The notes under the pieces: generated by a model
The model's database searches: none
Told to the model about the DNA's origin: nothing
The model's input: the letters and a program-made list of their open reading frames with translations, nothing else
DNA from: Escherichia phage mobillu
DNA length: 64,000 nucleotides
Sequence record: MN850622.1
Strand: one strand, 5' to 3'
Translations under genes and position numbers: made by a program
Shown: one piece after another, positions 1 through 64,000 of the stretch
Numbering within the stretch: position 1 is the first letter of the stretch
Layout of the letters: every line of letters begins with the position of its first letter

Positions 1-1371
1 GAACGTCCTTCAGATGTGTACAGTTGTTCTCCTAACGGCATGATGTATTATAAAGACCGTGATGGTGTAGTTCCAACTGAAATCACTAAGGTCTTTAATC
101 AACGTAAAGAACATAAAGGTTATATGCTTGCAGCTCAACGTAATGGTGAAATAATTAAAGAGGCATTGCATAATCCTAATCTTTCTGTTGACGAACCATT
201 AGATGTTGATTATCGTTTTGACTTCACTGACGAGATTAAAGAAAAGATTAAAAAGTTGTCTGCTAAATCTCTTAATGAAATGTTGTTTAGAGCTCAACGT
301 ACTGAAGTTGCAGGTATGACTGCACAAATTAACCGTAAATTGCTTATCAACTCACTTTATGGTGCACTTGGCAACGTTTGGTTCCGTTATTATGATTTGC
401 GTAATGCTACTGCAATCACAACATTCGGGCAAATGGCTTTACAGTGGATTGAACGTAAAGTTAATGAATATCTGAATGAAGTTTGTGGTACAGAAGGTGA
501 AGCTTTCGTTCTTTATGGTGATACAGACTCTATTTACGTATCTGCTGATAAAATTATCGATAAGGTTGGTGAATCTAAATTCCGCGATACTAACCATTGG
601 GTAGACTTCTTAGATAAGTTTGCACGTGAACGTATGGAACCAGCTATTGATAGAGGTTTCCGTGAAATGTGTGAATACATGAACAATAAACAACACTTAA
701 TGTTCATGGACCGAGAAGCTATCGCTGGTCCTCCGCTCGGTTCTAAAGGTATTGGTGGATTCTGGACTGGCAAGAAACGTTATGCATTAAACGTGTGGGA
801 TATGGAAGGCACTCGTTACGCCGAGCCTAAACTCAAAATCATGGGTCTAGAGACTCAGAAATCTTCGACCCCTAAAGCAGTACAGAAAGCTCTTAAAGAA
901 TGTATTCGTCGTATGCTTCAAGAAGGTGAAGAATCATTACAAGAATATTTTAAAGAGTTTGAAAAAGAATTCCGTCAATTGAATTATATTAGCATCGCGT
1001 CGGTATCTTCTGCGAATAACATTGCTAAATATGACGTAGGTGGATTCCCGGGTCCTAAATGCCCGTTCCATATTCGTGGAATTCTGACGTATAACCGAGC
1101 TATCAAAGGTAATATTGATGCACCACAAGTTGTAGAAGGTGAAAAAGTATATGTTCTGCCTTTACGTGAAGGAAACCCATTCGGTGATAAATGTATCGCA
1201 TGGCCTTCTGGTACTGAAATCACAGATTTAATTAAAGACGATGTACTTCATTGGATGGACTACACTGTTCTCCTTGAGAAGACATTTATTAAACCGCTTG
1301 AAGGATTCACATCAGCAGCTAAACTCGATTACGAGAAGAAAGCATCTCTGTTCGATATGTTTGATTTTTGA
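1..1371 (+). CDS. 43: DNA polymerase gp43, C-terminal portion (5' end lies outside window)
   Basis: Family-B polymerase motifs KLLINSLYGALGN (motif B) and YGDTDS (motif C); frame open to position 1; ends ...LFDMFDF as in T4/RB69-type gp43. Confidence 0.95.
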   Translation, partial: ERPSDVYSCSPNGMMYYKDRDGVVPTEITKVFNQRKEHKGYMLAAQRNGEIIKEALHNPNLSVDEPLDVDYRFDFTDEIKEKIKKLSAKSLNEMLFRAQRTEVAGMTAQINRKLLINSLYGALGNVWFRYYDLRNATAITTFGQMALQWIERKVNEYLNEVCGTEGEAFVLYGDTDSIYVSADKIIDKVGESKFRDTNHWVDFLDKFARERMEPAIDRGFREMCEYMNNKQHLMFMDREAIAGPPLGSKGIGGFWTGKKRYALNVWDMEGTRYAEPKLKIMGLETQKSSTPKAVQKALKECIRRMLQEGEESLQEYFKEFEKEFRQLNYISIASVSSANNIAKYDVGGFPGPKCPFHIRGILTYNRAIKGNIDAPQVVEGEKVYVLPLREGNPFGDKCIAWPSGTEITDLIKDDVLHWMDYTVLLEKTFIKPLEGFTSAAKLDYEKKASLFDMFDF

Positions 1372-1411
1372 TATAATGCCAAGGACGGCCAACTAATTAA
1401 ATGAGAGAAAT

Positions 1412-2047
1412 ATGAAAACTACACCAATCACTATCGCTATTGACGCAATCGTAAAACAAGCTTCATCTCTTGCCACTATGGCTAAAGTAATTAGTCAAAA
1501 CCCTGCTCGGTATAATGCTATTCTTGAAACTCTTCGTCGCCCTGGACTGAGTAATTATGAAAGTCGTGTAATTATTACAGGTGTTGGTAAGAACGCTAAT
1601 ATCGCAACTAAAGCTTCCGAGACTTTTGCTTCACTAGGTATTCCTAGCATGTATTTGAACACTGGGCATTATTCTCATGGTGACGCAGGATTTATTGCAC
1701 CTAATGATGTATTAGTTCACATCAGCCGTTCTGGTAAGACTGAAGAAATGATAGGTGTTGCTAAACATCTTCGTATGATTCGTCCTCAGGTTAAACAGAT
1801 TCTGTTACATTGTAACCCTGACATTCCACAAGAATACGAAGCCCTTTTTGATTACTCTTTCTGTACAGGCATCGCGGTAGAGGTTGATGAGAATTCTCTG
1901 GCTCCGACCATGTCCACTACATTGTTGTTAGCGCTTATCGATACGTTTGCTATCAACCTTTCGTCTGAACGTGGATTTACCTCTAATGATTTCCTTAAGT
2001 TCCATCCAGGCGGTGCACTAGGTGCCATGTTACGAGGCGAACAATGA
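1412..2047 (+). CDS. SIS-domain sugar-phosphate isomerase (arabinose-5-phosphate isomerase KdsD/GutQ-like, SIS domain only)
   Basis: SIS signatures VIITGVGKNANIATKASETFASLG and HISRSGKTEE; 211 aa; sits in the T4 imm slot between 43 and 42. Confidence 0.6.
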   Translation: MKTTPITIAIDAIVKQASSLATMAKVISQNPARYNAILETLRRPGLSNYESRVIITGVGKNANIATKASETFASLGIPSMYLNTGHYSHGDAGFIAPNDVLVHISRSGKTEEMIGVAKHLRMIRPQVKQILLHCNPDIPQEYEALFDYSFCTGIAVEVDENSLAPTMSTTLLLALIDTFAINLSSERGFTSNDFLKFHPGGALGAMLRGEQ

Positions 2048-2187
2048 AAGCAATAACAATAGGACTTTTACTATTGATGCTTGTCATGACTATCTACTGG
2101 AGCTTAACGGCTCCGGTAATGATTCCAACACTTGTAATTGGATGGATTATGATTGGTCTACAGGCAAAGTATGAATGCTTTAACTAG
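2044..2187 (+). CDS. small hydrophobic protein (47 aa, two predicted TM segments)
   Basis: ATGA overlap with upstream stop (translational coupling); strongly hydrophobic; not in ORF track (<60 aa). Confidence 0.3.
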   Translation: MKAITIGLLLLMLVMTIYWSLTAPVMIPTLVIGWIMIGLQAKYECFN

Positions 2188-2228
2188 AATAGTGTACAAT
2201 ACTCCTACTTACCAATGAGGACTTCAAC

Positions 2229-3914
2229 ATGAAAAAAGCTGTTATTCTTGGTGCTGGATTGGCAACTCGTTTGTATCCAATAACGCATCATATTCCTAAG
2301 GTGCTTGTTAACTATAAACAAGACACTATTCTGAGCAATTTGTATACAATTTATTCTGACCTTGGCGCAGATGAAATTATTGTAGTAGTTCATTCAAAAT
2401 TTGCTGAAACTGTTCGAGCTTATTGTGAGCAAGAAGGGTTCAATGTGACTATTCGTACAGTTGATGAAGCGTATGGTTCTGCTTATGCTCTTGCTAAATT
2501 ACACAAAGATTTAGACGGCCATAATGTAATTGTTAACTGGTGTGATATTATTCCCGATTTTGGTTCATGGTCTTGGAATGTTAACGCAATCTATGTTAAG
2601 GGTGACGAATGTCGATATAATTTCGACGGTGAAAATATCACTAACGTAGGTTCAACAGGTGGTAATGTTGTAGGAATTTATCAGTTCAAAGACTGGGAAT
2701 TCTATATGGGTTCTACTGATGAGGAAATTCATGAATACTGCAAAGGACGTGATTTCGTAGAATTCCTTTACGGCAGCGCATTCAATAAATCAGAGCTTAT
2801 GAATATAATTGATTTAGGTGATATGCCTAAACTTGAAAAGGCTCATGAAGTTCGTGAACTTAATCGTAGTTTTAATGCAGTTGAAATTGGTGAAGAAACT
2901 GTAACTAAATTCGCATTAACCGAACAGGGACGAGCTCTTCAGAAAGATGAGATTTCGTGGTATTTGAAAGTGAAATCAGATTCAGTTCCTCAGTTAGTTT
3001 CTGTTAATGAAAATAACTTTGAAATGGAACGCATTAAAGGTAAGCCGGCATTTGAATATATTAAATCAAAATCAAGTCTTGCTCGTCCACAAATTATTGA
3101 TGCAATTTTAGATGCACTGAAATTCAGCACAGACACTTATTTTGTAAGTCCTGAAACTGTTCGTCGTGATTTCACTAAAGAATTCTATACGAAAGTTATT
3201 GATCGTTGTGAAAGCATTCAACCATTGATTGATTCATTTGGTAAAATCACACATGTGAACTACACTAAGATTGGACGTCTGAAGCCAATGCTGAAACAAG
3301 CTTTAGAACACCTTATTCGTTATCATAACCGTTCTCAGGGACAGTACTCTGTTATTCATGGTGACCCGAACTTCAGTAATACTATGATTACTGATAACGG
3401 CGAAGTCAAGTTTATCGACCCTCGTGGATATTTTGGCGAAACCAAGATTTACGGGCCAAAATTGTATGATGAAGCTAAAGTGCTTTATGCTGTTTCAGGT
3501 TATGATGAATTCAATGCTAATCCGACCTGGGGACAGTTTACTATTGATGAAACAACTTGTAATGTGACTATTAACATCAATCCATTAGTTTACAAATATG
3601 GAAAGATGAGTTCGTTTAACGAGTATCATCATTTGGCTGTAGCAATTATCTGGATTGCATTAGGTGGTTATTTCAAGAATAATCCACTTAAAGCGGTAGC
3701 CGCATATTATAAAGGTATGGAACTTCTGACTAAGCAATTACGTAACATGGGCCGTGTACTTCAAGACGGCTCTATTAGTTATGACGTAGCAGAACCTGTA
3801 ACGGCTACTCTGATTACAAAAAATCCTGGTAAATGGGTACTAACTGATAAAGAAACTGGTGTTTCCTATCGTCCAATCGGTGGCGATATCACTCATCAAT
3901 GGGAACGAATCTAA
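2229..3914 (+). CDS. bifunctional sugar-phosphate nucleotidyltransferase / phosphotransferase (APH or choline-kinase-like kinase domain)
   Basis: N-terminus MKKAVILGAGLATRLYPIT has the GxGxRL motif of sugar-1-P nucleotidyltransferases; C-terminal HGDPNFSNTMI plus IDPRG resemble the Brenner motif and DxG of APH/choline-kinase fold. Confidence 0.6.
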   Translation: MKKAVILGAGLATRLYPITHHIPKVLVNYKQDTILSNLYTIYSDLGADEIIVVVHSKFAETVRAYCEQEGFNVTIRTVDEAYGSAYALAKLHKDLDGHNVIVNWCDIIPDFGSWSWNVNAIYVKGDECRYNFDGENITNVGSTGGNVVGIYQFKDWEFYMGSTDEEIHEYCKGRDFVEFLYGSAFNKSELMNIIDLGDMPKLEKAHEVRELNRSFNAVEIGEETVTKFALTEQGRALQKDEISWYLKVKSDSVPQLVSVNENNFEMERIKGKPAFEYIKSKSSLARPQIIDAILDALKFSTDTYFVSPETVRRDFTKEFYTKVIDRCESIQPLIDSFGKITHVNYTKIGRLKPMLKQALEHLIRYHNRSQGQYSVIHGDPNFSNTMITDNGEVKFIDPRGYFGETKIYGPKLYDEAKVLYAVSGYDEFNANPTWGQFTIDETTCNVTININPLVYKYGKMSSFNEYHHLAVAIIWIALGGYFKNNPLKAVAAYYKGMELLTKQLRNMGRVLQDGSISYDVAEPVTATLITKNPGKWVLTDKETGVSYRPIGGDITHQWERI

Positions 3915-4300
3915 TGCACCGTGTAGAAAACATGCTTAATCTTTGTTTTGATGTCGATGATTGTATAACAGAGTGGAATAACAATCGTGATTACGTGAAC
4001 TTCAAACCAGACGTCGAAATGGTGTCTGCCATTAATGCCCTGTATGATGCAGGGCATACCATAACGCTTTACACTGCTCGCGGTATGAAGTCAGTAGGTC
4101 CTGGTCGTATAGCAATTGACATTCTCCCAAGTCTGATTCAGAACTTGGCAAACATTGGCTTGAAGTACCATAATTTGCTAACACATAAACCAGTATATGA
4201 TTGGATTATCGACGACAAAGCTATGCGTCCTGACGAATTCAAAGCTCTTATGAATAAAGGCGAATTCGAAACATTTAAATCATATAAACCAAATCTATAA
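3914..4300 (+). CDS. HAD-superfamily-like small phosphatase
   Basis: N-terminal FDVDDCIT (DxD-type motif I) and C-terminal WIIDDKA (motif IV-like); TAATG overlap with upstream gene; alternative in-frame start at 3899. Confidence 0.45.
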   Translation: MHRVENMLNLCFDVDDCITEWNNNRDYVNFKPDVEMVSAINALYDAGHTITLYTARGMKSVGPGRIAIDILPSLIQNLANIGLKYHNLLTHKPVYDWIIDDKAMRPDEFKALMNKGEFETFKSYKPNL

Positions 4301-4357
4301 TAATTTAAGTAAGACCTGCAAAAACCATCGCATCAATTAACGTGAGATGCAAAAAAA

Positions 4358-5518
4358 ATGAATACTTTTAAAATCGGAACGAATTTTGATTTAGCTCTTC
4401 TTGATAAAATCGTAGAGCTCAATAAAACTTATCCTAATAGCTTGATAAACGAAGTATACGGCTCTACAAGAGAAATGGCTTTTGTAGCAGCCAGACCTGA
4501 TTTTAGGCTTCCTGACGTTGACAAAAAGATGTTAGAAGATTACGTTAAACGTTGTAACGAATTAGGTATTTGCTTTAACTATACACTCAACACGATAAAT
4601 CCTGGTTCAAAAAGAGAACTAGTTGAGTGGAAGAAGAAAGCTATTCAGGATTATGTTCAGTATCTTTGGTCAATAGGCGTATGGCGTATTACTATCGCTA
4701 ACCCTGTTGTTATGGAAATTGTTCGTGAAGTCAATAAAGACATTGAGATTGAAGTTTCAACAATTCTACATGTCGATGCTGTAACTCAAATCAAATACTT
4801 GCATGACCAGTATAATATCAAAAAGGTCTGCTGTGGAATTCATAAGAACCGTTCAGTTTCTTTCCTGAAGCGTGCAGCAGAGTTTTGCAATAAGAACAAT
4901 ATAATATTTGAAGTTCTTGTAAATGAGTTCTGTTCTAATGCTGGTAAAGGGTATACAACACATTGTAGCTATCGTGACTCTTGCTATATTTTCCATAGTA
5001 CTGATGTTACAGCTGATGATGCTAAATCCTTAAACGGATATCCTATGCAGCACTGTATTAAAGCTCGTGATACAGACCCATTTAACTGGTTGAGAACTCG
5101 TTTTGTTCGTCCTCAAGATTTGAAACTTTATAATGATATTGGTATCACTCAATTCAAAGTTTCAGGACGTACAGGTAGCACAGACTACATTTTGAAAGTT
5201 CTTGAAGCATACGCTTCTGAAAAGTTTGAAGGTAATTTGTTAGAACTGTGGAAGCCTTTAGAGACTATTTTCACTCTTGAAAATGAGACCGAGTTTTCAC
5301 ATACGGTAAATATTGAAACCTCTTTGTTAGATGGCTTTTTAGAAAAAAGGTGGTTCAGACATCCAGATTTCGATTGTGCTAATGAAATCTGCGGGACGAC
5401 GTGTACATATTGTGAAAGATATTATAAACGTCAGTTATCTAAAAATGGGTTATCAGAAAATTCTATATCTATTATTGATATAACTAACTCTGATGACGCT
5501 TTGAGGTACCCAGAATGA
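4358..5518 (+). CDS. hypothetical protein, possible peptidase-U32-like fold
   Basis: 386-aa ORF with RBS; Cys-containing segment EFCSNAGKGYTTHCSYRDSC loosely resembles the U32 family signature; assignment tentative. Confidence 0.35.
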   Translation: MNTFKIGTNFDLALLDKIVELNKTYPNSLINEVYGSTREMAFVAARPDFRLPDVDKKMLEDYVKRCNELGICFNYTLNTINPGSKRELVEWKKKAIQDYVQYLWSIGVWRITIANPVVMEIVREVNKDIEIEVSTILHVDAVTQIKYLHDQYNIKKVCCGIHKNRSVSFLKRAAEFCNKNNIIFEVLVNEFCSNAGKGYTTHCSYRDSCYIFHSTDVTADDAKSLNGYPMQHCIKARDTDPFNWLRTRFVRPQDLKLYNDIGITQFKVSGRTGSTDYILKVLEAYASEKFEGNLLELWKPLETIFTLENETEFSHTVNIETSLLDGFLEKRWFRHPDFDCANEICGTTCTYCERYYKRQLSKNGLSENSISIIDITNSDDALRYPE

Positions 5519-5754
5519 TTTCTAGAAAAACTTTTAACCACCAACTTAATGAAGAGATTTTGACTATGAAAATTAACAGCAACGAACAAATTCTTAAAAA
5601 GGCCCTTATGGGCCTGTTTGAAACTAAAGCGGCTAAAGTGATTAAAGGACCTGTTCAATTGGAATACTACGCTGATGCATTTCTTCATAGTGTTCTTGGA
5701 AGTATCGATGCTGAAGCTTTACGTTATATCAACATTGTCAAGAAATTCAAATAA
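5515..5754 (+). CDS. hypothetical protein (79 aa)
   Basis: ATGA overlap with upstream gene; no recognisable motif. Confidence 0.45.
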   Translation: MISRKTFNHQLNEEILTMKINSNEQILKKALMGLFETKAAKVIKGPVQLEYYADAFLHSVLGSIDAEALRYINIVKKFK

Positions 5755-5777
5755 GCTTTACGAATTGAGTATATAAT
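5753..5777 (+). promoter_or_regulatory. middle-type promoter candidate (MotA-box-like aGCTTTA plus TATAAT)
   Basis: aaGCTTTA at 5753-5760, about 11 bp spacer, TATAAT at 5772-5777, upstream of gene 42. Confidence 0.4.
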
Positions 5778-5796
5778 AAATTGTATTGAGGTAAAC

Positions 5797-6513
5797 ATGG
5801 GAAAACATAACACAATGAAATATATCAAAGCCGCAGATTTTCAAACCGCATTTAAAGCAGTCAATCGTGAAATTTTAGAAAACCCGGAATTCGTAACTGA
5901 TTCTCGTATTGGACGTTGTAATGAAATTGGGTCTATGACAGTAGTTGTTGACACTCCATCATCATTCAAAATGACCGACCCACGTATTAACCGCATCTCT
6001 TATGAATACGCCGAAGATTTCTGGAAGTTTATGATTTCTGGTGGTACCAACGCAGAAGAAGCGTTTAAGGCATATCCTAATGTCGCTAAATTTATTTCTA
6101 AACCAAAATCAGATGTTTTGCCGGCGAACTTCAACACTTTCTACGGTCCTCGCATTGCGGCCCAATTACCAGCTCTTCTAAAAGAACTTAAAGAGAAGCC
6201 TAACTCCCGAAGAGTTGTGTTCCAAATTCTAGAAAGTTCTGATCAGGCTTTGCTTGATTCAGACGAAACGCTTGAATATCCATGTACTGACTCAGTGACT
6301 TATTATATTCGTGATGGTAAGCTTTATACCCACTGTCATATGCGTTCTCAGAACTGTGCTGTTGTTATGCAGTTGGATTTTTATCTCCAAGGAAAATTAC
6401 TTCATTATATCGCTAACGAATGTGGTGTAGAAGTTGGTGATTATACTCATACCATGGTAAGTGCCCATGTGTTTGAACGTGATTTTGATTATGTTAAAGG
6501 ATTCCTTGACTAA
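5797..6513 (+). CDS. 42: dCMP hydroxymethylase (thymidylate-synthase fold)
   Basis: Matches remembered T4 gp42 blocks: PNSRRVVFQI, YPCTDSVTYYIRDGKLYTHCHMRSQN, VSAHVFERDF; position between uvsX and 43 as in T4. Confidence 0.85.
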   Translation: MGKHNTMKYIKAADFQTAFKAVNREILENPEFVTDSRIGRCNEIGSMTVVVDTPSSFKMTDPRINRISYEYAEDFWKFMISGGTNAEEAFKAYPNVAKFISKPKSDVLPANFNTFYGPRIAAQLPALLKELKEKPNSRRVVFQILESSDQALLDSDETLEYPCTDSVTYYIRDGKLYTHCHMRSQNCAVVMQLDFYLQGKLLHYIANECGVEVGDYTHTMVSAHVFERDFDYVKGFLD

Positions 6514-7412
6514 TGGCTATTTTCCGCGTACCAATCTTGAGTATGCGGTCTTATGAAACTGGACAGTATGCTATCCTTAAGGATGGCAACTTCCAACTTC
6601 ATTTGCACCGTGCTAATCCAGGTGATGTGATTACATATCCACGTAATGCATCTGATATTAAAGAATGCGAACGTCTTTTCCCAGAATTTAAGTTTGTTCC
6701 ATTATGGTATAAAGATAACGCGTATAACACTCGTAAATATTTCTGGTCTGAAAATGAATTTGTGGTTGATTCATTAATTGCTTATTATGATTGTGATTTT
6801 CTAATCACAGATATCACCGGATATGACGGTGCTTTTGATGTAGAATTCAATTTCAATATCACTGCAGACCCTAATAAACCACGTTTTTATATTGACGAAT
6901 TCTTAAAAACCGACATGTTGTCGGTTAATCGTTCACTTCAAACTACTGTGTTGAACGAACGTCAAAAAGAAGTGCTGGTTAACGCAGGTGCAGATGGTAA
7001 TAAGATTATCGTAACGCAGAAAGTTATACGTCCTTCCATCATGCAGCGTCTTGTAGGTGATTTGGCTCCTATTCATCTAGATGGTATTTTTCATCCATTT
7101 CGAATTAGCGACCCGTGCTATCGTTTTGAACAAGTGGTTGAATGTGCAATTCAATTAGGCCAACCGCTTTATATAACCGATCCAAATAATAGCTTCGACA
7201 GAAATAAGTATCCTGAAGAAGCGCTGATTCGAATTTTTAAACCAACTAAAACTGAGTACTATCAAATTCTTAAAGGACGTCCGAAAATTCAATATTTCGA
7301 AAATCCTGAAGAAGTATTCCATCCAGGTCTTGGTGAGTTCATCTACTTTAATGCTTTAATTTCTTCGCCGTATAATATACCTAAATATGAAGATGTCGTA
7401 ATCGAGGAATAA
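6513..7412 (+). CDS. hypothetical protein (299 aa) occupying the T4 beta-glucosyltransferase slot
   Basis: TAATG overlap with gene 42; no recognisable motif; positional replacement of beta-gt. Confidence 0.5.
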   Translation: MAIFRVPILSMRSYETGQYAILKDGNFQLHLHRANPGDVITYPRNASDIKECERLFPEFKFVPLWYKDNAYNTRKYFWSENEFVVDSLIAYYDCDFLITDITGYDGAFDVEFNFNITADPNKPRFYIDEFLKTDMLSVNRSLQTTVLNERQKEVLVNAGADGNKIIVTQKVIRPSIMQRLVGDLAPIHLDGIFHPFRISDPCYRFEQVVECAIQLGQPLYITDPNNSFDRNKYPEEALIRIFKPTKTEYYQILKGRPKIQYFENPEEVFHPGLGEFIYFNALISSPYNIPKYEDVVIEE

Positions 7413-7413
7413 A

Positions 7414-7962
7414 ATGGCTAAAATTATTTTAGTAGATGGCCCAGATAATGCTGGTAAAACAACTTTCATTAATGACATAATGGAAATTAGTGAAAGATAT
7501 GTAAAGATTGATTTCCCTAAACGAACAGTTGATGGGCGTTTCGATGTTAAGTCTCGAAATGAAGTTGGCTGCTTCGAAACGATGTTGAATTATTTAGACC
7601 CTACTAAGATTTATCTGTTAGACCGTGGATATATTAGTAACTGGGTTTATGGACGTATTCGACAAGATGCGGACTCGGTTCTTGACGTTTATGAACAGGA
7701 TTATGTTCGTCTTTGCCAAAACCATGATGTGTTCACAATTATTTTAACACGTAACGAAATGACTGAAAGTTTTGAAGACGACCTTATTACTTTGTCTTCA
7801 TTCGGTTTTAATACAGTCATTTCACATTTTGAAGAGTTTGCAATTCATAACAAAATCCAAACGTATCAATTACTTAATCATGATGGTGCTAACAAAGTTA
7901 TAGGATTTAATGCAAGCGAACGTAATTATTTGATTACAGAAATTATCAAATGGGCTCGTTAA
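7414..7962 (+). CDS. P-loop kinase, thymidylate-kinase-like (dNMP/nucleoside kinase fold)
   Basis: P-loop IILVDGPDNAGKTTF and DR-motif LLDRGYISNWVYG resemble Tmk family. Confidence 0.5.
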   Translation: MAKIILVDGPDNAGKTTFINDIMEISERYVKIDFPKRTVDGRFDVKSRNEVGCFETMLNYLDPTKIYLLDRGYISNWVYGRIRQDADSVLDVYEQDYVRLCQNHDVFTIILTRNEMTESFEDDLITLSSFGFNTVISHFEEFAIHNKIQTYQLLNHDGANKVIGFNASERNYLITEIIKWAR

Positions 7963-7982
7963 GAGCCATTTAAAGTTTTAAA

Positions 7983-8008
7983 TGCTGTATAACCCTTAGT
8001 ATATAATC
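7983..8008 (+). promoter_or_regulatory. middle promoter candidate for uvsX
   Basis: MotA-box-like aaaTGCTGTA at 7981-7989, 13 bp spacer, TATAAT at 8003-8008. Confidence 0.45.
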
Positions 8009-8060
8009 ATCTTATCTTTTAAACATGAGTAAAATATAATGATGCCTATGGAAAAATACA

Positions 8061-9233
8061 ATGTCTGATTTAAAATCTCGTTTGATTAAAGCTTCTACTT
8101 CTAAAATGACTGCAGACTTGACTAAGTCTAAGCTGTTTAATAATCGCGATGAAGTCCCTACTCGTATTCCAATGTTGAATATTGCACTAGGTGGTGCACT
8201 GAATGCCGGGTTGCAATCAGGCTTGACTATTTTTGCTGCTCCTTCTAAACACTTTAAAACGTTGTTTGGACTGACCATGGTTGCAGCATATATGAAGAAA
8301 TATAAAGATGCAATCTGTTTGTTTTATGACTCAGAATTCGGTGCTTCGGAATCTTATTTTCGTTCAATGGGTGTTGATTTAGACCGTGTAGTTCATACTC
8401 CGATTCAATCGGTCGAACAACTTAAGGTTGATATGACTAATCAGCTTGACGCGATTGAACGCGGTGATAAAGTTATTATCTTTATTGACTCGATTGGTAA
8501 TACTGCATCTAAGAAAGAAACCGAAGATGCATTGAACGAGAAAGTTGTAGGTGATATGTCTCGTGCTAAGGCACTTAAATCTCTGTTCCGCATTGTGACC
8601 CCGTATCTGACTATTAAAGATATTCCGTGTGTTGCAATTAACCATACAGCAATGGAAATCGGCGGATTGTATCCTAAAGAGATTATGGGCGGTGGTACAG
8701 GTATTCTTTATTCTGCCAACACGGTATTTTTTATCTCTAAACGTCAGGTTAAAGAAGGTACAGAATTGACCGGTTATGACTTCACGTTGAAAGCAGAAAA
8801 ATCTCGCACAGTTAAAGAGAAATCTACTTTCCCGATCACGGTTAATTTTGATGGCGGTATTGACCCATTCAGTGGCTTGTTAGAAATGGCAACTGAAATT
8901 GGTTTTGTAGTTAAGCCTAAAGCTGGTTGGTATGCTCGTGAATTCCTTGACGAAGAAACAGGTGAAATGATTCGTGAAGAAAAATCATGGCGTGCTAAAG
9001 CTACTGATTGTGTAGAATTCTGGGGACCTTTGTTTAAACACAAACCTTTCCGAGATGCAATTGAAACTAAATATAAACTAGGTGCTATCTCTTCTATTAA
9101 AGAAGTTGATGACGCTGTTAACGACCTTATTAATTGCAAAGCAACAACTAAAGTTCCGGTTAAAACTTCTGATGCTCCATCTGCAGCAGATATAGAAAAC
9201 GACCTTGACGAAATGGAAGATTTCGATGAATAA
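8061..9233 (+). CDS. uvsX: UvsX recombinase (RecA-like)
   Basis: Near-identical to remembered T4 UvsX (MSDLKSRLIKASTSK..., Walker A region, C-terminal acidic tail). Confidence 0.97.
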   Translation: MSDLKSRLIKASTSKMTADLTKSKLFNNRDEVPTRIPMLNIALGGALNAGLQSGLTIFAAPSKHFKTLFGLTMVAAYMKKYKDAICLFYDSEFGASESYFRSMGVDLDRVVHTPIQSVEQLKVDMTNQLDAIERGDKVIIFIDSIGNTASKKETEDALNEKVVGDMSRAKALKSLFRIVTPYLTIKDIPCVAINHTAMEIGGLYPKEIMGGGTGILYSANTVFFISKRQVKEGTELTGYDFTLKAEKSRTVKEKSTFPITVNFDGGIDPFSGLLEMATEIGFVVKPKAGWYAREFLDEETGEMIREEKSWRAKATDCVEFWGPLFKHKPFRDAIETKYKLGAISSIKEVDDAVNDLINCKATTKVPVKTSDAPSAADIENDLDEMEDFDE

Positions 9234-9567
9234 TCTCGATGATTTAAATCTAGAAATCGTTGATGAATCCCCTTCTTCGGAAGGGGAAGACATTCGCAAA
9301 GAACGAGTGTTTAATGAATCTCTTAAAATTGTCCGTTCAGCAATGGAAAATGTCATTCAAGAGATTCTGATTACACTTGAAGACGGTTCCCATCATATAG
9401 TCTATATTACAAAACTAGACTGGGTTGATGGTAAAATCGTAATGGACTTTGCAGTTCTTGACCAGGACAGAAAAGCAGAACTTGCACCGCACGTTGAAAA
9501 ATGTGTTACAATGCAAGTACAACAAGCTTTTAATGAACGAACCAAGAAAAAATTTAAATTCTTTTAA
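9226..9567 (+). CDS. 40: gp40 head vertex assembly protein (positional homolog)
   Basis: ATGAATAA overlap with uvsX stop; position between uvsX and 41 as in T4; ORF-track start 9205 is TTG, first ATG is 9226. Confidence 0.6.
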   Translation: MNNLDDLNLEIVDESPSSEGEDIRKERVFNESLKIVRSAMENVIQEILITLEDGSHHIVYITKLDWVDGKIVMDFAVLDQDRKAELAPHVEKCVTMQVQQAFNERTKKKFKFF

Positions 9568-9576
9568 GGAGTTATC

Positions 9577-11019
9577 GTGGTAGAAATTATTTTGTCTCAT
9601 CTAGTATATGACCAGGCTTATTTTTCTAAGGTCTGGCCTTATATGGATTCTGAGTATTTTGAGCGTGGACCGGCAAAAAATGTCTTTAAAATTATAAAGA
9701 GCCACGTTAACGAATATAATGCAATGCCATCTATCAATGCGTTAAAGGTGGCTTTAGATAACAGTTCTTTAACTGAAGCCGAATATAAAGGAACTTCAGA
9801 CCTAATTGAAAAATTGGCTGATACTCCTGAAGACCATGAATGGTTGGTTAAAGAAACTGAGAAATATGTCCAGCAAAAAGCGATGTATAATGCTACATCC
9901 AAAATCATTGAGATTCAGTCTAATGCTGAACTACCTCCAGAACAACGTAACAAGAAAATGCCTGACGTAGGAGCTATTCCTGATATTATGCGTCAAGCAC
10001 TTTCAATTTCGTTTGATAGTTATGTTGGTCATGACTGGATGGAAGACTACGAAGCACGCTGGCTTTCTTATCTAAATAAAGCACGTAAGGTCCCGTTCAA
10101 ATTAAACATTTTGAATAAAATCACTAAAGGTGGTGCTGAAACAGGTACACTAAACGTTTTAATGGCCGGTGTTAACGTTGGTAAATCTTTAGGCCTTTGT
10201 TCACTTGCTGCAGATTATCTTCAAACAGGTCATAACGTTCTTTATATTTCTATGGAAATGGCTGAAGAAGTTTGTGCTAAGCGTATAGATGCAAACATGC
10301 TTGACGTATCACTCGATGATATCGATGATGGTAACGTATCTTATGCTGAATATAAAGCCAAGATGGAAAAATGGCGTTCAAAAACAACATTAGGACGTTT
10401 AGTAGTTAAACAGTATCCCACTGGTGGAGCTAATGCTAATACATTTCGTGCATTGCTTAATGAGTTAAAACTTAAGAAGAACTTTGTGCCATCTGTAATC
10501 ATGGTTGATTACTTAGGTATTTGTGGGTCTTGTCGTATCAGAGTTTACACTGAAAATAGCTACACATTAGTTAAAGCTATCGCAGAAGAACTTCGTGCAT
10601 TAGCAGTAGAATCTGAAACAGTTCTATGGACTGCAGCTCAAGTAGGACGGGCAGCATGGGATGCTTCGGATATGAACATGAGCGATATTGCAGAATCAGC
10701 AGGTTTACCAGCAACGGCAGATTTCATGTTGGCCGTAATTGAAACCGAAGAACTTGCACAAGCTGAACAACAACTTATCAAACAAATCAAATCACGATAC
10801 GGCGATAAGAATAAGTGGAATAAATTCCTGATGGGTGTACGTAAAGGCAACCAGAAATGGATTGAGATTGAGCAAGAAGGCATGAACACACCTAACACAG
10901 TAAATGAAAACGCAGGTGCTCAGATGCGTCAGGCAGAGGTGAATCGTACGGAACGCGTAGGTAAAGCCAAAGCAACACGTGCTGACCTAGATAGCTTAGC
11001 CAATGAGTTAAAATTTTAA
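9577..11019 (+). CDS. 41: gp41 replicative DNA helicase (DnaB-like)
   Basis: Matches remembered T4 gp41 (MVEIILSHL..., Walker A GVNVGKSLG); GTG start preceded by AAGGAG. Confidence 0.95.
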   Translation: MVEIILSHLVYDQAYFSKVWPYMDSEYFERGPAKNVFKIIKSHVNEYNAMPSINALKVALDNSSLTEAEYKGTSDLIEKLADTPEDHEWLVKETEKYVQQKAMYNATSKIIEIQSNAELPPEQRNKKMPDVGAIPDIMRQALSISFDSYVGHDWMEDYEARWLSYLNKARKVPFKLNILNKITKGGAETGTLNVLMAGVNVGKSLGLCSLAADYLQTGHNVLYISMEMAEEVCAKRIDANMLDVSLDDIDDGNVSYAEYKAKMEKWRSKTTLGRLVVKQYPTGGANANTFRALLNELKLKKNFVPSVIMVDYLGICGSCRIRVYTENSYTLVKAIAEELRALAVESETVLWTAAQVGRAAWDASDMNMSDIAESAGLPATADFMLAVIETEELAQAEQQLIKQIKSRYGDKNKWNKFLMGVRKGNQKWIEIEQEGMNTPNTVNENAGAQMRQAEVNRTERVGKAKATRADLDSLANELKF

Positions 11020-11025
11020 TAAAAA

Positions 11026-11045
11026 GGAGACTTCGGTCTCCTTTC
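11026..11045 (+). terminator. intrinsic terminator candidate (UUCG tetraloop hairpin)
   Basis: GGAGAC-TTCG-GTCTCC followed by TTTCGGGGTTT, just after gene 41. Confidence 0.5.
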
Positions 11046-11048
11046 GGG

Positions 11049-11078
11049 GTTTACATCTTCCTCTAGGCATGATATGAT
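11049..11078 (+). promoter_or_regulatory. T4-type early promoter
   Basis: GTTTAC 11049-11054, 18 bp spacer, TATGAT 11073-11078. Confidence 0.55.
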
Positions 11079-11107
11079 GTACTTACACCAACCAAGAGGA
11101 AAACATT

Positions 11108-11482
11108 ATGAATATGTCTCAAGCAATTTTTACTGTAATCACCGAAAACACAACTGTTGAAGTAGTTTCTCCACTGGCAACCTACGTTATTCTTGCTCCT
11201 AAAACTATTGTATCTCGTATGGAAAACATGGGCAAACGTATCGTACAAATAGTTGGAGCCGGAAATCAAAAACTTGATTATCTACGAACCATCAAAGCTT
11301 ATGAACATTTCCAACTCGAAAAAGGTTCTCCTATCCAGGTAGAACTCGTAAATGGTGATATCGTTCGAGCAATGTTCCATCATTTCTATGCATTGAATGA
11401 CCCATCTAAAGCGGTTCGTTTAATTGCATACGACGCAAACCAAAACGAAATCAACGCAGATGTATCTAAATTACGTTTTTAA
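11108..11482 (+). CDS. hypothetical protein (124 aa)
   Basis: ORF with RBS aagaggaaaacatt; no recognisable motif. Confidence 0.55.
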   Translation: MNMSQAIFTVITENTTVEVVSPLATYVILAPKTIVSRMENMGKRIVQIVGAGNQKLDYLRTIKAYEHFQLEKGSPIQVELVNGDIVRAMFHHFYALNDPSKAVRLIAYDANQNEINADVSKLRF

Positions 11483-11537
11483 GTTTACTTCTCCAGTAGT
11501 TGTGTTATTATAGATCTATCAACTACTGGAGAACAAA

Positions 11538-11855
11538 ATGAAAACCATCGATTGTAAAGCAGAATTTAAGATTTTTTATCACGGTTCAAGTAGTTCAGCT
11601 AACATCGAAAACATGCTTTGTCCTCCTGAAGAAACAGGAGTTCTGTCTGAAACTGGACGTAAGAAAAACTTGGATCGTGTATTCTTTACTGAAGATATCG
11701 GTTTAGCAAAGATTTATGCAGGACGAGCAGCACGCTCTTATGGAGGTGAACCACGTCTCTATCGAGTAATTTCTCCGGTAGATGTAGTTCAAATGAATGA
11801 TACTAAAGGCGCTACAGTTTATCACGCTGAATGGGCATTTTGCGAGGAAATATGA
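11538..11855 (+). CDS. hypothetical protein (105 aa) with FYHGSSS motif
   Basis: ORF with RBS; a YHGS-type motif is reminiscent of H-Y-E class ADP-ribosyltransferases, but the protein is very small. Confidence 0.5.
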   Translation: MKTIDCKAEFKIFYHGSSSSANIENMLCPPEETGVLSETGRKKNLDRVFFTEDIGLAKIYAGRAARSYGGEPRLYRVISPVDVVQMNDTKGATVYHAEWAFCEEI

Positions 11856-12040
11856 GCAAATTAACTAAAGTTACTTTTATCGGTTGGTTTAAAAGCGGTG
11901 AGATGTTCACTAAAGATATCATGTTATCAGGTGATCGCGAAGAAATCGAGTGGGTTACGGTACAACTTGCTGAAGTGAACAAAGCATTAGTTAAAGCATT
12001 TGTTAATGACGAGAAAGTTTTCGAAGCAGATTTTCGATAA
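11852..12040 (+). CDS. dmd: Dmd antitoxin (discriminator of mRNA degradation; inhibitor of host RnlA/LsoA toxins)
   Basis: Matches remembered T4 Dmd: VTFIGWFKSGEMFTKDI...QLAEVNKALVKAFVNDEKVFEADFR; ATGA-coupled start. Confidence 0.85.
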   Translation: MSKLTKVTFIGWFKSGEMFTKDIMLSGDREEIEWVTVQLAEVNKALVKAFVNDEKVFEADFR

Positions 12041-12052
12041 TTTTAAATAGCT

Positions 12053-12082
12053 GTTTACAAGCCCCACATACTGTGTTACTAT
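12053..12082 (+). promoter_or_regulatory. T4-type early promoter
   Basis: GTTTAC 12053-12058, 18 bp spacer, TACTAT 12077-12082. Confidence 0.55.
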
Positions 12083-12110
12083 CTTTCTATCAACTACAGA
12101 GGAAATTGAA

Positions 12111-12479
12111 ATGAAAAAATTAATCGCTTTAGCAATGGTATTTGGATTAACCGGATGTGGTGCCCATGGCTTTATCCCTAATAATGTTGGCCAACTGATT
12201 TATAATCCGAATGTTAAACAGTACGACCAACCTAAAGTTGAAGTGGAAGACCCGGTTACTGTAGGTAATCGAATGATTCAAGCTGATGCCCATGCTCAAC
12301 GTTATCGTGACTCTGATACTGTAGCATTGTCAAAAGAACAGCGCGTTAAAGAACATTGCTTACAGGCTACTGAAATCGCATTCATTCGCTATGTTGAAAC
12401 AACCGGTAAAGAGCCTACCCAGAAACAAATCGCGAATAACTACGTCCAGTGTATTGAACGTTTAAACAAATTTAATTAA
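12111..12479 (+). CDS. predicted lipoprotein (122 aa)
   Basis: Signal peptide MKKLIALAMVFGLTGC with lipobox L-T-G-C. Confidence 0.6.
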   Translation: MKKLIALAMVFGLTGCGAHGFIPNNVGQLIYNPNVKQYDQPKVEVEDPVTVGNRMIQADAHAQRYRDSDTVALSKEQRVKEHCLQATEIAFIRYVETTGKEPTQKQIANNYVQCIERLNKFN

Positions 12480-12482
12480 TTG

Positions 12483-12512
12483 GTTTACACCAAAGTTAAA
12501 ATAAGATACTAT
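12483..12512 (+). promoter_or_regulatory. T4-type early promoter
   Basis: GTTTAC 12483-12488, 18 bp spacer, TACTAT 12507-12512. Confidence 0.55.
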
Positions 12513-12540
12513 AAACATAACAAATCAAGAGGAAATTAAC

Positions 12541-12789
12541 ATGGAATTATTCGTAGCTAGTTCAGTAGCAGTTTTAATCGCAGGTATTGGTTCAATCATC
12601 ATTTACATGTTGCCTTGGGTAATCGCACTTATTCGTGGCACAAAAAGCACAACAGCAATCTTCTTTGTATCTTTACTCTTTAACTGGACGATGGTTGGTT
12701 GGATTGGAACTTTAATTTGGTCTATCATTGCCGAAAAGAAATCGGCTCAGCAGCCTCAACAAGTAATTATTATTCGCGAAAAAGAATAA
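12541..12789 (+). CDS. small inner-membrane protein, superinfection-immunity (Imm) family-like
   Basis: Two hydrophobic segments; LFNWTMVGWIGTLIWSI resembles the superinfection-immunity family motif; 82 aa, similar in size to T4 Imm. Confidence 0.45.
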   Translation: MELFVASSVAVLIAGIGSIIIYMLPWVIALIRGTKSTTAIFFVSLLFNWTMVGWIGTLIWSIIAEKKSAQQPQQVIIIREKE

Positions 12790-12793
12790 ACTT

Positions 12794-12823
12794 GTTTACA
12801 TTATAGATGGACTATAGTATAGT
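12794..12823 (+). promoter_or_regulatory. T4-type early promoter
   Basis: GTTTAC 12794-12799, 18 bp spacer, TATAGT 12818-12823; -10 region embedded in inverted repeat GGACTA...TAGTCC. Confidence 0.55.
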
Positions 12824-12852
12824 AGTCCTATCAAATCAACTAAGGAGTTAAA

Positions 12853-13146
12853 ATGAAAAAGTTATCATTGGCAGCAATCTTACTTGCAGTATCATGTGCA
12901 CCGGCTCCAGTTACGGCAGGTTATGATAAAGACCTCTGTGAGTGGTCAATGACTGCAAATCAAGAAGATGTTGAACAACAAATCTTCTCTGATATCATGA
13001 ACATCACTAAACGAGACCGTCCTAATATGGTTAATAAAGTTGTTGAACAACTTAAGTCTGGCGGTATCATGCAGTACAACTATGTTTTGTATTGTGACCC
13101 TAATTTCGATAACAAAGATATCGTAACCGAAATCACAGGTGAATAA
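12853..13146 (+). CDS. sp: Spackle (Sp), periplasmic superinfection-exclusion protein / lysozyme inhibitor
   Basis: Signal peptide plus AGYDKDLCEWSMTA...MQYNYVLYCD matching remembered T4 Sp; 97 aa. Confidence 0.85.
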   Translation: MKKLSLAAILLAVSCAPAPVTAGYDKDLCEWSMTANQEDVEQQIFSDIMNITKRDRPNMVNKVVEQLKSGGIMQYNYVLYCDPNFDNKDIVTEITGE

Positions 13147-13147
13147 T

Positions 13148-13798
13148 ATGATTTATTATATGCACAAAAATGCGCCATTTAAATATGGTAAATTTCCTAA
13201 TGCACAATGTTATAATATAACGCCGAATGAAAATAATAACGGATACCATCTCGGTGTAATTTTTGTAATTGTTAAAGATAACGAAATAGTTGCCTGGGCA
13301 GATTTTAAAGGTACAACATATGATGTTAATCCTGTGCCTTTCACATATTACAATATAATGGATTTGGCATATGATTATAATTGGTTTAATCATGACACGT
13401 TGGCTCATATTGAAGGTGTAGGATTTGACATCTCTTATTCTAGCTATTCATTATGTCCTATGAGCCGAGCTCACGGTAAAGATGTATCATATCTTTCAAT
13501 TCGGAAACGTGTAAACTTCAAACGTAGTACAGAGTATGTTGGTGGACTCTTTGTTAAAGATAATAAAATAACCCGTATTAGTTATCCTCTAAGTGTAGGC
13601 CAAAAAGATGTTGATGTTGATTTGGACTTAACTGAAAATAACATTAATCGTATTGCTTCTGTATATTTTGATATCGATGAAAAAATTGTAGTGTGTGGAT
13701 ACGAATTACCACCTGAAGAAAAGGCCGAAGCAATTGAAGTCGAATTAGAAATTTCTGTTGATGACCAAATATTTAATGCATTTATGAATCGAGGTTAA
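13148..13798 (+). CDS. hypothetical protein (216 aa), AT-rich coding sequence
   Basis: ORF with AGGTGA RBS; first ATG at 13148 (track start 13139 is GTG); visibly AT-rich codons. Confidence 0.55.
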   Translation: MIYYMHKNAPFKYGKFPNAQCYNITPNENNNGYHLGVIFVIVKDNEIVAWADFKGTTYDVNPVPFTYYNIMDLAYDYNWFNHDTLAHIEGVGFDISYSSYSLCPMSRAHGKDVSYLSIRKRVNFKRSTEYVGGLFVKDNKITRISYPLSVGQKDVDVDLDLTENNINRIASVYFDIDEKIVVCGYELPPEEKAEAIEVELEISVDDQIFNAFMNRG

Positions 13799-13799
13799 A

Positions 13800-13997
13800 A
13801 TGACTACTGCAATTTGCACTGGTTCTAAAATTAGTGTTTTTACAAGTTTTGAAGATTATGAAGTTGTTTCAAAACACCAATGCCATATTAGCGTAAAAGC
13901 TAATGATGGTGTAATTTGGAATATTCCACAGTATGAAGGCACTACATATGAAGTCACAGATATAAATGGTGACAAAGCAATCTTTGTAATTGATTAA
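13800..13997 (+). CDS. hypothetical protein (65 aa)
   Basis: Tightly packed after upstream stop; no motif. Confidence 0.4.
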   Translation: MTTAICTGSKISVFTSFEDYEVVSKHQCHISVKANDGVIWNIPQYEGTTYEVTDINGDKAIFVID

Positions 13998-14016
13998 ATA
14001 TACTCAGGAGGTACCT

Positions 14017-14484
14017 ATGGGTATTATTAACACTGCAATAGATTCTGTTTATGCATATAAGTTTATTCGACTAATGCAAAAACCTTTTACTGAATGGAAA
14101 GCATACGAAGCCAAAATCATCGATGAACGTGGAAGTGTTCTTAAACGCCCTTCCACTCCTGAAGAGAAAGCGGCTTATACACCTTTTCATGCTTCAGTTC
14201 GTTCAATGAAGCGAATGATGAGCACTGTTCCAGGTCTTAATGGAATGGCCTCAATGATGTCTGCCTGGAGTGCTGTAGCTTCACGCTATAACATTACGGA
14301 AGAACAACAGAAAGAAATATTTAAAGAACTCCCTTTATTTGAGGATATGGTTGCTGGTGATTCAGGCGACAGTCCTCAAGCTATTGCATCAGGAACAACT
14401 ACAGGTGCAGTCGTAAATAAAGGTCCAGAACAAATTCCTTCCAAGAAAAGAAAGCGAATTAAAGTAAATATTAATAAGTTGTGA
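14017..14484 (+). CDS. hypothetical protein (155 aa)
   Basis: Start with strong RBS caggaggtacctATG; basic C-terminal tail KKRKRIKV. Confidence 0.55.
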   Translation: MGIINTAIDSVYAYKFIRLMQKPFTEWKAYEAKIIDERGSVLKRPSTPEEKAAYTPFHASVRSMKRMMSTVPGLNGMASMMSAWSAVASRYNITEEQQKEIFKELPLFEDMVAGDSGDSPQAIASGTTTGAVVNKGPEQIPSKKRKRIKVNINKL

Positions 14485-14490
14485 TATGAT

Positions 14491-14510
14491 GGCCTTATTA
14501 ATTTAAGGCC
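14491..14510 (+). promoter_or_regulatory. hairpin immediately upstream of primase RBS
   Basis: GGCCTTA-ttaatt-TAAGGCC, 7-bp stem, no U-run. Confidence 0.3.
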
Positions 14511-14523
14511 TCTGGAGAATACT

Positions 14524-15546
14524 ATGGCTGAATGGATAGATAATGAATTTGCTTATCGTGCGTTTTCTCACCTACCTCGTTTTAGACAAATCAATAATTC
14601 AAGCACATTTAAATTAACATTTCGATGTCCAGTTTGTGGCGACTCTCAGACAGATGCAATGAAAGCTCGCGGTTGGTATTATGGCGGTACTCCTGGTAAT
14701 GTACATTGCTATAACTGTCAATACCACAATACAATTTCCGGATACTTAAAGGAGTATGATGAAGAGCTTTATCGCGAATATCTAATGGAAGTTCGTAAAG
14801 AAAAAGCTAGAATGGAACCAAAGATTGAAAAGGTTCCTGAAGCTAAGCCAGAGCCAGAGAAAAAGACTATAAATTCTTTGCCGTCTTGTTCTCGTCTGGA
14901 CAAGTTGCCTGAAGAGCATCCTATTGTGAAATATGTTAAGTCTCGGTGTATTCCTAAAGAATCATGGAACAGATTATGGTTCACATTAGAATGGCCCAAA
15001 TTGGTCAACAAGATTCAACCTGGTACGTATAAGAAAGAGATTCCCGAACCACGTTTAGTGATTCCTATTTTTAATAAAGATGGTAAGGCCGAGTCATTCC
15101 AAGGACGTGCACTTCGTAAAGATGCTCCTCAGAAATATATCACTATTAAAGCGTTTGAGTCTGCAACAAAAATTTATGGTGTTGAACGTGTTAAGGAAGG
15201 GGACGTCTGGGTAATGGAAGGCCCTATTGATAGTTTATTCATACCCAATGCAATCGCTATTACAGGCGGCTCAATAGATTTAGATGTGGTACCATTTAAA
15301 GAACGTCGGGTATGGGTAATGGATAATGAACCTAGGCATCCGGATACTATAGCTCGCATGAAGCGATTAGTTGATGCAGGCGAACGTGTCATGTTCTGGG
15401 ATCGAGCTCCATGGAGATCAAAGGATGTGAATGATATGGTAATGAAAGAAAATGCAACACCACAAGAAATTTTAGAATATATGAAACAGAATATTTCAAG
15501 TGGGTTGCATGCTAAAATGAGATTATCTCGTTATTCGAAGATTTAA
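14524..15546 (+). CDS. 61: DNA primase gp61
   Basis: Matches remembered T4 gp61 (zinc finger CPVCGDS...CYNC, Toprim region RVWVMDNEPRHPDT). Confidence 0.95.
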   Translation: MAEWIDNEFAYRAFSHLPRFRQINNSSTFKLTFRCPVCGDSQTDAMKARGWYYGGTPGNVHCYNCQYHNTISGYLKEYDEELYREYLMEVRKEKARMEPKIEKVPEAKPEPEKKTINSLPSCSRLDKLPEEHPIVKYVKSRCIPKESWNRLWFTLEWPKLVNKIQPGTYKKEIPEPRLVIPIFNKDGKAESFQGRALRKDAPQKYITIKAFESATKIYGVERVKEGDVWVMEGPIDSLFIPNAIAITGGSIDLDVVPFKERRVWVMDNEPRHPDTIARMKRLVDAGERVMFWDRAPWRSKDVNDMVMKENATPQEILEYMKQNISSGLHAKMRLSRYSKI

Positions 15547-15740
15547 ACAAGCCCTATAATAGCAAAGGCCAAATCAACTACAGTATCCAATGGAACAGAA
15601 GGAACCATAACACCATGGGCAACTAACAATGGTGCAATCCCGAAGTTCCATGAAATAATGCCACCTACAACTATTGCAGCGATAGCAGTTTTCTTTTTAT
15701 TGCCTTTAATAGCGTTGATTAACGATGGAAGTTTAAACAT
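15543..15740 (-). CDS. small hydrophobic membrane protein (65 aa) encoded antisense to neighbouring early genes
   Basis: Minus-strand ORF in the 61-56 gap with strong RBS AAGGAGatatcATG; two hydrophobic segments. Confidence 0.5.
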   Translation of the reverse strand: MFKLPSLINAIKGNKKKTAIAAIVVGGIISWNFGIAPLLVAHGVMVPSVPLDTVVDLAFAIIGLV

Positions 15741-15828
15741 GATATCTCCTTAGTTACCTATTATTTATTACGCTTTATAAAATTAATGTTAGAATTAACT
15801 CTCTTATACTGAATTGAAAGGAAAAATA

Positions 15829-16350
15829 ATGGCACACTTTAACGAATGTTCACAACTTATTTCTGGTGTTGATAAAGCAGAAGAAGCTTATTTTAATGCT
15901 CTGATTCACGAAGATAAAGACCCACTGCAGGTAATGCTTGATATGCAGAAATCTTTACAGGTTCGTCTGGCAAATGACAAGCCTGAACATAACAAACATC
16001 CTGATGAATTGGCCACTGCTGGCGATGTTGTTGATTGGCTGCGTAATCAGAAAGATTATATTGATGATGAATTTCGTGAACTGCTGACTTCACTTGGTGG
16101 TATGTCCAACGGTGAAAAAGCTGCCAGCTCTGTGTGGAAGCCATGGAAAGCACAACATGCTGAATATCGTAATCGTCGTATTGATGAACTGTCTCCTGAA
16201 GACCAGCTCGAAATTAAATTCGAAATGATTGATATTCTGCACTTCGTTCTGAACATGTTCCAAGGTCTGGGTCTTTCTGCCGAAGAAATCTTTAAACTGT
16301 ATTATCTGAAGAATGCTGAAAACTTTGCTCGTCAAGACCGAGGTTATTAA
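15829..16350 (+). CDS. 56: dCTP pyrophosphatase (dCTPase/dUTPase)
   Basis: Position between 61 and soc and size as T4 gp56; start at ATG 15829 after aaaggaaaaataATG (track start 15814 is TTG). Confidence 0.7.
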   Translation: MAHFNECSQLISGVDKAEEAYFNALIHEDKDPLQVMLDMQKSLQVRLANDKPEHNKHPDELATAGDVVDWLRNQKDYIDDEFRELLTSLGGMSNGEKAASSVWKPWKAQHAEYRNRRIDELSPEDQLEIKFEMIDILHFVLNMFQGLGLSAEEIFKLYYLKNAENFARQDRGY

Positions 16351-16523
16351 TGGCTCGTTTAAATAAACGTCAGCTTAAGAAAGCTCATAAGAAACGTATT
16401 GACCAACTATTTAAAAATGATAACAGTGAGCTTATTTGTAAGCTCCTGTCTAATCAGCTTCAGCATGTTAGTCAATTATCAGACCATCTACATATGGTTG
16501 ATTGGGTTGCAAATGAAACTTGA
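16350..16523 (+). CDS. hypothetical small basic protein (57 aa)
   Basis: TAATG coupling to gene 56 stop; alternative frame to the 5' part of track ORF 16399..16737. Confidence 0.3.
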   Translation: MARLNKRQLKKAHKKRIDQLFKNDNSELICKLLSNQLQHVSQLSDHLHMVDWVANET

Positions 16524-16737
16524 TTTTTATGCATGGCAAAAAGCCGGGAGACCGGCTAATAAAGCATTCGGCTCTGATGGATATAATACTAGACTCCACT
16601 GGAAATTTAATACTCCAGATGATTATTCTCCGGTAATAATTAACGGTGATGTTGTTATATTAGCTAAATTCGGATATTTTATTGTACCGAAGAAATTCAT
16701 TATAAATACACCTGTAACTAAACAACAAAGGAGTTAA
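16513..16737 (+). CDS. hypothetical protein (74 aa)
   Basis: Internal ATG of track ORF 16399..16737; the upstream part of that ORF overlaps the coupled 57-aa frame. Confidence 0.3.
   Translation: MKLDFYAWQKAGRPANKAFGSDGYNTRLHWKFNTPDDYSPVIINGDVVILAKFGYFIVPKKFIINTPVTKQQRS
16701..16708 (+). promoter_or_regulatory. late promoter (TATAAATA) for soc
   Basis: Exact TATAAATA about 30 bp upstream of the soc start. Confidence 0.6.
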
Positions 16738-16739
16738 TT

Positions 16740-16976
16740 ATGGGTGGTTATGTAAACATCAAAACCTTTACGCATCCTGCTGGTGAAGGTAAAGAAGTTA
16801 AAGGTATGGAAGTTTCTGTGCCGTTTGAGATTTATTCAAACGAACATCGGATTGCAGATTCTCATTACCAAATCTTTCCATCAGAAAAGGCAGCTTATTC
16901 TACTGTAGTTTCTGATGCAGCTGACTGGAAAACTAAGAACGCTGCAATGTTTACCCCTACACCAGTAAGTGGTTAA
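16740..16976 (+). CDS. soc: Soc small outer capsid protein
   Basis: GYVNIKTF...YQIFPSEKAAYSTV matches remembered T4 Soc. Confidence 0.9.
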   Translation: MGGYVNIKTFTHPAGEGKEVKGMEVSVPFEIYSNEHRIADSHYQIFPSEKAAYSTVVSDAADWKTKNAAMFTPTPVSG

Positions 16977-16983
16977 ATAATTT

Positions 16984-17011
16984 AAGGAATCCTTCGGGAT
17001 TCCTTTTTTTG
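16984..17011 (+). terminator. intrinsic terminator (UUCG tetraloop hairpin + U7)
   Basis: GGAATCC-TTCG-GGATTCC followed by TTTTTTT. Confidence 0.8.
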
Positions 17012-17019
17012 TTTCTACA

Positions 17020-17049
17020 GTTTACAACAACTAAAAACTGTGTTAAGAT
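17020..17049 (+). promoter_or_regulatory. T4-type early promoter
   Basis: GTTTAC 17020-17025, 18 bp spacer, TAAGAT 17044-17049. Confidence 0.45.
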
Positions 17050-17077
17050 ATTTTTACTTACTCAAGAGGAGAACAAT

Positions 17078-17305
17078 ATGTTAAATCGTTGGATTAAACC
17101 TAATAACACATTAGGTGCTTTGATTGCTCAAGAAGTTTCGTTGAAATACGGTCTTGGATATTACGATGATGTAGTCGTACACTCATTCATGATGGATGGT
17201 GAAGACGTCAAATTTAATGTCGAAATCCGTTGGGATGATGGTGGTGTTCGTTTTGTTCGAGGAACAATTAATGCTTACGATACTGAAGAAGTTGTTTGCT
17301 GTTAA
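17078..17305 (+). CDS. hypothetical protein (75 aa)
   Basis: Start after RBS caagaggagaacaat; track ORF start 17009 lies inside the promoter. Confidence 0.5.
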   Translation: MLNRWIKPNNTLGALIAQEVSLKYGLGYYDDVVVHSFMMDGEDVKFNVEIRWDDGGVRFVRGTINAYDTEEVVCC

Positions 17306-17318
17306 GCCAGGCGAAGGT

Positions 17319-17519
17319 ATGATGCCTATTCCTGATACACACGAAAAAAGTTGGGAATATATCGGTGACGGCATGATGGAAGAAGTTGTTCGTCCAAAAA
17401 CAAAACATGTTAATGCTTCAAGCTCTTCAAGTTATAATCATTCATACGTATCGTCTTGGCCTGGTGATTCTGGGTCAAGTTATTCTGATTGTGGTTCAAG
17501 CTCAGGGAGCTGCGAATGA
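17319..17519 (+). CDS. hypothetical protein (66 aa) with Ser/Gly-rich C-terminus
   Basis: ATGATG start after GAAGG; tail SSSSSYNHSYVSSWPGDSGSSYSDCGSSSGSCE. Confidence 0.45.
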   Translation: MMPIPDTHEKSWEYIGDGMMEEVVRPKTKHVNASSSSSYNHSYVSSWPGDSGSSYSDCGSSSGSCE

Positions 17520-17695
17520 ACAAGATAGTTAAATGGTTTAAAAGCTGGGACGATGGTGTCGGTCCGGAAGATTGGCTGGATGTTCTTGAAGAGAATATGG
17601 CTAAAGAATTCCAGAAACATGAAGAAAAGCTCGTCGAAGATGAAGGCGAACGTATTGTAAAACTTTATATGGGTGAACCATCGAGGAAATTATAA
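17516..17695 (+). CDS. hypothetical protein (59 aa)
   Basis: ATGA overlap with upstream stop. Confidence 0.4.
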   Translation: MNKIVKWFKSWDDGVGPEDWLDVLEENMAKEFQKHEEKLVEDEGERIVKLYMGEPSRKL

Positions 17696-18159
17696 TGGAT
17701 GCTATGCTATTTAAAATGTATTTGCTTGAAGCCAAGTCATTTAAACATATACCAGTGGAAGATAAGACTCCACTAGAAATAGCTATTCTCATTAACAAAA
17801 GTCTAAATAATCCGCAATATATCGTAGAAGAATTCTGCAAATTGCAGATTCCTAAAGGTTACAAAATTCGTGTAGAGCGAGTTGGAGCTATTACTCGTTC
17901 TAAAAATTCTCCGTTTAGTCTTGAAGAAGGCATAAAGGACTTAGGTTATGAATCTACGGAAAATGCCGTTTATGCGAATCCTGAAAAGCGTTTAGACTTG
18001 TTTGAAAAGCGAGACCACAAGTATTTTGCCAAAAAATACTTTATTACATCATTAGCAGATTTAATCCATTTGCAACGAGCTATTTGGAAATTTTTTAAGA
18101 CAAAAGGTGTAGCGCTAGAAACATTCTCCGAGCAGCCTAGTTTTTATTTAGGTGAATAA
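17695..18159 (+). CDS. hypothetical protein (154 aa)
   Basis: TAATG-coupled start; no motif. Confidence 0.55.
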   Translation: MDAMLFKMYLLEAKSFKHIPVEDKTPLEIAILINKSLNNPQYIVEEFCKLQIPKGYKIRVERVGAITRSKNSPFSLEEGIKDLGYESTENAVYANPEKRLDLFEKRDHKYFAKKYFITSLADLIHLQRAIWKFFKTKGVALETFSEQPSFYLGE

Positions 18160-18160
18160 T

Positions 18161-18340
18161 ATGGACCTTATGAGTATGTTTGACGAGCCTGAAGTTGAGG
18201 CTCCTAAAGTGCATCGTAGTGAACTTGTTGATGAACTAGATAGTATTATACAGCGTCATGGCTTTAGTTTACCATTAGATGTCCTGAAAGACCTCGCCTC
18301 TTATTATGATGACCCTCCACCATGGAGTCCATGGAAATGA
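18161..18340 (+). CDS. hypothetical acidic protein (59 aa)
   Basis: First ATG after upstream stop; acidic, ends PPPWSPWK. Confidence 0.4.
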   Translation: MDLMSMFDEPEVEAPKVHRSELVDELDSIIQRHGFSLPLDVLKDLASYYDDPPPWSPWK

Positions 18341-18501
18341 AAGAGAAATTGAAAGAGAAATTCTTACTAGAAATCAAGGAAAAAGACTTTGAGACATGGT
18401 ATCGAATGGTGAAAGGGTTGACATTGCTTTTTAAAGCATCCTTATTCATGTTAGAACAACCTGGCCCTGATGGACCTTTAGTAGGAAAGCTTAAAAAGTA
18501 G
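18337..18501 (+). CDS. hypothetical protein (54 aa)
   Basis: ATGA-coupled; not in ORF track (<60 aa). Confidence 0.3.
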   Translation: MKEKLKEKFLLEIKEKDFETWYRMVKGLTLLFKASLFMLEQPGPDGPLVGKLKK

Positions 18502-18529
18502 TTTACATTCCCTCCTCTCGTGTTATGAT
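18501..18529 (+). promoter_or_regulatory. T4-type early promoter
   Basis: GTTTAC 18501-18506, 17 bp spacer, TATGAT 18524-18529. Confidence 0.55.
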
Positions 18530-18556
18530 AGGCTTATCTTTAAATGGAGGTCTATC

Positions 18557-19138
18557 ATGACATGTCAATCTGAACTTCAAGAACGTGAATACCTAACAAA
18601 TCTGATTGATAGCAAATTCACCCACCAAGAACAAAACATTCTCTGGGCTTGCACCGATTCTAAGGAAGACCCGGATTTCCACTATGAATTAGACCATCTT
18701 GTTCGTAAGCATATGACTTCTACAGTACCAGTAGAACTCTACCGTGGTGTAACTCCAGAAGAAGTAGAACGTCTTTCACTTCTTTCTGTTGGTTGCCATT
18801 GGTCTCCTGGACGAGTAACATCGTTCACAACTGATTTCAGTACAGCTCGTCAATTCTCCGGGAGATGGGAATATCAGACGTACACTATTCTTAGTCTCAG
18901 GAATGCTCCATTCATTTTTGATTACTACCAAAACATGATTAACATTGTACTCGCCGGAAAGAACCCTAAGCATGTTATGGAAGAAACGCGTGTTGACGTC
19001 CTAGATATGATTGAATCTGAACAAGAGTACATGGTCTCAGGTATCTCTAGATTTGAGATTGTGGAAATTGAAGACTTAGAATATGACCCTTTATCTCGAT
19101 TATACAAAATCATTCATTTGAAAATGTTGAATTTTTAG
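18557..19138 (+). CDS. ModA/ModB-family ADP-ribosyltransferase
   Basis: R-S-E arrangement: LYRG, SFTTDFSTA, ESEQEYMVSG; about 200 aa, upstream of the srd/dda region as in T4. Confidence 0.7.
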   Translation: MTCQSELQEREYLTNLIDSKFTHQEQNILWACTDSKEDPDFHYELDHLVRKHMTSTVPVELYRGVTPEEVERLSLLSVGCHWSPGRVTSFTTDFSTARQFSGRWEYQTYTILSLRNAPFIFDYYQNMINIVLAGKNPKHVMEETRVDVLDMIESEQEYMVSGISRFEIVEIEDLEYDPLSRLYKIIHLKMLNF

Positions 19139-19168
19139 TGTACAAACTCTTCCAATGATGATACTATT
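19138..19168 (+). promoter_or_regulatory. T4-type early promoter
   Basis: GTGTAC 19138-19143, 19 bp spacer, TACTAT 19163-19168. Confidence 0.45.
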
Positions 19169-19196
19169 ACCTTTATCAACCACAGGAGAAACCTAA

Positions 19197-19805
19197 ATGT
19201 TTATGCCGTATAACGAGTGTGAAATTGAAGAAATTGTTCGTCGTGCTCAAAACCCCGAATATCAAGATGTATTGCAGTACGAAATTGATAGTCAATTCAG
19301 CGACATTGAACAAAGTGTACTGTGGCAGTGTATGGAAAACAAGCCAGACTGTATTCAACAGGAGTTAAGTTCAATCGTTCGTAGAAATTGGACGTCTTCT
19401 GTTCCTGAGACAATGTATCGTGGAATCTCTAAGAAAACTATGGCCGCACTCGATGATAAAGGCATTGGTAGTATTATTAAATTTGACAGAGTAATGAGCT
19501 TCAGCCCAGTGTTCGGTGTAGCACGTAACTTTGCTTCGTATAATTTTTACGGAACATTTAATATGTTCTGCATCAAAGATGCACCATTTGCTTTCAACTT
19601 CCGTGAACATATGCTTAACATGATTCTGGCTGCGCCATCTTGTGAGTTCAATGGAGCTTTCCCTGAAGCGACAAGACGGTCTAATGCTAGACTTATATCC
19701 GACGAATGTGAATTTATGCTCCCTATAGGGACTACACTGCGTGTAGATTCTATTATTCAAGATGGACGTTATACAATCTGGAATCTGTCTATTGTCAGTT
19801 ACTGA
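19197..19805 (+). CDS. ModA/ModB-family ADP-ribosyltransferase (paralog of 18557..19138)
   Basis: MYRG, SFSPVFGVA, SDECEFMLPIG motifs. Confidence 0.7.
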   Translation: MFMPYNECEIEEIVRRAQNPEYQDVLQYEIDSQFSDIEQSVLWQCMENKPDCIQQELSSIVRRNWTSSVPETMYRGISKKTMAALDDKGIGSIIKFDRVMSFSPVFGVARNFASYNFYGTFNMFCIKDAPFAFNFREHMLNMILAAPSCEFNGAFPEATRRSNARLISDECEFMLPIGTTLRVDSIIQDGRYTIWNLSIVSY

Positions 19806-19879
19806 CTGAATTGGAATAACCGGATGGAACTCAGAACCATTATAACACATAAAAAATTAAAGCATTTTACGAAAAAAGA

Positions 19880-19908
19880 GTGTACACTACCTGAGGGCAT
19901 GATATTAT
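19880..19908 (+). promoter_or_regulatory. T4-type early promoter
   Basis: GTGTAC 19880-19885, 17 bp spacer, TATTAT 19903-19908. Confidence 0.45.
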
Positions 19909-19957
19909 AAGCTTATCAGCTAAATGACTTAACGTCCGTAAGACAGAGGAAAATATT

Positions 19958-20704
19958 ATGTTATCAAATAATAAAATTAACAAAATCAATCGTCGTCTTG
20001 ACCACACCAGAGCTTCTGCGAAGAGACGCTCTAAGGATTTTAACTTAGACTTTAATTACCTTAAAAACATTCTTGATCAAAAGGTCTGCGCTTACTCAGG
20101 TGAATCTTTCAATAACTCTGTTGAAGGTGAGAAATTATCCTTAGAACGTTTTAATAACGATATCGGCTACATTAAAGGTAATGTTATCCCGGTTAAGAAA
20201 AAATATAACACGGCTCGTTCTGATTTAACATTAGAAGAACTTATTGAGAAACGTGACGCTGTTGCAAGACGTATCGCTAATCCTTCTGCCCGTAAAGTAG
20301 AGAAACTTAATCTCGACGAGAAGAAATGGGCCCAAATTAAAAAGGTTTATGATACTATTTTAAAAATCCGAGCAAAACGTGAAAATCGTGTTAAGCATAT
20401 GGCGAACATGATGAAAAATCAACCTTTATCTAACGAATCTAAACTTAGAATTGTTGCTTTGAAAGCACGCATTAATGGCTCACATCAAGCAGAAGGCCAT
20501 GAACTTACTAAACTCAACGTTCTTCTTAAAGGCTCTGACTGGAAAACTAAAACTAAATTAACTGACGCTGAATCGCTTTTCGATACATATGATAAAGTTA
20601 TCCAAGGTCTGCAACGCTTTGAAAAGATTGGTTTCATTGGTAAATTAAAATTGAAACGTGGCTTACCACTTAGCGCATCATTATTCCAACTGATTAAAGG
20701 TTAA
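19958..20704 (+). CDS. hypothetical protein (248 aa), positional equivalent of T4 srd
   Basis: Location between the mod genes and dda; highly basic; no confident motif. Confidence 0.55.
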   Translation: MLSNNKINKINRRLDHTRASAKRRSKDFNLDFNYLKNILDQKVCAYSGESFNNSVEGEKLSLERFNNDIGYIKGNVIPVKKKYNTARSDLTLEELIEKRDAVARRIANPSARKVEKLNLDEKKWAQIKKVYDTILKIRAKRENRVKHMANMMKNQPLSNESKLRIVALKARINGSHQAEGHELTKLNVLLKGSDWKTKTKLTDAESLFDTYDKVIQGLQRFEKIGFIGKLKLKRGLPLSASLFQLIKG

Positions 20705-20706
20705 TT

Positions 20707-21018
20707 ATGGTTTATGTATATGCAATAGTTTATCGAGATATGGAAGGATTTACCGTCCCGGTTCCACTTGATGAGCATCGTCCTGCAGTATTTTTTAGAA
20801 AGGATATTGCAGATAAAGTTTTCGATACTTTGAAAACACAGTATAAAACAGATTTAAAAATGGGAGTTCTAAGAATGGTCGAAACTCCGCGTAAGTTCTG
20901 GTTTAATAAGCTTGAAATGAAACACGTTAAACTAGATGCGGAGACGCAAAGATTGTATCAACGAATCCTGGACACAGGCCGTATTGTTAGTATTCCAATT
21001 GCAGGGACTTTACGATGA
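20707..21018 (+). CDS. hypothetical protein (103 aa), dda.1 position
   Basis: Overlaps dda start by 4 nt (ATGA). Confidence 0.55.
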   Translation: MVYVYAIVYRDMEGFTVPVPLDEHRPAVFFRKDIADKVFDTLKTQYKTDLKMGVLRMVETPRKFWFNKLEMKHVKLDAETQRLYQRILDTGRIVSIPIAGTLR

Positions 21019-22328
21019 CATTTGATGATTTGACTGAAGGCCAGAAAAACGCCTTCAACGTTGTTATGGAAGCTATTAAAGAAAAGAAACATCACGTAAC
21101 TATTAATGGGCCTGCTGGTACAGGTAAAACAACCCTTACTAGATTTATTGTTGAAGCTCTTATTTCTTCAGGAGAATCAGGTATTATTTTAGCAGCCCCT
21201 ACACATGCTGCTAAAAAGGTTCTAAGCAAACTTGCGGGTCAAGAAGCATCGACTATTCATAGCATTCTTAAAATCAACCCAACTACATACGAAGAAAACG
21301 TATTGTTTGAACAGAAAAAGGTTCCCGACTTAGCCTTGTGCCGTGTACTGTTATTTGATGAAGCGTCAATGTGTGACCGTTCTCTGTTTAAAATAATGTT
21401 AGCTAGTATCCCTAAATGGTGTACAGTAATTGGAATTGGTGACCGATGCCAGATTCGTCCAGTAGACCCAGGTGAATCAACTGCGTATCTAAGTCCTTTC
21501 TTCACTCACAAAGACTTTGTGCAATGCAACCTTACAGAAGTTAAACGTAGCAATGCACCAATTATTGATGTTGCGACTGATATTCGTAATGGCAAATGGA
21601 TTTACGATAAAGTAGTTGATGGACACGGTGTTCATGGATATACAGACCTTAAATCGTATATGATGAACTATTTTAACGTTGTTAAAACTCCTGAAGACCT
21701 TTTCGAAAATCGAATGATGGCATTCACAAATAAGTCGGTGGACAAGTTAAATTCAATTATTCGCCGAAAACTTCTTGAAACAGAAAAACCATTTATTAAA
21801 GACGAAGTCATTGTTCTACAAGAGCCATTTACTAAGACATATAAGCTAGATGGTAAAAATATGACCGAAATGCTTTTCAATAACGGGCAATTCGTTCGTA
21901 TTCGAGATGCTGTAGAAACGTCTACATTCGTTAAAGCACGTGGTGTTTCAGGCGAATATATGATACGATACTGGAATCTTACAGTAGAAACATATGGGGA
22001 TGATGAAGAATACATCCGCGAAGATATAAAGGTTATTTCTTCTGAAGAAGAGCTTTATAAATTCAATTTGTTTTTGGCTAAGACCGCAGAAACATACAAA
22101 TTTTGGAATAAAGGTGGTAAAGCCCCATGGAGCGAATTCTGGGATGCTAAACGCATGTTCACTAAGGTGAAGGCACTACCTGTATCAACCTTCCATAAGG
22201 CCCAGGGTATATCTGTTGACACGGCCTTTGTTTATACACCGTGTATCCATTATGCCGATTCAGAATTAGCCAAACAATTACTATATGTCGGCACGACTCG
22301 TGGTCGTTTTGACGTCCATTTTATTTGA
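21015..22328 (+). CDS. dda: Dda SF1B DNA helicase
   Basis: Near-identical to remembered T4 Dda (MTFDDLTEGQKNAF..., Walker A GPAGTGKTT). Confidence 0.97.
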   Translation: MTFDDLTEGQKNAFNVVMEAIKEKKHHVTINGPAGTGKTTLTRFIVEALISSGESGIILAAPTHAAKKVLSKLAGQEASTIHSILKINPTTYEENVLFEQKKVPDLALCRVLLFDEASMCDRSLFKIMLASIPKWCTVIGIGDRCQIRPVDPGESTAYLSPFFTHKDFVQCNLTEVKRSNAPIIDVATDIRNGKWIYDKVVDGHGVHGYTDLKSYMMNYFNVVKTPEDLFENRMMAFTNKSVDKLNSIIRRKLLETEKPFIKDEVIVLQEPFTKTYKLDGKNMTEMLFNNGQFVRIRDAVETSTFVKARGVSGEYMIRYWNLTVETYGDDEEYIREDIKVISSEEELYKFNLFLAKTAETYKFWNKGGKAPWSEFWDAKRMFTKVKALPVSTFHKAQGISVDTAFVYTPCIHYADSELAKQLLYVGTTRGRFDVHFI

Positions 22329-22337
22329 GAGAAAATT

Positions 22338-23015
22338 ATGAGCACTGATGTTATTATAGATTTTGAAACATTCGGCAATACATCAAAAGCGGCTGTTATT
22401 GACCTTGCGGTTATTGCATATAATTCCGACCCTGAAGTTGTTGAATCATTTGAAGAACTTGTTCAACGAGGTAAGCGAATTAAATTTAATTTAGCTTCTC
22501 AGAAAGGGAAGCGAGTTTTCGCTAAATCCACTATGAAATGGTGGAAAGAGCAATCGGCTGAAGCACGTAAAAACTTGGCCCCGTCTGAAGACGATGTCAC
22601 TACGCTTGAAGGCATTAAAATCTTTTTAGATTATTGTCGAGCTAATAAAGTTGACCAATGGAAATCACAGATGTGGTGCCGTGGTATGAGCTTTGACTTC
22701 CCGATCTTGGTCGATTTGATTCGTGACCTCTATCGTGATGAAGGTGTTCTTGAACCAGATATTGATACTGATAAATTAGAACCGGTTAAATTCTGGGCTC
22801 AACGTGATATTCGTACGGCAATCGAAGCTTACTCGTTGACACGAGGATTAAGTATGTGTCCATTACCGATGGGTACGCTAAAAGGATTCGTTGCCCATGA
22901 TAGTATTCATGATTGTGCTAAAGATATTTTGATGTTAAAATATGCTCAGCGTTATGCGCTTGGCCTTGAAGATGTCCCTGAGAATCCTGACCCATTAAGT
23001 GTAAAACAGCGATAA
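22338..23015 (+). CDS. dexA: DexA exonuclease A
   Basis: DEDD-type N-terminus IIDFETFG; size and position as T4 dexA. Confidence 0.85.
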   Translation: MSTDVIIDFETFGNTSKAAVIDLAVIAYNSDPEVVESFEELVQRGKRIKFNLASQKGKRVFAKSTMKWWKEQSAEARKNLAPSEDDVTTLEGIKIFLDYCRANKVDQWKSQMWCRGMSFDFPILVDLIRDLYRDEGVLEPDIDTDKLEPVKFWAQRDIRTAIEAYSLTRGLSMCPLPMGTLKGFVAHDSIHDCAKDILMLKYAQRYALGLEDVPENPDPLSVKQR

Positions 23016-23020
23016 AACCG

Positions 23021-23050
23021 GTTTACAACCAAGGATGGTTGGAGTATAAT
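23021..23050 (+). promoter_or_regulatory. T4-type early promoter
   Basis: GTTTAC 23021-23026, 18 bp spacer, TATAAT 23045-23050. Confidence 0.6.
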
Positions 23051-23081
23051 CTTTCTATCTTAACCAAACAGGAAAAACATT

Positions 23082-23576
23082 ATGAATATCAATACTACGG
23101 CTACTTACATCCTGAAAGACGAAAAACAAATCAACTGGTACGGTGCTTCAGTGCGAGCTTATGAAAAGTTTTGTGAAATTTTAGGTGCCACTCAAGGTAA
23201 TAGTTTCACTATTGTTAACTTCATCAAACAAGCTGAAGGCCCTTGGTTATTCTTAGAAATTAAAAATTCATACGGTACAATTTCTACTGCCGCCCTTCCA
23301 AGCACCGACTTTGAACTGTTGATTGAAGAAGTAGAACCTGTTAAAGACATCTGTATTGATATGGATATCGCTTGTATGTACGGTACTCTGATTAAGCCTA
23401 TTGAGCCTACTGATTTGTTGTGTAAATATGTTTCAATTCGACGACCGTTCGCTGGTCCAGTAAATGGCTGGGTGTCTGACCAGTGGATTGAAGAAGGTGT
23501 TGAACTTCTGAACGTTGTTCATGCAGGTGATTTTAGTGTAGTTCCACGTAGTGCTGTGGTTAATATCCTTAATTAA
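23082..23576 (+). CDS. hypothetical protein, member 1 of tandem paralog family
   Basis: C-terminal GWVSDQWIEEGVELLNVVHAGDFSVVP shared with the next two genes. Confidence 0.6.
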   Translation: MNINTTATYILKDEKQINWYGASVRAYEKFCEILGATQGNSFTIVNFIKQAEGPWLFLEIKNSYGTISTAALPSTDFELLIEEVEPVKDICIDMDIACMYGTLIKPIEPTDLLCKYVSIRRPFAGPVNGWVSDQWIEEGVELLNVVHAGDFSVVPRSAVVNILN

Positions 23577-23578
23577 TG

Positions 23579-23608
23579 TTGTACATCCAAGGATGGATGG
23601 AGTATAGT
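23579..23608 (+). promoter_or_regulatory. T4-type early promoter (duplicate of 23021..23050 cassette)
   Basis: TTGTAC, 18 bp spacer, TATAGT; spacer ccaaggatggatggag nearly identical to upstream promoter spacer ccaaggatggttggag. Confidence 0.5.
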
Positions 23609-23638
23609 GAATTCAATTTAAACAAAGAGAGAGAAATT

Positions 23639-24094
23639 ATGATTGCTATTGGTGAAATTAAGCGTGTATCGTCTGCATCTCGTTCTAAAGCTGCAGGTCG
23701 TCTAGTTGAAGTGGTAGGACTTCGTACTAATGGTACTGGTCGTGTTAAAGAAGTTAAAGTTCGAATCATTCCTAGTTCTGGAAAAACTGAAACTCAGTAC
23801 GCTTACGTAAGTCCTAAATTTTTGGAAACTCATGTGAGCGCTCATTTTGCTTCTACTGAACCTAATGCACAGTTCAAATGGGCCCTTTGCAAAGGTGTTG
23901 AATTCCAGACTGATAAAGAATTTGACTTCATCGATGAATATGGTTATCCAAGCAAAACTGATACTATGTGTGGCTTCATTAGTGACCAATGGGTTGAAGA
24001 TGGTGAAAAGTTATACAATATCGTATTCTTAGGTGACTTCCGAGTTGTTAAAGAATCTGAAATCACTCGCTATGTGTCTCCTCGTAAAGCTTAA
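23639..24094 (+). CDS. hypothetical protein, member 2 of tandem paralog family
   Basis: Start after RBS agagagagaaatt; SRSKAAGRLVEVVG and GFISDQWVEDGEKLYNIVFLGDFRVV shared with paralogs. Confidence 0.6.
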   Translation: MIAIGEIKRVSSASRSKAAGRLVEVVGLRTNGTGRVKEVKVRIIPSSGKTETQYAYVSPKFLETHVSAHFASTEPNAQFKWALCKGVEFQTDKEFDFIDEYGYPSKTDTMCGFISDQWVEDGEKLYNIVFLGDFRVVKESEITRYVSPRKA

Positions 24095-24103
24095 GGAATT
24101 ATT

Positions 24104-24523
24104 ATGAATATTGTAAATCTCTCTACAGGTGATTACGTATATGTATCCGTTGCTTCTCGCTCTAAAGTTGCCGGGAAGTTGGTTGAAGTTCTTTCTGTGA
24201 GTGATCCGGTTTTTGGACGTAACGAAGTTAAAGTTCGTGACGCTGATGGTAACATTGGTTATGTCTCAAGCCAATTCATTGAACCAGAAGAAAAAGCGTT
24301 CAAATGGGGACTATGCAGATCAGTTTCTGTTGAAAAAGACCATGAATTCACTATTGCTGCGGCAACTGATGGAACACCGTGGAAAACTAAGCAAATCGCC
24401 GGATTTATTAGCGACCGTTGGGTAGAAGATGGTGTTAAGCTTTATAACATCGTTTTCGCTGGACAGTTCATGGTAGTTCCTGAATTCCAAATTAAAAAAT
24501 ATAGCCCAGCTGCTTTTGCATAA
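24104..24523 (+). CDS. hypothetical protein, member 3 of tandem paralog family
   Basis: SRSKVAGKLVEVLS, FKWGLC and GFISDRWVEDGVKLYNIVFAGQFMVVP shared with paralogs. Confidence 0.6.
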   Translation: MNIVNLSTGDYVYVSVASRSKVAGKLVEVLSVSDPVFGRNEVKVRDADGNIGYVSSQFIEPEEKAFKWGLCRSVSVEKDHEFTIAAATDGTPWKTKQIAGFISDRWVEDGVKLYNIVFAGQFMVVPEFQIKKYSPAAFA

Positions 24524-24527
24524 AGTT

Positions 24528-24556
24528 GTTTACTTCTCCTCTGGTTTTGATATTAT
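24528..24556 (+). promoter_or_regulatory. T4-type early promoter
   Basis: GTTTAC 24528-24533, 17 bp spacer, TATTAT 24551-24556. Confidence 0.55.
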
Positions 24557-24582
24557 AACCATATCAACCAGAGGAGAATAAT

Positions 24583-25107
24583 ATGTTAGTTTACCGCGTA
24601 GAACGTAGTTTTTGTACTCAACGTGAATCATTACCAGGAATTGCTATCGAAGACGGTAAAGCCGTCAGAATTTGGGAAACCTCTTGGAATAAAGAACCTC
24701 GCTCGCCGTACGGTTGGTCGGGCACCGACAACTCTGAAGAAACATGGGAGTTCCTTGATAAACACGGAATACTCTCAGGTAACTTCTACCATCACGGCGA
24801 CAACTATAATGTCCCTAATCGTCCTACAGTAAATGAAGACAAACTCCTTGAACAAAATATCTTAAGATACCATAGAATTGAGTACACATTTGAATTGAGT
24901 GAAGATTGGGCTCAAGGGTTCTATTTTGGATTTGAAAGTGTTGACGCGGTTTATGCATGGTTTGATGACCAGGTGGATGTTGAACTCTTGAAAGCTAAAG
25001 GATACTACATCGCGGTCTATGAAGCACCTGATTTCATCCTCGGAAGTTGTCAATTAATGTTCAGACGTTCATTGGCAGAACAAGTTGATTTTATTTTGCT
25101 AAAATGA
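24583..25107 (+). CDS. hypothetical protein (174 aa)
   Basis: RBS accagaggagaataat; no motif. Confidence 0.55.
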   Translation: MLVYRVERSFCTQRESLPGIAIEDGKAVRIWETSWNKEPRSPYGWSGTDNSEETWEFLDKHGILSGNFYHHGDNYNVPNRPTVNEDKLLEQNILRYHRIEYTFELSEDWAQGFYFGFESVDAVYAWFDDQVDVELLKAKGYYIAVYEAPDFILGSCQLMFRRSLAEQVDFILLK

Positions 25108-25136
25108 TGTACAACAACTATGGTCTATGATACTAT
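25107..25136 (+). promoter_or_regulatory. T4-type early promoter
   Basis: ATGTAC 25107-25112, 18 bp spacer, TACTAT 25131-25136. Confidence 0.45.
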
Positions 25137-25164
25137 AGACCTATCAAAACAAGAGGAGAATATT

Positions 25165-25392
25165 ATGAAACGTCAAATCATTAAAAACGTAACTACTGAT
25201 TCAAACATCGATGAGTTTGAAGATGTTCTGTTTAATCCTGATTTAGTTGTTGTACAGAAAAACTGGACTGAATTTTTATGCTACACTGAAGTGGTTTACG
25301 TTTACGAAAAACTCGGCGATGAAATGCCTATCTATGGTATCTTCCGTGAAATCACTGAAAATGGTACAACTTATTGGAAGGAAACTTACTAA
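25165..25392 (+). CDS. hypothetical protein (75 aa)
   Basis: Start after RBS caagaggagaatatt; track ORF start 25120 lies in the promoter. Confidence 0.5.
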
Positions 25393-25805
25393 TGGCTAAT
25401 AAATTCCGCGTTAACTCATGGTACCAATTTAAAGATAAACGTGCCCAAGAAGAGTTTATTAAAGACCACACTGATAATGGGATTTATGCACGACGTCTTG
25501 GCATGGAACCATTTAAAGTATTAGATGTTGACCATCTTGGTCGTCCTACTAAAATTGTGACATCTACTGGCACGGTTGGATACGCAACAGGCGGTGATAT
25601 CCTTGATGAAAACTTTATCTGGCTCTCCACGAATGAAGCAGAATTCTTTGACGAAGTTGGAAATCCATATCAAGCGTCCGAAGAGCAAGATTCTGGTGAA
25701 CTTGATGAATTGTCTGAATTTCCGGTGATGACGATTACTATCGAAAATAACGACCAGGCATGGTCTTTGTATCAAATGTTGAAAGCTCACTTTAAGGAAC
25801 AATAA
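25392..25805 (+). CDS. hypothetical acidic protein (137 aa)
   Basis: TAATG coupling to upstream gene. Confidence 0.5.
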
Positions 25806-25984
25806 TGCCGTTATACGACTATAAATGTCAATCTGAAGATTGTGGTCATGAATATGAAAAAATTAAAAGAATTTCTGAACGAGAAAACGATGTTTGCCTT
25901 GAATGTCATCGTCTGTCTACTCGTCGGGTTTCTGCTCCTAAACATGTGAACGGTGGTTTTTACGACTTACTTAAGAAGGGTTAA
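25805..25984 (+). CDS. FmdB-like zinc-ribbon protein (59 aa)
   Basis: [18 protein letters not shown]...CLECHR: two CxxC pairs and MP-YDY-C N-terminus typical of FmdB-family zinc ribbons; TAATG coupled; absent from ORF track (<60 aa). Confidence 0.5.
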   Translation: MPLYDYKCQSEDCGHEYEKIKRISERENDVCLECHRLSTRRVSAPKHVNGGFYDLLKKG

Positions 25985-25986
25985 TT

Positions 25987-26409
25987 ATGGCTTTTAAAGG
26001 TTTTGAAGTTGGTAAGAAATATCGTATTATCAAAGGACAGGAAGATAATTTCTTGAGAATTCTTAATACGACTGGTAAACGTCTTAACACTACTCTGCAT
26101 ACAGTTTTATTATCAAGAGATTTTATTGTAGAAGAGATGATTGGTTATGGTGTTTCAATGATTGCCGCTGAAACCGATGGACCTGGACGTACAATCATTA
26201 GTATGCAAGGTGATATTCTAATTTACGGTGCAGAATTTAAATTCTTTGAAGAAGTTCCTGAATCAGATACAGCCGTAGATTTCAAAAAAGGCTCTATAGA
26301 ATTTGTTGATGGTTCGGTGATCGTATCAGGTGATGTGGTCATTACAGTTAAAAGTGAACAAGGGCGTTTGGCTGCAATTGATGCACTTCAGAAAATTAAA
26401 TTTAAATAA
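25987..26409 (+). CDS. hypothetical protein (140 aa)
   Basis: ORF directly upstream of gene 39, followed by terminator hairpin. Confidence 0.55.
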   Translation: MAFKGFEVGKKYRIIKGQEDNFLRILNTTGKRLNTTLHTVLLSRDFIVEEMIGYGVSMIAAETDGPGRTIISMQGDILIYGAEFKFFEEVPESDTAVDFKKGSIEFVDGSVIVSGDVVITVKSEQGRLAAIDALQKIKFK

Positions 26410-26427
26410 GGGCTTCGGCCCTTTTTG
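26409..26427 (+). terminator. intrinsic terminator (UUCG tetraloop hairpin + U5)
   Basis: AGGGC-TTCG-GCCCT followed by TTTTT. Confidence 0.65.
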
Positions 26428-26450
26428 CTTTAGATTTCGGATGATAGAAT
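26426..26450 (+). promoter_or_regulatory. middle promoter candidate for gene 39
   Basis: Perfect MotA-box-like tttTGCTTTAg at 26423-26433, 12 bp spacer, TAGAAT 26445-26450. Confidence 0.5.
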
Positions 26451-26472
26451 ACCTTCATAACGAGGAGACAAC

Positions 26473-28290
26473 ATGATTAAAAATGAAATTAAGGTATTGT
26501 CAGATGTAGAACATATTAAGAAACGTAGTGGTATGTATATTGGTTCTTCGGCTAAAGAAGCCCACGAGCGTTTTTTGTTTGGTAAATATCAACAAGTTGA
26601 ATATGTTCCTGGTCTGGTTAAATTAATCGATGAGATTATTGACAACTCGGTTGATGAAGCTATTCGTACATCATTTAAGTTTGCAAATAAAATTGATGTG
26701 CAAATTAAAAATAATCAAGTTTCGGTGGAAGATAACGGACGTGGTATTCCTCAAGGTTTAGTTACCGACCAAACAGGTGAACAAATTCCTGGACCTGTAG
26801 CAGCCTGGACTATTCCAAAGGCCGGTGGTAACTTTGGTGATGACTCTGAACGCAAGACTGGTGGTATGAACGGCGTCGGGAGTAGTTTAACTAATATCTT
26901 CTCTACGTTGTTTACAGGCATCACGTCAGATGGCGAAAACGAAATCACTGTTAACTGTTCAAACGGAATGGAAAACAAATCATGGTCTTCTAAGAAATCT
27001 AAAGGTAAAGGCACTAAAGTAATCTTCACTCCTGATTTCTCTTCATTTGAAGAGCATAATTTATCTCAAATTTATTTAGATATTACTTTAGACCGACTTC
27101 AAACATTGGCAGTCGTTTATCCTGATATCAAGTTCACATTTAATGGTAAAAAGGTTGATGGTAATTTTAAACGATTTGCTAAACAATTTGGCGAAGATAA
27201 CATCATTCAAGAAAATGATAAAGTCTCTATAGCATTCACAACATCACCAGATGGCTTCCGTCATTTAACTTATGTGAATAACATCCATACTAAAAATGGT
27301 GGTCATCATGTTGAATGTGTAATGGATGATATCTGTGAACATCTTTTGCCTGGTATTAAAAAGAAATATAAGGGTATTGAAGTCACTAAAGCTCGTGTTA
27401 AAGAATGTCTCACAATGTTGATGTTTATTAGAGACATGAGCAACATGCGTTTTGATTCTCAGACTAAAGAACGTTTAACGTCAACGTATGGTGATATTCG
27501 TAATCATATCCAATTAGATGCTAAGAAAATTGCTCAGGCACTTCTTAAAAACGAAGCCTTGATTATGCCTATTGTTGAAGCAGCATTAGCTCGTAAATTG
27601 GCAGCAGAAAAGGCTGCAGAAACTAAAGCAGCTAAAAAGGCAACTAAAGCTAAGGTTCATAAGCATATTAAAGCTAACCAATGTGGTAAAGATGCAGATA
27701 CGACATTGTTTTTAACAGAAGGTGATTCGGCAATTGGTTATCTCATTGATGTTCGTGACCGTGAACTACACGGCGGATTCCCATTACGTGGTAAGGTGAT
27801 GAATAGCTGGGGTATGTCATATGCTGATATGATGAAGAACAAAGAGCTCTTTGATATCTGTGCTATCACGGGTCTTATTCTTGGTGAAAAGGCAGAGAAT
27901 ACGAACTATCGTAATATTGCAATTATGACCGATGCCGATCATGACGGTCTTGGAAGTATTTATCCGGCTTTGCTTGCTTTCTTTAGTAATTGGCCTGAAT
28001 TGTTTGAACAAGGACGTATTCGCTTTGTTAAAACGCCTGTAATTATTGCACAAATTGGCAAAACTCAAAAATGGTTTTATACTGTAGCTGAGTATGAAGA
28101 AGTTAAAGATACACTGCCTAAGCATAGTATTAGATACATCAAGGGATTAGGCTCCCTTGAAAAGTCAGAATATCGTGAAATGATTCAGAACCCTGTGTAC
28201 GACGTAGTTAAACTTCCTGAAAATTGGAAAGAACTCTTTGAAATGTTGATGGGTGATGATTCAGAACTTCGTAAAGAATGGATGTCCTAA
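26473..28290 (+). CDS. 39: DNA topoisomerase II large subunit, gp39 with gp60-equivalent C-terminus fused (GyrB-like)
   Basis: GHKL ATPase N-terminus and Toprim region; 605 aa, i.e. the T4 39 + 60 products as a single uninterrupted ORF. Confidence 0.92.
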   Translation: MIKNEIKVLSDVEHIKKRSGMYIGSSAKEAHERFLFGKYQQVEYVPGLVKLIDEIIDNSVDEAIRTSFKFANKIDVQIKNNQVSVEDNGRGIPQGLVTDQTGEQIPGPVAAWTIPKAGGNFGDDSERKTGGMNGVGSSLTNIFSTLFTGITSDGENEITVNCSNGMENKSWSSKKSKGKGTKVIFTPDFSSFEEHNLSQIYLDITLDRLQTLAVVYPDIKFTFNGKKVDGNFKRFAKQFGEDNIIQENDKVSIAFTTSPDGFRHLTYVNNIHTKNGGHHVECVMDDICEHLLPGIKKKYKGIEVTKARVKECLTMLMFIRDMSNMRFDSQTKERLTSTYGDIRNHIQLDAKKIAQALLKNEALIMPIVEAALARKLAAEKAAETKAAKKATKAKVHKHIKANQCGKDADTTLFLTEGDSAIGYLIDVRDRELHGGFPLRGKVMNSWGMSYADMMKNKELFDICAITGLILGEKAENTNYRNIAIMTDADHDGLGSIYPALLAFFSNWPELFEQGRIRFVKTPVIIAQIGKTQKWFYTVAEYEEVKDTLPKHSIRYIKGLGSLEKSEYREMIQNPVYDVVKLPENWKELFEMLMGDDSELRKEWMS

Positions 28291-28316
28291 GCTCCTTCGG
28301 GAGCTTCATTTTAATT
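28289..28316 (+). terminator. terminator-like hairpin
   Basis: AAGCTCC-TTCG-GGAGCTT followed by cattttaatttt. Confidence 0.45.
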
Positions 28317-28332
28317 TTAATAAGGCTTAATT

Positions 28333-29433
28333 ATGAAAGTTATGTTTATCCCATCTCGCGCAGTCCCATTTAACCCAGAACGTGTACAAGGTGGTCTTGA
28401 AGCAGTACATTTAAATGTGTTGAAATATCTTGTGTCCATCGGTGCTGATATTGATTATATCGGCTTTGATAATGACACGTTTGGTGACTGGAAGGTTAAT
28501 CATCATCCTGTTGGTCATCTGACTAAATTCAGTCTAGGTATGAGTTATACTATGGCTCGTAAGATTGTTGAACTAGCCGGCATTAATGAGTACGATTTCG
28601 TTGTTACAATGGAACCGACCAAACTAACCGTTCAGGCAATTAAAGACGCAGGTCTCTCTAAAGTTCATAAGAATTTTATGGCAACACCATTTGAACCAGT
28701 ATCTCGTGGCATTGTTCAAATTTGGGACCAGACTATTCAAATTCATAAGAACGGTGGTAAGAGTTATGCTCCTACTAAAGCCTTCCGTGAATTTGAACGC
28801 AAATATTGTTATATGACTTCAGGTCTGACTGACAAAATTGATTATGATTATTGGCGAGCAAATCCGTTGTTTGAAGCCGAAGATTATCCGGTTATTTGTT
28901 TGAATGATAAACCTGAAGTTCTTCCGGCGACTGATCTGATTATTAGTGCACAACGTTATGACACTAAAATGCGTCGTACTGATGTTGCTCTTGAAGCGAT
29001 TAAAGCACTAGGCGAAAATGGTGCAGGATACTGTCCTAGTAAATGGGCACCACCAGCTAAATATCCTGTTATTATTGATGCTCCACACAGTGAAATCATG
29101 GAACGTCTTAAAATGGCTAAAGCACTTATTAATACGTGTCCTGACACAGGTACGGTAGAGAATAGTTCTATTGAAGCCATCTCTAAAGGTGTCCCTGTAA
29201 TCCAGTTAGTTTTTAAGGATTATCCTCATGCGACATTCGAATACGACCCGGATACTGTGCGTGTAGAAATTGATTCCTCTACTCCTAAGAAAGAAGTAGT
29301 TGCGCTTTACACAAAAGCTGTATTAGAATTCACTGACACATACGAAGCTCGAGTTAAACGTGCTGAAGCAGTATGGAAGAAATATAATCGAGATGCAGTT
29401 GTTGCGATGTGGGATAAAATCTTCACAGCGTAA
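28333..29433 (+). CDS. GT-B fold glycosyltransferase, candidate DNA hmC glycosyl (arabinosyl) transferase
   Basis: N-terminus MKVMFIPSRAVPFNPERVQGGLEAV resembles GT4/GT5 N-termini; C-terminal TGTVENSSIEAISKGVPVIQ resembles the GT-B donor-binding motif; sits between 39 and rIIA. Confidence 0.5.
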   Translation: MKVMFIPSRAVPFNPERVQGGLEAVHLNVLKYLVSIGADIDYIGFDNDTFGDWKVNHHPVGHLTKFSLGMSYTMARKIVELAGINEYDFVVTMEPTKLTVQAIKDAGLSKVHKNFMATPFEPVSRGIVQIWDQTIQIHKNGGKSYAPTKAFREFERKYCYMTSGLTDKIDYDYWRANPLFEAEDYPVICLNDKPEVLPATDLIISAQRYDTKMRRTDVALEAIKALGENGAGYCPSKWAPPAKYPVIIDAPHSEIMERLKMAKALINTCPDTGTVENSSIEAISKGVPVIQLVFKDYPHATFEYDPDTVRVEIDSSTPKKEVVALYTKAVLEFTDTYEARVKRAEAVWKKYNRDAVVAMWDKIFTA

Positions 29434-29449
29434 ATCCTGAATAGCCTGA

Positions 29450-29500
29450 GGCACTATTACACATAAGATGATAGATTATATGGTCTTTAGTAATAGTGCC
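29450..29500 (+). repeat. perfect 11-bp inverted repeat flanking a 29-bp AT-rich spacer
   Basis: GGCACTATTAC (29450-29460) and GTAATAGTGCC (29490-29500). Confidence 0.7.
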
Positions 29501-29525
29501 CTAGGAATCTACTGAAGAGAATATT

Positions 29526-29726
29526 ATGAGAACATATAACGTGGACTTGGAACTTTTTGATAAAGCAGTGCTCCGGGAATTCCGGCTTATCCAAAGATTT
29601 TTTGATATCGAATCAGCAGAGTCCTTTAAAGAACGCTTTAAAGAAATTCGATATAAAATACAAACCGATACAGCTACTAAAGAAGAACTTCTTGAAGTAG
29701 CAGAAATTTTTAAACGTAACTTGTGA
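29526..29726 (+). CDS. hypothetical protein (66 aa), rIIA.1 position
   Basis: RBS gaagagaatattATG; immediately upstream of rIIA. Confidence 0.5.
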   Translation: MRTYNVDLELFDKAVLREFRLIQRFFDIESAESFKERFKEIRYKIQTDTATKEELLEVAEIFKRNL

Positions 29727-29738
29727 TGAGAGAAAAAT

Positions 29739-31952
29739 ATGATTATTGAAACGGCTAAAGAAACGATTATTGGTTCTGGTGGTAAAAGCACAGCATTTAC
29801 TATTCAAGGCAATAGCAAAGTTTATAAGATTTTGTCTAATGACCTTTATACAAACAAAGAATTGGCTTGTGTACGTGAATTAATCACAAACTGTATTGAT
29901 GGGCAAATTCTTAATGGTTGCACTGATAAGTTTATTGTTCAGGCACCAGGTCGTTTAGACCCACGTTTTGTAGTTCGAGACTTTGGTCCTGGTATGAGTG
30001 ATTTCACCATTCGAGGTAATGACGAAGAGCCAGGAATTTATAACTCATATTTTGCTTCAACTAAAACATCGAGTAACGATTTCATTGGTGGATTCGGACT
30101 CGGCTCTAAAGCTCCATTAGCATATACCGATACGTTTAACCTTACGTCTTATCACAACGGCGAAGTTCGTGGTTACGTAATCTACCAAGATGACACGGGT
30201 CCACAAATTAAGCCGACCTTTGTAGATAAGATGGGTCCTGATGACCGTACTGGTGTAGAAGTAGTCGTACCGGTTAACCCGGAAGATTTTGAAAAGTTTG
30301 CATCCGAAATTGCGTATGTTATGCGTCCTCTAGGTGATATTGCAGAAGTTCGTGGTGTTAAAGATATTAAATACTTCCCTGAATTTGACGATGTATATTT
30401 GGCCAAGGAAGCTCCATGGGGTGAACGCGGTAATATCATGGCTGTTTACGGTGGTATTGTATATCCAATCGGAAGTGTTATTAAAGAACAAACATGGATG
30501 ATGACGCGATGCACTACAGCTTATATTAAATTCCCTATGGGTGAACTAGATGTAGCTCCGTCTCGTGAAGCATTGTCATTTGATAAACGTACGGTAGCAA
30601 ATATCCATAAACGCGTTGCAGAAATCGATGCTAAATTGTTCGCTGAAGATTCTAAGAAATGGATTGATTGTAAATACCCACGTCATGTGTTCCGTGAAAT
30701 TGATTCTCTTGGCTATACCGCTCGTAAATACATGGAAAAGGCTGGGTCTAATATTGAATCACTGAAATACTCTAAAGAACAACTAACTTATTCTGAGTTG
30801 TACAAACGTTTTAAAATGGGGCCTGAGTGGTGTAATCTTGGCGTCGTATATGATATCGTTGAATCCCCTCGTCTTCGTCGTATTCGTGAAAGTGGTAGCT
30901 CAACGGCAACCATTTCAATTAACAGTCTGATTGGCATTAACATTAAAAACGTTGAAATTGTTATTGACGACGTTAAGGGACGCGTTCCATTAATGCGAGC
31001 TCTTAATTCAATTGAAATGTCTAAAGACGAGGTTAAATTAACTGGTAAAGTTCCACGCGGTTTTGGTAAAAGCGTACTATTCGTTGACCCTACAGACGAA
31101 GATGCAATGAAACTTCTGGAACGCCTTAAAGTTATCTTTGTTGGCGACAACATTAACATGTACAAGACTTCAGAGCTTTTACAAATCGTTAAGCCATGGA
31201 TTGAAGTCAGGAAACGAACTAATGAGCCTCGTCCTAAATCGCCAAGTGCTCATCGATTCTTTAAGAATGAAAACGATGTTTGGGTATCAGAAGACCTCTT
31301 TATTCCGGCAAGTGAAGCAGATGAAATCCAAGGTTATGCTATAGTTCGTAATCGTTCTAATGCTGAATGTCTTGATGCAGATAAAGGTTGGTTGAACTAT
31401 GACTCTAATTTCTTGACCCGTATTGCTGATTTGTCAGATATTAAAGAGTTCACTGTAGTCCGTCCACAGATTGCTAAGAAAGTTCGTAAACTTGGTGAAG
31501 TAGAATGCTTGTTCGAAAAATCAATTAATGACTATATTACGCTAATCGATAAAGTAGATTATGATGAGTATGTATCACCAAGTCGTAGAGCACAGCCCTA
31601 TCTAAACCATATTACTCGTAATGAAGAGCTTAACTTCCTTAGTAAGTATTTTAGCTCTAAGAACAAAGAAATCAGTAAAGATTTTGCAAAACTCTCCACA
31701 GTAAATAATCGCTGGGGATGGAATCGATTCGCAGGTGCTACTAATACAGACCTGAATAAGAAGTTAGAATTGTGTGCTAAAATTTTCGATAAGCTTAAAG
31801 ATAATGCTTACGATAATGATGATAAAATGGTTATTGAATTCGAAACCAATTATCATATTGTGACAGAATACATGGGACGACGTGGTACTCTTTCAAAAGA
31901 ACAGGTCGCTCAAATCGTTAAATTCATGAAGGCCGTGGAAGCGGCCAAATAA
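29739..31952 (+). CDS. rIIA: rIIA membrane-associated protector from prophage-induced early lysis
   Basis: 737 aa; N-terminus MIIETAKETIIGSGGKS...KVYKILSNDLYTNK matches remembered T4 rIIA; adjacent to rIIB. Confidence 0.85.
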   Translation: MIIETAKETIIGSGGKSTAFTIQGNSKVYKILSNDLYTNKELACVRELITNCIDGQILNGCTDKFIVQAPGRLDPRFVVRDFGPGMSDFTIRGNDEEPGIYNSYFASTKTSSNDFIGGFGLGSKAPLAYTDTFNLTSYHNGEVRGYVIYQDDTGPQIKPTFVDKMGPDDRTGVEVVVPVNPEDFEKFASEIAYVMRPLGDIAEVRGVKDIKYFPEFDDVYLAKEAPWGERGNIMAVYGGIVYPIGSVIKEQTWMMTRCTTAYIKFPMGELDVAPSREALSFDKRTVANIHKRVAEIDAKLFAEDSKKWIDCKYPRHVFREIDSLGYTARKYMEKAGSNIESLKYSKEQLTYSELYKRFKMGPEWCNLGVVYDIVESPRLRRIRESGSSTATISINSLIGINIKNVEIVIDDVKGRVPLMRALNSIEMSKDEVKLTGKVPRGFGKSVLFVDPTDEDAMKLLERLKVIFVGDNINMYKTSELLQIVKPWIEVRKRTNEPRPKSPSAHRFFKNENDVWVSEDLFIPASEADEIQGYAIVRNRSNAECLDADKGWLNYDSNFLTRIADLSDIKEFTVVRPQIAKKVRKLGEVECLFEKSINDYITLIDKVDYDEYVSPSRRAQPYLNHITRNEELNFLSKYFSSKNKEISKDFAKLSTVNNRWGWNRFAGATNTDLNKKLELCAKIFDKLKDNAYDNDDKMVIEFETNYHIVTEYMGRRGTLSKEQVAQIVKFMKAVEAAK

Positions 31953-31961
31953 GGAAACATT

Positions 31962-32909
31962 ATGTACAATATCAAATGCTTGTCCCAAGAAGAACAGTTA
32001 GAAGCTTACGGCCTGGTTGAATCAGGCAAATGGACTCGTAAAGAAATTGCCGATTACTTCGACATTTCAACAGATACTCTTCGTAAGATTGTTAAGAATT
32101 TTAAAGCAGAAGGCGTTGTCCCTGAAGCAAACGATGCCTCTTATGTAATCGAAGAAATTCCAGAAAATGATGAACCTATTATCGGCGGACATCGTCCAGA
32201 AATCGTATGGAACGCATCATCTAAATTTATTTCAATCATTGAAGGACGCGTAGCATACAATGCGACCCCATCAAGTCATGCAAATTTTGAAGAAATTAAA
32301 GCTAATCTGGTCGCAGGAAACCTTAGTAAAGCTGTCGAACTTATTAACATCAAGAAAGCTATTAGTAAGTTTGTTGACGGTAATGTTGTTATTGAAGGTG
32401 GTAGTTTATTTTATCAAGGTATAGAGATTCGTTCTGGCCTGGTTAATCGTATTATTGATTCTATGGAAAAAGGCGAAGACTTTAAATTCTATCTACCGTT
32501 CCTTGAAAACCTGTTAGAAAACCCGAGCGAAAAAGCTGTACAACGTTTATTCGACTTCTTGGTTGCAAATGATATTGAAATCACTGAAGATGGTCATTTC
32601 TATGCGTGGAAAGTAGTTCGTAAGGACTATTTAGACTGCTATAGTGGTACATTTGATAACTCCCCAGGTAAAGTTGTTTCAATGCCTCGTACTCGAGTTA
32701 ACGACGATGATACTCAAACCTGCTCCCGTGGTCTCCACGTTTGTGCTAAATCTTATATTCGCCACTTTGGTTCAAGCTCAGATAAAGTTGTGAAAGTTAA
32801 AGTTCATCCACGTGATGTTGTATCCATCCCGGTTGACTATGGTGATGCTAAGATGCGTACATGTCGTTATGAAGTAATTTCAGACGTTACTGAATTGTTT
32901 GCAGAATAA
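31962..32909 (+). CDS. rIIB: rIIB protein
   Basis: MYNIKCL... and C-terminal blocks FDFLVANDIEITEDG, DDDTQTCSRGLHVC, VKVHPRDVVSIP match remembered T4 rIIB. Confidence 0.9.
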   Translation: MYNIKCLSQEEQLEAYGLVESGKWTRKEIADYFDISTDTLRKIVKNFKAEGVVPEANDASYVIEEIPENDEPIIGGHRPEIVWNASSKFISIIEGRVAYNATPSSHANFEEIKANLVAGNLSKAVELINIKKAISKFVDGNVVIEGGSLFYQGIEIRSGLVNRIIDSMEKGEDFKFYLPFLENLLENPSEKAVQRLFDFLVANDIEITEDGHFYAWKVVRKDYLDCYSGTFDNSPGKVVSMPRTRVNDDDTQTCSRGLHVCAKSYIRHFGSSSDKVVKVKVHPRDVVSIPVDYGDAKMRTCRYEVISDVTELFAE

Positions 32910-32914
32910 TAATT

Positions 32915-32937
32915 GGGGACTTCGGTCCCCTTTTTTC
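32915..32937 (+). terminator. intrinsic terminator (UUCG tetraloop hairpin + U6)
   Basis: GGGGAC-TTCG-GTCCCC followed by TTTTTT. Confidence 0.8.
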
Positions 32938-32950
32938 TTTAGGGGTAATT

Positions 32951-33238
32951 ATGATTCATCCATTTGACGTATCAGAATCCAAAATTGCTAATCTTCGTGG
33001 TCATCATAAGTGTAAATCAGTTTATTGCGCTAAATTGGTAAAACATCCTGGTGATGCACACTACGGCTGGTTAGAATGCGACGAAGTTGTTATTGAAATC
33101 CCACCGGTAGATGCAGAATATCTTGAAGAAGGTGACCGCATTTATTTTGGCGAACTACACATCAGAGGTATCTATGGTAAAGACGAACTTGGGGCTGTTG
33201 AGGCTGAAGAGTCTTCCGACATTTATCCTGTCGAATGA
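32951..33238 (+). CDS. hypothetical protein (95 aa)
   Basis: RBS ttaggggtaattATG; no motif. Confidence 0.5.
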   Translation: MIHPFDVSESKIANLRGHHKCKSVYCAKLVKHPGDAHYGWLECDEVVIEIPPVDAEYLEEGDRIYFGELHIRGIYGKDELGAVEAEESSDIYPVE

Positions 33239-33254
33239 GTTTTTGACTAGTGAA

Positions 33255-33731
33255 ATGAAGGTGAAGATTGCTGACACTGCTCGGTACTCGTTGAAACAAG
33301 ATCCTGACCAAAACAAAGAAGATGTAGTTCGACGTTGTAAGGTTGCAGTCTTTGCAGAGTATGTAGTAGCAAATTGGCTAGACGGATATGTTAATAAAGG
33401 TAATGAAGACGTAGAAGACCCGTACACGTATGCATGGGACGTGTTAGCCCATCCCAAATATTGTGGAATTCGTGTAGAAGTCAAGACACATCAGATGGAT
33501 TCTAAATGGATTTCTGTTACCACAGGATACAGTGGTGATTATCCGGGTGGCAACGGAATCAACATAGGGCCCTTCTTGAACCATCGAGTCGCAGATTGCA
33601 TTATTATATTAGATGTCAAAGAAACCTCACCTGACGTCTTCTCTTATTCTATAAAGTTCGTGGGAGACCATGAAGACCTAAAGAAAATCGTCCGCAAGAG
33701 CAACTACAACGGGTGGTATCTTCATCTTTAA
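33255..33731 (+). CDS. hypothetical protein (158 aa)
   Basis: First ATG after the upstream stop; track start 33111 overlaps the previous gene; lies in the T4 denB region but no motif recognised. Confidence 0.5.
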   Translation: MKVKIADTARYSLKQDPDQNKEDVVRRCKVAVFAEYVVANWLDGYVNKGNEDVEDPYTYAWDVLAHPKYCGIRVEVKTHQMDSKWISVTTGYSGDYPGGNGINIGPFLNHRVADCIIILDVKETSPDVFSYSIKFVGDHEDLKKIVRKSNYNGWYLHL

Positions 33732-33743
33732 TTTCATAAAAGT

Positions 33744-33773
33744 GTTTACAACTAAGTAGGACTATGATATATT
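33744..33773 (+). promoter_or_regulatory. T4-type early promoter
   Basis: GTTTAC 33744-33749, 18 bp spacer, TATATT 33768-33773, inside inverted repeat TAGGACTA...TAGTCCTA. Confidence 0.5.
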
Positions 33774-33799
33774 AGTCCTATCTAAAAGAGGATAACATC

Positions 33800-34063
33800 A
33801 TGAAATTTAAATTTTTCTACGCAAAACATAAAGTAACAGGCGAATTTGTTTCAATGTACAACACTGCAGATGACGAAGGGATGATTTATACCCATTTGGG
33901 TCTATCTCATTGGGACTCAGACGTGCCTTATATGTCATCTGAAGCCGAAATAACTCGTTTAGTTAACGGACATATGAACGACCATTTTAGTGTTATTCTT
34001 TCTAAAGACCTTAAAGAGGTTATCAACAAAGGATATATGGAACTTGCGGAAGTTGAGATATGA
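33800..34063 (+). CDS. hypothetical protein (87 aa)
   Basis: RBS aaaagaggataacatcATG. Confidence 0.55.
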   Translation: MKFKFFYAKHKVTGEFVSMYNTADDEGMIYTHLGLSHWDSDVPYMSSEAEITRLVNGHMNDHFSVILSKDLKEVINKGYMELAEVEI

Positions 34064-34252
34064 GCTCTAAAATGTGGATCGGAATATGGTTGCTTAGTAT
34101 CCCTATGATTTGTATAATATTTTCAATTGCATTGAGGTACTTATGAAAAATGCGCTTATTGTATTAAGAACAATTTGTGATACGGGTTTTTACATTGCAT
34201 GTTCGTTCACTGGAACATGGTTGGCTTTAACATATTTTAATGTAATTTAATT

Positions 34253-34282
34253 GTTTACATCACGGTAGGATTATGGTATAGT
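34253..34282 (+). promoter_or_regulatory. T4-type early promoter
   Basis: GTTTAC 34253-34258, 18 bp spacer, TATAGT 34277-34282. Confidence 0.55.
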
Positions 34283-34310
34283 AGTCCTACTGAAACATGA
34301 GGAACACAAA

Positions 34311-34511
34311 ATGGCTAAGCTTTTTAAAGATGTTGAAATTGGTGAAAAATTTGTTCTGAATAATGGTCAGCAGCTTATTCGTGTAGCTTCTATCGCCGGA
34401 CAAACTCATAACTGTATCGCCCCAACGTGTTGGACTCGATTCTTTATTGAAGATGACACTGAATGTTTAACTGTTGAAGAGCTTTTTGAACGTTCTGATA
34501 TAGCCGAATAA
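34311..34511 (+). CDS. hypothetical protein (66 aa)
   Basis: RBS catgaggaacacaaaATG. Confidence 0.5.
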   Translation: MAKLFKDVEIGEKFVLNNGQQLIRVASIAGQTHNCIAPTCWTRFFIEDDTECLTVEELFERSDIAE

Positions 34512-34513
34512 AA

Positions 34514-34543
34514 TTGTACAAACTCTTGAGAGCAGAGTATAAT
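34514..34543 (+). promoter_or_regulatory. T4-type early promoter with inverted repeat flanking -10
   Basis: TTGTAC, 18 bp spacer, TATAAT; GAGAGCA-gagtataa-TGCTCTC. Confidence 0.55.
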
Positions 34544-34587
34544 GCTCTCATGGATTACAAAAACATTAATCAATTGAGGAAATTAGC

Positions 34588-35034
34588 ATGTCCAAATATT
34601 TAACTCGTAAAGACCTTCTGGCAGTTGGCGGTGAAGTTGTTGCAGTAGTTCGTAATGGCGAATACGGTTCTGAAGTTTCTAAAGAGTTTCGTTCTCGTGA
34701 AGGTTTTTACTTCTTTGTTAAAGGTTCATCTGATTGGCGACAAGTAGCAGCACGATTCTTTGTAGGACGTCAACGTTCTAAACAAGGGTTGGATGCAATT
34801 CTTTCTCACATTCGTCAAGGCCGTTCGCAACTAGCCCGTACCATGGGCACTAACAATATTGAATATGACGTAATCTTTGTTGCAGCTAAGAACATGAAAC
34901 CACTGACCACTGGTTATGGTAAAGGTCAATTGGCTCTGGCATTCACTCGCAACCATACATCAGAATATCAAACACTCACTGAAATGAACCGTCTTCTGGC
35001 AGATAATTTCAAATTCATTCTGCAGAGTTACTAA
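34588..35034 (+). CDS. ndd: Ndd nucleoid disruption protein
   Basis: FYVGNQRSKQG...[14 protein letters not shown]...[20 protein letters not shown]...LADNFKF matches remembered T4 Ndd. Confidence 0.9.
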
Positions 35035-35086
35035 TTTATACAGGCCTATTAAGTTGGGCCTTTAATTTATTTTTGAGGTAATTAAA

Positions 35087-35233
35087 ATGGTAGCATGGAT
35101 TATTGCATTGCTGTGTTGGTCGTTTTTATTCGTTAACACTTTAGTTACAGGCGAAACAACAGTATTTCAACAGGCCGTATCACAAGGTACCTTAGCGGTC
35201 TTAGCTCTTATTAACGTGTTAAAAGGCGAGTAA
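35087..35233 (+). CDS. small hydrophobic membrane protein (48 aa)
   Basis: RBS ttgaggtaattaaaATG; hydrophobic; positional analog of the T4 ac/52.1 small genes. Confidence 0.4.
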   Translation: MVAWIIALLCWSFLFVNTLVTGETTVFQQAVSQGTLAVLALINVLKGE

Positions 35234-35373
35234 TGATTAAGAAAATCTTAGCAGGAGCCTTCGGGCTCTTGTTGTTGCTTACGGTTCTGTACTACGGTGC
35301 GATGTTTGGACTAATCCAAGTAGTGCTTTTCATTTCAGATGTTATAATGGTTATTCGTTCATTAATATGGTGA
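35233..35373 (+). CDS. small hydrophobic membrane protein (46 aa)
   Basis: TAATG coupling; hydrophobic. Confidence 0.35.
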   Translation: MIKKILAGAFGLLLLLTVLYYGAMFGLIQVVLFISDVIMVIRSLIW

Positions 35374-35377
35374 AAAT

Positions 35378-36703
35378 ATGCAATTGAATTCTCGTAATCT
35401 AAAAAGTATTATTGATAACGAAGCCTTAGCATATGCGATGTACACCGTTGAAAACCGTGCAATCCCAAACATGATTGATGGATTTAAGCCGGTTCAACGT
35501 TTTGTGGTTCATCGCGCGTTAGATTTGGCTCGTGGTAATAAAGAAAAATTTCATAAACTTGCGTCAATTGCAGGCGGTGTTGCAGATTTAGGTTATCACC
35601 ATGGTGAATCTTCTGCACAAGATGCAGGTGCATTGATGGCTAACACATGGAACAACAACTATCCATTGTTAGATGGCCAAGGCAACTTTGGTTCTCGAAC
35701 AGTCCAAAAAGCTGCAGCATCTCGTTATATTTTTGCTCGTGTAAGTAAAAATTTCTATAACGTATATAAAGATACTGAATATGCTCCAGCTCATGAAGAT
35801 AAAGAACACATTCCACCAAAATTTTATCTTCCTATTATTCCGACAGTTCTTTTGAATGGCGTCTCTGGTATTGCAACCGGTTACGCAACAAATATTCTGC
35901 CTCATAGTTTTAAATCAGTCAAAAAGGCTGTATTACAAGCTCTTCAAGGTAAAAATGTCACTAAGCCAAAAGTTGAATTCCCGGAATTCCGTGGTGAAGT
36001 ACATGAAGTTGATGGGCGTTATGAGATTCACGGAACATATAAGTTCACATCTCGCACTCAAATGCAGATAACTGAAATCCCATATAAATTCGACCGTGAA
36101 ACGTATGTGAGTAAGGTTCTTGACCCGTTGGAAGACAAAGGTCTAATCTCATGGGAAGATGATTGTGGTGAACACGGCTTTGGGTTTAAGGTGAAGTTCC
36201 GTAAAGAGTACTCGCTTCCTGATGATGAAGAGCTACGTCATGAAAAAATCATGAAAGATTTTAGTCTCATCGAACGTCGTTCACAAAACATCACAGTGAT
36301 TAATGAAAAGGGTAAATTAGCTGTCTATGATAACGTAGTGGACTTAATCAAAGATTTTGTTGAAGTCCGTAAGACTTACGTTCAGAAACGTATTGACAAC
36401 AAAATCCTTGAATCTGAAAAAGCATTTAAACTTGCTTTTGCTAAGGCACACTTCATCAAAAAAGTTATCAACGGTGAAATTGTGATTCAGGGCAAGACTC
36501 GTAAAGCTTTGACTGAAGAGCTAGCACAAATCGAAATGTATAAAGAACATGTCGATAAACTGGTAGGTCTTAACATCTTCCATATCACTTCCGATGAAGC
36601 ACGTAAACTAGCAGAAGAAGCTAAAGCTAAGAAAGAAGAAAATGGGTATTGGAAGTCTACTGATGTTGTGACAGAGTACACTAAAGACTTGGAGGCACTT
36701 TGA
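35378..36703 (+). CDS. 52: DNA topoisomerase II medium subunit gp52 (GyrA-like)
   Basis: N-terminus with AYAMYTVENRAIPNMIDGFKPVQRF typical of type IIA topoisomerase A subunits; 441 aa as T4 gp52. Confidence 0.92.
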   Translation: MQLNSRNLKSIIDNEALAYAMYTVENRAIPNMIDGFKPVQRFVVHRALDLARGNKEKFHKLASIAGGVADLGYHHGESSAQDAGALMANTWNNNYPLLDGQGNFGSRTVQKAAASRYIFARVSKNFYNVYKDTEYAPAHEDKEHIPPKFYLPIIPTVLLNGVSGIATGYATNILPHSFKSVKKAVLQALQGKNVTKPKVEFPEFRGEVHEVDGRYEIHGTYKFTSRTQMQITEIPYKFDRETYVSKVLDPLEDKGLISWEDDCGEHGFGFKVKFRKEYSLPDDEELRHEKIMKDFSLIERRSQNITVINEKGKLAVYDNVVDLIKDFVEVRKTYVQKRIDNKILESEKAFKLAFAKAHFIKKVINGEIVIQGKTRKALTEELAQIEMYKEHVDKLVGLNIFHITSDEARKLAEEAKAKKEENGYWKSTDVVTEYTKDLEAL

Positions 36704-36779
36704 GTGCCCTAGCCTTAGGATTTCTCGGTGCAATAGCTGCACTAGTGATTTGGCTGTATTGGTTGGACAAACATGATTA

Positions 36780-36800
36780 GGGAGCTTCGGCTCCTTTTTG
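36780..36800 (+). terminator. intrinsic terminator (UUCG tetraloop hairpin + U5)
   Basis: GGGAGC-TTCG-GCTCC followed by TTTTT. Confidence 0.75.
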
Positions 36801-36820
36801 TGCATTTTTCTCACAAAACA

Positions 36821-36849
36821 GTTTACACGTGCTTCAAACATGATATTAT
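36821..36849 (+). promoter_or_regulatory. T4-type early promoter for motA
   Basis: GTTTAC 36821-36826, 17 bp spacer, TATTAT 36844-36849. Confidence 0.6.
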
Positions 36850-36888
36850 AAACCTATCAAAACAAAACAGCCGAATTGGAGAAATAAA

Positions 36889-37521
36889 ATGTCTAAAGTT
36901 ACTTACATCATCAAAGCTTCTGAAAACGCTCTGAATGAAAAAACTGCTGCAATAATGGTTTATATCATTAAGAACAACTTCACCACTGCTGCCAATGTCC
37001 GTGAAGCTCTGGAAGCAGAATACAATGCATCGGTTGTTAACTCTAACATTGGTGTATTGATTAAGAAAGGTTTGGTCGAAAAATCCGGTGATGGACTTGT
37101 AGCAACAGGCGAAGCAATGGATATTATCCAAAAAGCTGCAGACCTATTTGCTCAAGAAAATGCTCCAGAACTTCTTCAGAAACGTAACACCAGAAAAGCA
37201 CGTGGAGTTACTCCTGAAATGCATGAATTAGCAAACTTTGTTTTTGAAAATATTAAAGATAAAGTTGAAGTTAAAGAAATTGGTGAAAACCGTAGTAACT
37301 TAGAAGTTCGATTTGCAAAACGAGTTCTAGGTATTCGTCAGATCGAAATTCGTCGAGATGGCGCTCTTAGAATCTTTGCATACAACATGTCAGAAACTGA
37401 ATCAAAGCTGTTTACTTCTCTTGAAAATGATGTTAAGATTAAGATCGGTGGTAAATATACTTACATTGACTTCCCTAATGTGTCCAAAGAAATCATTACC
37501 CTTGTAACTAACGTACTGTGA
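36889..37521 (+). CDS. motA: MotA middle-transcription activator
   Basis: MSKVTYIIKAS...VVNSNIGVLIKKGLVEKSGDGL matches remembered T4 MotA. Confidence 0.95.
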   Translation: MSKVTYIIKASENALNEKTAAIMVYIIKNNFTTAANVREALEAEYNASVVNSNIGVLIKKGLVEKSGDGLVATGEAMDIIQKAADLFAQENAPELLQKRNTRKARGVTPEMHELANFVFENIKDKVEVKEIGENRSNLEVRFAKRVLGIRQIEIRRDGALRIFAYNMSETESKLFTSLENDVKIKIGGKYTYIDFPNVSKEIITLVTNVL

Positions 37522-37531
37522 GGAATACATA

Positions 37532-37861
37532 ATGAATAAGCTGAATATTATTAACGAACTTCGTAAATGTGCAGAACCTACTCAGGAAGGATGGGATATT
37601 TGGTACCACGGGGCTTATTTAGGGACAATTGTAAAGATTAAAGCAGGCCAATATACGGTTATTCGTGAAAATAATGACGCGCCATTTGGCCTTCGTAAAA
37701 ACTACATGGCAGCGATCAGTTCATTTGTTGATGCAGCTTACGAAATCTATAAAGAAGATTATAAAGAATATCAGCAGTCACAACCGGTTATTCGTTCAAT
37801 TGGTGTTAACAAAGCTCAGCAGAAAACTTTGTGGCAACGTATTAAAGGATGGTTTAAATGA
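37532..37861 (+). CDS. hypothetical protein (109 aa)
   Basis: RBS gtgaggaatacataATG. Confidence 0.55.
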
Positions 37862-38319
37862 AAACTTTTAAAGAACGTTTAGCTCTGTTAGATAAAGCTT
37901 TGACGCGTGAGACTCCGGAAAGTCTGGCTGCTAAATTAGCTTCTTACGGTGGTGAATATACAGAACAAAATGTTTTAGATGAAGTTCCTGAAATCTGTTG
38001 GCAGACTCTGTATTGGGATGAAAACCAAAAGTATCAACGACGAATTGTCTGCGCAGCCAACCGTTTTAAATTAAAAGATGGACGAACTCTTATTATTCCA
38101 GGTGCTCGTCATTATTCTAAAGATATGGCAGAAGTTTTAGATGTAGTTAAACCTCAATTAGTTACTCAACAAGTTTGTGATGATGACCAAGGGTTTATTG
38201 ACCAGTATAGTAATTATTGGACACGTGAAGAAGCAATGATTATTGCAACTTACGCTGGACAAGTACGTATTGAACGTGGTGGTAATGAAAAAGAACTTTA
38301 CTCTGAGGACCTTTACTAA
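37858..38319 (+). CDS. hypothetical protein (153 aa)
   Basis: ATGA-coupled; lies in the motA-asiA interval where T4 carries arn. Confidence 0.55.
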
Positions 38320-38600
38320 TGAATCTTAAACAACTCCAGATTGATGCTATTGAAGCCCACATTAATCATATCAAACGCCTGAATGCTATGATGGAAGAAA
38401 ATTATGGTATGTATGCTAATCAGCCTGGTTGGGATGCTTTAGACCATCCTTATTTGGTTAATTTATGTAAAGGTGATACGTTAGCAATTATTCGTGATGG
38501 GTTAAAACCTTTCTTGCGCGACATGTATATTAAAATGAACGAAGAAATTATTAGCTCGTTGCAATATCAATTAAGGAAATTAGATGATGAGAATAATTGA
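38319..38600 (+). CDS. hypothetical protein (93 aa)
   Basis: TAATG-coupled. Confidence 0.5.
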   Translation: MNLKQLQIDAIEAHINHIKRLNAMMEENYGMYANQPGWDALDHPYLVNLCKGDTLAIIRDGLKPFLRDMYIKMNEEIISSLQYQLRKLDDENN

Positions 38601-38811
38601 TTCTAAAGCGGATTATTTTAATTCTGTTAATGATAAGAATAAAGCTTTAATTCGCCACTTTATTACTGAGATGGGATATACTGACTCTAAAGATTTGAAA
38701 GAGCACATTATTGAATGTTCTGTGGCTAAAAAGTTTTCTTTCACAGACAAATGTTTAAATGAGGTTATAAATCATTATGAACAATCTTGTAGCAAAACAC
38801 GATTTCAATAA
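38584..38811 (+). CDS. hypothetical protein (75 aa)
   Basis: Overlapping start within upstream gene end. Confidence 0.4.
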   Translation: MMRIIDSKADYFNSVNDKNKALIRHFITEMGYTDSKDLKEHIIECSVAKKFSFTDKCLNEVINHYEQSCSKTRFQ

Positions 38812-38885
38812 GGCTTCTGTCCATAAGGACAAGAAGAAATCAGAACTTCAATCTAAACGCAAACAAAAACATAAGGGTAAAGACT

Positions 38886-39185
38886 ATGCTTACTAAAATC
38901 AAAGAAAATCCTGCCACTGAACTTGTTATTCGATGTGAAGAACTTGCAGAGCTTTATCAGGTTAACCGAGAAGTGTGTCGTAGTGTTATCGTAGATATGG
39001 CAGACGAAGTATGTTCTCGTATTCCTTTTAGTGTCGATTTCAATCACATGAAGCCTGGCGAAATCACTATCGTCTTTGGTTCTGACTATACTGAAGAACG
39101 GGCTCTTAACGTCCTAGAATATGAAATGTCGTTTTTCGACATACAGGACTATATTGATAGTTATAAGGAACGATATGAGTCATAA
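38886..39185 (+). CDS. hypothetical acidic protein (99 aa)
   Basis: RBS taagggtaaagactATG. Confidence 0.5.
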   Translation: MLTKIKENPATELVIRCEELAELYQVNREVCRSVIVDMADEVCSRIPFSVDFNHMKPGEITIVFGSDYTEERALNVLEYEMSFFDIQDYIDSYKERYES

Positions 39186-39336
39186 TCTTCAGAACGTAGT
39201 AGAGGCCGAACGTGAGCGTGAGGCTTTAGTCTATAATGAACTATTAGTTCAATTCTTGGTCTTACACTCGTATGAACAGGAAGACTATACCAATTACGTT
39301 AAAAGCGTAGAAAAAGCCGTTTACAATCAACACTGA
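39175..39336 (+). CDS. hypothetical protein (53 aa)
   Basis: Internal ATG of track ORF 39121..39336, overlapping upstream stop. Confidence 0.35.
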   Translation: MSHNLQNVVEAEREREALVYNELLVQFLVLHSYEQEDYTNYVKSVEKAVYNQH

Positions 39337-39348
39337 TAATGGTACTAT
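39319..39348 (+). promoter_or_regulatory. T4-type early promoter for asiA
   Basis: GTTTAC 39319-39324, 18 bp spacer, TACTAT 39343-39348. Confidence 0.6.
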
Positions 39349-39382
39349 ATCCATATCAACTAAGTGGAATGAATAAAACGTT

Positions 39383-39655
39383 ATGAATAAAGACATTGAA
39401 ATCGTACGTGAAATTATTACTATTGCTTCTATTTTGATTAAATTCTCTAGGGAAGATATTGTTGAAGACCGAGCAAGTTTCATCGGATTCTTGAATGAGA
39501 TTGGAATTAAAAAAGATGGTCGGCAGCTAAATCAGAATTCGTTCAGAAAACTAATTACAAATTTAACTGCCGAAGAAAAGAAAACACTGATTAGTGAATT
39601 CAATGAAGGTTTTGAAAATATTTATCGTCATTTAGCGATGTATTCTAACAACTAA
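39383..39655 (+). CDS. asiA: AsiA anti-sigma-70 factor
   Basis: MNKDIEIVREIITIASILIKFSREDIVEDRASFIGFLNEIG near-identical to remembered T4 AsiA. Confidence 0.97.
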   Translation: MNKDIEIVREIITIASILIKFSREDIVEDRASFIGFLNEIGIKKDGRQLNQNSFRKLITNLTAEEKKTLISEFNEGFENIYRHLAMYSNN

Positions 39656-40315
39656 TTATTTAGCCCTTCCTAGTATTCGGACCGCTTGGTTGCATATAGC
39701 CGCTAAGCGATCTTCCTCAAGTATATTATTCCCCTTATACCAATACATCGTCACAGTTCCAGCATAGATGTTATCCAAATTAAAGTATGGACAACTATAC
39801 ATATAAGAAAGTTCGGCAGTCTTAGATTTTGTAGGCAAAAATGCAAATTCTGATTTAGATGAGAAATGACGGCCACTTAAATGAATTATATATTCATTGG
39901 CCGTTTTATCCACCGGGAATCCGCCAAGGGACTTTTCAGAAATTGTGCTAGGTAGTTTGCCTTCATAAGCTATAAGGTCGACAAAATAATTTAAGTTTTT
40001 AGGTCTGAAAGAATACACAGCACTAAAATCTGCACCAGATGAGATATGAACTATTTGCAGTTGTTCTAGAGCCGCAGATTCAAAACGTAAAGCTCGTTCT
40101 TTTTGGATTATTTCAGTATAAGTATCATACTTAGCTCTTACATAATAATCCAGCAAAATACTTCCTTTGTACCATATTAGTGCCATTAGGAACAAAAGAA
40201 TAATTACCGCTACTCGGGACATTAAAACCTTTCCAGTAGCGTTATCTTTGAAAATACGATCTAGCAACCCAAATAGAATATCACTAAGCGAAAATGACAC
40301 TTTTGGTGTTGCCAT
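39656..40315 (-). CDS. t: holin T
   Basis: Matches remembered T4 T holin (MATPKVSFSLSDILFGLLDRIFKDNATGKV..., single TM, large periplasmic domain); convergent with asiA at zero spacing. Confidence 0.95.
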   Translation of the reverse strand: MATPKVSFSLSDILFGLLDRIFKDNATGKVLMSRVAVIILLFLMALIWYKGSILLDYYVRAKYDTYTEIIQKERALRFESAALEQLQIVHISSGADFSAVYSFRPKNLNYFVDLIAYEGKLPSTISEKSLGGFPVDKTANEYIIHLSGRHFSSKSEFAFLPTKSKTAELSYMYSCPYFNLDNIYAGTVTMYWYKGNNILEEDRLAAICNQAVRILGRAK

Positions 40316-40324
40316 AATACCTCC

Positions 40325-40876
40325 TTACTTAAAGATATTTATAATTCGTTTAACAAGTGATTTGCTTTCAAGGTCAGGGAATTTAGGGAATTCGCCGCCA
40401 AGATGTTCATGTTTTTCTAAAAGGGCAAAGAATTTTTTGAGCTCTTTAAATTTTCGTTTTTCTTCTCTATTAGCAACCTCTGCATCAATAAGAGAACTTA
40501 AAACACTGAATAATTTATAGAGTTCATGAATTTTCTTATCACGTTGAACTACCCGCTTATACGCTTCATCTTCCTTCCACCCGTCGTCAGTCCAAAGGTC
40601 AAATTCACCTGGTTCTTCTGTAGTGACATTTTGAAGAGCACCTGGAGTGTCAATAACAATTTTTTGCTTATCATAAGTCCATACTGTTTTTCCGCGATGG
40701 TCTTCAACATATACCCATTCTTGCTCGCGTTCATCAAATATAACAGCATAGCCTTCTTTAGGGTCTAAAGGTTTTTTTGGTGTCGAATGAGCCGGAAATC
40801 CTACGCCTTTTAATGGTTTATAATTTTCTTCTTTGTAAAATTCTTTAGTGTCAAAATAATAGTGATAGAGTTTCAT
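40325..40876 (-). CDS. 38: gp38 tail-fibre assembly protein (T4-type)
   Basis: MKLYHYYFDTKEFYKEENYKP...FFALLEKHEHLGGEFP matches remembered T4 gp38; 183 aa. Confidence 0.92.
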   Translation of the reverse strand: MKLYHYYFDTKEFYKEENYKPLKGVGFPAHSTPKKPLDPKEGYAVIFDEREQEWVYVEDHRGKTVWTYDKQKIVIDTPGALQNVTTEEPGEFDLWTDDGWKEDEAYKRVVQRDKKIHELYKLFSVLSSLIDAEVANREEKRKFKELKKFFALLEKHEHLGGEFPKFPDLESKSLVKRIINIFK

Positions 40877-40912
40877 ATTATAAAAAGGGACCGAAGTCCC
40901 TTCTCCTTATGC
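40877..40912 (-). promoter_or_regulatory. split ribosome-binding site: hairpin between SD and AUG of gene 38
   Basis: Minus strand reads TAAGGAG-aa-GGGAC-TTCG-GTCCC-tttttataat-ATG; SD overlaps gene 37 stop and lies about 33 nt from the AUG unless the hairpin forms. Confidence 0.6.
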
Positions 40913-43900
40913 TAAACGAACGATATAGTTAAAAGCAACGTTTTTAACTGTGTTTTCTGTATTTCCTGTGGCATTTACAGTTATTGTATGTCCATGGGAA
41001 CCAATTGCAACAGTATGAGAATGAGCACCAATACCTACCGAATGGGTATGAGCACCAATACCCACAGTATGAGCATGGTTACCAGTAGCGCTAGTAGTTC
41101 CTGACCAACTATGAGTGTGGGCACCGTCTGAAGAAGTTTTGGCTATATTCGACCCTGCAGTAGCACCGTTCACGGTTCCAGTGAATTTAGCGTTGGCGTT
41201 TGCACCTACACTATTATATCCGTCATAGAATATGTTATTGGGTATGCCGGCTTGTATCTGAGGACCTGAACGCGCGTGTTGGTGCGCACCAGCGGAACTA
41301 GTATTACCACTCACTGTATGGTTATGGTTACCAGTGGTATTACTGGTCTTAGTACCATAATCAAAGCTTGAAGTCGTTTTGCTACCGTAATCAAAACTAG
41401 AAGTGGTCTTAGTACCCAAATCTGTGCTTGATGCACTTGCACTATGGCTATGTGACTTAACACCGTCTGCTTCTGTACTCAATACAGCACGCCCAGATGG
41501 TTTACCCTTGATAGTTTGACCACGCATATCAGGCAGAGCGCCGGAAGGATACACCGCAGCTAACTTAGGATACAAGTCAGCATCAAATGTTTGACCTTCC
41601 ATTATGGCATAACCTTCAGGAGGTGTATCAGTAGGCCAAGGAATCGGAGCACCAATAGGATAACTTGAGACAATATCCGTCTTAAGGTTATTTATTGTGG
41701 TATTCAAGTTAGCAAAATTACCAGTGCCGCCAGTGATGTTACCATCAGTACCGAATTGAGCATTACCGACTTTAAGAGGTTTAGCTATATCAACCGTATC
41801 AGAGTTTAATGCAATACCATGGGAGTAGGTGTAACTGTGCATACGAACGATGTTACCGCCATCGCCAATACCTAAATACCATTTCGGAACATCTGCTTTA
41901 CGTCCTTGAATGAAGTTAGAAGACTCTTGTGTTGGAGCATTTATTCTAATAGCATCTGATGCCATATTTACTGTTATTCGTTGACCAGCCGTAGTTCCAG
42001 CCGCTTCTACTTTAAATCTACCGCCGCCGATATCTACATCATGATCCATGGAAACTTTACCATTACTTAATGTAATATAGAATGGACGTAAATTAGAAAT
42101 ACCACCTGATTCACCAGCATTCTGCGGAGTTGGAATAATATAAAACTTATCTTCAGAACGACGGAAAATAGCACCATATTCAGCATCGTAAATACGGAAA
42201 GCATCAGCAGTCCCGCCAATTTTAACCTGTCCGGTAATTGAGGCACCACCTTGAACAAACAATCCATTATTCATTGTAACGTTGCCAACTAGAGTGCTTA
42301 ATCCGTTAACTCTAAGACTTCCGTCGGTTATTAAGCTTCCTCTAGCATTAACCTGTCCATTGAACTGAGTTACAACAGGGCCTGTAGTTTCAGAACCGGT
42401 CGGAGCTACGCGTTGAGAATAGAAATAATAACCTTGGCCATCAGAAACCTCAAATACGGTTTCTCGAGCTTTATCACCAGTAGCATTAAATGAGTTACCC
42501 CATGCTTTCACGGTCACATAACTTTTGTTCTGACCTGCACGAGTACCGCCTTCCCACATTATTTGCTTAGTGCCATCAATACCTGAAGCTGCTTTAAAAA
42601 CTAGAGAAGCATTAGTTCCATCACCATTAAAATATAATCCGTTATTAAGTTTTAACGTTTGAACAGAAGCGATGGTACCATCAGCACGCAAATTTAGCGA
42701 ATTTGAACCAGTTTTAATATCTAAAATGCCGGGCTCAACAAGAAGTCCATCGCCCATACTAACGGACATACGACCTGTACCACGGAAATAGTGATACATC
42801 TTAGCATTGCTGCTATATCCGATATGAGTCTGTCCATCGCCGTTATTATTACCATCAACATCGGTACGCGCAGTAAACATTGCTTGGTTATTATTTGGGA
42901 AATCCCAAGTAGAACCTGAATCTCGGCTATAACCAACCATCAATTTCTTGGTGCTGTTAATACCATTGTTCAAAATGGTAGCCGAAGAAATACCGTTGGC
43001 CATTAAATCGATAACGCCGTCGCGAACCCATTTAATACCTGTATCGTTATCACCAATGGCAATACCTTTACCAAACGAAACCAATGGATAACGTCCTTGG
43101 TCACCAACATCAGCAAGACCTATACCTATCGAATTAGCAACAGACATACGCCCATCTGTGGTATAAGACCATTGATAAACTTCGGCATTACGTCCCGTCC
43201 AATACGAAATATTCTGTGGTTTACCTGAACGAGCATCAGCAACTTCATGGAAAATAGCAGAAGAAACATGTCCGCGGAATTTACGAAGGTAGTTTATACC
43301 ATTAGTATCCAAATCCGTTTCGGTTGGAGTATACTGCCAAGTCGGTAATGAAACTAAATCATATGCAGTATCAATATTAGTGTCCCAAGATTTAGTGCTC
43401 ACATTGATGTTTTTGGTAATAACTTTAGGACCAATTAAAGAACCAGCTTTAGTTTCAATATTACTTTGAGTAACTAAATATCCATTAGATACTAATAAAC
43501 TTCCGGAATCAACTTGAAAATTACCGTTTCGATTAAAAGTCCAGTATTTTGAAGTCCCGGTTTCATCAATATAATGGAATTTAAAACTACCTTCGTTTAC
43601 TAATGTACCAGCAGAAAAAGTTCCATCTTTATAGCGTTGTTTAATCAGTGGATGGTATTCTGAAACAGAAGTAGTTGAACTTAAATCTGTAAAGATAGGG
43701 GCTTTATTCGAATGTTGGTTAGCCCAAGCGCCATTTCCAGTGGTTTTAGGTAAAAATTCAATGTATTTTCCTGCATAAACAAACTGATTTCCATTGAGAT
43801 TATACGTGCCGTTTTGTAAATAATCACCAGTTTGAGTTACATTACCGTTAATATCCCCGCCCTTAGCAAAGCCTAGGCTAATAATATTACCGAGGTCATC

Positions 43901-44023
43901 TTTGGTAAAAAGAGTTCGATCTTTTAAGTTTATCGCTAATTCGCCTTCGGCTAATTGTGCTGCAGTAGGATTAACTCCTGCTACTTTGCTTCTTTTAAAT
44001 TGTATCTGTTTTAATGTAGCCAT
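40907..44023 (-). CDS. 37: gp37 long tail fibre distal subunit (receptor-binding)
   Basis: [13 protein letters not shown]... N-terminus and C-terminal His-box repeats [32 protein letters not shown] as in T4 gp37. Confidence 0.95.
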
Positions 44024-44031
44024 AAGTCCTC

Positions 44032-44697
44032 TTAATAATAGCCGAAATCTTGAACAGAATCTTTAATTACAATCTGGTCGAAACGAGGAACATGATTAGC
44101 CTCAGACGCCGGATTCTGTGAGAAAAAGTTTGGTGCTGTTAAAGTACCAGTCATGGTATCGCCTTTACGCAATACACGGGAATTTGCGTTATCCGTAACA
44201 ATATTTATTCTTCCATCAACATAATCTTTTCTTGTGAGATCATTTGCTGCAACCGGAGCAGTCATATCGCTTCTTACTTGACCAGCTGCCGACACAACGC
44301 CTTTTGTATTAATATCACCATTACGTGTATTGATTACTACAGTTCTACCAGCTGTTCCTTGTGATGATTTAAAACCAATACCGTACCATGAAACAATATC
44401 AATATTTGCTGTAACAAAAGTAGCTGCATCACCGTTACCTGGATAAACACCACATGGGTTTGTATTGTTTATAGCATATGGTATTTGCACACCACTGTTA
44501 AATGTTACCTTTGAAGCGTAAGTACCACCGTTTGCTTTAGAAACGAAATCGTTATCAGCAGCTTGTGGCTTATTATATTCCGAATAGAGTTTAAACGTTT
44601 TATACAGGACGTCATCACCTGCTGGCATTAAAGGGAAATTACCTTGATGCCATATAACGGCACCACCAGTTGTACTACCAGCTTTTAAATCGGCCAT
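44032..44697 (-). CDS. 36: gp36 long tail fibre distal connector subunit
   Basis: 221 aa from ATG at 44697 with AAGGAG RBS (track start 44733 is TTG and overlaps the late promoter). Confidence 0.85.
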
Positions 44698-44722
44698 AGT
44701 TGTCTCCTTATATGTATACCCA

Positions 44723-44730
44723 TATTTATA
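44723..44730 (-). promoter_or_regulatory. late promoter (TATAAATA) for gene 36
   Basis: Minus-strand TATAAATA about 26 nt upstream of the gene 36 start. Confidence 0.6.
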
Positions 44731-44755
44731 CAAAAATGGGAGACCGAAGTCTCCC
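44731..44755 (-). terminator. intrinsic terminator after gene 35 (UUCG tetraloop)
   Basis: Minus strand GGGAGAC-TTCG-GTCTCCC followed by ATTTTTG. Confidence 0.6.
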
Positions 44756-44760
44756 TAAAT

Positions 44761-45888
44761 TTATTCTGATGCTTCTTTAAATTCTTGCCCAAATACCTTA
44801 CCAGTATCAGTTGAAGATTGAGTAGGTAATGTCATTATGTCTGGAGCACTTAAAGATTCTGAAACATAATTTACACGAATACCATTTATACCAAACTCAG
44901 CAGGTTTTGAAACGCTTCCATTACATGATACTTCAGTGAATATAACGTTTCTTAATCCACCTTGCCCGACTGGAGCTGTACGATAACAATAAATCGTGAA
45001 CCCGTCAGCACCAGCAGGAATTTCTATGTAGTCTTCATATATCTTCCATTCACCTGCAACCCCATCAAAGTTTATATCCTTAAATGAAATAGGTGAAGTA
45101 GAAGGAGATTTAAAGAAACGAATAGAAAGTCGTGTCGTCCCTTGTGCTAACAAATCAGCATCGGCCATTAGTTGGAATTTCATATAAAGGAAATCTCCAG
45201 GCTTCAATTTATACCCAGCGAGAGGTGTAATAATGGACGTTGTAGGCATCCTTTTAATTTCATTATTAGTACCTCCAACAGCAGATAAAAATGTGTCTGT
45301 CGATTCGTACGTACGACTAGGGAAGCCGGTAGCACCAATATCATCGATCGTGTCGTACACAACATCAAGTGGTGTACTATAGTCGGTTGAAGTTTTCTTA
45401 TTACTATACTTAATATGTTCTAGTGCTATAGCATTCTTACCAGAAATATAAAATGCCGAATAAGAAATGTCCACTATATTTAAAACTTGTTGAGCTAATG
45501 GAATAGCAGAACTTCCGGCTTTATTAAACCATGTAAGAACTTCTGGCGGAAAGTTTGTTTTAGCGTTAGTAACAAGAGCAAATATAAAATTTGAAGAATA
45601 TGTGTCCATGAAAGTAACAAATGCACTTGACGTGGCGTCGTTTTCAGTAGAGAAATTATATGTCTTAGATTCAACTACTGCACCCGTTGTAGGATTTATT
45701 ACACGAACGTTTAATCCAACGGAAAAAACCTGGGACCCAAGTGGATTATCCTGGAACTTAATATAAGCAGGAGATGTTGATAGCGGGCAAGAGCCCGCTA
45801 TGCTTAATTTAAATCGTACTGAATTGCTTTCCGATAAAAATGGCGTTTGGACGTATCCTTGTCCAAACTTAGCCATAAATTTTTCCAT
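44761..45888 (-). CDS. 35: gp35 long tail fibre hinge connector
   Basis: MEKFMAKFGQGYVQTPFLSESNSVRFK... matches remembered T4 gp35. Confidence 0.93.
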   Translation of the reverse strand: MEKFMAKFGQGYVQTPFLSESNSVRFKLSIAGSCPLSTSPAYIKFQDNPLGSQVFSVGLNVRVINPTTGAVVESKTYNFSTENDATSSAFVTFMDTYSSNFIFALVTNAKTNFPPEVLTWFNKAGSSAIPLAQQVLNIVDISYSAFYISGKNAIALEHIKYSNKKTSTDYSTPLDVVYDTIDDIGATGFPSRTYESTDTFLSAVGGTNNEIKRMPTTSIITPLAGYKLKPGDFLYMKFQLMADADLLAQGTTRLSIRFFKSPSTSPISFKDINFDGVAGEWKIYEDYIEIPAGADGFTIYCYRTAPVGQGGLRNVIFTEVSCNGSVSKPAEFGINGIRVNYVSESLSAPDIMTLPTQSSTDTGKVFGQEFKEASE

Positions 45889-45896
45889 AATACCTC

Positions 45897-48800
45897 TTAT
45901 TCAATCCACTCGAATTTAACAGATTTATTCACAGGGTCTGGAATAATGCGGACATTACCAATCCTTAAGAAATCCCTTATTGTCAAGTTTCCGATTGTTG
46001 CATTATCAGAAGGTAAAGCACCAATATCAGAAGGTTGAGGAGGGTTTCCACCATCAAATACCTGAACAAAACTTGACCAAGAATTTTTAGTTTTCTGCCA
46101 TGTACGAGTCCAACGGGTTGTACGTGCTTCTGGAGTTGTTGGATAAGTAATCCAATCTTGGTAAAGTGAATCAAGTGTGTTACCAAACTGAGTCAGTGTA
46201 CCAGGAGATTTAACTTCTTCGCCACGTTCTAAGTATGGAAGCCCAGTCACTTCATTAGTTTTTTCAACCATTTTAAAATAACCTGGGAACTGGTTATAAG
46301 TGGCTGAATCGTTAATATCAATTGACCAGAATCCTACATTATCAGATGTTGGCGCACGGGTATATAAATCGGATGTTTTAGTACCCTGAGAACGAATTCT
46401 CGAGTTAACAGTCAAACCGCCAGAATTTATAGTAGCACCTTTGGCAATGATTAAGCTTTCACCAATCGTAACTTGTCCGGATTGATTATTAATTGATAAT
46501 GGACGTAATCCATTAAATCCACCGGCCTGATCACCAGATGCAGTAAGCATAAAATATGTGCTGCCGCCATCATTGCGAATAAAGAATCCGTAATCACCAC
46601 TAATTGCTCTAAATGCATTTGCAGACTTGCTAATGAATTCGCCATTGGCTGTAACTGAACGACCAAATGTTGCAACGCCATTCGCATTTAACGTGCCTGA
46701 AGCGTTAACATTTATTGGCATCACAGTACCATTAATGCTAAACGTTATATTCCCAGCTTTATTACGTTGAGAATAAAAGTGATTAGATGTTTCATCACCA
46801 ACTTCAAATACAGTAGAACGTGTTGTATCTGAACCACCACCACCAAATTCATTTCCCCAAACTCTGATAGTCATCGTCTGTGCTGGGTTAGTTCCAGTCT
46901 GAGGTCCTTTCTCAAAAATCAGACGAGTTGCCGTTCCAGTATTAGAAATAGTTAATGTACTATTTGCCGAAACTGAACCACCAAACGTAGCAGTACTAGT
47001 TGATACAAGAGGGGCACTCAGATTCGTTTGTTGGGTTAAGGTTAGTGAACCATTAACCGTCTGTGCAATGTCCCTACGAATGAACTGAGATGAATCTAGG
47101 CCATCTAATAAATTTGCGTCAGCAGCTTTTGCTTTTAATGGCAAATAGTTAGCAAGTACACGGTTTAATTCATATGGAGAAATAGCATAACTATTTTTTT
47201 CATATGATTCTAAAGGTTGTGTTGAACCAACTGTATCATTACCAACGAATGTAATTGAACCAGATGAAGTTTTAACAAAACCTCTTATTGCAGTAGTAGC
47301 AGCCCATGTTGGTTCATTCTGGACAATCCATTTTAAATTCTTAGGAGATACAGCAGTATTAGCAGAAGTTCCTGTTATAGTTTCAGCCTGAGTAGCAACC
47401 TTAATTACGCCTTCAGACGTTTCAGTGGACTTAGTCCCTAAAAGCTTTTTAGGAGTAATAAGAACATCATCTAAAGTTCCTGCATTAGATTCTGCCTGAG
47501 TCGCTACGCGAAGTGTACCACGTTGTGTTTCATTTGCTTTAGAAATATCAAGAGTATAATGGTTCCACAAGGTTCCTTCTTCAATAAGTCCAGAATCAGA
47601 ATTAACACTGGTACGGTCAGAAGAATCAAAATGAGTTTTAATTTTCAGTGGAGTCGAGATACGAGTATCATCAGTTCCAGTATCAAATTCGACTTGCGTA
47701 GCAAGTTCGGCTATGCCGGATAATCCTTCCGTAGCTTTCCTATCATTTAACGTCTTAGGCGTTACTGCACGTGTATAATCAGTCCCAGCATTAGTTTCTG
47801 CTTGCGTAGCAATTTCAATTAAACCAATACGTCCATCAGTAGAAGTTTTCTTATGTAGTGTTTCAGGAGTTACTACAGCGTGAGAATAACCTGCTTGTGA
47901 TTGACCAGCAATTACTTCACTATCAACAGCTAAAATTACTGCACCTTGTTGAGCATAAGTTGCTTTATATTGGTCAAGGGCTTTAGGAGAAATAGTTAAA
48001 TTATTTATGGTTTTATTATAAACGTTAGTGCCTGCAGCACCACGAGTTTCAGCAGGAGTAGCAGAAGTAGTTGATACATATTTAACTATACCAGATAGTG
48101 TTTCAGAGCCCTGACGTGCCTGCAATTTCTTAGGTGTAATAATCGTTGTGTCATCAAGACCAGCATCGGTTTCGGTCTGAGTAGCAATTTCGGCAAGACC
48201 ACGACGAGTTTCAGTTGCTGTACGCTCATTTAGTTTTTTAGGCGTAACAATAGTATCATCTACAAATGTTGCTGTGGAATTCTGGTTAACTTGTGCTGTT
48301 GTGGCAATTTTAGCGATACCACGTCGAGCTTCAGTTGCTGTACGATTTGCCAATGTTTCCGGAGTAATAGCAACTTCTTTAGCTGGAGTATTCTCTAAAT
48401 CAACATTTGCTTGCGCTTGAGTAGCAAGAGCAATAACACCTAAACGAGCTCGTGTAGCATCAGTTCCAGCATCAACACGTTCTACAGTAGGGACGTTTTG
48501 TTGAACAACCCAATAACGTGTACCAGCAACGGTGTCTTCGATATACGCTAATTCTAATACAGGAACATATGAAGTAGTGCCATTGAATTCTAGTTCAGTA
48601 ACAGAGACCCATTGAGCATCAGGTGGATATTCAGAACGTTTAGGGAACTGAAGCAATGCAACAGAAGAAGCAATTGTATCACCTTCGGCAGCTTTAATTT
48701 TTACTGTTTGGCCTTTACGCATGTAGTTCATTGAAATTTTAACAGTGTCACCACTCAAAATTCCGGAAGGCAGCGTAAGATTAATAGTTCCGGCTGTAGC

Positions 48801-49775
48801 GTTATTTGTGCCAAAAATAAGAACTTCTTCATTTGGACGAATATTTGAATCCGCACGGATAATACGAAGACGCGATTTCTGGTCGCCTTCCCATATACGC
48901 CATAAACTATTTGCAGCATCAAAAACAAAAAACGCGTCAGAGTCATTTCTGCCTTCGGCAATATGAGTCCCGACTTCACCAATAGACGTTGTATCATCAA
49001 ATGTTTTAACAATTGTATGATACAGTGGGTTTAATTTATCTAAATCAACTAGGTGGATTATATCACCATTGTTAGCATTACGTGGAAGTGTAATGTTGAT
49101 TGGTGCTGCACTAGTAAAACGACGAACGATAAAATCATTTGCTTGTGCTTGATATGGTGTCGCAGGTGTAACAGTGATTGATTCTTTACCATAATCGGTA
49201 ATATACATCTGCCACAAACGATTACTAAACACAAACAATAGTTGTGAACGCGGACGCGTCATTAAAACCGTACGAACTTGTTCACCTCTAAAGTTTAAAA
49301 TGCTCTGCACAGACGCGTTAATCTGTACTTTAACTGTCCCGGTTCTTCCGCCAATATCAGCCAAAACAACAGTATCGCCATCAACCGGCGTATTCGGCAA
49401 CGTGAAAACCATATCATTACCGGCACCAGTGTTAACCGAAATAGATTCACCTGAAGAAAGTTGATAAGTCCCAGAAGCGACAGTTATCCATTGTGCATCA
49501 GTACGAACTGCACGCCATTGTAAAAGGTTAAATGCCCCGGAAGGAGACACGATATCATTTATTGCTTGATATAAACGGTTGTCATAAAGAACAACAAATC
49601 CTTTGTTATATCCACGCGTAGAATCATATACTTGAACGGTGTTTTCTTGTACCAGGAAGTCAACGTTTACGCCATCAGTACCTACTGTACGGTCGGCTAA
49701 TGCTACGTTAACAATCTTGTCGCCACCGGCGTCCAGACCGTCTTCGGCTCTGAACTTACGTTTGATGTCGGCCAT
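45897..49775 (-). CDS. 34: gp34 long tail fibre proximal subunit
   Basis: 1292 aa, extensive match to remembered T4 gp34 (MADIKRKFRAEDGLDAGGDKIVNVALADRTV...). Confidence 0.97.
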   Translation of the reverse strand: MADIKRKFRAEDGLDAGGDKIVNVALADRTVGTDGVNVDFLVQENTVQVYDSTRGYNKGFVVLYDNRLYQAINDIVSPSGAFNLLQWRAVRTDAQWITVASGTYQLSSGESISVNTGAGNDMVFTLPNTPVDGDTVVLADIGGRTGTVKVQINASVQSILNFRGEQVRTVLMTRPRSQLLFVFSNRLWQMYITDYGKESITVTPATPYQAQANDFIVRRFTSAAPINITLPRNANNGDIIHLVDLDKLNPLYHTIVKTFDDTTSIGEVGTHIAEGRNDSDAFFVFDAANSLWRIWEGDQKSRLRIIRADSNIRPNEEVLIFGTNNATAGTINLTLPSGILSGDTVKISMNYMRKGQTVKIKAAEGDTIASSVALLQFPKRSEYPPDAQWVSVTELEFNGTTSYVPVLELAYIEDTVAGTRYWVVQQNVPTVERVDAGTDATRARLGVIALATQAQANVDLENTPAKEVAITPETLANRTATEARRGIAKIATTAQVNQNSTATFVDDTIVTPKKLNERTATETRRGLAEIATQTETDAGLDDTTIITPKKLQARQGSETLSGIVKYVSTTSATPAETRGAAGTNVYNKTINNLTISPKALDQYKATYAQQGAVILAVDSEVIAGQSQAGYSHAVVTPETLHKKTSTDGRIGLIEIATQAETNAGTDYTRAVTPKTLNDRKATEGLSGIAELATQVEFDTGTDDTRISTPLKIKTHFDSSDRTSVNSDSGLIEEGTLWNHYTLDISKANETQRGTLRVATQAESNAGTLDDVLITPKKLLGTKSTETSEGVIKVATQAETITGTSANTAVSPKNLKWIVQNEPTWAATTAIRGFVKTSSGSITFVGNDTVGSTQPLESYEKNSYAISPYELNRVLANYLPLKAKAADANLLDGLDSSQFIRRDIAQTVNGSLTLTQQTNLSAPLVSTSTATFGGSVSANSTLTISNTGTATRLIFEKGPQTGTNPAQTMTIRVWGNEFGGGGSDTTRSTVFEVGDETSNHFYSQRNKAGNITFSINGTVMPINVNASGTLNANGVATFGRSVTANGEFISKSANAFRAISGDYGFFIRNDGGSTYFMLTASGDQAGGFNGLRPLSINNQSGQVTIGESLIIAKGATINSGGLTVNSRIRSQGTKTSDLYTRAPTSDNVGFWSIDINDSATYNQFPGYFKMVEKTNEVTGLPYLERGEEVKSPGTLTQFGNTLDSLYQDWITYPTTPEARTTRWTRTWQKTKNSWSSFVQVFDGGNPPQPSDIGALPSDNATIGNLTIRDFLRIGNVRIIPDPVNKSVKFEWIE

Positions 49776-49805
49776 TCGTTTTTCCTTTATTGTTTCAATA
49801 ATACT

Positions 49806-49813
49806 TATTTATA
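49806..49813 (-). promoter_or_regulatory. late promoter (TATAAATA) for gene 34
   Basis: Minus-strand TATAAATA about 30 nt upstream of gene 34 start. Confidence 0.6.
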
Positions 49814-49816
49814 CCA

Positions 49817-49846
49817 GTTTACGCTTTCAAATGAGTGTGTTACTAT
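49817..49846 (+). promoter_or_regulatory. T4-type early promoter for rnh, divergent from gene 34 late promoter
   Basis: GTTTAC 49817-49822, 18 bp spacer, TACTAT 49841-49846. Confidence 0.55.
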
Positions 49847-49878
49847 AGACAAGTTGACTAACTGAACAAGAGGTTCAT

Positions 49879-50796
49879 ATGGATTTAGAAATGATGTTAG
49901 ATGAAGATTACAAAGAAGGTATTGCACTTGCTGACTTTAGTAACATTGCATTGGCAGCCGCATTAAACAACTTTGAAGACGGCGATAAAATTACCGTTCC
50001 GATGGTTCGCCATGTAATCTTGAATTCAATTCGTAAAAACGTAGTGATGTTCCGTAAGCAAGGCTATACAAAATTTGTATTGTGTATGGATAATGCTACT
50101 TCGGGTTATTGGCGTCGTGACTTTGCTTACTATTACAAGAAAAATCGTAAAACCGATCGTGAAGCTTCAAAGTGGGATTGGGAAGGATATTTTACTGCAC
50201 TCCATCAAGTTGTCGATGAGATTAAGAAATACATGCCATACGTTGTAATGGATATTGACAAGTATGAAGCGGATGACCATATCGGTGTATTAACTAAATA
50301 TTTGTCATTAGCTGGACATAAAGTATGTATTGTTGCATCGGATGGCGACTTTACACAATTACACAAATATCCTAACGTTAAACAGTGGTCGCCACCACAG
50401 AAAAAATGGGTTAAAATTAAGAATGGTTCTGCTGAAATTGATTGCATGACTAAAATTCTTAAAGGTGACCGTAAGGATGGTGTTGCATCTGTTCGAGTTC
50501 GTGGCGACTTCTGGTTTACCAGAGTTGATGGTGAACGAACTCCAAGCATGAAAACATCAATTATTGAAGCAATTGCTAACGACCGTTCTCAAGCCGAAGT
50601 ATTATTAAGTGCAGAAGAATATAAACGGTATCAAGAAAATTTGGTTCTCATTGATTTTGATTATATCCCTGATAATATTGCTTCAACCATTATAGAGTAT
50701 TATAACTCATATAAACAACAACCTAAAGGCAAGATTTATTCATACTTTGTAAAATCTGGTCTTTCTAAATTAACAAGTGTAATTAATGAATTCTGA
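49879..50796 (+). CDS. rnh: RNase H (5'-3' exonuclease, FEN family)
   Basis: Near-identical to remembered T4 RNase H (MDLEMMLDEDYKEG..., 305 aa). Confidence 0.97.
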   Translation: MDLEMMLDEDYKEGIALADFSNIALAAALNNFEDGDKITVPMVRHVILNSIRKNVVMFRKQGYTKFVLCMDNATSGYWRRDFAYYYKKNRKTDREASKWDWEGYFTALHQVVDEIKKYMPYVVMDIDKYEADDHIGVLTKYLSLAGHKVCIVASDGDFTQLHKYPNVKQWSPPQKKWVKIKNGSAEIDCMTKILKGDRKDGVASVRVRGDFWFTRVDGERTPSMKTSIIEAIANDRSQAEVLLSAEEYKRYQENLVLIDFDYIPDNIASTIIEYYNSYKQQPKGKIYSYFVKSGLSKLTSVINEF

Positions 50797-50803
50797 GGTA
50801 AAC

Positions 50804-51073
50804 ATGGCTAAGAAAGAAGCAGTTGAATTTAATCAAGATGTGCATGGTGAAGAACTGGCTAAACTAGTCAAGGAAGCTTCCGATAACAAACTTAAAATTT
50901 CTGGTTATAATGAACTGATTAAAGACATTCGTACTCGTGCTAAAGAAGAGCTTGGTGTCGATGGAAAAATGTTTAATCGTTTGTTAGCTCTTTATCATAA
51001 AGACGCTCGTGACCAATTTGAAGCTGAAAACGAAGAGGTAGTCGAGCTTTATGACACAGTTTTCACTAAGTGA
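50804..51073 (+). CDS. dsbA: DsbA dsDNA-binding late transcription protein
   Basis: MAKKEAVEF...LKISGYNELIKDIRTRAKEELGVDGKMFNRLLALYHKD matches remembered T4 DsbA. Confidence 0.9.
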   Translation: MAKKEAVEFNQDVHGEELAKLVKEASDNKLKISGYNELIKDIRTRAKEELGVDGKMFNRLLALYHKDARDQFEAENEEVVELYDTVFTK

Positions 51074-51389
51074 TATTAAACCGGTTGATGAGGCCGGTTT
51101 ATCTGAACAAGAATTAGCAGTAAAACACGATAAAGATGATATCGCTAAATTGCTTGACCGACAAGAAAACGGATTCATTATCGAATCCATGGTTGAACAA
51201 TTTGGTATGTCTTATTTAGAAGCAACAACTGCTTTCTTGGAAGAGAATTCTATTCCAGAAACACAATTTGCTAAATTTATTCCTACAGGAATTGTTGAAA
51301 AAATTACAAGCGAAGCAATTGACGAAAACATGCTTCGCCCGTCAGTTGCTCGTGGTGAAAAAACTAATACGTTAGATTTCTTATTATGA
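51051..51389 (+). CDS. 33: gp33 late transcription co-activator
   Basis: MTQFSLSDIKPVDE...EKTNTLDFLL near-identical to remembered T4 gp33. Confidence 0.95.
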   Translation: MTQFSLSDIKPVDEAGLSEQELAVKHDKDDIAKLLDRQENGFIIESMVEQFGMSYLEATTAFLEENSIPETQFAKFIPTGIVEKITSEAIDENMLRPSVARGEKTNTLDFLL

Positions 51390-52039
51390 TTAAAATACGC
51401 ATGCCTCCTGACGGAGAACGTTATATTAACGGTAAATCAGTATATAAACTATACTTGATGTGCAAAAACCACTTTGGTGGTCGGTATGATGTAATCAAAT
51501 ATAACTGGTGCATGCGTGTTTCGGATAATGCGTATCAAAAACGCCGAGATAAATATTTCTTTGAAAAACTAGCAGAGAAATATAAATTGAAGGAACTCAC
51601 CTTGATATTCATAAGCAACTTAGTTGCTAACCAAGACGCATGGATTGGTGAGATATCGGACGCTGATGCATTAGTTTTCTATAGGGAATATATTGGACGT
51701 CTCAAACAAGCTAAAGAGACGTTTGCTGAAGACGTACGTAACATCTACTATTTCAGTAAGAAAGTTGAAGTTAGTGCGCTTCAAGAGATATTTGATTATA
51801 ATAACAACGTTCAGTCGAGCTACATATTCAAATTGCTACAAAGCAATATAATTTCATTTGAGACTTTCTTATTGTTAGACTCGTTTTTGAATATTATAGA
51901 TAAGCACGACGAACTCACTGACAATTTAGTCTGGCAAAATTATTCTACCAAATTAAAGGCATATCGAAAAATACTTCAAATCGATGTAAATGCTGCTAAG
52001 AAATTGTTCATAGAAACAATCAAATCATGTAAGTATTAA
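51386..52039 (+). CDS. 59: gp59 helicase loader
   Basis: MIKIRMPPDGERYINGKSVYKLYLM... near-identical to remembered T4 gp59. Confidence 0.95.
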   Translation: MIKIRMPPDGERYINGKSVYKLYLMCKNHFGGRYDVIKYNWCMRVSDNAYQKRRDKYFFEKLAEKYKLKELTLIFISNLVANQDAWIGEISDADALVFYREYIGRLKQAKETFAEDVRNIYYFSKKVEVSALQEIFDYNNNVQSSYIFKLLQSNIISFETFLLLDSFLNIIDKHDELTDNLVWQNYSTKLKAYRKILQIDVNAAKKLFIETIKSCKY

Positions 52040-52068
52040 GCTTTATTTCTTGTGTGTTAAAATTACTT

Positions 52069-52076
52069 TATAAATA
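52069..52076 (+). promoter_or_regulatory. late promoter (TATAAATA) upstream of gene 32
   Basis: Exact TATAAATA about 80 bp upstream of gene 32 start. Confidence 0.5.
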
Positions 52077-52085
52077 AATCATACC

Positions 52086-52155
52086 AGCTACGAGGTATAA
52101 GTGTCGTAGCAACCAACTGTAAATAAATTAAATAATCTAAATAAAGGTAAATATA
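52086..52155 (+). promoter_or_regulatory. gene 32 translational operator (hairpin/pseudoknot plus AU-rich gp32-binding leader)
   Basis: Hairpin GCTACGA-ggtataagtg-TCGTAGC followed by aaataaattaaataatctaaataaaggtaaatataATG. Confidence 0.6.
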
Positions 52156-53058
52156 ATGTTTAAACGTAAATCTACTGCTGACCTCGCTGCTCAAATGGCT
52201 AAACTGAACGGTAACAAAGGTTTCTCTTCAGAAGATAAAGGCGAATGGAAGCTGAAGCTAGATGCATCAGGTAATGGTCAAGCGGTAATTCGTTTCTTGC
52301 CAGCAAAAACTGATGATGCACTACCATTTGCAATTCTTGTTAACCACGGTTTCAAGAAAAATGGTAAATGGTATATTGAAAATTGCTCTTCTACACATGG
52401 TGATTACGACTCTTGTCCTGTATGTCAGTACATTAGTAAAAATGACCTGTACAATACCAACAAAACTGAATATTCTCAACTGAAACGTAAAACTTCTTAT
52501 TGGGCTAATATTCTGGTTGTTAAAGACCCTCAAGCTCCAGATAATGAAGGTAAAGTATTTAAATATCGTTTCGGTAAAAAGATTTGGGACAAAATCAATG
52601 CAATGATTGCAGTTGATACCGAAATGGGTGAAACTCCGGTTGATGTTACTTGCCCGTTTGAAGGTGCCAACTTCGTTCTGAAAGCTAAGCAGGTTTCCGG
52701 TTTTAGCAACTATGACGAATCTAAATTCTTGGGTCAATCTGAAATTCCTCGTATTAATGACGAAGCATTCCAGAAAGAACTATATGACCAGATGGTAGAC
52801 CTTACTACTTTGACGGCTAAAGACCAGTTCAAGTCCTTTGAAAAATTAAATGAATCTTTCGCTAAGGTTCTTGGTACTGCCGCTCTTGGTGGTGCAGCAG
52901 CCGCAGCAGCTTCTGTTGCAGATAAAGTTGCTTCTGACCTTGACGATTTTGATAAAGACATGGAAGCCTTTAGTTCTGCAAAAACTGAAGATGACTTCAT
53001 GAGCTCTACCTCATCCTCTGATGATGGCGACCTAGATGACCTGTTAGCTGGTCTATAA
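52156..53058 (+). CDS. 32: gp32 single-stranded DNA-binding protein
   Basis: Near-identical to remembered T4 gp32 ([23 protein letters not shown]..., acidic C-terminus). Confidence 0.98.
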
Positions 53059-53064
53059 TAAATT

Positions 53065-53087
53065 GGGAGACTTCGGTCTCCCTTTTG
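53065..53087 (+). terminator. intrinsic terminator (UUCG tetraloop hairpin + U4)
   Basis: GGGAGAC-TTCG-GTCTCCC followed by TTTT. Confidence 0.75.
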
Positions 53088-53113
53088 AGTATCTGTAAAT
53101 TGCCGAAAAAGTT

Positions 53114-53142
53114 GTTTACTTCTTCCCTGGATGTGTTAGTAT
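53114..53142 (+). promoter_or_regulatory. T4-type early promoter
   Basis: GTTTAC 53114-53119, 17 bp spacer, TAGTAT 53137-53142. Confidence 0.5.
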
Positions 53143-53171
53143 AGACCTATCAACAACATGAGGAAATCAAA

Positions 53172-53558
53172 ATGGAAATCGGAAAATCTTATATCATCAA
53201 CCCTTTATTTAAAGACGACTTTGCTAACGAGTGCCGTTGCAATACAATAATGCTAAATTTAATAGAGAAGCACGGACCTAGTTTTGTTGTAGATGAAATG
53301 GAAAGTGATGATTGTGCTGGTGAATGTGTGGTACGTGTAACTATGGAAGATGGCACTGAATACATGGCGAGTGGCCCACTTGAGACGTATTTTGAGATTT
53401 ACTCTGAAGAATTCAAATACTTTACTGAGGTAGATTTAGTAAAGCCTCAACCTACTAACGAAGGTATAACTTTAGGTGTAACAAAAATCCATTGTATCGT
53501 AGATGAAACCAACGTCGACGAAATCATCGAACTTTTGCAAAAAACTTTTAAAAAGTAG
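53172..53558 (+). CDS. hypothetical protein (128 aa)
   Basis: RBS catgaggaaatcaaaATG; lies between 32 and frd. Confidence 0.55.
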   Translation: MEIGKSYIINPLFKDDFANECRCNTIMLNLIEKHGPSFVVDEMESDDCAGECVVRVTMEDGTEYMASGPLETYFEIYSEEFKYFTEVDLVKPQPTNEGITLGVTKIHCIVDETNVDEIIELLQKTFKK

Positions 53559-53587
53559 TTTATAATAAGATAGGGTTATGTTATAGT
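53558..53587 (+). promoter_or_regulatory. T4-type early promoter
   Basis: GTTTAT 53558-53563, 18 bp spacer, TATAGT 53582-53587. Confidence 0.5.
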
Positions 53588-53605
53588 AGCCCTATCAAAT
53601 CAAAA

Positions 53606-53869
53606 GTGAAGGAGAATAAAATGAGATTGCAACGCCAGAGCATCAAAGATTCTGAAGTTAGAGGTAAATGGTACTTCAACATCGTTGGTAAAGACGCTGA
53701 ACTCCTTGAACAAGCTGAAGAAGCTTTACGTGAAATGGGTTGGAATGAAGAATGTGATGGATGTCCACTCTACGAAGATGGTGAAAGCGCAGGATTCTGG
53801 ATTCACCACTCTGATGTTGAATCGTTTAAAGCTGATTGGAAAGTTGTTAAGAAAAATCTGAGGAAATAA
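53606..53869 (+). CDS. hypothetical protein (87 aa)
   Basis: RBS gaaggagaataaaATG. Confidence 0.55.
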   Translation: MKENKMRLQRQSIKDSEVRGKWYFNIVGKDAELLEQAEEALREMGWNEECDGCPLYEDGESAGFWIHHSDVESFKADWKVVKKNLRK

Positions 53870-53871
53870 AA

Positions 53872-54459
53872 ATGCTTAAATTAGTATTCGCATGCGCACC
53901 ATCTAAAACAGTTGATGATAAATTGGAATATGCTTTTGGATTAGGTGATGGACTTCCATGGAAGCATATCAAACAAGATATGAGTAACTTTGTTGCTCGC
54001 ACTAAAAACACTGTAATGGTTATGGGTGCTAAGACTTTTGCATCATTACCTCGTCTACTACCAGATCGTACTCATGTGGTTGTCACTGATATGGCCAGAA
54101 AACTGCCTAGGACTAAAACCAACGAACTTGCACGGTTCTATATCACCCAAGCAGAATTTATTGCCTTGGTAATGGGTAGTGAAATTAACCTGTTTAGCCC
54201 TTCAACAGACGTATCGTTTAAACTTTCTACTGAACATGTTGATGTATCTGTTATCGGCGGTCCTGCCTTATTAAAACAAGCACTGCCTTATGCCGATGAA
54301 ATTGTGATGACTAAAATCATTAAGAAATGTCGTGTTAATTCAGACGTTCAACTTGATAAAGATTTCATCCAAGATATTATGCTTCAACGTTCTATGGTAG
54401 AATCTCATTACTACAGAATCGATGAACTCACCGAAATTACTGAGAGCGTATATAAATGA
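53872..54459 (+). CDS. frd: dihydrofolate reductase
   Basis: Matches remembered T4 Frd (GLGDGLPW, MGAKTF, VIGGPALL). Confidence 0.92.
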   Translation: MLKLVFACAPSKTVDDKLEYAFGLGDGLPWKHIKQDMSNFVARTKNTVMVMGAKTFASLPRLLPDRTHVVVTDMARKLPRTKTNELARFYITQAEFIALVMGSEINLFSPSTDVSFKLSTEHVDVSVIGGPALLKQALPYADEIVMTKIIKKCRVNSDVQLDKDFIQDIMLQRSMVESHYYRIDELTEITESVYK

Positions 54460-55316
54460 AACAATACCAATACCTGATTAATGATATCCTAGAAAATGGC
54501 TACGAAACAGACGACCGTACAGGCACAGGAACAATTGCCCTGTTCGGAACTAAATTACGTTGGGACCTGACTAAAGGATTCCCTGCAGTAACAACTAAGA
54601 AATTAGCATGGAAAGCTTGTATTGCCGAACTACTGTGGTTCATGTCTGGTTCTACCAACGTTAATGATTTGCGTATTCGTACTCATGGTAGTCTTATTCA
54701 AGGTAAAACTATTTGGGACGACAACTATGAAAATCAGGCAAAAGACCTTGGATATCATAGCGGCGAACTTGGTCCTATTTACGGTAAGCAATGGCGTGAT
54801 TTTGGCGGTGTAGACCAATTGGTCAAAACTATCGACCGCATTAAAGCTCTTCCTAATGATCGTCGTCAAATAGTTTCTGCATGGAACCCAGCCGAAATTG
54901 ACCAAATGGCTCTTCCTCCTTGTCATATGTTCTATCAATTTAATGTGCGTAATGGGCATCTTGATTTACAATGGTATCAACGCAGTGTAGATGTTTTCTT
55001 GGGCCTGCCGTTCAACATTGCCTCGTACGCTGCCTTGACGCATATTGTAGCGAAGATGTGTAACCTTATCCCAGGTGATTTAGTGTTCTCAGGCGGCAAC
55101 ACGCATATCTACAGCAATCATGTAGAACAATGCAAAGAAGTTCTTCGTCGTGAACCTAAAGAGTTATGTTCTCTTGAAATTAATTGGCCTAGTAATTTTG
55201 AGAATTGGCCTACAAAAATCCAAATGGACTGGGTTACCGGAACGATGACACATTCTGATTTCGTTCTTAAAAATTACGAATCACATCCAGCTATAAAAGC
55301 TAAAATGGCGGTATAA
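54456..55316 (+). CDS. td: thymidylate synthase (uninterrupted, no intron)
   Basis: DRTGTGT and PPCH active-site motifs in one continuous 286-aa ORF; ATGA overlap with frd. Confidence 0.96.
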   Translation: MKQYQYLINDILENGYETDDRTGTGTIALFGTKLRWDLTKGFPAVTTKKLAWKACIAELLWFMSGSTNVNDLRIRTHGSLIQGKTIWDDNYENQAKDLGYHSGELGPIYGKQWRDFGGVDQLVKTIDRIKALPNDRRQIVSAWNPAEIDQMALPPCHMFYQFNVRNGHLDLQWYQRSVDVFLGLPFNIASYAALTHIVAKMCNLIPGDLVFSGGNTHIYSNHVEQCKEVLRREPKELCSLEINWPSNFENWPTKIQMDWVTGTMTHSDFVLKNYESHPAIKAKMAV

Positions 55317-55317
55317 A

Positions 55318-55572
55318 ATGATTTTACGTTTTATTAATTCATATGGCACCACAATTTTTGAAATGAAAAATCCAAGTGAACTGGATATCCCTTCACCAAA
55401 TAGTGAAATCACAATTAAAGGTGAACGATTCATTTGTTATTCACATGAACGAATTTATGAATATCGTGAATTTTGTGGTGGTTACGGTATGGAAAAAGAA
55501 CCATTGGTTTATTTCGATATCACGGTCTTGACACCTAAAGAATACGAAGAAATTATTGCTGAGGATAATTAA
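55318..55572 (+). CDS. hypothetical protein (84 aa)
   Basis: Immediately after td; no motif. Confidence 0.5.
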   Translation: MILRFINSYGTTIFEMKNPSELDIPSPNSEITIKGERFICYSHERIYEYREFCGGYGMEKEPLVYFDITVLTPKEYEEIIAEDN

Positions 55573-55659
55573 CGCTTCAGTTTAAAAGTGTATAATAAAT
55601 TAACGGGATAAATACTATCCCGTTTGGAGTAATGTCTATCAACCTATACTGAGGAATAT

Positions 55660-57915
55660 ATGCAAGTAACTAAGAGCAGTGGTGTATCACAAAATTTTGA
55701 TGCACAGAAAATTATTCAAGTCTTAACTTGGCAATGTGAAGGAACACAAATTGATCCATATGAATTGTACGAAGAAATTAAGACCCATCTTGTCGACGGG
55801 ATGAGCACCAAAGATATCCAGAAGATTTGTATTAAAGTTGCAGCTAACTCGATTTCTGTCGAAGAACCTGATTATCAGTATGTCGCCGCCAAAGGGCTAA
55901 TGTTTGCACTTCGTAAAGATGTATATGGGCAGTTTGAACCGCCTGCTTTTATCGACCATATTTCTTATTGTGTTAATGAAGGCAAATATGACCCTGAGCT
56001 GTTGTCTCAATATTCAGCAGAAGAAATCATTTATCTCGATTCACAGATTAAACATGAACGAGACTTTGACCTGACTTATGCTGGTGCTATGCAGCTTAAA
56101 GAAAAATATCTAGTTAAAGATAAAACAACTGGGAAGATTTATGAAACTCCCCAGTTTGCTATCATGGCTATTGGCATGGCCTTACACCAAGACGAAACTC
56201 ATGACCGTTTGAAACATATTATTCGTTTTTATGATGCCGTTTCTACTCATCAAGTTTCATTGCCAACCCCAATTATGGCAGGTGCTCGTACTCCAACTCG
56301 CCAGTTCTCTAGTTGTGTAGTTATTGAAGCCGGTGATTCGTTAAAATCTATTAACAAAACTTCAGCATCAATTATTGAATATATTTCTAAACGAGCTGGT
56401 ATCGGTATCAACGTTGGTATGCTTCGTGCAGAAGGTTCTAAGATCGGTATGGGTGAAGTTCGACATACGGGTGTTATTCCATTCTGGAAACATTTCCAAA
56501 CTGCAGTAAAATCTTGTTCTCAAGGTGGTATTCGTGGTGGTGCTGCTACAGCGTATTATCCGATGTGGCACTTAGAAGTAGAGAACCTATTAGTTCTGAA
56601 AAATAACAAAGGCGTGGATGAAAACCGTATTCGACATATGGACTACGGAATTCAGATTAATGACCTCATGATGGAACGCCTTGGTAAAAATGATTATATT
56701 ACTTTATTTAGCCCTCACGAAATGTCAGGCGAACTATATTACTCGTTCTTTGAAGATCAAGATAAATTCCGTGAGCTTTATGAGAAAGCTGAAAAAGACC
56801 CAACAATTAGAAAGAAAAGAATCAAAGCACTAGAACTCTTTGAATTGTTCATGACTGAACGTTCTGGTACTGCTCGAATTTATCCACAGTTTGTTGATAA
56901 CACGAATAACTACACTCCATTTATTCGTGAAAAAGCTCCAATTCGTCAAAGTAACTTATGTTGTGAAATCGCTATTCCAACTAATGATGTGAATGGTCCT
57001 GATGCTGAAATTGGTTTATGCACATTATCTGCTTTTGTATTAGATAAATTTGATTGGCAAGACCAAGATAAAATTAATGAACTTGCTGAAGTACAAGTAC
57101 GTGCACTTGATAACCTGCTAGACTATCAAGATTATCCGGTTCCAGAAGCTTTAAAAGCTAAAAAGCGTCGTAATCTTGGTGTTGGTGTTACGAACTATGC
57201 TGCATGGTTAGCTTCTAACTTTGCTTCATATGAAGACGCTAACGATTTGACTCATGAATTGTTTGAGAGATTGCAATATGGCCTTATCAAAGCATCAATC
57301 AAACTCGCCAAAGAAAAAGGATGTTGCGAGTATTATTCAGACACTAAATGGTCTAGAGGCGAATTACCTATCGACTGGTACAATAAAAAGATTGACCAAA
57401 TCGCAGCCCCGAACTACGTCTGTGACTGGGAAGAACTTCGAGCTAAACTCAAAGAACATGGAATTCGTAACTCAACGTTGTCTGCACTCATGCCTTGTGA
57501 GTCAAGCAGTCAAGTATCAAACTCTACAAACGGGATTGAGCCACCACGTGGTCCAGTAAGTATTAAAGAATCTAAAGAAGGCAACTTCCGACAGGTTGTT
57601 CCTAATATCGAACATAACATGAGTCTTTACGACTACGCGTGGAAACTTGCTAAGAAAGGTAATAAACCTTATTTGACCCAAGTTGCTATCATGTTGAAAT
57701 GGGTGTGCCAATCTGCTTCTGCTAATACTTACTATGACCCTGCAGTATTTGAGAAAGGTAAAGTGCCAATGTCAGTAATGCTTGACGATCTGCTTTACTT
57801 CTGGTACTTTGGCGGAAAAAACCTCTACTATCATAACACTCGTGATGGGTCTGGTACAGACGACTATGAATTAGAAACACCTAAAGCAGAAGATTGTTCT
57901 GCTTGTAAGCTTTAA
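55660..57915 (+). CDS. nrdA: aerobic ribonucleotide reductase large subunit
   Basis: Near-identical to remembered T4 NrdA (ATP-cone N-terminus, active-site NLCCEIA region, C-terminal Cys pair). Confidence 0.97.
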   Translation: MQVTKSSGVSQNFDAQKIIQVLTWQCEGTQIDPYELYEEIKTHLVDGMSTKDIQKICIKVAANSISVEEPDYQYVAAKGLMFALRKDVYGQFEPPAFIDHISYCVNEGKYDPELLSQYSAEEIIYLDSQIKHERDFDLTYAGAMQLKEKYLVKDKTTGKIYETPQFAIMAIGMALHQDETHDRLKHIIRFYDAVSTHQVSLPTPIMAGARTPTRQFSSCVVIEAGDSLKSINKTSASIIEYISKRAGIGINVGMLRAEGSKIGMGEVRHTGVIPFWKHFQTAVKSCSQGGIRGGAATAYYPMWHLEVENLLVLKNNKGVDENRIRHMDYGIQINDLMMERLGKNDYITLFSPHEMSGELYYSFFEDQDKFRELYEKAEKDPTIRKKRIKALELFELFMTERSGTARIYPQFVDNTNNYTPFIREKAPIRQSNLCCEIAIPTNDVNGPDAEIGLCTLSAFVLDKFDWQDQDKINELAEVQVRALDNLLDYQDYPVPEALKAKKRRNLGVGVTNYAAWLASNFASYEDANDLTHELFERLQYGLIKASIKLAKEKGCCEYYSDTKWSRGELPIDWYNKKIDQIAAPNYVCDWEELRAKLKEHGIRNSTLSALMPCESSSQVSNSTNGIEPPRGPVSIKESKEGNFRQVVPNIEHNMSLYDYAWKLAKKGNKPYLTQVAIMLKWVCQSASANTYYDPAVFEKGKVPMSVMLDDLLYFWYFGGKNLYYHNTRDGSGTDDYELETPKAEDCSACKL

Positions 57916-57969
57916 GACTTTTTATTATAATTTACTCATGGATGAGTTAATAACTAAGTGAGAAATATA

Positions 57970-59145
57970 ATGAGTACAGTTTTTAACACACATCAAGTCG
58001 ATGTTTTGAATGAACCGATGTTCTTTGGTTCTGGTCTTGGCCTCGCACGGTATGATATTCAGCGTCATAAAGTTTTTGAAGAACTTATTGAAAAGCAATT
58101 GTCGTTTTTCTGGCGCCCAGAAGAGGTAAACTTGATGTTGGATTCGGCCCAGTTTAATAAGCTTCCACAGTTCCAACAGGACATCTTTACCAACAACCTT
58201 AAGTATCAATCATTATTAGATTCTATCCAAGGTAGAGCACCATCTGCGGTACTTATGTCATTGCTTTCAGACCCTTCATTAGATACATGGGTTGCTACAT
58301 GGACTTTCAGTGAAACTATTCACTCTCGTTCATATACTCATATTATGCGAAATCTTTATACAGATCCATCGAAGGTGTTTGATGAGATTGTATTAGATGA
58401 AGCTATTATGAAGCGTGCCGAATCTATCGGACGATATTATGATGATGTTCTAGTCAAGACTCGTCATTGGGAAAATGCTAAGGAAGTTTATGAGTGTTCA
58501 ATAGGCTCATGCCAGCAGAATGATATTGAGATGTACGAAGAAATAATGTTTAACGCCAAGCGTGATTTAATGAAGTCTCTTTATCTCTGTTTGCATGTTA
58601 TCAACGCCTTAGAAGCTATTCGTTTTTACGTATCATTTGCATGTACTTTCAACTTCCATAAAAATATGGAAATTATGGAAGGTAATGCAAAGATTATGAA
58701 GTTCATTGCTCGTGACGAACAACTCCATCTCAAGGGTACTCAGTACATTATCCGTCAACTTCAATCTGGTACTGATGGCGATGAGTGGGTTCAAATTGCT
58801 AAAGAATGTGAACAAGAAGCAGTTGACATTTTTATGGAAGTAAATAGTCAAGAGAAGGAATGGGCTGCACACCTCTTTAAAGACGGTACATGTCCAGGTA
58901 TCAATACGCAGAGTATGTGTGCTTTTGTTGATTACTTGACTGTGTCTCGTATGAAACAGTGCGGTTTGCCATGTCCAATTACTGATGCTCCGACCAAGCA
59001 TCCGTATCCTTGGATTCGTGAATATCTGAACTCTGATTTAGTTCAAGCAGCTCCTCAGGAAGTTGAAATCAGTTCTTATCTTGTCGCACAAATTGATAAC
59101 GATGTAGACCAAAATGTAATCAATTCATACAAAAAATATTTCTAA
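57970..59145 (+). CDS. nrdB: aerobic ribonucleotide reductase small subunit (uninterrupted, no intron)
   Basis: Di-iron/tyrosyl radical protein features in a continuous ORF; first ATG at 57970 (track start 57958 is GTG). Confidence 0.93.
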   Translation: MSTVFNTHQVDVLNEPMFFGSGLGLARYDIQRHKVFEELIEKQLSFFWRPEEVNLMLDSAQFNKLPQFQQDIFTNNLKYQSLLDSIQGRAPSAVLMSLLSDPSLDTWVATWTFSETIHSRSYTHIMRNLYTDPSKVFDEIVLDEAIMKRAESIGRYYDDVLVKTRHWENAKEVYECSIGSCQQNDIEMYEEIMFNAKRDLMKSLYLCLHVINALEAIRFYVSFACTFNFHKNMEIMEGNAKIMKFIARDEQLHLKGTQYIIRQLQSGTDGDEWVQIAKECEQEAVDIFMEVNSQEKEWAAHLFKDGTCPGINTQSMCAFVDYLTVSRMKQCGLPCPITDAPTKHPYPWIREYLNSDLVQAAPQEVEISSYLVAQIDNDVDQNVINSYKKYF

Positions 59146-59148
59146 GGA

Positions 59149-59170
59149 CGGGACTTCGGTCCCACTTTAT
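59149..59170 (+). terminator. terminator-like hairpin (UUCG tetraloop)
   Basis: CGGGAC-TTCG-GTCCC followed by actttatt. Confidence 0.45.
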
Positions 59171-59171
59171 T

Positions 59172-59582
59172 ATGAAAGATATCGCCGCCGAATATTCCTT
59201 TATTAAATATACAGAATTGGAGCTATTAGAAGATGCAACAATTAAAACAGTTGATGTCCCTAATAAGAAAAATGTCATATACGCTATTGCTATAGATGAC
59301 GAACTTGTGTATATTGGTAAAACCAAGAATTTAAAGAAACGCATTAACTATTATCGAACAGCCATAAATCGAAAAGACCAGACTTCAGATTCAAGAAAAT
59401 CACTTATGATTTTGGATGCCTTAATGCAAGGCAAAAAGGTTGAATTCTGGGCCCGCCAATGTTTTGACCTTTCAGTCACCAACGAACTTGGTTCAATGAC
59501 CATCGCAACAATGGACCTTGAAGAACCGCTTTTTATCAAAAAGTTCAACCCGCCTTGGAATATCCAACATAAGAAAAAGTAG
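59172..59582 (+). CDS. denA: endonuclease II (GIY-YIG family)
   Basis: YIGKTKNLKKRINYYR and overall match to remembered T4 DenA; 136 aa. Confidence 0.92.
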   Translation: MKDIAAEYSFIKYTELELLEDATIKTVDVPNKKNVIYAIAIDDELVYIGKTKNLKKRINYYRTAINRKDQTSDSRKSLMILDALMQGKKVEFWARQCFDLSVTNELGSMTIATMDLEEPLFIKKFNPPWNIQHKKK

Positions 59583-59611
59583 TTTACATACCACAAGGAT
59601 TGTGGTACAAT
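59582..59611 (+). promoter_or_regulatory. T4-type early promoter for rnlA
   Basis: GTTTAC 59582-59587, 18 bp spacer with CCACAA-gga-TTGTGG palindrome, TACAAT 59606-59611. Confidence 0.5.
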
Positions 59612-59629
59612 TTAAAAAAAACTAACTGA

Positions 59630-60763
<1,134 letters not shown>

Positions 60764-60765
60764 TG

Positions 60766-60795
60766 GTTTACAAACACCAAGGAAGGTGTTACTAT
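60766..60795 (+). promoter_or_regulatory. T4-type early promoter for alc
   Basis: GTTTAC 60766-60771, 18 bp spacer, TACTAT 60790-60795. Confidence 0.5.
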
Positions 60796-60825
60796 GGCTT
60801 TTATCAACAACACGAGGAGAAAATT

Positions 60826-61326
60826 ATGAATATGCAATTGATTACTAACGATATGGTCGTAACCGCTTTTGGAGACACAACTGACGGAATCCGAGTCTTT
60901 AAGAAAGGACGTCCAGTTGGTTATCTTACTGACCTACGTGTTACACTGGCCAAAAATCTTAAAAAGAAAGTAAAACAAAAAGAGTATTCCACCCGATACG
61001 CTGAAGAGAAACGCGAAGCTATGCCAGAAGCAGTTAATGCCATGGTAGAATTTCTTCAAAACAATTTGACTAAATATGACGCTAATGTGTTCATTAATAT
61101 TAGTCAACCAAACGTACATATCGCAGGTATCAAATTCTATATTATTTGCGACCCTCTTACCGACAAATTCAACCGTCTCGGAATCTCAAGCCCATATCAT
61201 ACAGCAGAAGAGTTGTGTGTATTGTTTGAATCATACAAAATCCAAACTGACGGGCCTAAAACAGTTCTTATCAATGGATTATCCCGAGACGAAATCATTG
61301 AGATTATTCAAACATGCTTAAAGTAA
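60826..61326 (+). CDS. alc: Alc (blocks transcription of cytosine-containing DNA)
   Basis: 167 aa from ATG 60826 with gaggag RBS; position after rnlA as in T4; track ORF start 60763 would overlap the promoter. Confidence 0.7.
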   Translation: MNMQLITNDMVVTAFGDTTDGIRVFKKGRPVGYLTDLRVTLAKNLKKKVKQKEYSTRYAEEKREAMPEAVNAMVEFLQNNLTKYDANVFINISQPNVHIAGIKFYIICDPLTDKFNRLGISSPYHTAEELCVLFESYKIQTDGPKTVLINGLSRDEIIEIIQTCLK

Positions 61327-61670
61327 ATGCATCATATATTGTAGTGGCAGCTTTTGCAGTTGTTGCTACTGTAACAATAGCATTTCTGAACCATAAAGTC
61401 GATTCGCTGAATACTGAATTGGCTTCTGTTAAAGAGACTGCTAAAAACAATGCTAAAGTATTAGACGACTTCAAGATTCAATATCAGTCAATCGAAGAAA
61501 TGACTTATAAGAACCGTGTTTTAGTTGACCAACTTAAGGCTGAAAATGAAAAGCTCCGTAAGGATTCGAAGAAGAAGAACGTGGTGGCAAGTAAGCCAGG
61601 ATTGGTCGAAAAACAAATCAACAGGTCCTTCGATTCCTTTGCAGAAGACCTCAGGAAGCTCTCAGAATGA
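61314..61670 (+). CDS. hypothetical membrane-anchored coiled-coil protein (118 aa)
   Basis: N-terminal TM helix YIVVAAFAVVATVTIAF; overlaps alc end. Confidence 0.5.
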   Translation: MLKVNASYIVVAAFAVVATVTIAFLNHKVDSLNTELASVKETAKNNAKVLDDFKIQYQSIEEMTYKNRVLVDQLKAENEKLRKDSKKKNVVASKPGLVEKQINRSFDSFAEDLRKLSE

Positions 61671-61957
61671 TTAAATTAACTGTGGCTGTATTATCTATTG
61701 GTCTCCTAGTTGGATGTACTCAGGATGTGCCAGTAAGCCCTAAAGAAACTTTACATCCTTCATGGCCTACGCCTATTTCCGAATACAACCAGAAATGGCA
61801 AGTAAAGGTTATTGATGGTAATCCGTGGGTTGGAATGCCATTTGAAGACTCTCAAGAATTTCGTATCTGGTTAAACGACGTAAAAAGATATATACATGAC
61901 CAGAAGACTATGTTATGTTATTATCGTAGTGGTTTAAAAGAGGAAAAATGCCAATGA
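61667..61957 (+). CDS. predicted lipoprotein (96 aa)
   Basis: Signal peptide MIKLTVAVLSIGLLVGC with lipobox L-V-G-C; ATGA coupled. Confidence 0.6.
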   Translation: MIKLTVAVLSIGLLVGCTQDVPVSPKETLHPSWPTPISEYNQKWQVKVIDGNPWVGMPFEDSQEFRIWLNDVKRYIHDQKTMLCYYRSGLKEEKCQ

Positions 61958-62172
61958 CTAAAGAACAGCATGAATACATTAAAGGGCTTATCTATGAATC
62001 TGAAATGGCGGCTATGATTTATGGGCGCCAGATTCAACGATTAGAATCTTTGCCTCCGACTAATGACCGATTGTTAGTTCAGTCTCGTGCTAATCTGAAA
62101 AATGAATATCAGAATAAGTGGGCAGTAGCGACTAAAGCTCTTCACGAGTATATTGAATCTTTAGTAAAATAG
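61954..62172 (+). CDS. hypothetical protein (72 aa)
   Basis: ATGA coupled; AGAGGA RBS at appropriate spacing for 61954 rather than 61948. Confidence 0.45.
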   Translation: MTKEQHEYIKGLIYESEMAAMIYGRQIQRLESLPPTNDRLLVQSRANLKNEYQNKWAVATKALHEYIESLVK

Positions 62173-62201
62173 TTTACAAACTCTCAGGAGCAGAGTATAA
62201 T
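62173..62201 (+). promoter_or_regulatory. T4-type early promoter with inverted repeat flanking -10
   Basis: GTTTAC, 17 bp spacer, TATAAT; GGAGCA-gagtataa-TGCTCC; near-duplicate of the 34514 promoter. Confidence 0.55.
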
Positions 62202-62229
62202 GCTCCTATGGATAATTGAGGAAATCTAA

Positions 62230-62528
62230 ATGAAAACATTACTAGAGAATTACATCAAACGGTCTGATGAGTATATTGATATCTGCCGTGGAATGACACT
62301 TGTAGATTATGACAAAGATGCAGCAAAGGCACTAGATGAAGCAGGTAAAGCTCTTCGTAAAGCTGCTAAAGAAAAAGGGTTGGATTTGCAACAACTCAAA
62401 AGTCATATGATTAAATTTATTTCTTCAAACGTTAGAAGTACGTCAATTAATAAAAACGTTGCTGAAATTAATAAAGACCGGCGCGAACTCAACATTCGTA
62501 TTCTTGAAGCTTTCTTAGGAATCAAATA

Positions 62529-62529
<1 letters not shown>
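62230..62529 (+). CDS. hypothetical protein (99 aa)
   Basis: RBS tgaggaaatctaaATG. Confidence 0.55.
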
Positions 62530-63616
<1,087 letters not shown>

Positions 63617-63808
63617 ATGAAACGATTATATGAAGTGATTGAGGCCATCGAACAGCATAAAGAATATTTGTTTGTAGCCTGGCCTTTAGTAAATGGACAG
63701 TTCGGTATTGATGTGCTGGACTATGAGCATGAAGAACGTTTGGACGGTGGTATATTTGATAACGTCGACCAGGCAATTGAATGGTTAAATGAAAACTATG
63801 TACGATAA
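63617..63808 (+). CDS. hypothetical protein (63 aa)
   Basis: TAAATG junction with pseT. Confidence 0.45.
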   Translation: MKRLYEVIEAIEQHKEYLFVAWPLVNGQFGIDVLDYEHEERLDGGIFDNVDQAIEWLNENYVR

Positions 63809-64000
63809 ACATCATGAAATCGAAGATGAAGCATACAAAATGCTTCGTAAACTAGTGGGACTTAATATGAGTCCTACATTAATCAACAAACTCGCAGGAA
63901 TTCGTAATGATCTGAATACTCGTTACAAAGGTGAATATCATGTAGAGTTTGTTCCTGTAGGTGAACCAACCGAGCGATTTGTTGTTCGAGTTAAAGTAAA
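63798..64000 (+). CDS. hypothetical protein, 5' portion (continues beyond window)
   Basis: Open frame from ATG 63798 to window end, overlapping the upstream stop. Confidence 0.35.
   Translation, partial: MYDKHHEIEDEAYKMLRKLVGLNMSPTLINKLAGIRNDLNTRYKGEYHVEFVPVGEPTERFVVRVKV

Follow-up and report, generated by a model that had tools for sequence, protein, structure and literature searches.

Analysis of a 64,000-nucleotide stretch of the Escherichia phage mobillu genome (record MN850622.1; hereafter the window) pointed to a two-gene module, imm.1–imm, that very probably moved as a unit in the Mosigvirus lineage to a site between 61.4 and sp, away from its ancestral place directly downstream of the polymerase gene 43. 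We consider this a clean, well-supported case of two genes changing place together inside a T-even genome, with a remnant left at the old locus. Four consecutive plus-strand open reading frames, dmd, the lipoprotein gene imm.1, imm and sp, exactly fill positions 11852–13146, very probably representing the dmd/imm.1/imm/sp segment of an RB69-like T-even phage within the variable stretch between the helicase gene 41 and the primase gene 61, which carries a string of small early genes. With 99% DNA identity to Mosigvirus genomes, and with 152 records covering at least 80% of a 3.6-kb region, the window can be assigned by its sequence to Mosigvirus, i.e. to the RB69-like T-even phages. The four genes are already known at this locus, being named in the RB69 reference annotation. 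As over 150 Mosigvirus genome sequences show the arrangement, and as Dmd, Imm, Sp and AdfA have established functions in T4 or RB69, little discovery weight attaches to it; the occurrence of Imm.1 at the RB69 locus corrects, on the other hand, the literature, in which the RB69 group has been said to be without Imm.1.

The original prediction had named the four products as Dmd, a lipoprotein, an Imm-family membrane protein and Spackle, and these assignments were borne out by Pfam and PHROG matches that passed the cut-offs, together with the identities to the T4 proteins (Table 1). Dmd matched PF17587 (E 5e-21, 75.2 bits at a cut-off of 27, residues 4–62 on profile positions 3–59 of 60) and phrog_2102 (E 3.8e-33). 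Its alignment with T4 Dmd agreed with the assignment at 57–58% identity (E 1e-17 to T4 Dmd in PDB entry 5hy3), and 60 of its 62 residues were identical to those in PDB entry 5i8j. Spackle covered positions 1–96 of 96 in PF25676 (E 1e-42, 145 bits, cut-off 27) and matched the solved structures 6x6o, 6xc0, 6xc1, 7cn6 and 7cn7; here, too, alignment with the T4 protein confirmed the prediction, at 66% identity with Cys29 and Cys81 both aligned and conserved. T4 Spackle has a disulfide and a 75-aa mature form (PMC7677548). The flanking genes 41 and 61 encode products with 85% identity to T4 gp41 and 74% identity to the T4 counterpart, respectively. By orthology with T4, Dmd would act in the cytoplasm, neutralising the RNase toxins RnlA/LsoA of the host by binding to them, while Sp would be exported to the periplasm and there inhibit the gp5 tail lysozyme of incoming phages.

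Table 1. Positions, strand and supporting evidence of the features discussed, in the numbering of the window.
Feature	Position	Strand	Evidence
47-aa membrane ORF (phrog_3610 = RB69ORF054c), remnant left at the ancestral imm locus	2044..2187	+	PHROG, synteny
Early-promoter-like site, predicted to serve the 105-aa ORF and dmd; GTTTACT, 16-nt spacer, TATTAT	11483..11511	+	consensus match
105-aa ORF (RB69ORF040c family, phrog_2110), predicted minimal ADP-ribosyltransferase fold	11538..11855	+	PHROG, fold comparison
dmd, antitoxin against RnlA/LsoA RNase toxins, 62 aa	11852..12040	+	PF17587, phrog_2102, T4 alignment
Early-promoter-like site upstream of imm.1; GTTTACA, 17-nt spacer, TACTAT	12053..12082	+	consensus match
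imm.1, predicted lipoprotein, 122 aa, lipobox LTGC, Cys16, Gly at +2	12111..12479	+	PF17578 (DUF5481), phrog_1754
Early-promoter-like site upstream of imm; GTTTACA, 17-nt spacer, TACTAT	12483..12512	+	consensus match
imm, superinfection immunity inner-membrane protein, 82 aa, two hydrophobic segments	12541..12789	+	PF14373, phrog_1039
Early-promoter-like site upstream of sp; GTTTACA, 17-nt spacer, TATAGT	12794..12823	+	consensus match
sp (spackle), periplasmic inhibitor of gp5 tail lysozyme, 97 aa including a 22-aa signal peptide	12853..13146	+	PF25676, phrog_1586
adfA (gene 61.2), anti-DarT factor A	13160..13798	+	PF23813

Membership of the 82-aa protein in the Imm family, as had been proposed, was evident both from the profile searches, where it scored 57.0 bits against PF14373 (cut-off 27.9; residues 21–62 on profile positions 1–42 of 42) and E 4e-30 against phrog_1039, and from its alignment with T4 Imm. 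The T4 protein is experimentally characterised, having about 83 aa with hydrophobic N-terminal two thirds and a charged C-terminal tail. Colinear with it over the full length, the window protein has hydrophobic stretches at residues 1–34 and 40–59 and is 64% identical end to end (53/83 identical with one gap, the C-terminal VIIIREKE being identical). Because this full-length identity lies in the range of the neighbours (Sp 66%, AdfA 68%, Dmd 57%, the C-terminal part of gp43 59%), we regard the protein, as judged by its sequence, as a true ortholog of T4 Imm and not a non-orthologous substitute. By that orthology it would insert into the inner membrane, with the effect that DNA entry by later-adsorbing phages would be blocked.

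Relocation and non-orthologous replacement had both been offered to explain the unusual position of imm; the former stood, with the 64% identity to T4 Imm and the joint displacement of the gene pair, and the latter did not. Replacement would imply that a Mosigvirus ancestor lost its gene-43-side imm and that an unrelated phage was the donor of both an Imm-family gene and a lipoprotein gene, which were inserted between dmd and sp; this we find very unlikely. Donors do exist, as PF14373 proteins occur in unrelated Vibrio, Ralstonia and Burkholderia phages as well as in 47-kb coliphages, and Imm.1 is merely 32% identical to T4 Imm.1. However, the divergence of Imm from its T4 counterpart is that of its neighbours and also of UvsX (68%), the Imm proteins ranking next in similarity are those of other Tevenvirinae at 47–50% identity, the order imm.1-then-imm is that of T4, and the two genes changed place jointly. 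Throughout 1034 phage records imm was found at 1034 places, never twice in one record, and tblastn over the window gave a single copy each of imm and imm.1.

Between genes 43 and 42, the place of imm.1 and imm in T4, the window has genes for SIS-domain, nucleotidyltransferase and U32-like proteins and no imm, in accordance with the prediction that imm was absent from its T4 position. We compared the synteny in seven genera including Mosigvirus, and found imm just downstream of gene 43 in T4, JS10 (Dhakavirus), PSD2001 (Gaprivervirus), a Proteus Gelderlandvirus, Serratia phage Muldoon and Klebsiella phage KP1 (Jiaodavirus). Since imm thus follows gene 43 in the six other genera sampled, the Mosigvirus position is very probably derived and the place directly downstream of gene 43 ancestral. 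An Imm.1-family (phrog_1754) gene adjoins imm in T4, RB69, KP1, the Proteus phage, Muldoon and the window, and lies one small ORF away from it in JS10 and PSD2001. The sequence of the lipoprotein identifies it as the ortholog of T4 Imm.1, the neighbour of imm in T4, and imm.1 and imm therefore moved together.

What was left behind is a 47-aa membrane ORF of phrog_3610. It directly follows imm in T4, JS10 and PSD2001; the window and RB69 have it behind the SIS gene, between genes 43 and 42. Its ATG overlaps the stop codon of that SIS-domain gene (the sugar-island isomerase, positions 1412–2047) in an ATGA overlap like those of T4 and PSD2001. The counterpart in RB69, RB69ORF054c, is likewise located in the 43–42 interval and was annotated as ‘similar to T4 42-imm intercistronic region’. 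That the move went the other way, with the dmd–sp position being ancestral and the gene-43 position of T4 and the others derived, is most improbable. The comparison covers seven genera with no outgroup-rooted reconstruction, which leaves some room for that direction, but imm lies directly after gene 43 in 6/7 of them, including the distant Jiaodavirus and Muldoonvirus, the small phrog_3610 ORF stands without imm in the Mosigvirus 43–42 interval just as an excision would leave it, and the pair interrupts, in RB69 and phage moha, the 61.4–sp adjacency of T4. We also considered whether the sugar island had displaced imm from its original place, but as JS10 has both imm beside gene 43 and a similar sugar gene set just downstream, such displacement is not a necessary explanation and was not found compelling.

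The window can be set against its closest references. In RB69 (NC_004928), a phage of the same genus, RB69p039–RB69p035 represent dmd, 61.4, imm.1, imm and sp, with the same order, names and 41–61 locus as in the window; ORF041c and ORF040c upstream as well as 61.2/adfA downstream are also shared. The two differ in that RB69 has a 61.4 homolog between dmd and imm.1, and in that the sugar-island nucleotidyltransferase/kinase is one 561-aa ORF in the window, yet split in two in the RB69 record. As 61.4 is found between dmd and imm.1 in both moha and RB69 and is absent from the window through a clean indel, the window phage has additionally lost this gene. With T4, the window shares the early-promoter architecture. 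The T4 genome has imm.1–imm between genes 43 and 42 and dmd–61.4–sp between genes 41 and 61, so that the pair, adjoining gene 43, is some 5 kb distant, whereas in the window it lies between dmd and sp. The gap between imm.1 and imm is 11 bp in T4, with no promoter in it, compared to 61 bp with a promoter-like site in the window, and the small phrog_3610 ORF, whose start overlaps imm in T4, stayed at the old locus in the window.

Early promoters were predicted from consensus matches to GTTTAC-N17/18-TAYWRT (GTTTAC(W) with a 16–17-nt spacer). The window contains 13 such stringent matches, all on the plus strand, compared to 0.27 expected by chance, and four of the 13 fall within 11483–12823. It had been claimed that each of the four genes has its own early promoter; with a match looked for within about 60 bp upstream of each gene, this held true for imm.1, imm and sp (sites at 12053, 12483 and 12794) but not for dmd, for which the nearest site, at 11483, precedes the 105-aa ORF. 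The dmd ATG overlaps the stop codon of that ORF (ATGA), and dmd thus seems to lack a promoter of its own and to form an operon with the upstream gene, the promoter of which would serve both; dmd would accordingly be read from the promoter of the 105-aa gene, using its own ribosome-binding site inside the 3′ end of that gene. By orthology with T4, host RNA polymerase would transcribe the cluster right after infection from these closely spaced predicted early promoters.

In a published proposal (PMC2839356, PMC4122927), the modules of T4-type genomes are shuffled by means of promoter-early stem-loop (PeSL) cassettes. The approximately 60-bp cassette before each small gene of the window resembles them in fitting the T4/PST consensus TTTACW-N17-TAYWAT at five sites, but differs in that a clear stem-loop is found at one of the five cassettes only (11484–11538), where a 19-nt inverted repeat (11484–11502/11520–11538) encloses the promoter-like site at 11483. 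When the cassettes of the window and T4 were compared, all pairs were 62–75% alike. The two best, both at 0.75 and slightly above the rest, paired T4 61.4–sp with either window imm.1–imm or window imm–sp. The cassettes being about equally alike, there was no one-to-one correspondence, and this comparison identified no recombination junction, so none is claimed. As in the PeSL model, we infer that the move may have occurred by recombination between the approximately 60-bp early promoter/leader cassettes flanking the genes.

The lipoprotein Imm.1 scored 37.3 bits against PF17578 (DUF5481; cut-off 27) and E 5e-29 against phrog_1754, and BLASTP against T4 Imm.1 gave E 1e-18 with 32% identity over 125 columns. 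Using as lipobox criterion a signal peptide ending in [LVI][ASTVI][GAS]C, the signal peptide was MKKLIALAMVFGLTGC, with its Cys at position 16, and the L-T-G-C lipobox foreseen in the original prediction was hence found; a lipobox-like motif occurs in 44/48 members of the family, with L13, G15 and C16 kept in at least 90% of the aligned family sequences. Imm.1 is thus predicted to be exported and lipidated. As it has no Asp at +2, a residue that none of the family members has there, it would probably be sorted to the outer membrane. The mature parts in the family mostly have two or four Cys; in the window protein, the C-terminal three-helix domain has two conserved ones, C83 and C114. The structure model had a weak mean pLDDT of 60.6, with the first 55 residues disordered followed by a three-helix bundle, and gave no Foldseek match in the PDB at E ≤0.001, for which reasons we rejected it as a functional clue.

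Homologs of Imm.1 were few, with three proteins found in a single-sequence search and 21 in a profile search, while a profile search run exhaustively over 1.84 billion cluster representatives gave 32 clusters, all of short phage-type proteins; none of these searches led to a wider family with a functional hint. Using phmmer with the window and T4 Imm.1 proteins against the ORFs of other genera gave one weak hit, so that PHROG profiles were needed to see the homology. The weakest profile match, P0169 (E 7.5e-4), has a C-terminal SLT transglycosylase domain, but the match was marginal, involving mainly the signal peptide and linker, and was set aside. Scanning the cluster proteins with NCBIfam yielded no usable result.

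Our best guess is that Imm.1 contributes, alongside Imm, to envelope protection or to the exclusion of superinfecting phages. A more specific proposal, which we put forward tentatively and hold to be somewhat unlikely as it stands, is that Imm.1 is a third envelope part of T-even superinfection exclusion, probably outer-membrane-anchored and working with the inner-membrane Imm and the periplasmic Sp. If true, this would explain the adjacency of imm and imm.1 across Straboviridae genera despite changes in order, as well as their joint move to beside sp in Mosigvirus, and the fast divergence of Imm.1 could then be an adaptation to a target that varies, either on incoming phages or on host receptors. 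There is about an even chance, however, that Imm.1 is unrelated to Imm and exclusion, the two genes being neighbours merely as small dispensable modules of one variable region, with Imm.1 having another job such as a receptor block like that of the T5 lipoprotein Llp, lysis control or host envelope modification. No experiment ties imm.1 to exclusion, Imm.1 diverges much faster than Imm (32% vs 64% identity) and the fold and profile searches came without a functional clue; moreover, the imm/imm.1 order varies among genera and the genes have separate promoters in the window, which argues against a fixed operon. Against such independence, imm and imm.1 are neighbours in 7/7 genera examined and kept this adjacency through a relocation of roughly 10 kb in Mosigvirus, their record counts are closely equal in two genera (Imm.1 vs Imm, 154 vs 153 in Mosigvirus and 502 vs 501 in Tequatrovirus), and the products of imm.1, imm and sp would all act in the cell envelope. 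T5 Llp and similar exclusion lipoproteins (PMC9586334) resemble Imm.1 in being small early lipoproteins of lytic phages, and Imm.1 lies beside known exclusion genes, but the fold and profile searches with Imm.1 showed no similarity to Llp in sequence or structure, and the likeness is by analogy only.

The content of the anti-defence cluster was as predicted, but its extent was not, as it reaches further on both sides, to adfA downstream and to a small ADP-ribosyltransferase-fold gene upstream. The latter is the highly conserved 105-aa ORF, in whose product H15, Y60 and E103 are invariant, located outside the limits first given for the cluster; a search with its sequence against the PDB gave no match, and the putative ADP-ribosyltransferase fold was identified by fold comparison only. 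Together with the Imm.1 lipoprotein, this ADP-ribosyltransferase-like protein would be a reasonable experimental target in the anti-defence neighbourhood. The adfA gene, also beyond the limits first given, adjoins the cluster downstream of sp, and its product scored 397.5 bits against PF23813 (cut-off 27). Neutralisation of DarT1 has been linked to His at position 164 of AdfA, with the RB69-type Arg reported as non-neutralising (PMC11257639), and residue 164 of the window AdfA is Arg, i.e. the RB69-type allele.

The original prediction had read the cluster as Dmd, a lipoprotein, an Imm-family inner membrane protein and Spackle, and all four gene calls were upheld by profile matches together with alignments to the T4 proteins. 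The 62-aa protein matched the Dmd family PF17587 at 75 bits (cut-off 27) as well as phrog_2102, was 57–58% identical to T4 Dmd, had 60 of its 62 residues in common with the solved structure 5i8j and was related to the T4 Dmd in 5hy3. The 97-aa protein was Spackle (PF25676, 145 bits), having 66% identity to T4 Sp, of which several structures are solved (PDB 6x6o, 6xc0, 6xc1, 7cn6 and 7cn7), and it retains the signal peptide as well as the two Cys residues that form the known disulfide. Profile search also placed the 82-aa protein in the Imm family: it scored 57 bits with PF14373 (cut-off 27.9) and matched phrog_1039 as well. This protein has two hydrophobic segments and aligned end to end with T4 Imm, with 53 of 83 residues identical and the C-terminal VIIIREKE unchanged. 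The interval first proposed, 11852–13146, begins exactly where dmd starts, ends exactly where sp stops, and is filled by four successive + strand ORFs with short spacers.

Features of the cluster, its surroundings and the 43–42 interval in the window
Feature	Coordinates	Strand	Length	Position
phrog_3610 ORF	2044–2187	+		after SIS gene, ATGA overlap
Nucleotidyltransferase/kinase gene	2229–3914	+	561 aa	arabinose island
Gene at T4 gene 42 position	5797–6513	+
Gene 41	9577–11019			upstream of cluster
124-aa ORF	11108–11482	+	124 aa	between gene 41 and 105-aa ORF
105-aa ORF	11538–11855	+	105 aa	upstream of dmd
dmd	11852–12040	+	62 aa	cluster
imm.1	12111–12479	+	122 aa	cluster
imm	12541–12789	+	82 aa	cluster
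sp	12853–13146	+	97 aa	cluster
adfA (61.2)	13160–13798	+	212 aa	directly downstream of sp
Primase gene 61	14524–15546			downstream; two small ORFs between adfA and gene 61

The 3.6-kb region was 98.6–99.0% identical to that of many Escherichia and Shigella phages, for example NRG-P0074, JK45, mar005P1 and moha, and at least 80% of it was covered by 152 records. The moha record is classed as Mosigvirus, the genus of RB69, and the RB69 reference (NC_004928) gives the order 41, ORF041c, ORF040c, dmd, 61.4, imm.1, imm, sp and 61.2, already under those names, with the same cluster genes annotated in many Mosigvirus records. The four-gene finding is thus a correct reading of an arrangement already known from the RB69 record.

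In T4 the corresponding orders are 43/imm.1/imm/42 and 41/dmd/61.4/sp/61.2/61.1/61. As had been proposed, the T4 imm position is taken in the window by the sugar island, the 43–42 interval (1372–5796) lacking imm and containing genes of the SIS-domain, nucleotidyltransferase and U32-like types; the equivalent RB69 gp45–55 region is credited with making arabinosylated 5-hydroxycytosine (PMC13326640). Using tblastn, a single copy each of imm and imm.1 was found in the window, both within 12111–12789. Of the two explanations first offered for this placement, relocation or non-orthologous replacement, only relocation stood. Identities to T4 were 85% for gp41, 74% for gp61, 68% for UvsX, 68% for AdfA, 66% for Sp, 64% for Imm, 59% for the C-terminal part of gp43 and 57% for Dmd, so that Imm falls inside the range of the surrounding orthologs, as expected of an ortholog rather than of a gene acquired elsewhere.

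The direction of the move could be read from other genera. In all six comparison phages, namely T4 (Tequatrovirus), JS10 (Dhakavirus), PSD2001 (Gaprivervirus), a Proteus Gelderlandvirus, Serratia phage Muldoon and Klebsiella phage KP1 (Jiaodavirus), imm lies directly downstream of gene 43, and across the phage collection 1034 records matched imm at 1034 places, two copies being present in no genome. Directly after imm in T4, JS10 and PSD2001 comes a membrane ORF of 47–49 aa (phrog_3610), which in T4 (L002, the T4 locus, 9228–9377, − strand) is unannotated in the reference record and has its ATG overlapping the imm stop. Its counterpart in the window is a remnant of the old imm locus, as is RB69 ORF054c, likewise located after the SIS gene with an ATGA overlap and annotated as "similar to T4 42-imm intercistronic region". 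Given this remnant and the position of imm in the six other genera, the Mosigvirus position is derived, and the slot before the phrog_3610 ORF is in Mosigvirus now held by the isomerase gene.

A phrog_1754 member, the family of Imm.1, adjoins imm or lies one small ORF away in 6/6 of the other genera; JS10 and PSD2001 have it downstream of imm, the other four phages upstream. Record counts for Imm.1 versus Imm were 154 versus 153 in Mosigvirus and 502 versus 501 in Tequatrovirus, with a further 132 JS10-type and 148 KP1-type Imm.1 records. Both genes shifted by about 10 kb to one spot in Mosigvirus. Since RB69 and moha keep a 61.4 homolog (phrog_2375; comparison locus L001, 2546–2758) between dmd and imm.1, the imm.1–imm pair was inserted between 61.4 and sp. 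No 61.4 homolog was found in the window by tblastn, and at 12041–12110 it is missing as a clean indel of about 207 bp; the phage studied here has lost 61.4, which is a presence/absence polymorphism within Mosigvirus.

The 64-kb window contained 13 matches to the T4-early pattern GTTTAC-N17/18-TAYWRT, where 0.27 would be expected. All were on the + strand, and four of them were at 11483, 12053, 12483 and 12794. An early promoter for each of the four genes had been predicted, and this held for imm.1, imm and sp, each having its own promoter-like site 28–30 bp upstream of the start codon, but not for dmd, which has none. The 105-aa ORF ends in a stop codon that overlaps the dmd ATG (AGGAAATATGA), and dmd would therefore be read from the promoter-like site at 11483. 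Whereas imm.1 and imm are 11 bp apart in T4, they are separated in the window by 61 bp that include a promoter-like site. The promoter/leader cassettes were 62–75% alike, both among themselves and compared with T4 cassettes, and one sits in a 19-nt inverted repeat; these features agree with the published model of shuffling by promoter-early stem-loop (PeSL) cassettes (PMC2839356, PMC4122927). Comparison of the cassettes of the window and T4 revealed no recombination junctions.

The predicted lipoprotein indeed carries an LTGC lipobox, with the Cys at position 16, and matched PF17578 (DUF5481). Its homology to T4 Imm.1 (E 1e-18, 32% identity), combined with a match to phrog_1754, identifies it as the Imm.1 ortholog. 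In a published comparison Imm.1 was scored as a T4-group gene that the RB69 group lacks (PMC5885020), which is contradicted by the homology found here and by the RB69 annotation; the RB69-group gene was probably overlooked owing to sequence divergence. Among 48 family members, 44 had a lipobox-like motif, none had Asp at +2 and most had two or four Cys in the mature part, with L13, G15 and C16 at least 90% conserved in the family alignment. The structural model (mean pLDDT 60.6) was disordered over residues 1–55, followed by a C-terminal three-helix bundle, and structure search with it gave no significant fold match. Exhaustive profile searching reached only 32 clusters, none with an informative Pfam domain. 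Kept linkage with imm and a shared envelope location make a role of Imm.1 in exclusion plausible but unproven, and we consider it less likely than not that Imm.1 takes part in superinfection exclusion as a functional partner.

Within the arabinose island, the nucleotidyltransferase/kinase gene is a single ORF. The RB69 record shows it as two, ORF053c and ORF052c, a split that probably stems from a frameshift or an error in the sequencing of RB69. The protein encoded at the T4 gene 42 position had 24% identity to T4 dCMP hydroxymethylase, far under its neighbours, in keeping with reports that RB69 uses a different cytosine chemistry (5-hydroxycytosine).

Regarding the genes flanking the cluster, AdfA (PF23813, 397 bits; 68% identical to the T4 protein) has Arg at residue 164, the RB69-type allele, which has been reported as unable to neutralise DarT1, with the single change R164H restoring activity in RB69 (PMC11257639). 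The 124-aa ORF belongs to the RB69ORF041c family (phrog_10668) and is preceded by a promoter-like site of its own, at 11050. It gave no family or domain match and is absent from T4 at that position. The 105-aa ORF, at a locus that varies from genus to genus, was found in 609 phage records, enterobacterial phages included, and even the T4-like phages of Aeromonas and Acinetobacter have it at 64–72% identity. There was no T4-group (Tequatrovirus) phage among the matches listed, and in T4 just 58 bp separate genes 41 and dmd. Residues H15, G16, Y60, R63 and E103 of its product are invariant. The model (pLDDT 85.8) had as its three closest structures RNA 2′-phosphotransferase, the rifampin ADP-ribosyltransferase Arr and the anti-CRISPR AcrIF11, and in a viral structure library it matched a phage protein named after Arr (E 1.7e-8), so that a minimal ADP-ribosyltransferase fold can be predicted with confidence.

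Follow-up and report, generated by a model that had tools for sequence, protein, structure and literature searches.

The motB.1-motB-motB′ Gene Array Downstream of dexA in an RB69-Like Mosigvirus: Domain Sharing, Age, and Promoters

Three adjacent genes encoding proteins of 164, 151, and 139 aa are located downstream of dexA in the analyzed stretch of phage DNA (64 kb, herein referred to as the window). A first-pass annotation of this DNA, which placed the genes correctly, interpreted them as a recent tandem triplication of a promoter-gene unit, a pattern it linked to diversifying selection on genes for host range or anti-defence. The locus raises the questions of what these genes are, how and when they came to resemble each other, and whether the likeness of their promoters has the same origin.

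Gene Content and Domain Composition

The array is located on the + strand after dda (21015-22328) and dexA (22338-23015), and its three genes, herein referred to as motB.1, motB, and motB′, lie head to tail (Table 1). The gap between motB and motB′ is 9 nt, and a longer open reading of 172 aa is possible for motB from the ATG at 23576. The genes found 3′ of motB′ are a 174-aa gene (24583-25107), cef, goF, 39.2, a 140-aa gene, and gene 39. The 174-aa gene belongs to phrog_1106 and is an ortholog of T4 motB.2, unrelated in sequence to the three genes of the array; the hairpin preceding it has a free energy of -23.9 kcal/mol (z -5.7). Farther downstream, phrog_622 matches both GoF and the 140-aa ORF005c-like protein, but the BLASTP E-value between these two is 0.4 and no second pair of paralogs is claimed.

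Table 1. Features of the motB.1-motB-motB′ array and its downstream boundary.
Feature	Position	Strand	Description
P1	23022-23050	+	Predicted sigma-70-type early promoter upstream of motB.1; TTTACA-17-TATAAT; 11/12 matches
motB.1	23082-23576	+	164 aa; LSm/SH3-like NTD, linker with DMDIACMYGTLIKP motif, complete MotB-type CTD
CTD core of MotB.1	23460-23573	+	Residues 127-164; phmmer and BLASTP alignments to MotB and MotB′
P2	23580-23608	+	Predicted early-promoter-like site upstream of motB; TGTACA-17-TATAGT; 9/12 matches
motB	23639-24094	+	151 aa from ATG at 23639; basic KOW-like NTD and CTD
CTD core of MotB	23966-24079	+	Residues 110-147; phmmer/BLASTP alignments
motB′	24104-24523	+	139 aa; second, diverged MotB copy (RB69 ORF010c); without own promoter
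CTD core of MotB′	24395-24508	+	Residues 98-135; phmmer/BLASTP alignments
motB.2 cassette	24529-25107	+	Downstream boundary of the array; early promoter 24529-24556, hairpin 24534-24578 over the Shine-Dalgarno sequence, 174-aa gene 24583-25107

A megablast search with the region 22338-25107 retrieved 461 phage records. The best matches (96.5-98.4% identity) belong to Mosigvirus, with the region annotated as exonuclease and MotB-like regulator; among them is the SA35RD record, which is classified as Mosigvirus. The window comes from a T-even phage, an RB69-like Mosigvirus. The same gene order is found in the RB69 annotation: dexA, motB.1 (132 aa), ORF012c (29 aa), motB (151 aa), ORF010c (139 aa, MotB-like), motB.2, and cef. 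Previously, RB69 was described as carrying two motB copies, one motB.1, and one 29-aa peptide (Patterson-West et al., 2021; PMC7827196). The motB′ gene is the ortholog of ORF010c, with 96% amino acid identity, the same position, the same length, and no material difference. The order in T4 is dexA-motB.2-motB.1-motB-cef, versus dexA-motB.1-motB-motB′-motB.2-cef in the window.

A conserved C-terminal domain (CTD) was found in all three proteins, as the first-pass annotation had proposed, with BLASTP E-values ranging from 8e-33 to 6e-10. Thus, MotB and MotB′ are 44% identical over 145 aa (E 8e-33), MotB.1 and MotB′ are 32% identical over 79 aa (E 3e-10), and MotB.1 and MotB are 44% identical over 36 aa (E 6e-10). 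In the three-way alignment, 26 columns are invariant and most of these fall within the C-terminal core (G-x-x-SD-x-W-x-E-x-G / L-x-N-x-V / G-x-F-x-VV), and the core motifs of MotB.1 are approximate versions of the common ones (GWVSDQWIEEG, LLNVVH). An N-terminal SRSKxAGxLVEV block, previously noticed in two of the three genes, is present in MotB (SRSKAAGRLVEV) and MotB′ (SRSKVAGKLVEV) and absent from MotB.1. No additional copies of the CTD were found across the 64-kb window.

These similarities agree with profile searches, including the search for the shared domain that had been suggested. All three proteins score above the gathering cut-off of the Pfam motB family (PF17613, 25 bits): MotB over its full length with 130.5 bits (E 6.9e-38), which places it in the MotB family, MotB′ over its full length with 76.3 bits (E 3.1e-21), and MotB.1 with 31 bits over residues 84-159 only, i.e., in the CTD. 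In PHROGs, MotB and MotB′ belong to the MotB-like phrog_1671 (E 1.4e-51 for MotB′). MotB.1 belongs over its full length to phrog_2333 (E 1.6e-80), and only its last 38 residues match phrog_1671. A search of PDB sequences with the MotB profile gave nothing meaningful (best E 0.59). By these alignments, the three genes are paralogous in at least one domain, and motB and motB′ are true duplicates over their full length. Tandem duplication therefore holds for motB and motB′ but does not extend to a triplication, since motB.1 shares only its C-terminal 36-80 residues with the other two genes and has a different N-terminal domain (NTD), of the MotB.1 type.

In total, 102 MotB homologs were previously sorted into MotB proper, with a KOW-like NTD and the CTD, and the MotB.1 type, in which other NTDs precede the CTD (Patterson-West et al., 2021; PMC7827196). 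MotB of the window has, over its full length, a KOW-like NTD followed by the MotB CTD and belongs to MotB proper (Category 1). AF2 models were built for MotB and MotB.1 on alignments of database homologs. The MotB model (pLDDT 83.5) has two β domains, at residues 7-57 and 86-145, with a disordered linker between them. The MotB.1 model (pLDDT 78.5) has a β/α NTD (residues 8-83), a low-confidence linker (86-106), and a β CTD (116-163).

MotB.1 is 42-45% identical to T4 MotB.1 over the full length. Its CTD is of the MotB.1 type, with 70-84% identity to MotB.1-class CTDs across genera versus 44% to the CTD of MotB from the same array. Its NTD is a five-stranded bent β-sheet (LSm/SH3-like), homologous to that of T4 MotB.1, and belongs to the phage LSm-like fold family that includes the T4 protein (Kim et al., 2025; PMC12152347). 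MotB.1 of the window shares with the T4 protein the NTD and the MotB.1-type CTD (PTDLLCK...GWVxDQWIExGVELLNVVHAGxxSVVPRS). Unlike its T4 counterpart, the gene in the window is intact and encodes a 24-residue linker insert carrying DMDIACMYGTLIKP; it is located immediately after dexA with a promoter of its own, while T4 motB.1 comes after motB.2. A 1-nt frameshift interrupts the T4 reference motB.1 (119 aa), and that of RB69 (132 + 29 aa) is frameshifted too. Because the reference sequences are truncated, the 119-aa "T4 MotB.1" used in experiments may lack the last strands of the conserved CTD.

MotB.1 could have been born by recombinational fusion (domain shuffling), in which an LSm-like gene that already existed in the GoF/Frd.2 family acquired a copy of the MotB CTD alone, rather than by duplication of a whole motB gene; we consider the case for this origin evenly balanced. 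In agreement with a fusion, MotB.1-class CTDs sit behind varied NTD arrangements (forms of 143-169, 176-183, and 241-250 aa), and one such CTD, in Enterobacter phage ZX14, sits behind a KOW-like NTD. Additionally, the linker motif DMDIACMYGTLIKP shifts its position relative to the NTD, and the LSm-like NTD is common to GoF and Frd.2, which do not have this CTD (PMC12152347). However, duplication of the whole gene followed by replacement of the NTD would give the same end state, and with the sequences saturated a recombination junction can no longer be detected.

Age, Selection, and Distribution

Substitution rates were calculated by the Nei-Gojobori method, with ortholog pairs formed by the window and phiC120, RB69, or ime09. 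For motB versus motB′, pS is 0.685, dS is about 1.8, and dN is 0.50. Synonymous sites are saturated between motB.1 and either of the other two genes, and pS for the paralogs is 0.69-0.75. At the DNA level, motB and motB′ are similar only in patches of at most 57 nt with 73-77% identity. Since these two proteins are 44% identical and their synonymous sites are near saturation, their duplication is old. The copy number, a comparison also suggested at the first pass, does not vary among the Mosigvirus relatives examined. With saturated paralogs, no coding-region DNA repeat longer than 57 nt, and this invariant copy number, the array does not have the marks of recent tandem amplification.

The distribution of the genes points in the same direction. 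A tblastn search with MotB retrieved 771 records, 202 of them with at least 60% identity and 569 with less than 60% (T4-type MotB). The search with MotB′ retrieved 777 phage records, including 207 with at least 80% identity, none with 60-80%, and 570 with less than 60%. Judged by these matching counts, RB69-type motB and motB′ appear to co-occur in about 200 genomes. The same trio, including the motB′ lineage, is found in the Tequatrovirus ime09, where the order is dexA-motB.2-motB.1-like-motB-motB′. A single motB was found in each of JS10 (Dhakavirus), P896 (Gaprivervirus), and one Klebsiella phage. In the neighbor-joining tree of MotB and MotB′ proteins, MotB′ forms a separate clade, with the order of its split relative to RB69-type and T4-type MotB at 38% support. 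The presence of the motB′ lineage in ime09 and in 207 phage records, like the synonymous divergence of motB and motB′, speaks against the recent origin that had been proposed. Both the duplication that produced motB and motB′ and the CTD that they have in common with motB.1 are, on this reading, ancient.

Between ime09 and the window, dS is 0.29 for motB and 0.51 for motB′, compared to about 3 for dexA and saturation for motB.2. That motB and motB′ are far closer to the window than the flanking dexA and motB.2 indicates that this two-gene module was transferred between genera; the pair would move between T-even genera as a unit.

The ortholog dN/dS values are 0.05-0.09 for dexA, 0.13 for motB.1, 0.27-0.28 for motB, 0.10-0.17 for motB′, and 0.12-0.17 for motB.2. 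On these ratios, all three genes of the array are under purifying selection, and the idea of diversifying selection is not borne out (0.10-0.28). The most variable of them is motB, with 80% amino acid identity to phiC120 versus 97% for motB.1 and 94% for motB′. Its dS is also raised, 0.53 versus 0.10-0.22 for the neighboring genes. The fast change of motB is accompanied by high dS, a combination suggesting the exchange of alleles rather than positive selection.

In light of these data, a recent tandem triplication of a promoter and gene unit, with the copies now subject to diversifying selection in host-range or anti-defence roles, is highly improbable. The genes are indeed adjacent, in the same orientation, and share motifs, the cores of the two promoters are nearly identical, and motB does evolve faster than its neighbors. 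However, the synonymous sites of the paralogs are saturated, the NTD of MotB.1 is unrelated, and the trio is conserved across genera in about 200 genomes. Additionally, dN/dS does not exceed 0.28 in any of the genes, and the fast change of motB, at a dS of 0.53, suggests allele exchange. The remaining points that bear on this reading concern the promoters: motB′ has none, and the spacer of the motB promoter is not common to the homologous promoters of other genera (see below). As for a host-range or anti-defence role, nothing in the data supports it; the family comprises DNA-binding early proteins that interfere with H-NS (PMC6070864; PMC7827196).

Predicted Promoters P1 and P2

The predicted promoters preceding the first two genes are nearly identical, as originally noticed. 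P1 is the best promoter match in the 9 kb scanned (19-28 kb) and is kept in RB69, SA35RD, and phiC120, with a promoter annotated there in the SA35RD record. The score of P2 (9/12) is not above that of shuffled sequences, and the scan overall is not enriched over shuffles. P1 and P2 are identical in 15 of 17 spacer bases, sharing CCAAGGATGGWTGGAG, and in 25 of 29 core bases, and the repeat runs into the leader (48 nt at 75%). The 20-mer CCAAGGATGGWTGGAGTATA has exactly two sites in the 64 kb at up to 3 mismatches, P1 and P2, with 0 expected. Elsewhere in the window, early promoters with a 17-nt spacer have 3-11 of 17 spacer bases in common, apart from the control pair 34515/62173. These comparisons support a likeness of P1 and P2 exceeding what the promoter consensus would explain.

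This likeness does not make the array a set of promoter-gene cassettes. No promoter of its own was found for motB′, only a Shine-Dalgarno sequence in the gap after motB. In T4, ime09, P896, and JS10, motB is also preceded, in the equivalent position, by a promoter-like site, whose spacer is a different one (AACTCTTGGGACCAGAG) and whose leader is longer by 14 nt. No own promoter of motB.1 was found in T4, ime09, JS10, or P896. In T4, ime09, and JS10, motB.1 follows the promoter-bearing motB.2; in P896, another gene takes the place of motB.2. The promoter-hairpin unit of motB.2 travels with its gene, being located after dexA in T4, ime09, and JS10 and after motB′ in the window. Furthermore, an equally similar pair of early promoters in the window, the control pair 34515/62173, stands before unrelated genes. 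Because motB.1 of other genera lacks its own promoter and their motB promoter has another spacer, the likeness of P1 and P2 is secondary and specific to Mosigvirus, rather than left over from gene duplication. It is best read as a copy or conversion of the promoter-leader specific to Mosigvirus. The copying, whose direction and mechanism are inferred from the cross-genus comparison alone, would have supplied motB.1 with a promoter in a lineage where it does not lie behind the motB.2 cassette. This later event would have involved about 50 bp and was probably linked to the position of the motB.2 promoter cassette, downstream of the cluster here versus upstream of motB.1 in T4.

Alternatively, P1 and P2 may be alike as members of a constrained subtype of early promoters, through selection, convergence, or PeSL-like promoter families, with neither copied from the other. 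Early promoters of this genome do fall into subfamilies with shared spacers, e.g., 12795/33745/34254, and the control pair 34515/62173 is identical in 14 of 17 spacer and 25 of 29 core bases and precedes genes for proteins without detectable similarity. Moreover, conserved cassettes made up of a promoter and a stem-loop (PeSLs), with TTTACW-N17-TAYWAT as the promoter consensus, are known from T4-type phages (PMC4122927). We nevertheless regard this explanation as rather unlikely: the CCAAGGATGGWTGGAGTATA spacer is confined to P1 and P2 in the 64 kb, the similarity continues into the leader, neither site has a PeSL stem-loop, and copying is the simplest explanation of subfamily membership itself.

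The PeSL cassettes (Arbiol, 2010; PMC2839356; Comeau, 2014; PMC4122927) are one of the closest known systems. Repeated, nearly identical early promoters within a hyperplastic early region are common to both systems, and the neighboring motB.2 unit, whose promoter is enclosed in a hairpin, resembles a cassette that can be relocated. P1 agrees with the PeSL promoter consensus, and P2 has one mismatch in the -35 element. No hairpins were found at P1, P2, or the motB-motB′ gap, the folding at P1 (z -0.37) and P2 (z +0.15) being no better than that of shuffles. P1 and P2 are therefore not full PeSLs; in contrast to these, they lack the stem-loop half and represent promoter-leader repeats.

Host sigma-70 RNA polymerase would start at P1 and P2 right after infection. 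Since there is no terminator or hairpin between the three genes, motB and motB′ would be co-transcribed and transcripts from P1 would probably read through, so that the array probably forms overlapping transcription units.

Predicted Functions of the Array

Taken together, the array very probably represents the motB.1-motB-motB′ segment of the non-essential early region (dda-dexA ... cef-goF-39) in an RB69-like Mosigvirus. Its two-domain proteins would have a common CTD, with an ancient motB/motB′ duplication and CTD sharing, purifying selection, and a later Mosigvirus-specific P1/P2 copy. The gene family, the domain sharing, and the two-motB arrangement of RB69 were published before, and the array is ordinary and already known. 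The present checks add that the duplication is of ancient date, that its products evolve under purifying selection, that motB and motB′ behave as a mobile unit, and that the promoter likeness is a separate, lineage-specific feature.

T4 MotB is an abundant early protein, toxic in E. coli, that binds both modified and unmodified dsDNA without sequence specificity, co-purifies with H-NS and StpA, alters H-NS footprints, and doubles the burst size (PMC6070864; PMC7827196). MotB of the window resembles it in the SRSK...LVEV KOW-like block, the GxxSDQWVEDG...LYNxVF CTD, the basic NTD, the placement of its gene between dexA and cef, and an upstream promoter-like site in the matching position. The two proteins are only 49% identical and differ in length (151 versus 162 aa), and their genes differ in promoter spacer and leader. 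Toxicity, DNA binding, and the link to H-NS were demonstrated for the T4 protein only.

Protein charge was used only as a proxy for DNA binding. T4 MotB is strongly basic, with a predicted pI of 9.23, which is consistent with non-specific DNA binding. In the window, MotB has a pI of 8.5 and an NTD net charge of +8, MotB′ has a pI of 5.8 and an NTD net charge of -1, and MotB.1 has a pI of 4.5. Across the orthologs examined, the net charge of the first 60 residues is +4 to +9 in MotB and -1 to 0 in MotB′. By this proxy, only MotB of the three looks like a non-specific DNA binder; MotB.1 and MotB′ are not basic and may not bind DNA as MotB does.

Thus, the three genes would encode small all-β two-domain proteins with one common C-terminal β-barrel module, the MotB CTD. 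By homology to T4 MotB, MotB would bind dsDNA without sequence preference, meet H-NS/StpA on the DNA, remodel H-NS-DNA complexes, and modestly raise the burst size. MotB′ would be an old full-length duplicate that lost the positive charge of the NTD, and MotB.1 would carry the same CTD behind an LSm/SH3-like NTD of the GoF/Frd.2 type.

A tentative and rather doubtful possibility is that MotB′ is not redundant but a sub- or neo-functionalized partner of MotB, which lost the basic DNA-binding surface of the NTD and kept the CTD. The two genes would then form an obligate module of RB69-type motB and motB′, exchanged between Mosigvirus and some Tequatrovirus. If this is true, the CTD shared by MotB, MotB′, and MotB.1 would, as a hypothesis, be a common docking or oligomerization module, serving, e.g., contacts with a host nucleoid protein or among the three proteins, and would bring different N-terminal nucleic-acid-binding heads to one target.

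Reading frame and linker motif of MotB.1

The T4 reference (NC_000866) contains one additional G in motB.1 (GGATTGGAAGATGG vs. GGATTGAAGATGG), and its product is 119 aa long, the final ~28 residues of the conserved C-terminal domain being lost by frameshift. Resequenced T4 (MT984581) encodes an intact MotB.1 of 143 aa, ending in ...EDGVELLNVVHAGEYSVVPRSAVVAILN, and this form was found on 256 contigs. The 13.8-kDa protein given for T4 MotB.1 in published work is the truncated form. The RB69 reference gene is likewise broken, into a 132-aa frame and the 29-aa ORF012c, whereas motB.1 of the window is intact (164 aa).

In Mosigvirus MotB.1, a motif (see table) is placed in the linker between the N- and C-terminal domains. 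It was also located in the database homologues P0117, P0122, P0125, and others; T4 MotB.1 lacks it. In MotB.1-class proteins of 176-183 aa the motif lies at the N terminus or within ~20 residues of it, and those of 241-250 aa carry it between their two barrel domains.

Features of the motB region and related loci (window coordinates unless stated)
Feature	Coordinates	Remark
Linker motif, ~17 residues, (I/F)DMD(I/V)A(C/S)MYGTLIKP	23355-23405	MotB.1 residues 92-108
motB.1 region, resequenced T4 MT984581	606-1037 (MT984581)	compared with window 23460-23576
N-terminal extension, 172-aa motB reading	23576-23638	
motB.2 early promoter and hairpin	24529-24582	TTTACT-16-TATTAT
GoF, 137 aa	25392-25805	matches phrog_622
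ORF005c-like protein, 140 aa	25987-26409	matches phrog_622
Second near-identical early-promoter pair	34515-34543 and 62173-62201	25/29 identical, spacer AACTCTYRGAGNGCAGAG

Start of motB and early promoters

In several database records motB is annotated as 172 aa, with an initiating ATG overlapping the stop codon of motB.1 (TAATG). The shorter start (23639, 151 aa) is more likely, because the longer reading starts upstream of the -10 of P2, the early-promoter-like site 5′ of motB, RB69 lacks its extension, and the start of the 151-aa MotB coincides with that of the Pfam profile.

The motB.2 early promoter is enclosed by a hairpin (24534-24578; 18-bp stem, -23.9 kcal/mol, z -5.7). The 3′ arm of this hairpin covers the GAGGAG Shine-Dalgarno of motB.2, so that the ribosome site could be masked in read-through transcripts from upstream; transcripts initiated within the loop presumably could not mask it. 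T4, ime09, and JS10 have the same promoter-hairpin unit before motB.2 but elsewhere than in the window, directly after dexA.

Both members of the second promoter pair have an inverted repeat across the -10, and their spacer resembles the T4-type motB promoter spacer. The genes downstream encode unrelated proteins of 148 aa and 99 aa, respectively.

Possible relatives of the MotB family and suggested exchange between genera

Gene 39.2 is flanked by GoF and the ORF005c-like protein. The latter has, in addition, a weak hit to phrog_2333, the MotB.1 family (E 0.004). When GoF and the ORF005c-like protein were compared directly by BLASTP, their similarity was not significant (E 0.4); a distant LSm-like kinship is possible.

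Between the Tequatrovirus ime09 (2998-3903) and the window (23639-24523), dS is 0.29 for motB and 0.51 for motB′. For the flanking dexA and motB.2, dS is saturated, far beyond this divergence, which suggests that motB and motB′ were exchanged horizontally between Tequatrovirus and Mosigvirus as a two-gene module.

Follow-up and report, generated by a model that had tools for sequence, protein, structure and literature searches.

A GT-B glycosyltransferase encoded between gene 39 and rIIA in an RB69-like coliphage, and its probable role in adding a second arabinose to 5-hydroxycytosine DNA

We characterized an open reading frame at positions 28333-29433 (+ strand, 366 aa, ATG start) of the window, the whole 64-kb stretch of Escherichia phage mobillu DNA that was analysed, and found that it encodes a genuine GT-B enzyme. 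By analogy with its relatives, the protein is probably a UDP-arabinofuranose (UDP-Araf)-dependent transferase for the second arabinose, which it would add, as beta-D-Araf-(1->3), to arabinosylated cytosines in DNA, a reading to which we give a probability of about 0.75. The assignment to this protein draws on the in vitro activity of a paralogue pair from phage DLP3 and on the correlation between gene copy number and arabinose chain length. Since the gene, its location, its fold, a UDP complex and the proposed second-step role all appear in the literature of 2018-2026, the finding is already known. What is corrected here is the outdated label 'hmC arabinosyltransferase' that a first-pass annotation of the sequence had used; the enzyme class and the pathway implied by that label stood, while the base did not and the step probably did not.

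The gene is located downstream of the topoisomerase II large subunit gene gp39 (26473-28290, 605 aa) and upstream of an rIIA.1-like open reading frame (29526-29726, 66 aa), which is followed by rIIA (29739-31952) and then rIIB. The open reading frame that had been claimed between gene 39 and rIIA is therefore present at exactly those coordinates. Its product begins with MKVMFIPSRAVPFNPERVQGG, and residues 276-290 read ENSSIEAISKGVPVI. Using megablast, we found full-length orthologues in 155 phage records at 90-99 % nucleotide identity, all of them RB69-like (Mosigvirus-type) coliphages or Shigella phages, the closest match to the gene being vB_Eco_NicPhage (98.9 %). Comparison with two orthologues yielded synonymous to other differences of 22:3 and 28:7 (pN/pS is 0.04 and 0.07, respectively). 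These mostly synonymous changes indicate that the gene is functional and under strong purifying selection, and they exclude a chance open reading frame. A UUCG hairpin is present 3' of the gp39 stop codon. In a scan for promoters and terminators, promoter-like sites were rarer than in the shuffled control.

The gene is the orthologue of RB69 ORF003c/gp3 (NP_861693). Thomas et al. (2018), who detected arabinose in the DNA of RB69, put forward ORF003c (366 aa) as its arabinosyltransferase on purely computational grounds, from custom HMMs, HHpred and Phyre2. The first-pass annotation had referred to a proposal of an RB69 arabinosyltransferase next to rIIA, and this is that proposal, made for the same gene. 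RB69 ORF003c/gp3 and the glycosyltransferase of phage HY126 share the length and the gp39-rIIA position of the protein studied here and differ from it by strain-level substitutions only. For RB69 gp3, the 2018 label 'hmC arabinosyltransferase' has since given way to 'beta-arabinosyltransferase 2', with arabinosyl-5-hydroxycytosine as the acceptor.

We predicted the structure of the protein with AlphaFold, and the depth of the alignment determined the outcome. A word-index search of a 5.8-billion-protein index found five homologue clusters, too few for a usable model (pLDDT 60.6). Among 1.84 billion representatives, a profile search found 12 clusters at E<=1e-3, seven of them beyond the word-index set, and these seven additions sufficed for a model with a pLDDT of 91.5. 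The model has two Rossmann-like beta/alpha/beta domains, an inter-domain cleft and a C-terminal helix that crosses back, as in a GT-B fold. It matches the HY126 glycosyltransferase, released in 2025 as PDB 9IQZ (apo) and 9IR0 (with UDP), with a TM of 0.95-0.97, and the two proteins are 98 % identical. By this near-identity to a protein crystallized with UDP, the enzyme is expected to bind a UDP donor. Because the nucleotide-sugar-binding residues are conserved and an orthologue was crystallized with UDP, the protein looks catalytically competent. The earlier reading as a GT-B glycosyltransferase is thus borne out by both the predicted fold and the orthologue's crystal structure.

The other fold neighbours of the protein are retaining GT4-type GT-B enzymes, including sucrose-phosphate synthase (6KIH), BshA (3MBO/6N1X), BGluT (5ZER/9V0L), PimA (2GEJ) and MshA (3C4Q). 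The phage protein shares 10-15 % identity with these enzymes and differs from them in an apparently contracted EX7E region, in its proposed acceptor (a sugar on DNA) and in its proposed donor (a furanose nucleotide). T4 alpha-glucosyltransferase (1Y6F/1XV5) ranks 37th in the fold comparison, after about 35 bacterial GT4/GT5 enzymes, and T4 beta-glucosyltransferase is absent from the top 60 fold neighbours. The structure prediction and comparison that the first-pass annotation had suggested therefore recover the GT-B fold, with GT4-type enzymes nearer than either T4 enzyme. The protein lies outside the T4 alpha- and beta-glucosyltransferase families, and a tblastn search of 50,697 phage records found no sequence match to its family in T4-type phages. 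The T4 enzymes attach a sugar to the hydroxymethyl group of the base, whereas the enzyme studied here most likely attaches one to a sugar. Its functional analogue would be the beta-alpha-glucosyltransferase of T2 and T6, which adds a second sugar to the first to form gentiobiosyl-hmC. There, too, the disaccharide occupies part of the sites, with glucose and hmC in the places of arabinofuranose and 5-hydroxycytosine (5hoC).

Pfam produced no match to the protein, even at E<=10, and neither did an NCBIfam scan; the profiles that define the GT4 family (CAZy GT4, Pfam Glycos_transf_1 and Glyco_transf_4) do not recognize it. In PHROGs, it belongs to phrog_8302 ('unknown function'; E 9e-222, residues 1-366 against profile positions 1-366), to which DLP3 gp76 and gp77 are also assigned. 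Weak GT4 profile matches were confined to the two to three most distant of 15 family members (Glyco_transf_4, 1.6e-7; Glycos_transf_1, 2.3e-5; GT4-conflict, 1e-3). When the profile of the family was searched against PDB sequences, no GT4 chain was found at E<=1, and the link of the protein to GT4 is consequently one of fold only. Invariant or nearly invariant positions across the family are G20-G21 in the first loop, R208 and R214, and E281-A-x3-G286-x-P288-V. At the sequence level, the EX7E region appears contracted to E276-x4-E281, with E281 and its helix invariant. In Pfam, NCBIfam and PHROGs, both this protein and a second glycosyltransferase of the window, encoded at 6513-7412, are still unnamed.

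The window encodes a complete arabinosyl-5hoC pathway in a cassette that adjoins the DNA polymerase gene and is followed on its 3' side by UvsX. The donor pathway would open with a SIS-domain arabinose-5-phosphate isomerase (1412-2047, + strand; Pfam SIS, role per PMC13326640), an orthologue of RB69 gp55. A bifunctional NTP-transferase and kinase (2229-3914, + strand; RB69 gp52:53, HY126 AfhE-like), with Pfam NTP_transferase in its N-terminal part, a kinase-like C-terminal part and an NCBIfam match to sugar-1-phosphate nucleotidylyltransferases, would then lead to UDP-arabinofuranose. Beside it are a small HAD-like phosphatase candidate (3899-4300, + strand; RB69 gp51, HY126 AfhF-like), which has no Pfam match and is assigned from its position and the literature, and a Peptidase_U32-like protein (4358-5518, + strand; Pfam Peptidase_U32, RB69 gp50 orthologue), whose gene is missing from the DLP3 cassette. 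According to PMC13326640, which cites He et al. (2026) on this point, HY126 AfhE and AfhF make UDP-arabinose. The sugar-nucleotide island claimed in the first-pass annotation is supported by these HY126 counterparts and by the isomerase, the NTP-transferase/kinase and the phosphatase-like open reading frame in the window.

The cassette continues with a ThyA-superfamily 5-hydroxy-dCMP synthase (5797-6513, + strand; RB69 gp48 orthologue, from Pfam Thymidylat_synt and its motifs) and a cluster glycosyltransferase of 299 aa, 'GT1' (6513-7412, + strand), orthologous to RB69 gp46:47, DLP3 gp79 and Thanatos TH1_063. The latter has no profile matches and had been overlooked by the first-pass annotation. 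It is followed by a thymidylate-like nucleotide kinase candidate (7414-7962, + strand, 182 aa; RB69 gp45 orthologue, from PMC13326640 Table 1, with no Pfam match), which would phosphorylate 5-hydroxy-dCMP and which occupies the same position in the DLP3 and LC53 cassettes. The donor-supply genes (1412-4300) and the cluster glycosyltransferase beside the synthase are arranged in the same gene order as in DLP3 and LC53. The rIIA-adjacent gene is located 21 kb from the cassette in Mosigvirus.

The ThyA homologue points to the identity of the modified base, for which hmC had been assumed. Its segment HMRSQNCAVVMQLDF aligns with YQRSADIFLGVPFNI of ThyA. The homologue has RSQN where thymidylate synthases have RSxD, with Asn at the position of E. 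coli ThyA D169, and LDF where they have PFN, with Asp at the N177 position; we take this second change, from Asn to Asp, to be the one expected in a cytosine-specific enzyme. It also shares 98 % identity with the HY126 enzyme of PDB 9IQC/9IR2, from the same deposition series as the HY126 glycosyltransferase. The D169N substitution is the signature of 5-hydroxy-dCMP synthases (Lee et al., PMC13326640). By NMR and MS, the DNA of RB69 and NicPhage contains arabinose ether-linked to 5-hydroxycytosine. RB69 cytosines carry beta-D-Araf-(1->3)-alpha-D-Araf-O5-5-hydroxy-dC as well as a mono-arabinosyl form, without a methylene bridge (MS/MS and NMR; Lee et al. 2026 NAR), while the ratio of 5-ara-dC to 5-ara-ara-dC in NicPhage is about 1:4 (Durham-collection paper) and DLP3 DNA carries a third arabinose, beta-(1->5) (Lee et al. 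2026). Consequently, the synthase signature and the published NMR and MS data replace hmC with 5-hydroxycytosine as the acceptor base.

We propose that the enzyme would act as a soluble, UDP-sugar-dependent GT-B glycosyltransferase late in cytosine hypermodification. The ThyA homologue would form 5-hydroxy-dCMP, kinases and polymerase would incorporate it into DNA, and the cluster glycosyltransferase would place the first alpha-D-arabinofuranose on O5, the 5-hydroxyl. The rIIA-adjacent enzyme would bind UDP-Araf, supplied by the 1412-4300 genes, in its C-terminal domain and then, on duplex DNA, attach a second Araf through O3 of the first sugar. The result would be 5-ara-ara-dC, a beta-(1->3) disaccharide at most but not all sites and the dominant form in Mosigvirus DNA. 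Lee et al. (2026, PMC13326640) proposed RB69 gp46:47 as the first transferase and RB69 gp3 as 'beta-arabinosyltransferase 2', and the same second-step assignment is made, in general terms, in PMC13390438. Both glycosyltransferases look GT4-like, yet their proposed products are opposite anomers, presumably from one donor.

The closest biochemical evidence comes from DLP3 gp77 and gp76, which share 41-42 % full-length identity and the same PHROG with the protein. Given UDP-Araf in vitro, gp76 and gp77 jointly attach one more arabinose to the already arabinosylated virion DNA of RB69 (PMC13326640), indicating that extension is possible on polymer DNA. [quoted passage not shown]

We found that the two glycosyltransferases have different phylogenetic ranges. 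In a tblastn search, the family of the rIIA-adjacent protein was present in 211 of 50,697 phage records. Of these, 155 are RB69-like, with a single place in each, 55 come from Acinetobacter phages, with two places in each, and one is a 'Tegunavirus' record. The cluster glycosyltransferase was present in 348 phage records from more than 10 host genera, including phages of Escherichia (among them Dhakavirus JS98), Klebsiella, Enterobacter, Edwardsiella, Serratia, Yersinia, Pectobacterium, Proteus, Providencia, Shewanella and Acinetobacter, and it directly adjoins the ThyA homologue among the annotated matches listed. The comparison of these ranges suggests that the cluster glycosyltransferase is universal in arabinosylating phages and that the family of the rIIA-adjacent protein is an accessory subset. 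A paralogous relationship between the two proteins was ruled out, as BLASTP found no similarity.

The length of the arabinose chain follows the number of family copies. LC53 DNA carries one arabinose and Thanatos DNA one pentose, and both phages have the cluster glycosyltransferase and zero copies of the family. In LC53, the cassette is intact, the syntenic rIIA-rIIA.1-gp39 interval contains only two tiny open reading frames, and the family HMM found nothing in the first 50 kb (best E 0.089, compared to 1.6e-151 for the window gene, which is the sole family member in the 64-kb window). RB69, NicPhage, Bas46 and Bas47 carry one and two arabinoses and have one family gene copy, while DLP3 carries up to three arabinoses and has two copies (gp76 and gp77), its cassette running thyA-GT1-kinase and then directly gp77 and gp76. 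Therefore, across about eight chemically characterized phages, chain lengths of 1, 2 and 3 match 0, 1 and 2 family copies. Moreover, as LC53 and Thanatos are pentosylated without a family member, the first transfer must be carried out by another enzyme. The cluster glycosyltransferase is likely the base-proximal (alpha) arabinosyltransferase that makes the acceptor of the rIIA-adjacent enzyme. With the cluster glycosyltransferase universal beside the ThyA homologue and the family copies tracking the extra arabinoses, the earlier supposition that the rIIA-adjacent enzyme transfers sugar to the base itself is probably wrong.

In a neighbour-joining tree, the DLP3 paralogues fall into two sister clades, with the protein as an outgroup to both, so that it is co-orthologous to gp76 and gp77 rather than to gp77 specifically. 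An assignment of its step by orthology to one or the other was accordingly rejected.

The alternative that survives best, although we consider it improbable, is that the rIIA-adjacent enzyme is itself the base-proximal transferase onto modified cytosine and that the 299-aa cluster protein has another function, such as the synthesis of sugar nucleotides. ORF003c was the only glycosyltransferase-like RB69 protein detected by custom HMMs and HHpred (Thomas et al. 2018), and two observations on the cluster protein fit this alternative and count against our proposed pathway: its Thanatos homologue, TH1_063, is reported to have UDP-xylose pyrophosphorylase activity in vitro, not transfer activity, and 5hoC DNA was no substrate for DLP3 gp79 in vitro (PMC13326640). 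However, at least 130 records, from Dhakavirus and from Klebsiella, Serratia, Yersinia, Proteus and Shewanella phages, have the ThyA homologue and the cluster protein without the family of the rIIA-adjacent enzyme. The tested family members act on DNA that is already arabinosylated, and the individual DLP3 glycosyltransferases had no activity on 5hoC-only DNA (PMC13326640). Furthermore, the uridylyltransferase role is already taken by the AfhE-like gene.

Less probable still is a variant in which the enzyme is needed for di-arabinosylation but depends on a partner, either the cluster glycosyltransferase or an oligomer, or acts at the nucleotide level before replication. DLP3 gp76 and gp77 are inactive singly and active together; that these paralogues work only as a pair, in the face of a single Mosigvirus copy, counts against the enzyme acting alone. 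Nonetheless, its nucleotide-sugar-binding residues are all conserved and its orthologue binds UDP in the crystal, the DLP3 pair worked on virion DNA rather than on nucleotides, and a second paralogue was found neither in the window nor elsewhere in Mosigvirus genomes (one place per record). The least credible alternative is an acceptor other than DNA, be it a glycan of the host envelope, a small molecule or a protein of the phage, with a coincidental link to di-arabinosylation: it would suit the acceptors of most GT4 enzymes, the lipids, thiols, pterins and sugars used by the nearest structural relatives, the 21-kb separation from the cassette and a 38 %-identical metagenomic relative encoded within a module of structural genes, where no modification gene lies closer than 10 kb, but both Acinetobacter phage paralogues are inside the cassette, directly 3' of the kinase, and DNA-active in vitro, even 19 %-identical relatives are in DNA-hypermodification clusters, and published surveys give no other Mosigvirus candidate for the second arabinose.

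Phages with arabinosylated 5-hydroxycytosine are protected from restriction enzymes, from the Brig1 glycosylase and from type I CRISPR-Cas, in a way that varies with chain length. Bas46 without its arabinosyltransferase 'Aat' is sensitised to a defence system, according to a paper that cites Mahler et al. (2025). The identity of the gene that sets chain length is therefore of interest to those who engineer phages, sequence such DNA or predict how sensitive a phage is to defence systems.

The most distant relatives of the family are encoded in other phage hypermodification clusters. One (about 19 % identity) is flanked directly by a TAGT-type base glycosyltransferase on one side and a 5-hmdU DNA-kinase-like gene on the other, with a ThyA homologue upstream, and another (about 19 %) has an aDDT-type amino-acid:DNA transferase gene and an inositol-phosphate-synthase-like gene as neighbours. 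A 293-aa neighbour of one metagenomic relative (P0012) was considered as a homologue of the cluster glycosyltransferase and rejected. We tentatively suggest that phrog_8302 may be part of a wider GT4-like clade that extends sugars on modified DNA bases, beyond the arabinose systems, although the odds are against it. If true, gene counts would predict the length of DNA glycans in uncultured phages, and split or duplicated alleles might be a sign of phages that switch between DNA with one arabinose and DNA with two. The alleles of the family are split in LH01 and EP32B, and JK45 contains a partial tandem duplicate of the gene, fused to the start of rIIA.1.

We found that the cluster glycosyltransferase, a 299-aa ORF at 6513-7412 (+) in head-to-tail fusion with a ThyA homologue, had no match in Pfam, NCBIfam or PDB sequences, and that it belongs to phrog_3891, for which the PHROG label is 'unknown'. 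Homologues of this candidate are contained in 348 phage records spanning many genera, and it is probably the first, base-proximal arabinosyltransferase. Its homologue in Thanatos, a mono-sugar phage, has been reported to be a UDP-xylose pyrophosphorylase. The island at 1412-5754, which the first-pass annotation had proposed as the source of the NDP-sugar, does not take in this ORF.

The adjoining ThyA-superfamily enzyme (5797-6513, +) is 98 % identical to PDB 9IQC/9IR2; where ThyA has D169 and N177, it has Asn and Asp, respectively. Rather than a dCMP hydroxymethylase, the label that it carries in many GenBank records, the enzyme is a 5-hydroxy-dCMP synthase of the flavin type. The arabinosylation cassette also encodes a peptidase-U32-like protein (4358-5518, +); this gene is present in Mosigvirus and in the mono-sugar phage LC53, and is absent from the cassette of the Acinetobacter phage DLP3.

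The most distant detectable relatives of the 366-aa glycosyltransferase at 28333-29433 were on two metagenomic contigs, at 10001-11128 of L008 (~19 % identity; phrog_8302 E-value 5e-11) and at 10001-11110 of L009 (~19 % identity; phrog_8302 E-value 7e-9), both within other phage DNA-hypermodification clusters. One of the two has a TAGT glycosyltransferase gene on one side and a gene resembling 5-hmdU DNA kinase on the other, with a ThyA homologue upstream; the second adjoins an aDDT-type transferase gene and genes resembling those for inositol-phosphate synthase and AdoMet decarboxylase. Another metagenomic family member (contig L003, 10001-11140; 38 % identity) lies in a phage structural module that contains gp13-like, DUF4815 and large terminase genes, and modification genes are absent within 10 kb of it. 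Among the phage collection, a single record whose organism name begins with 'Tegunavirus' had a family match, at <60 % identity, and its DNA would be expected to bear two or more arabinoses; the other Yersinia Tegunavirus phages have the cluster glycosyltransferase only.

In T4, the topoisomerase II large subunit is divided between genes 39 and 60. Here, genes 39 and 60 are fused and encode one 605-aa protein (26473-28290, +), and because of this fusion the interval up to rIIA is arranged differently from that of T4. A UUCG-tetraloop hairpin (AAGCTCC-TTCG-GGAGCTT, 28289-28306) overlaps the gene 39 stop codon and precedes the glycosyltransferase start codon by 27 nt, and a 10-bp inverted repeat (GGCACTATTA ... 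TAATAGTGCC, 29450-29500) is located in the 93-nt spacer between the glycosyltransferase gene and rIIA.1. Both may be RNA-stability or termination elements.

In Shigella phage JK45 (MK962757), classed as a Tequatrovirus despite its Mosigvirus-type glycosyltransferase gene, the full-length gene and the usual 93-nt spacer are followed by a 136-aa ORF (2691-3101) that joins the first five rIIA.1 codons (MRTYN) to glycosyltransferase residues 237-366. The ORF is either a scar left by recombination or a tandem duplicate of part of the gene. In LH01 (PP434429, 2523-3619) and EP32B (OR544955, 137729-138810), the orthologue appears split, with two annotated CDS and a two-piece match, the cause being a frameshift or else an error in sequencing. 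Should the split be genuine, both phages would be natural candidates for mono-arabinosylated DNA.
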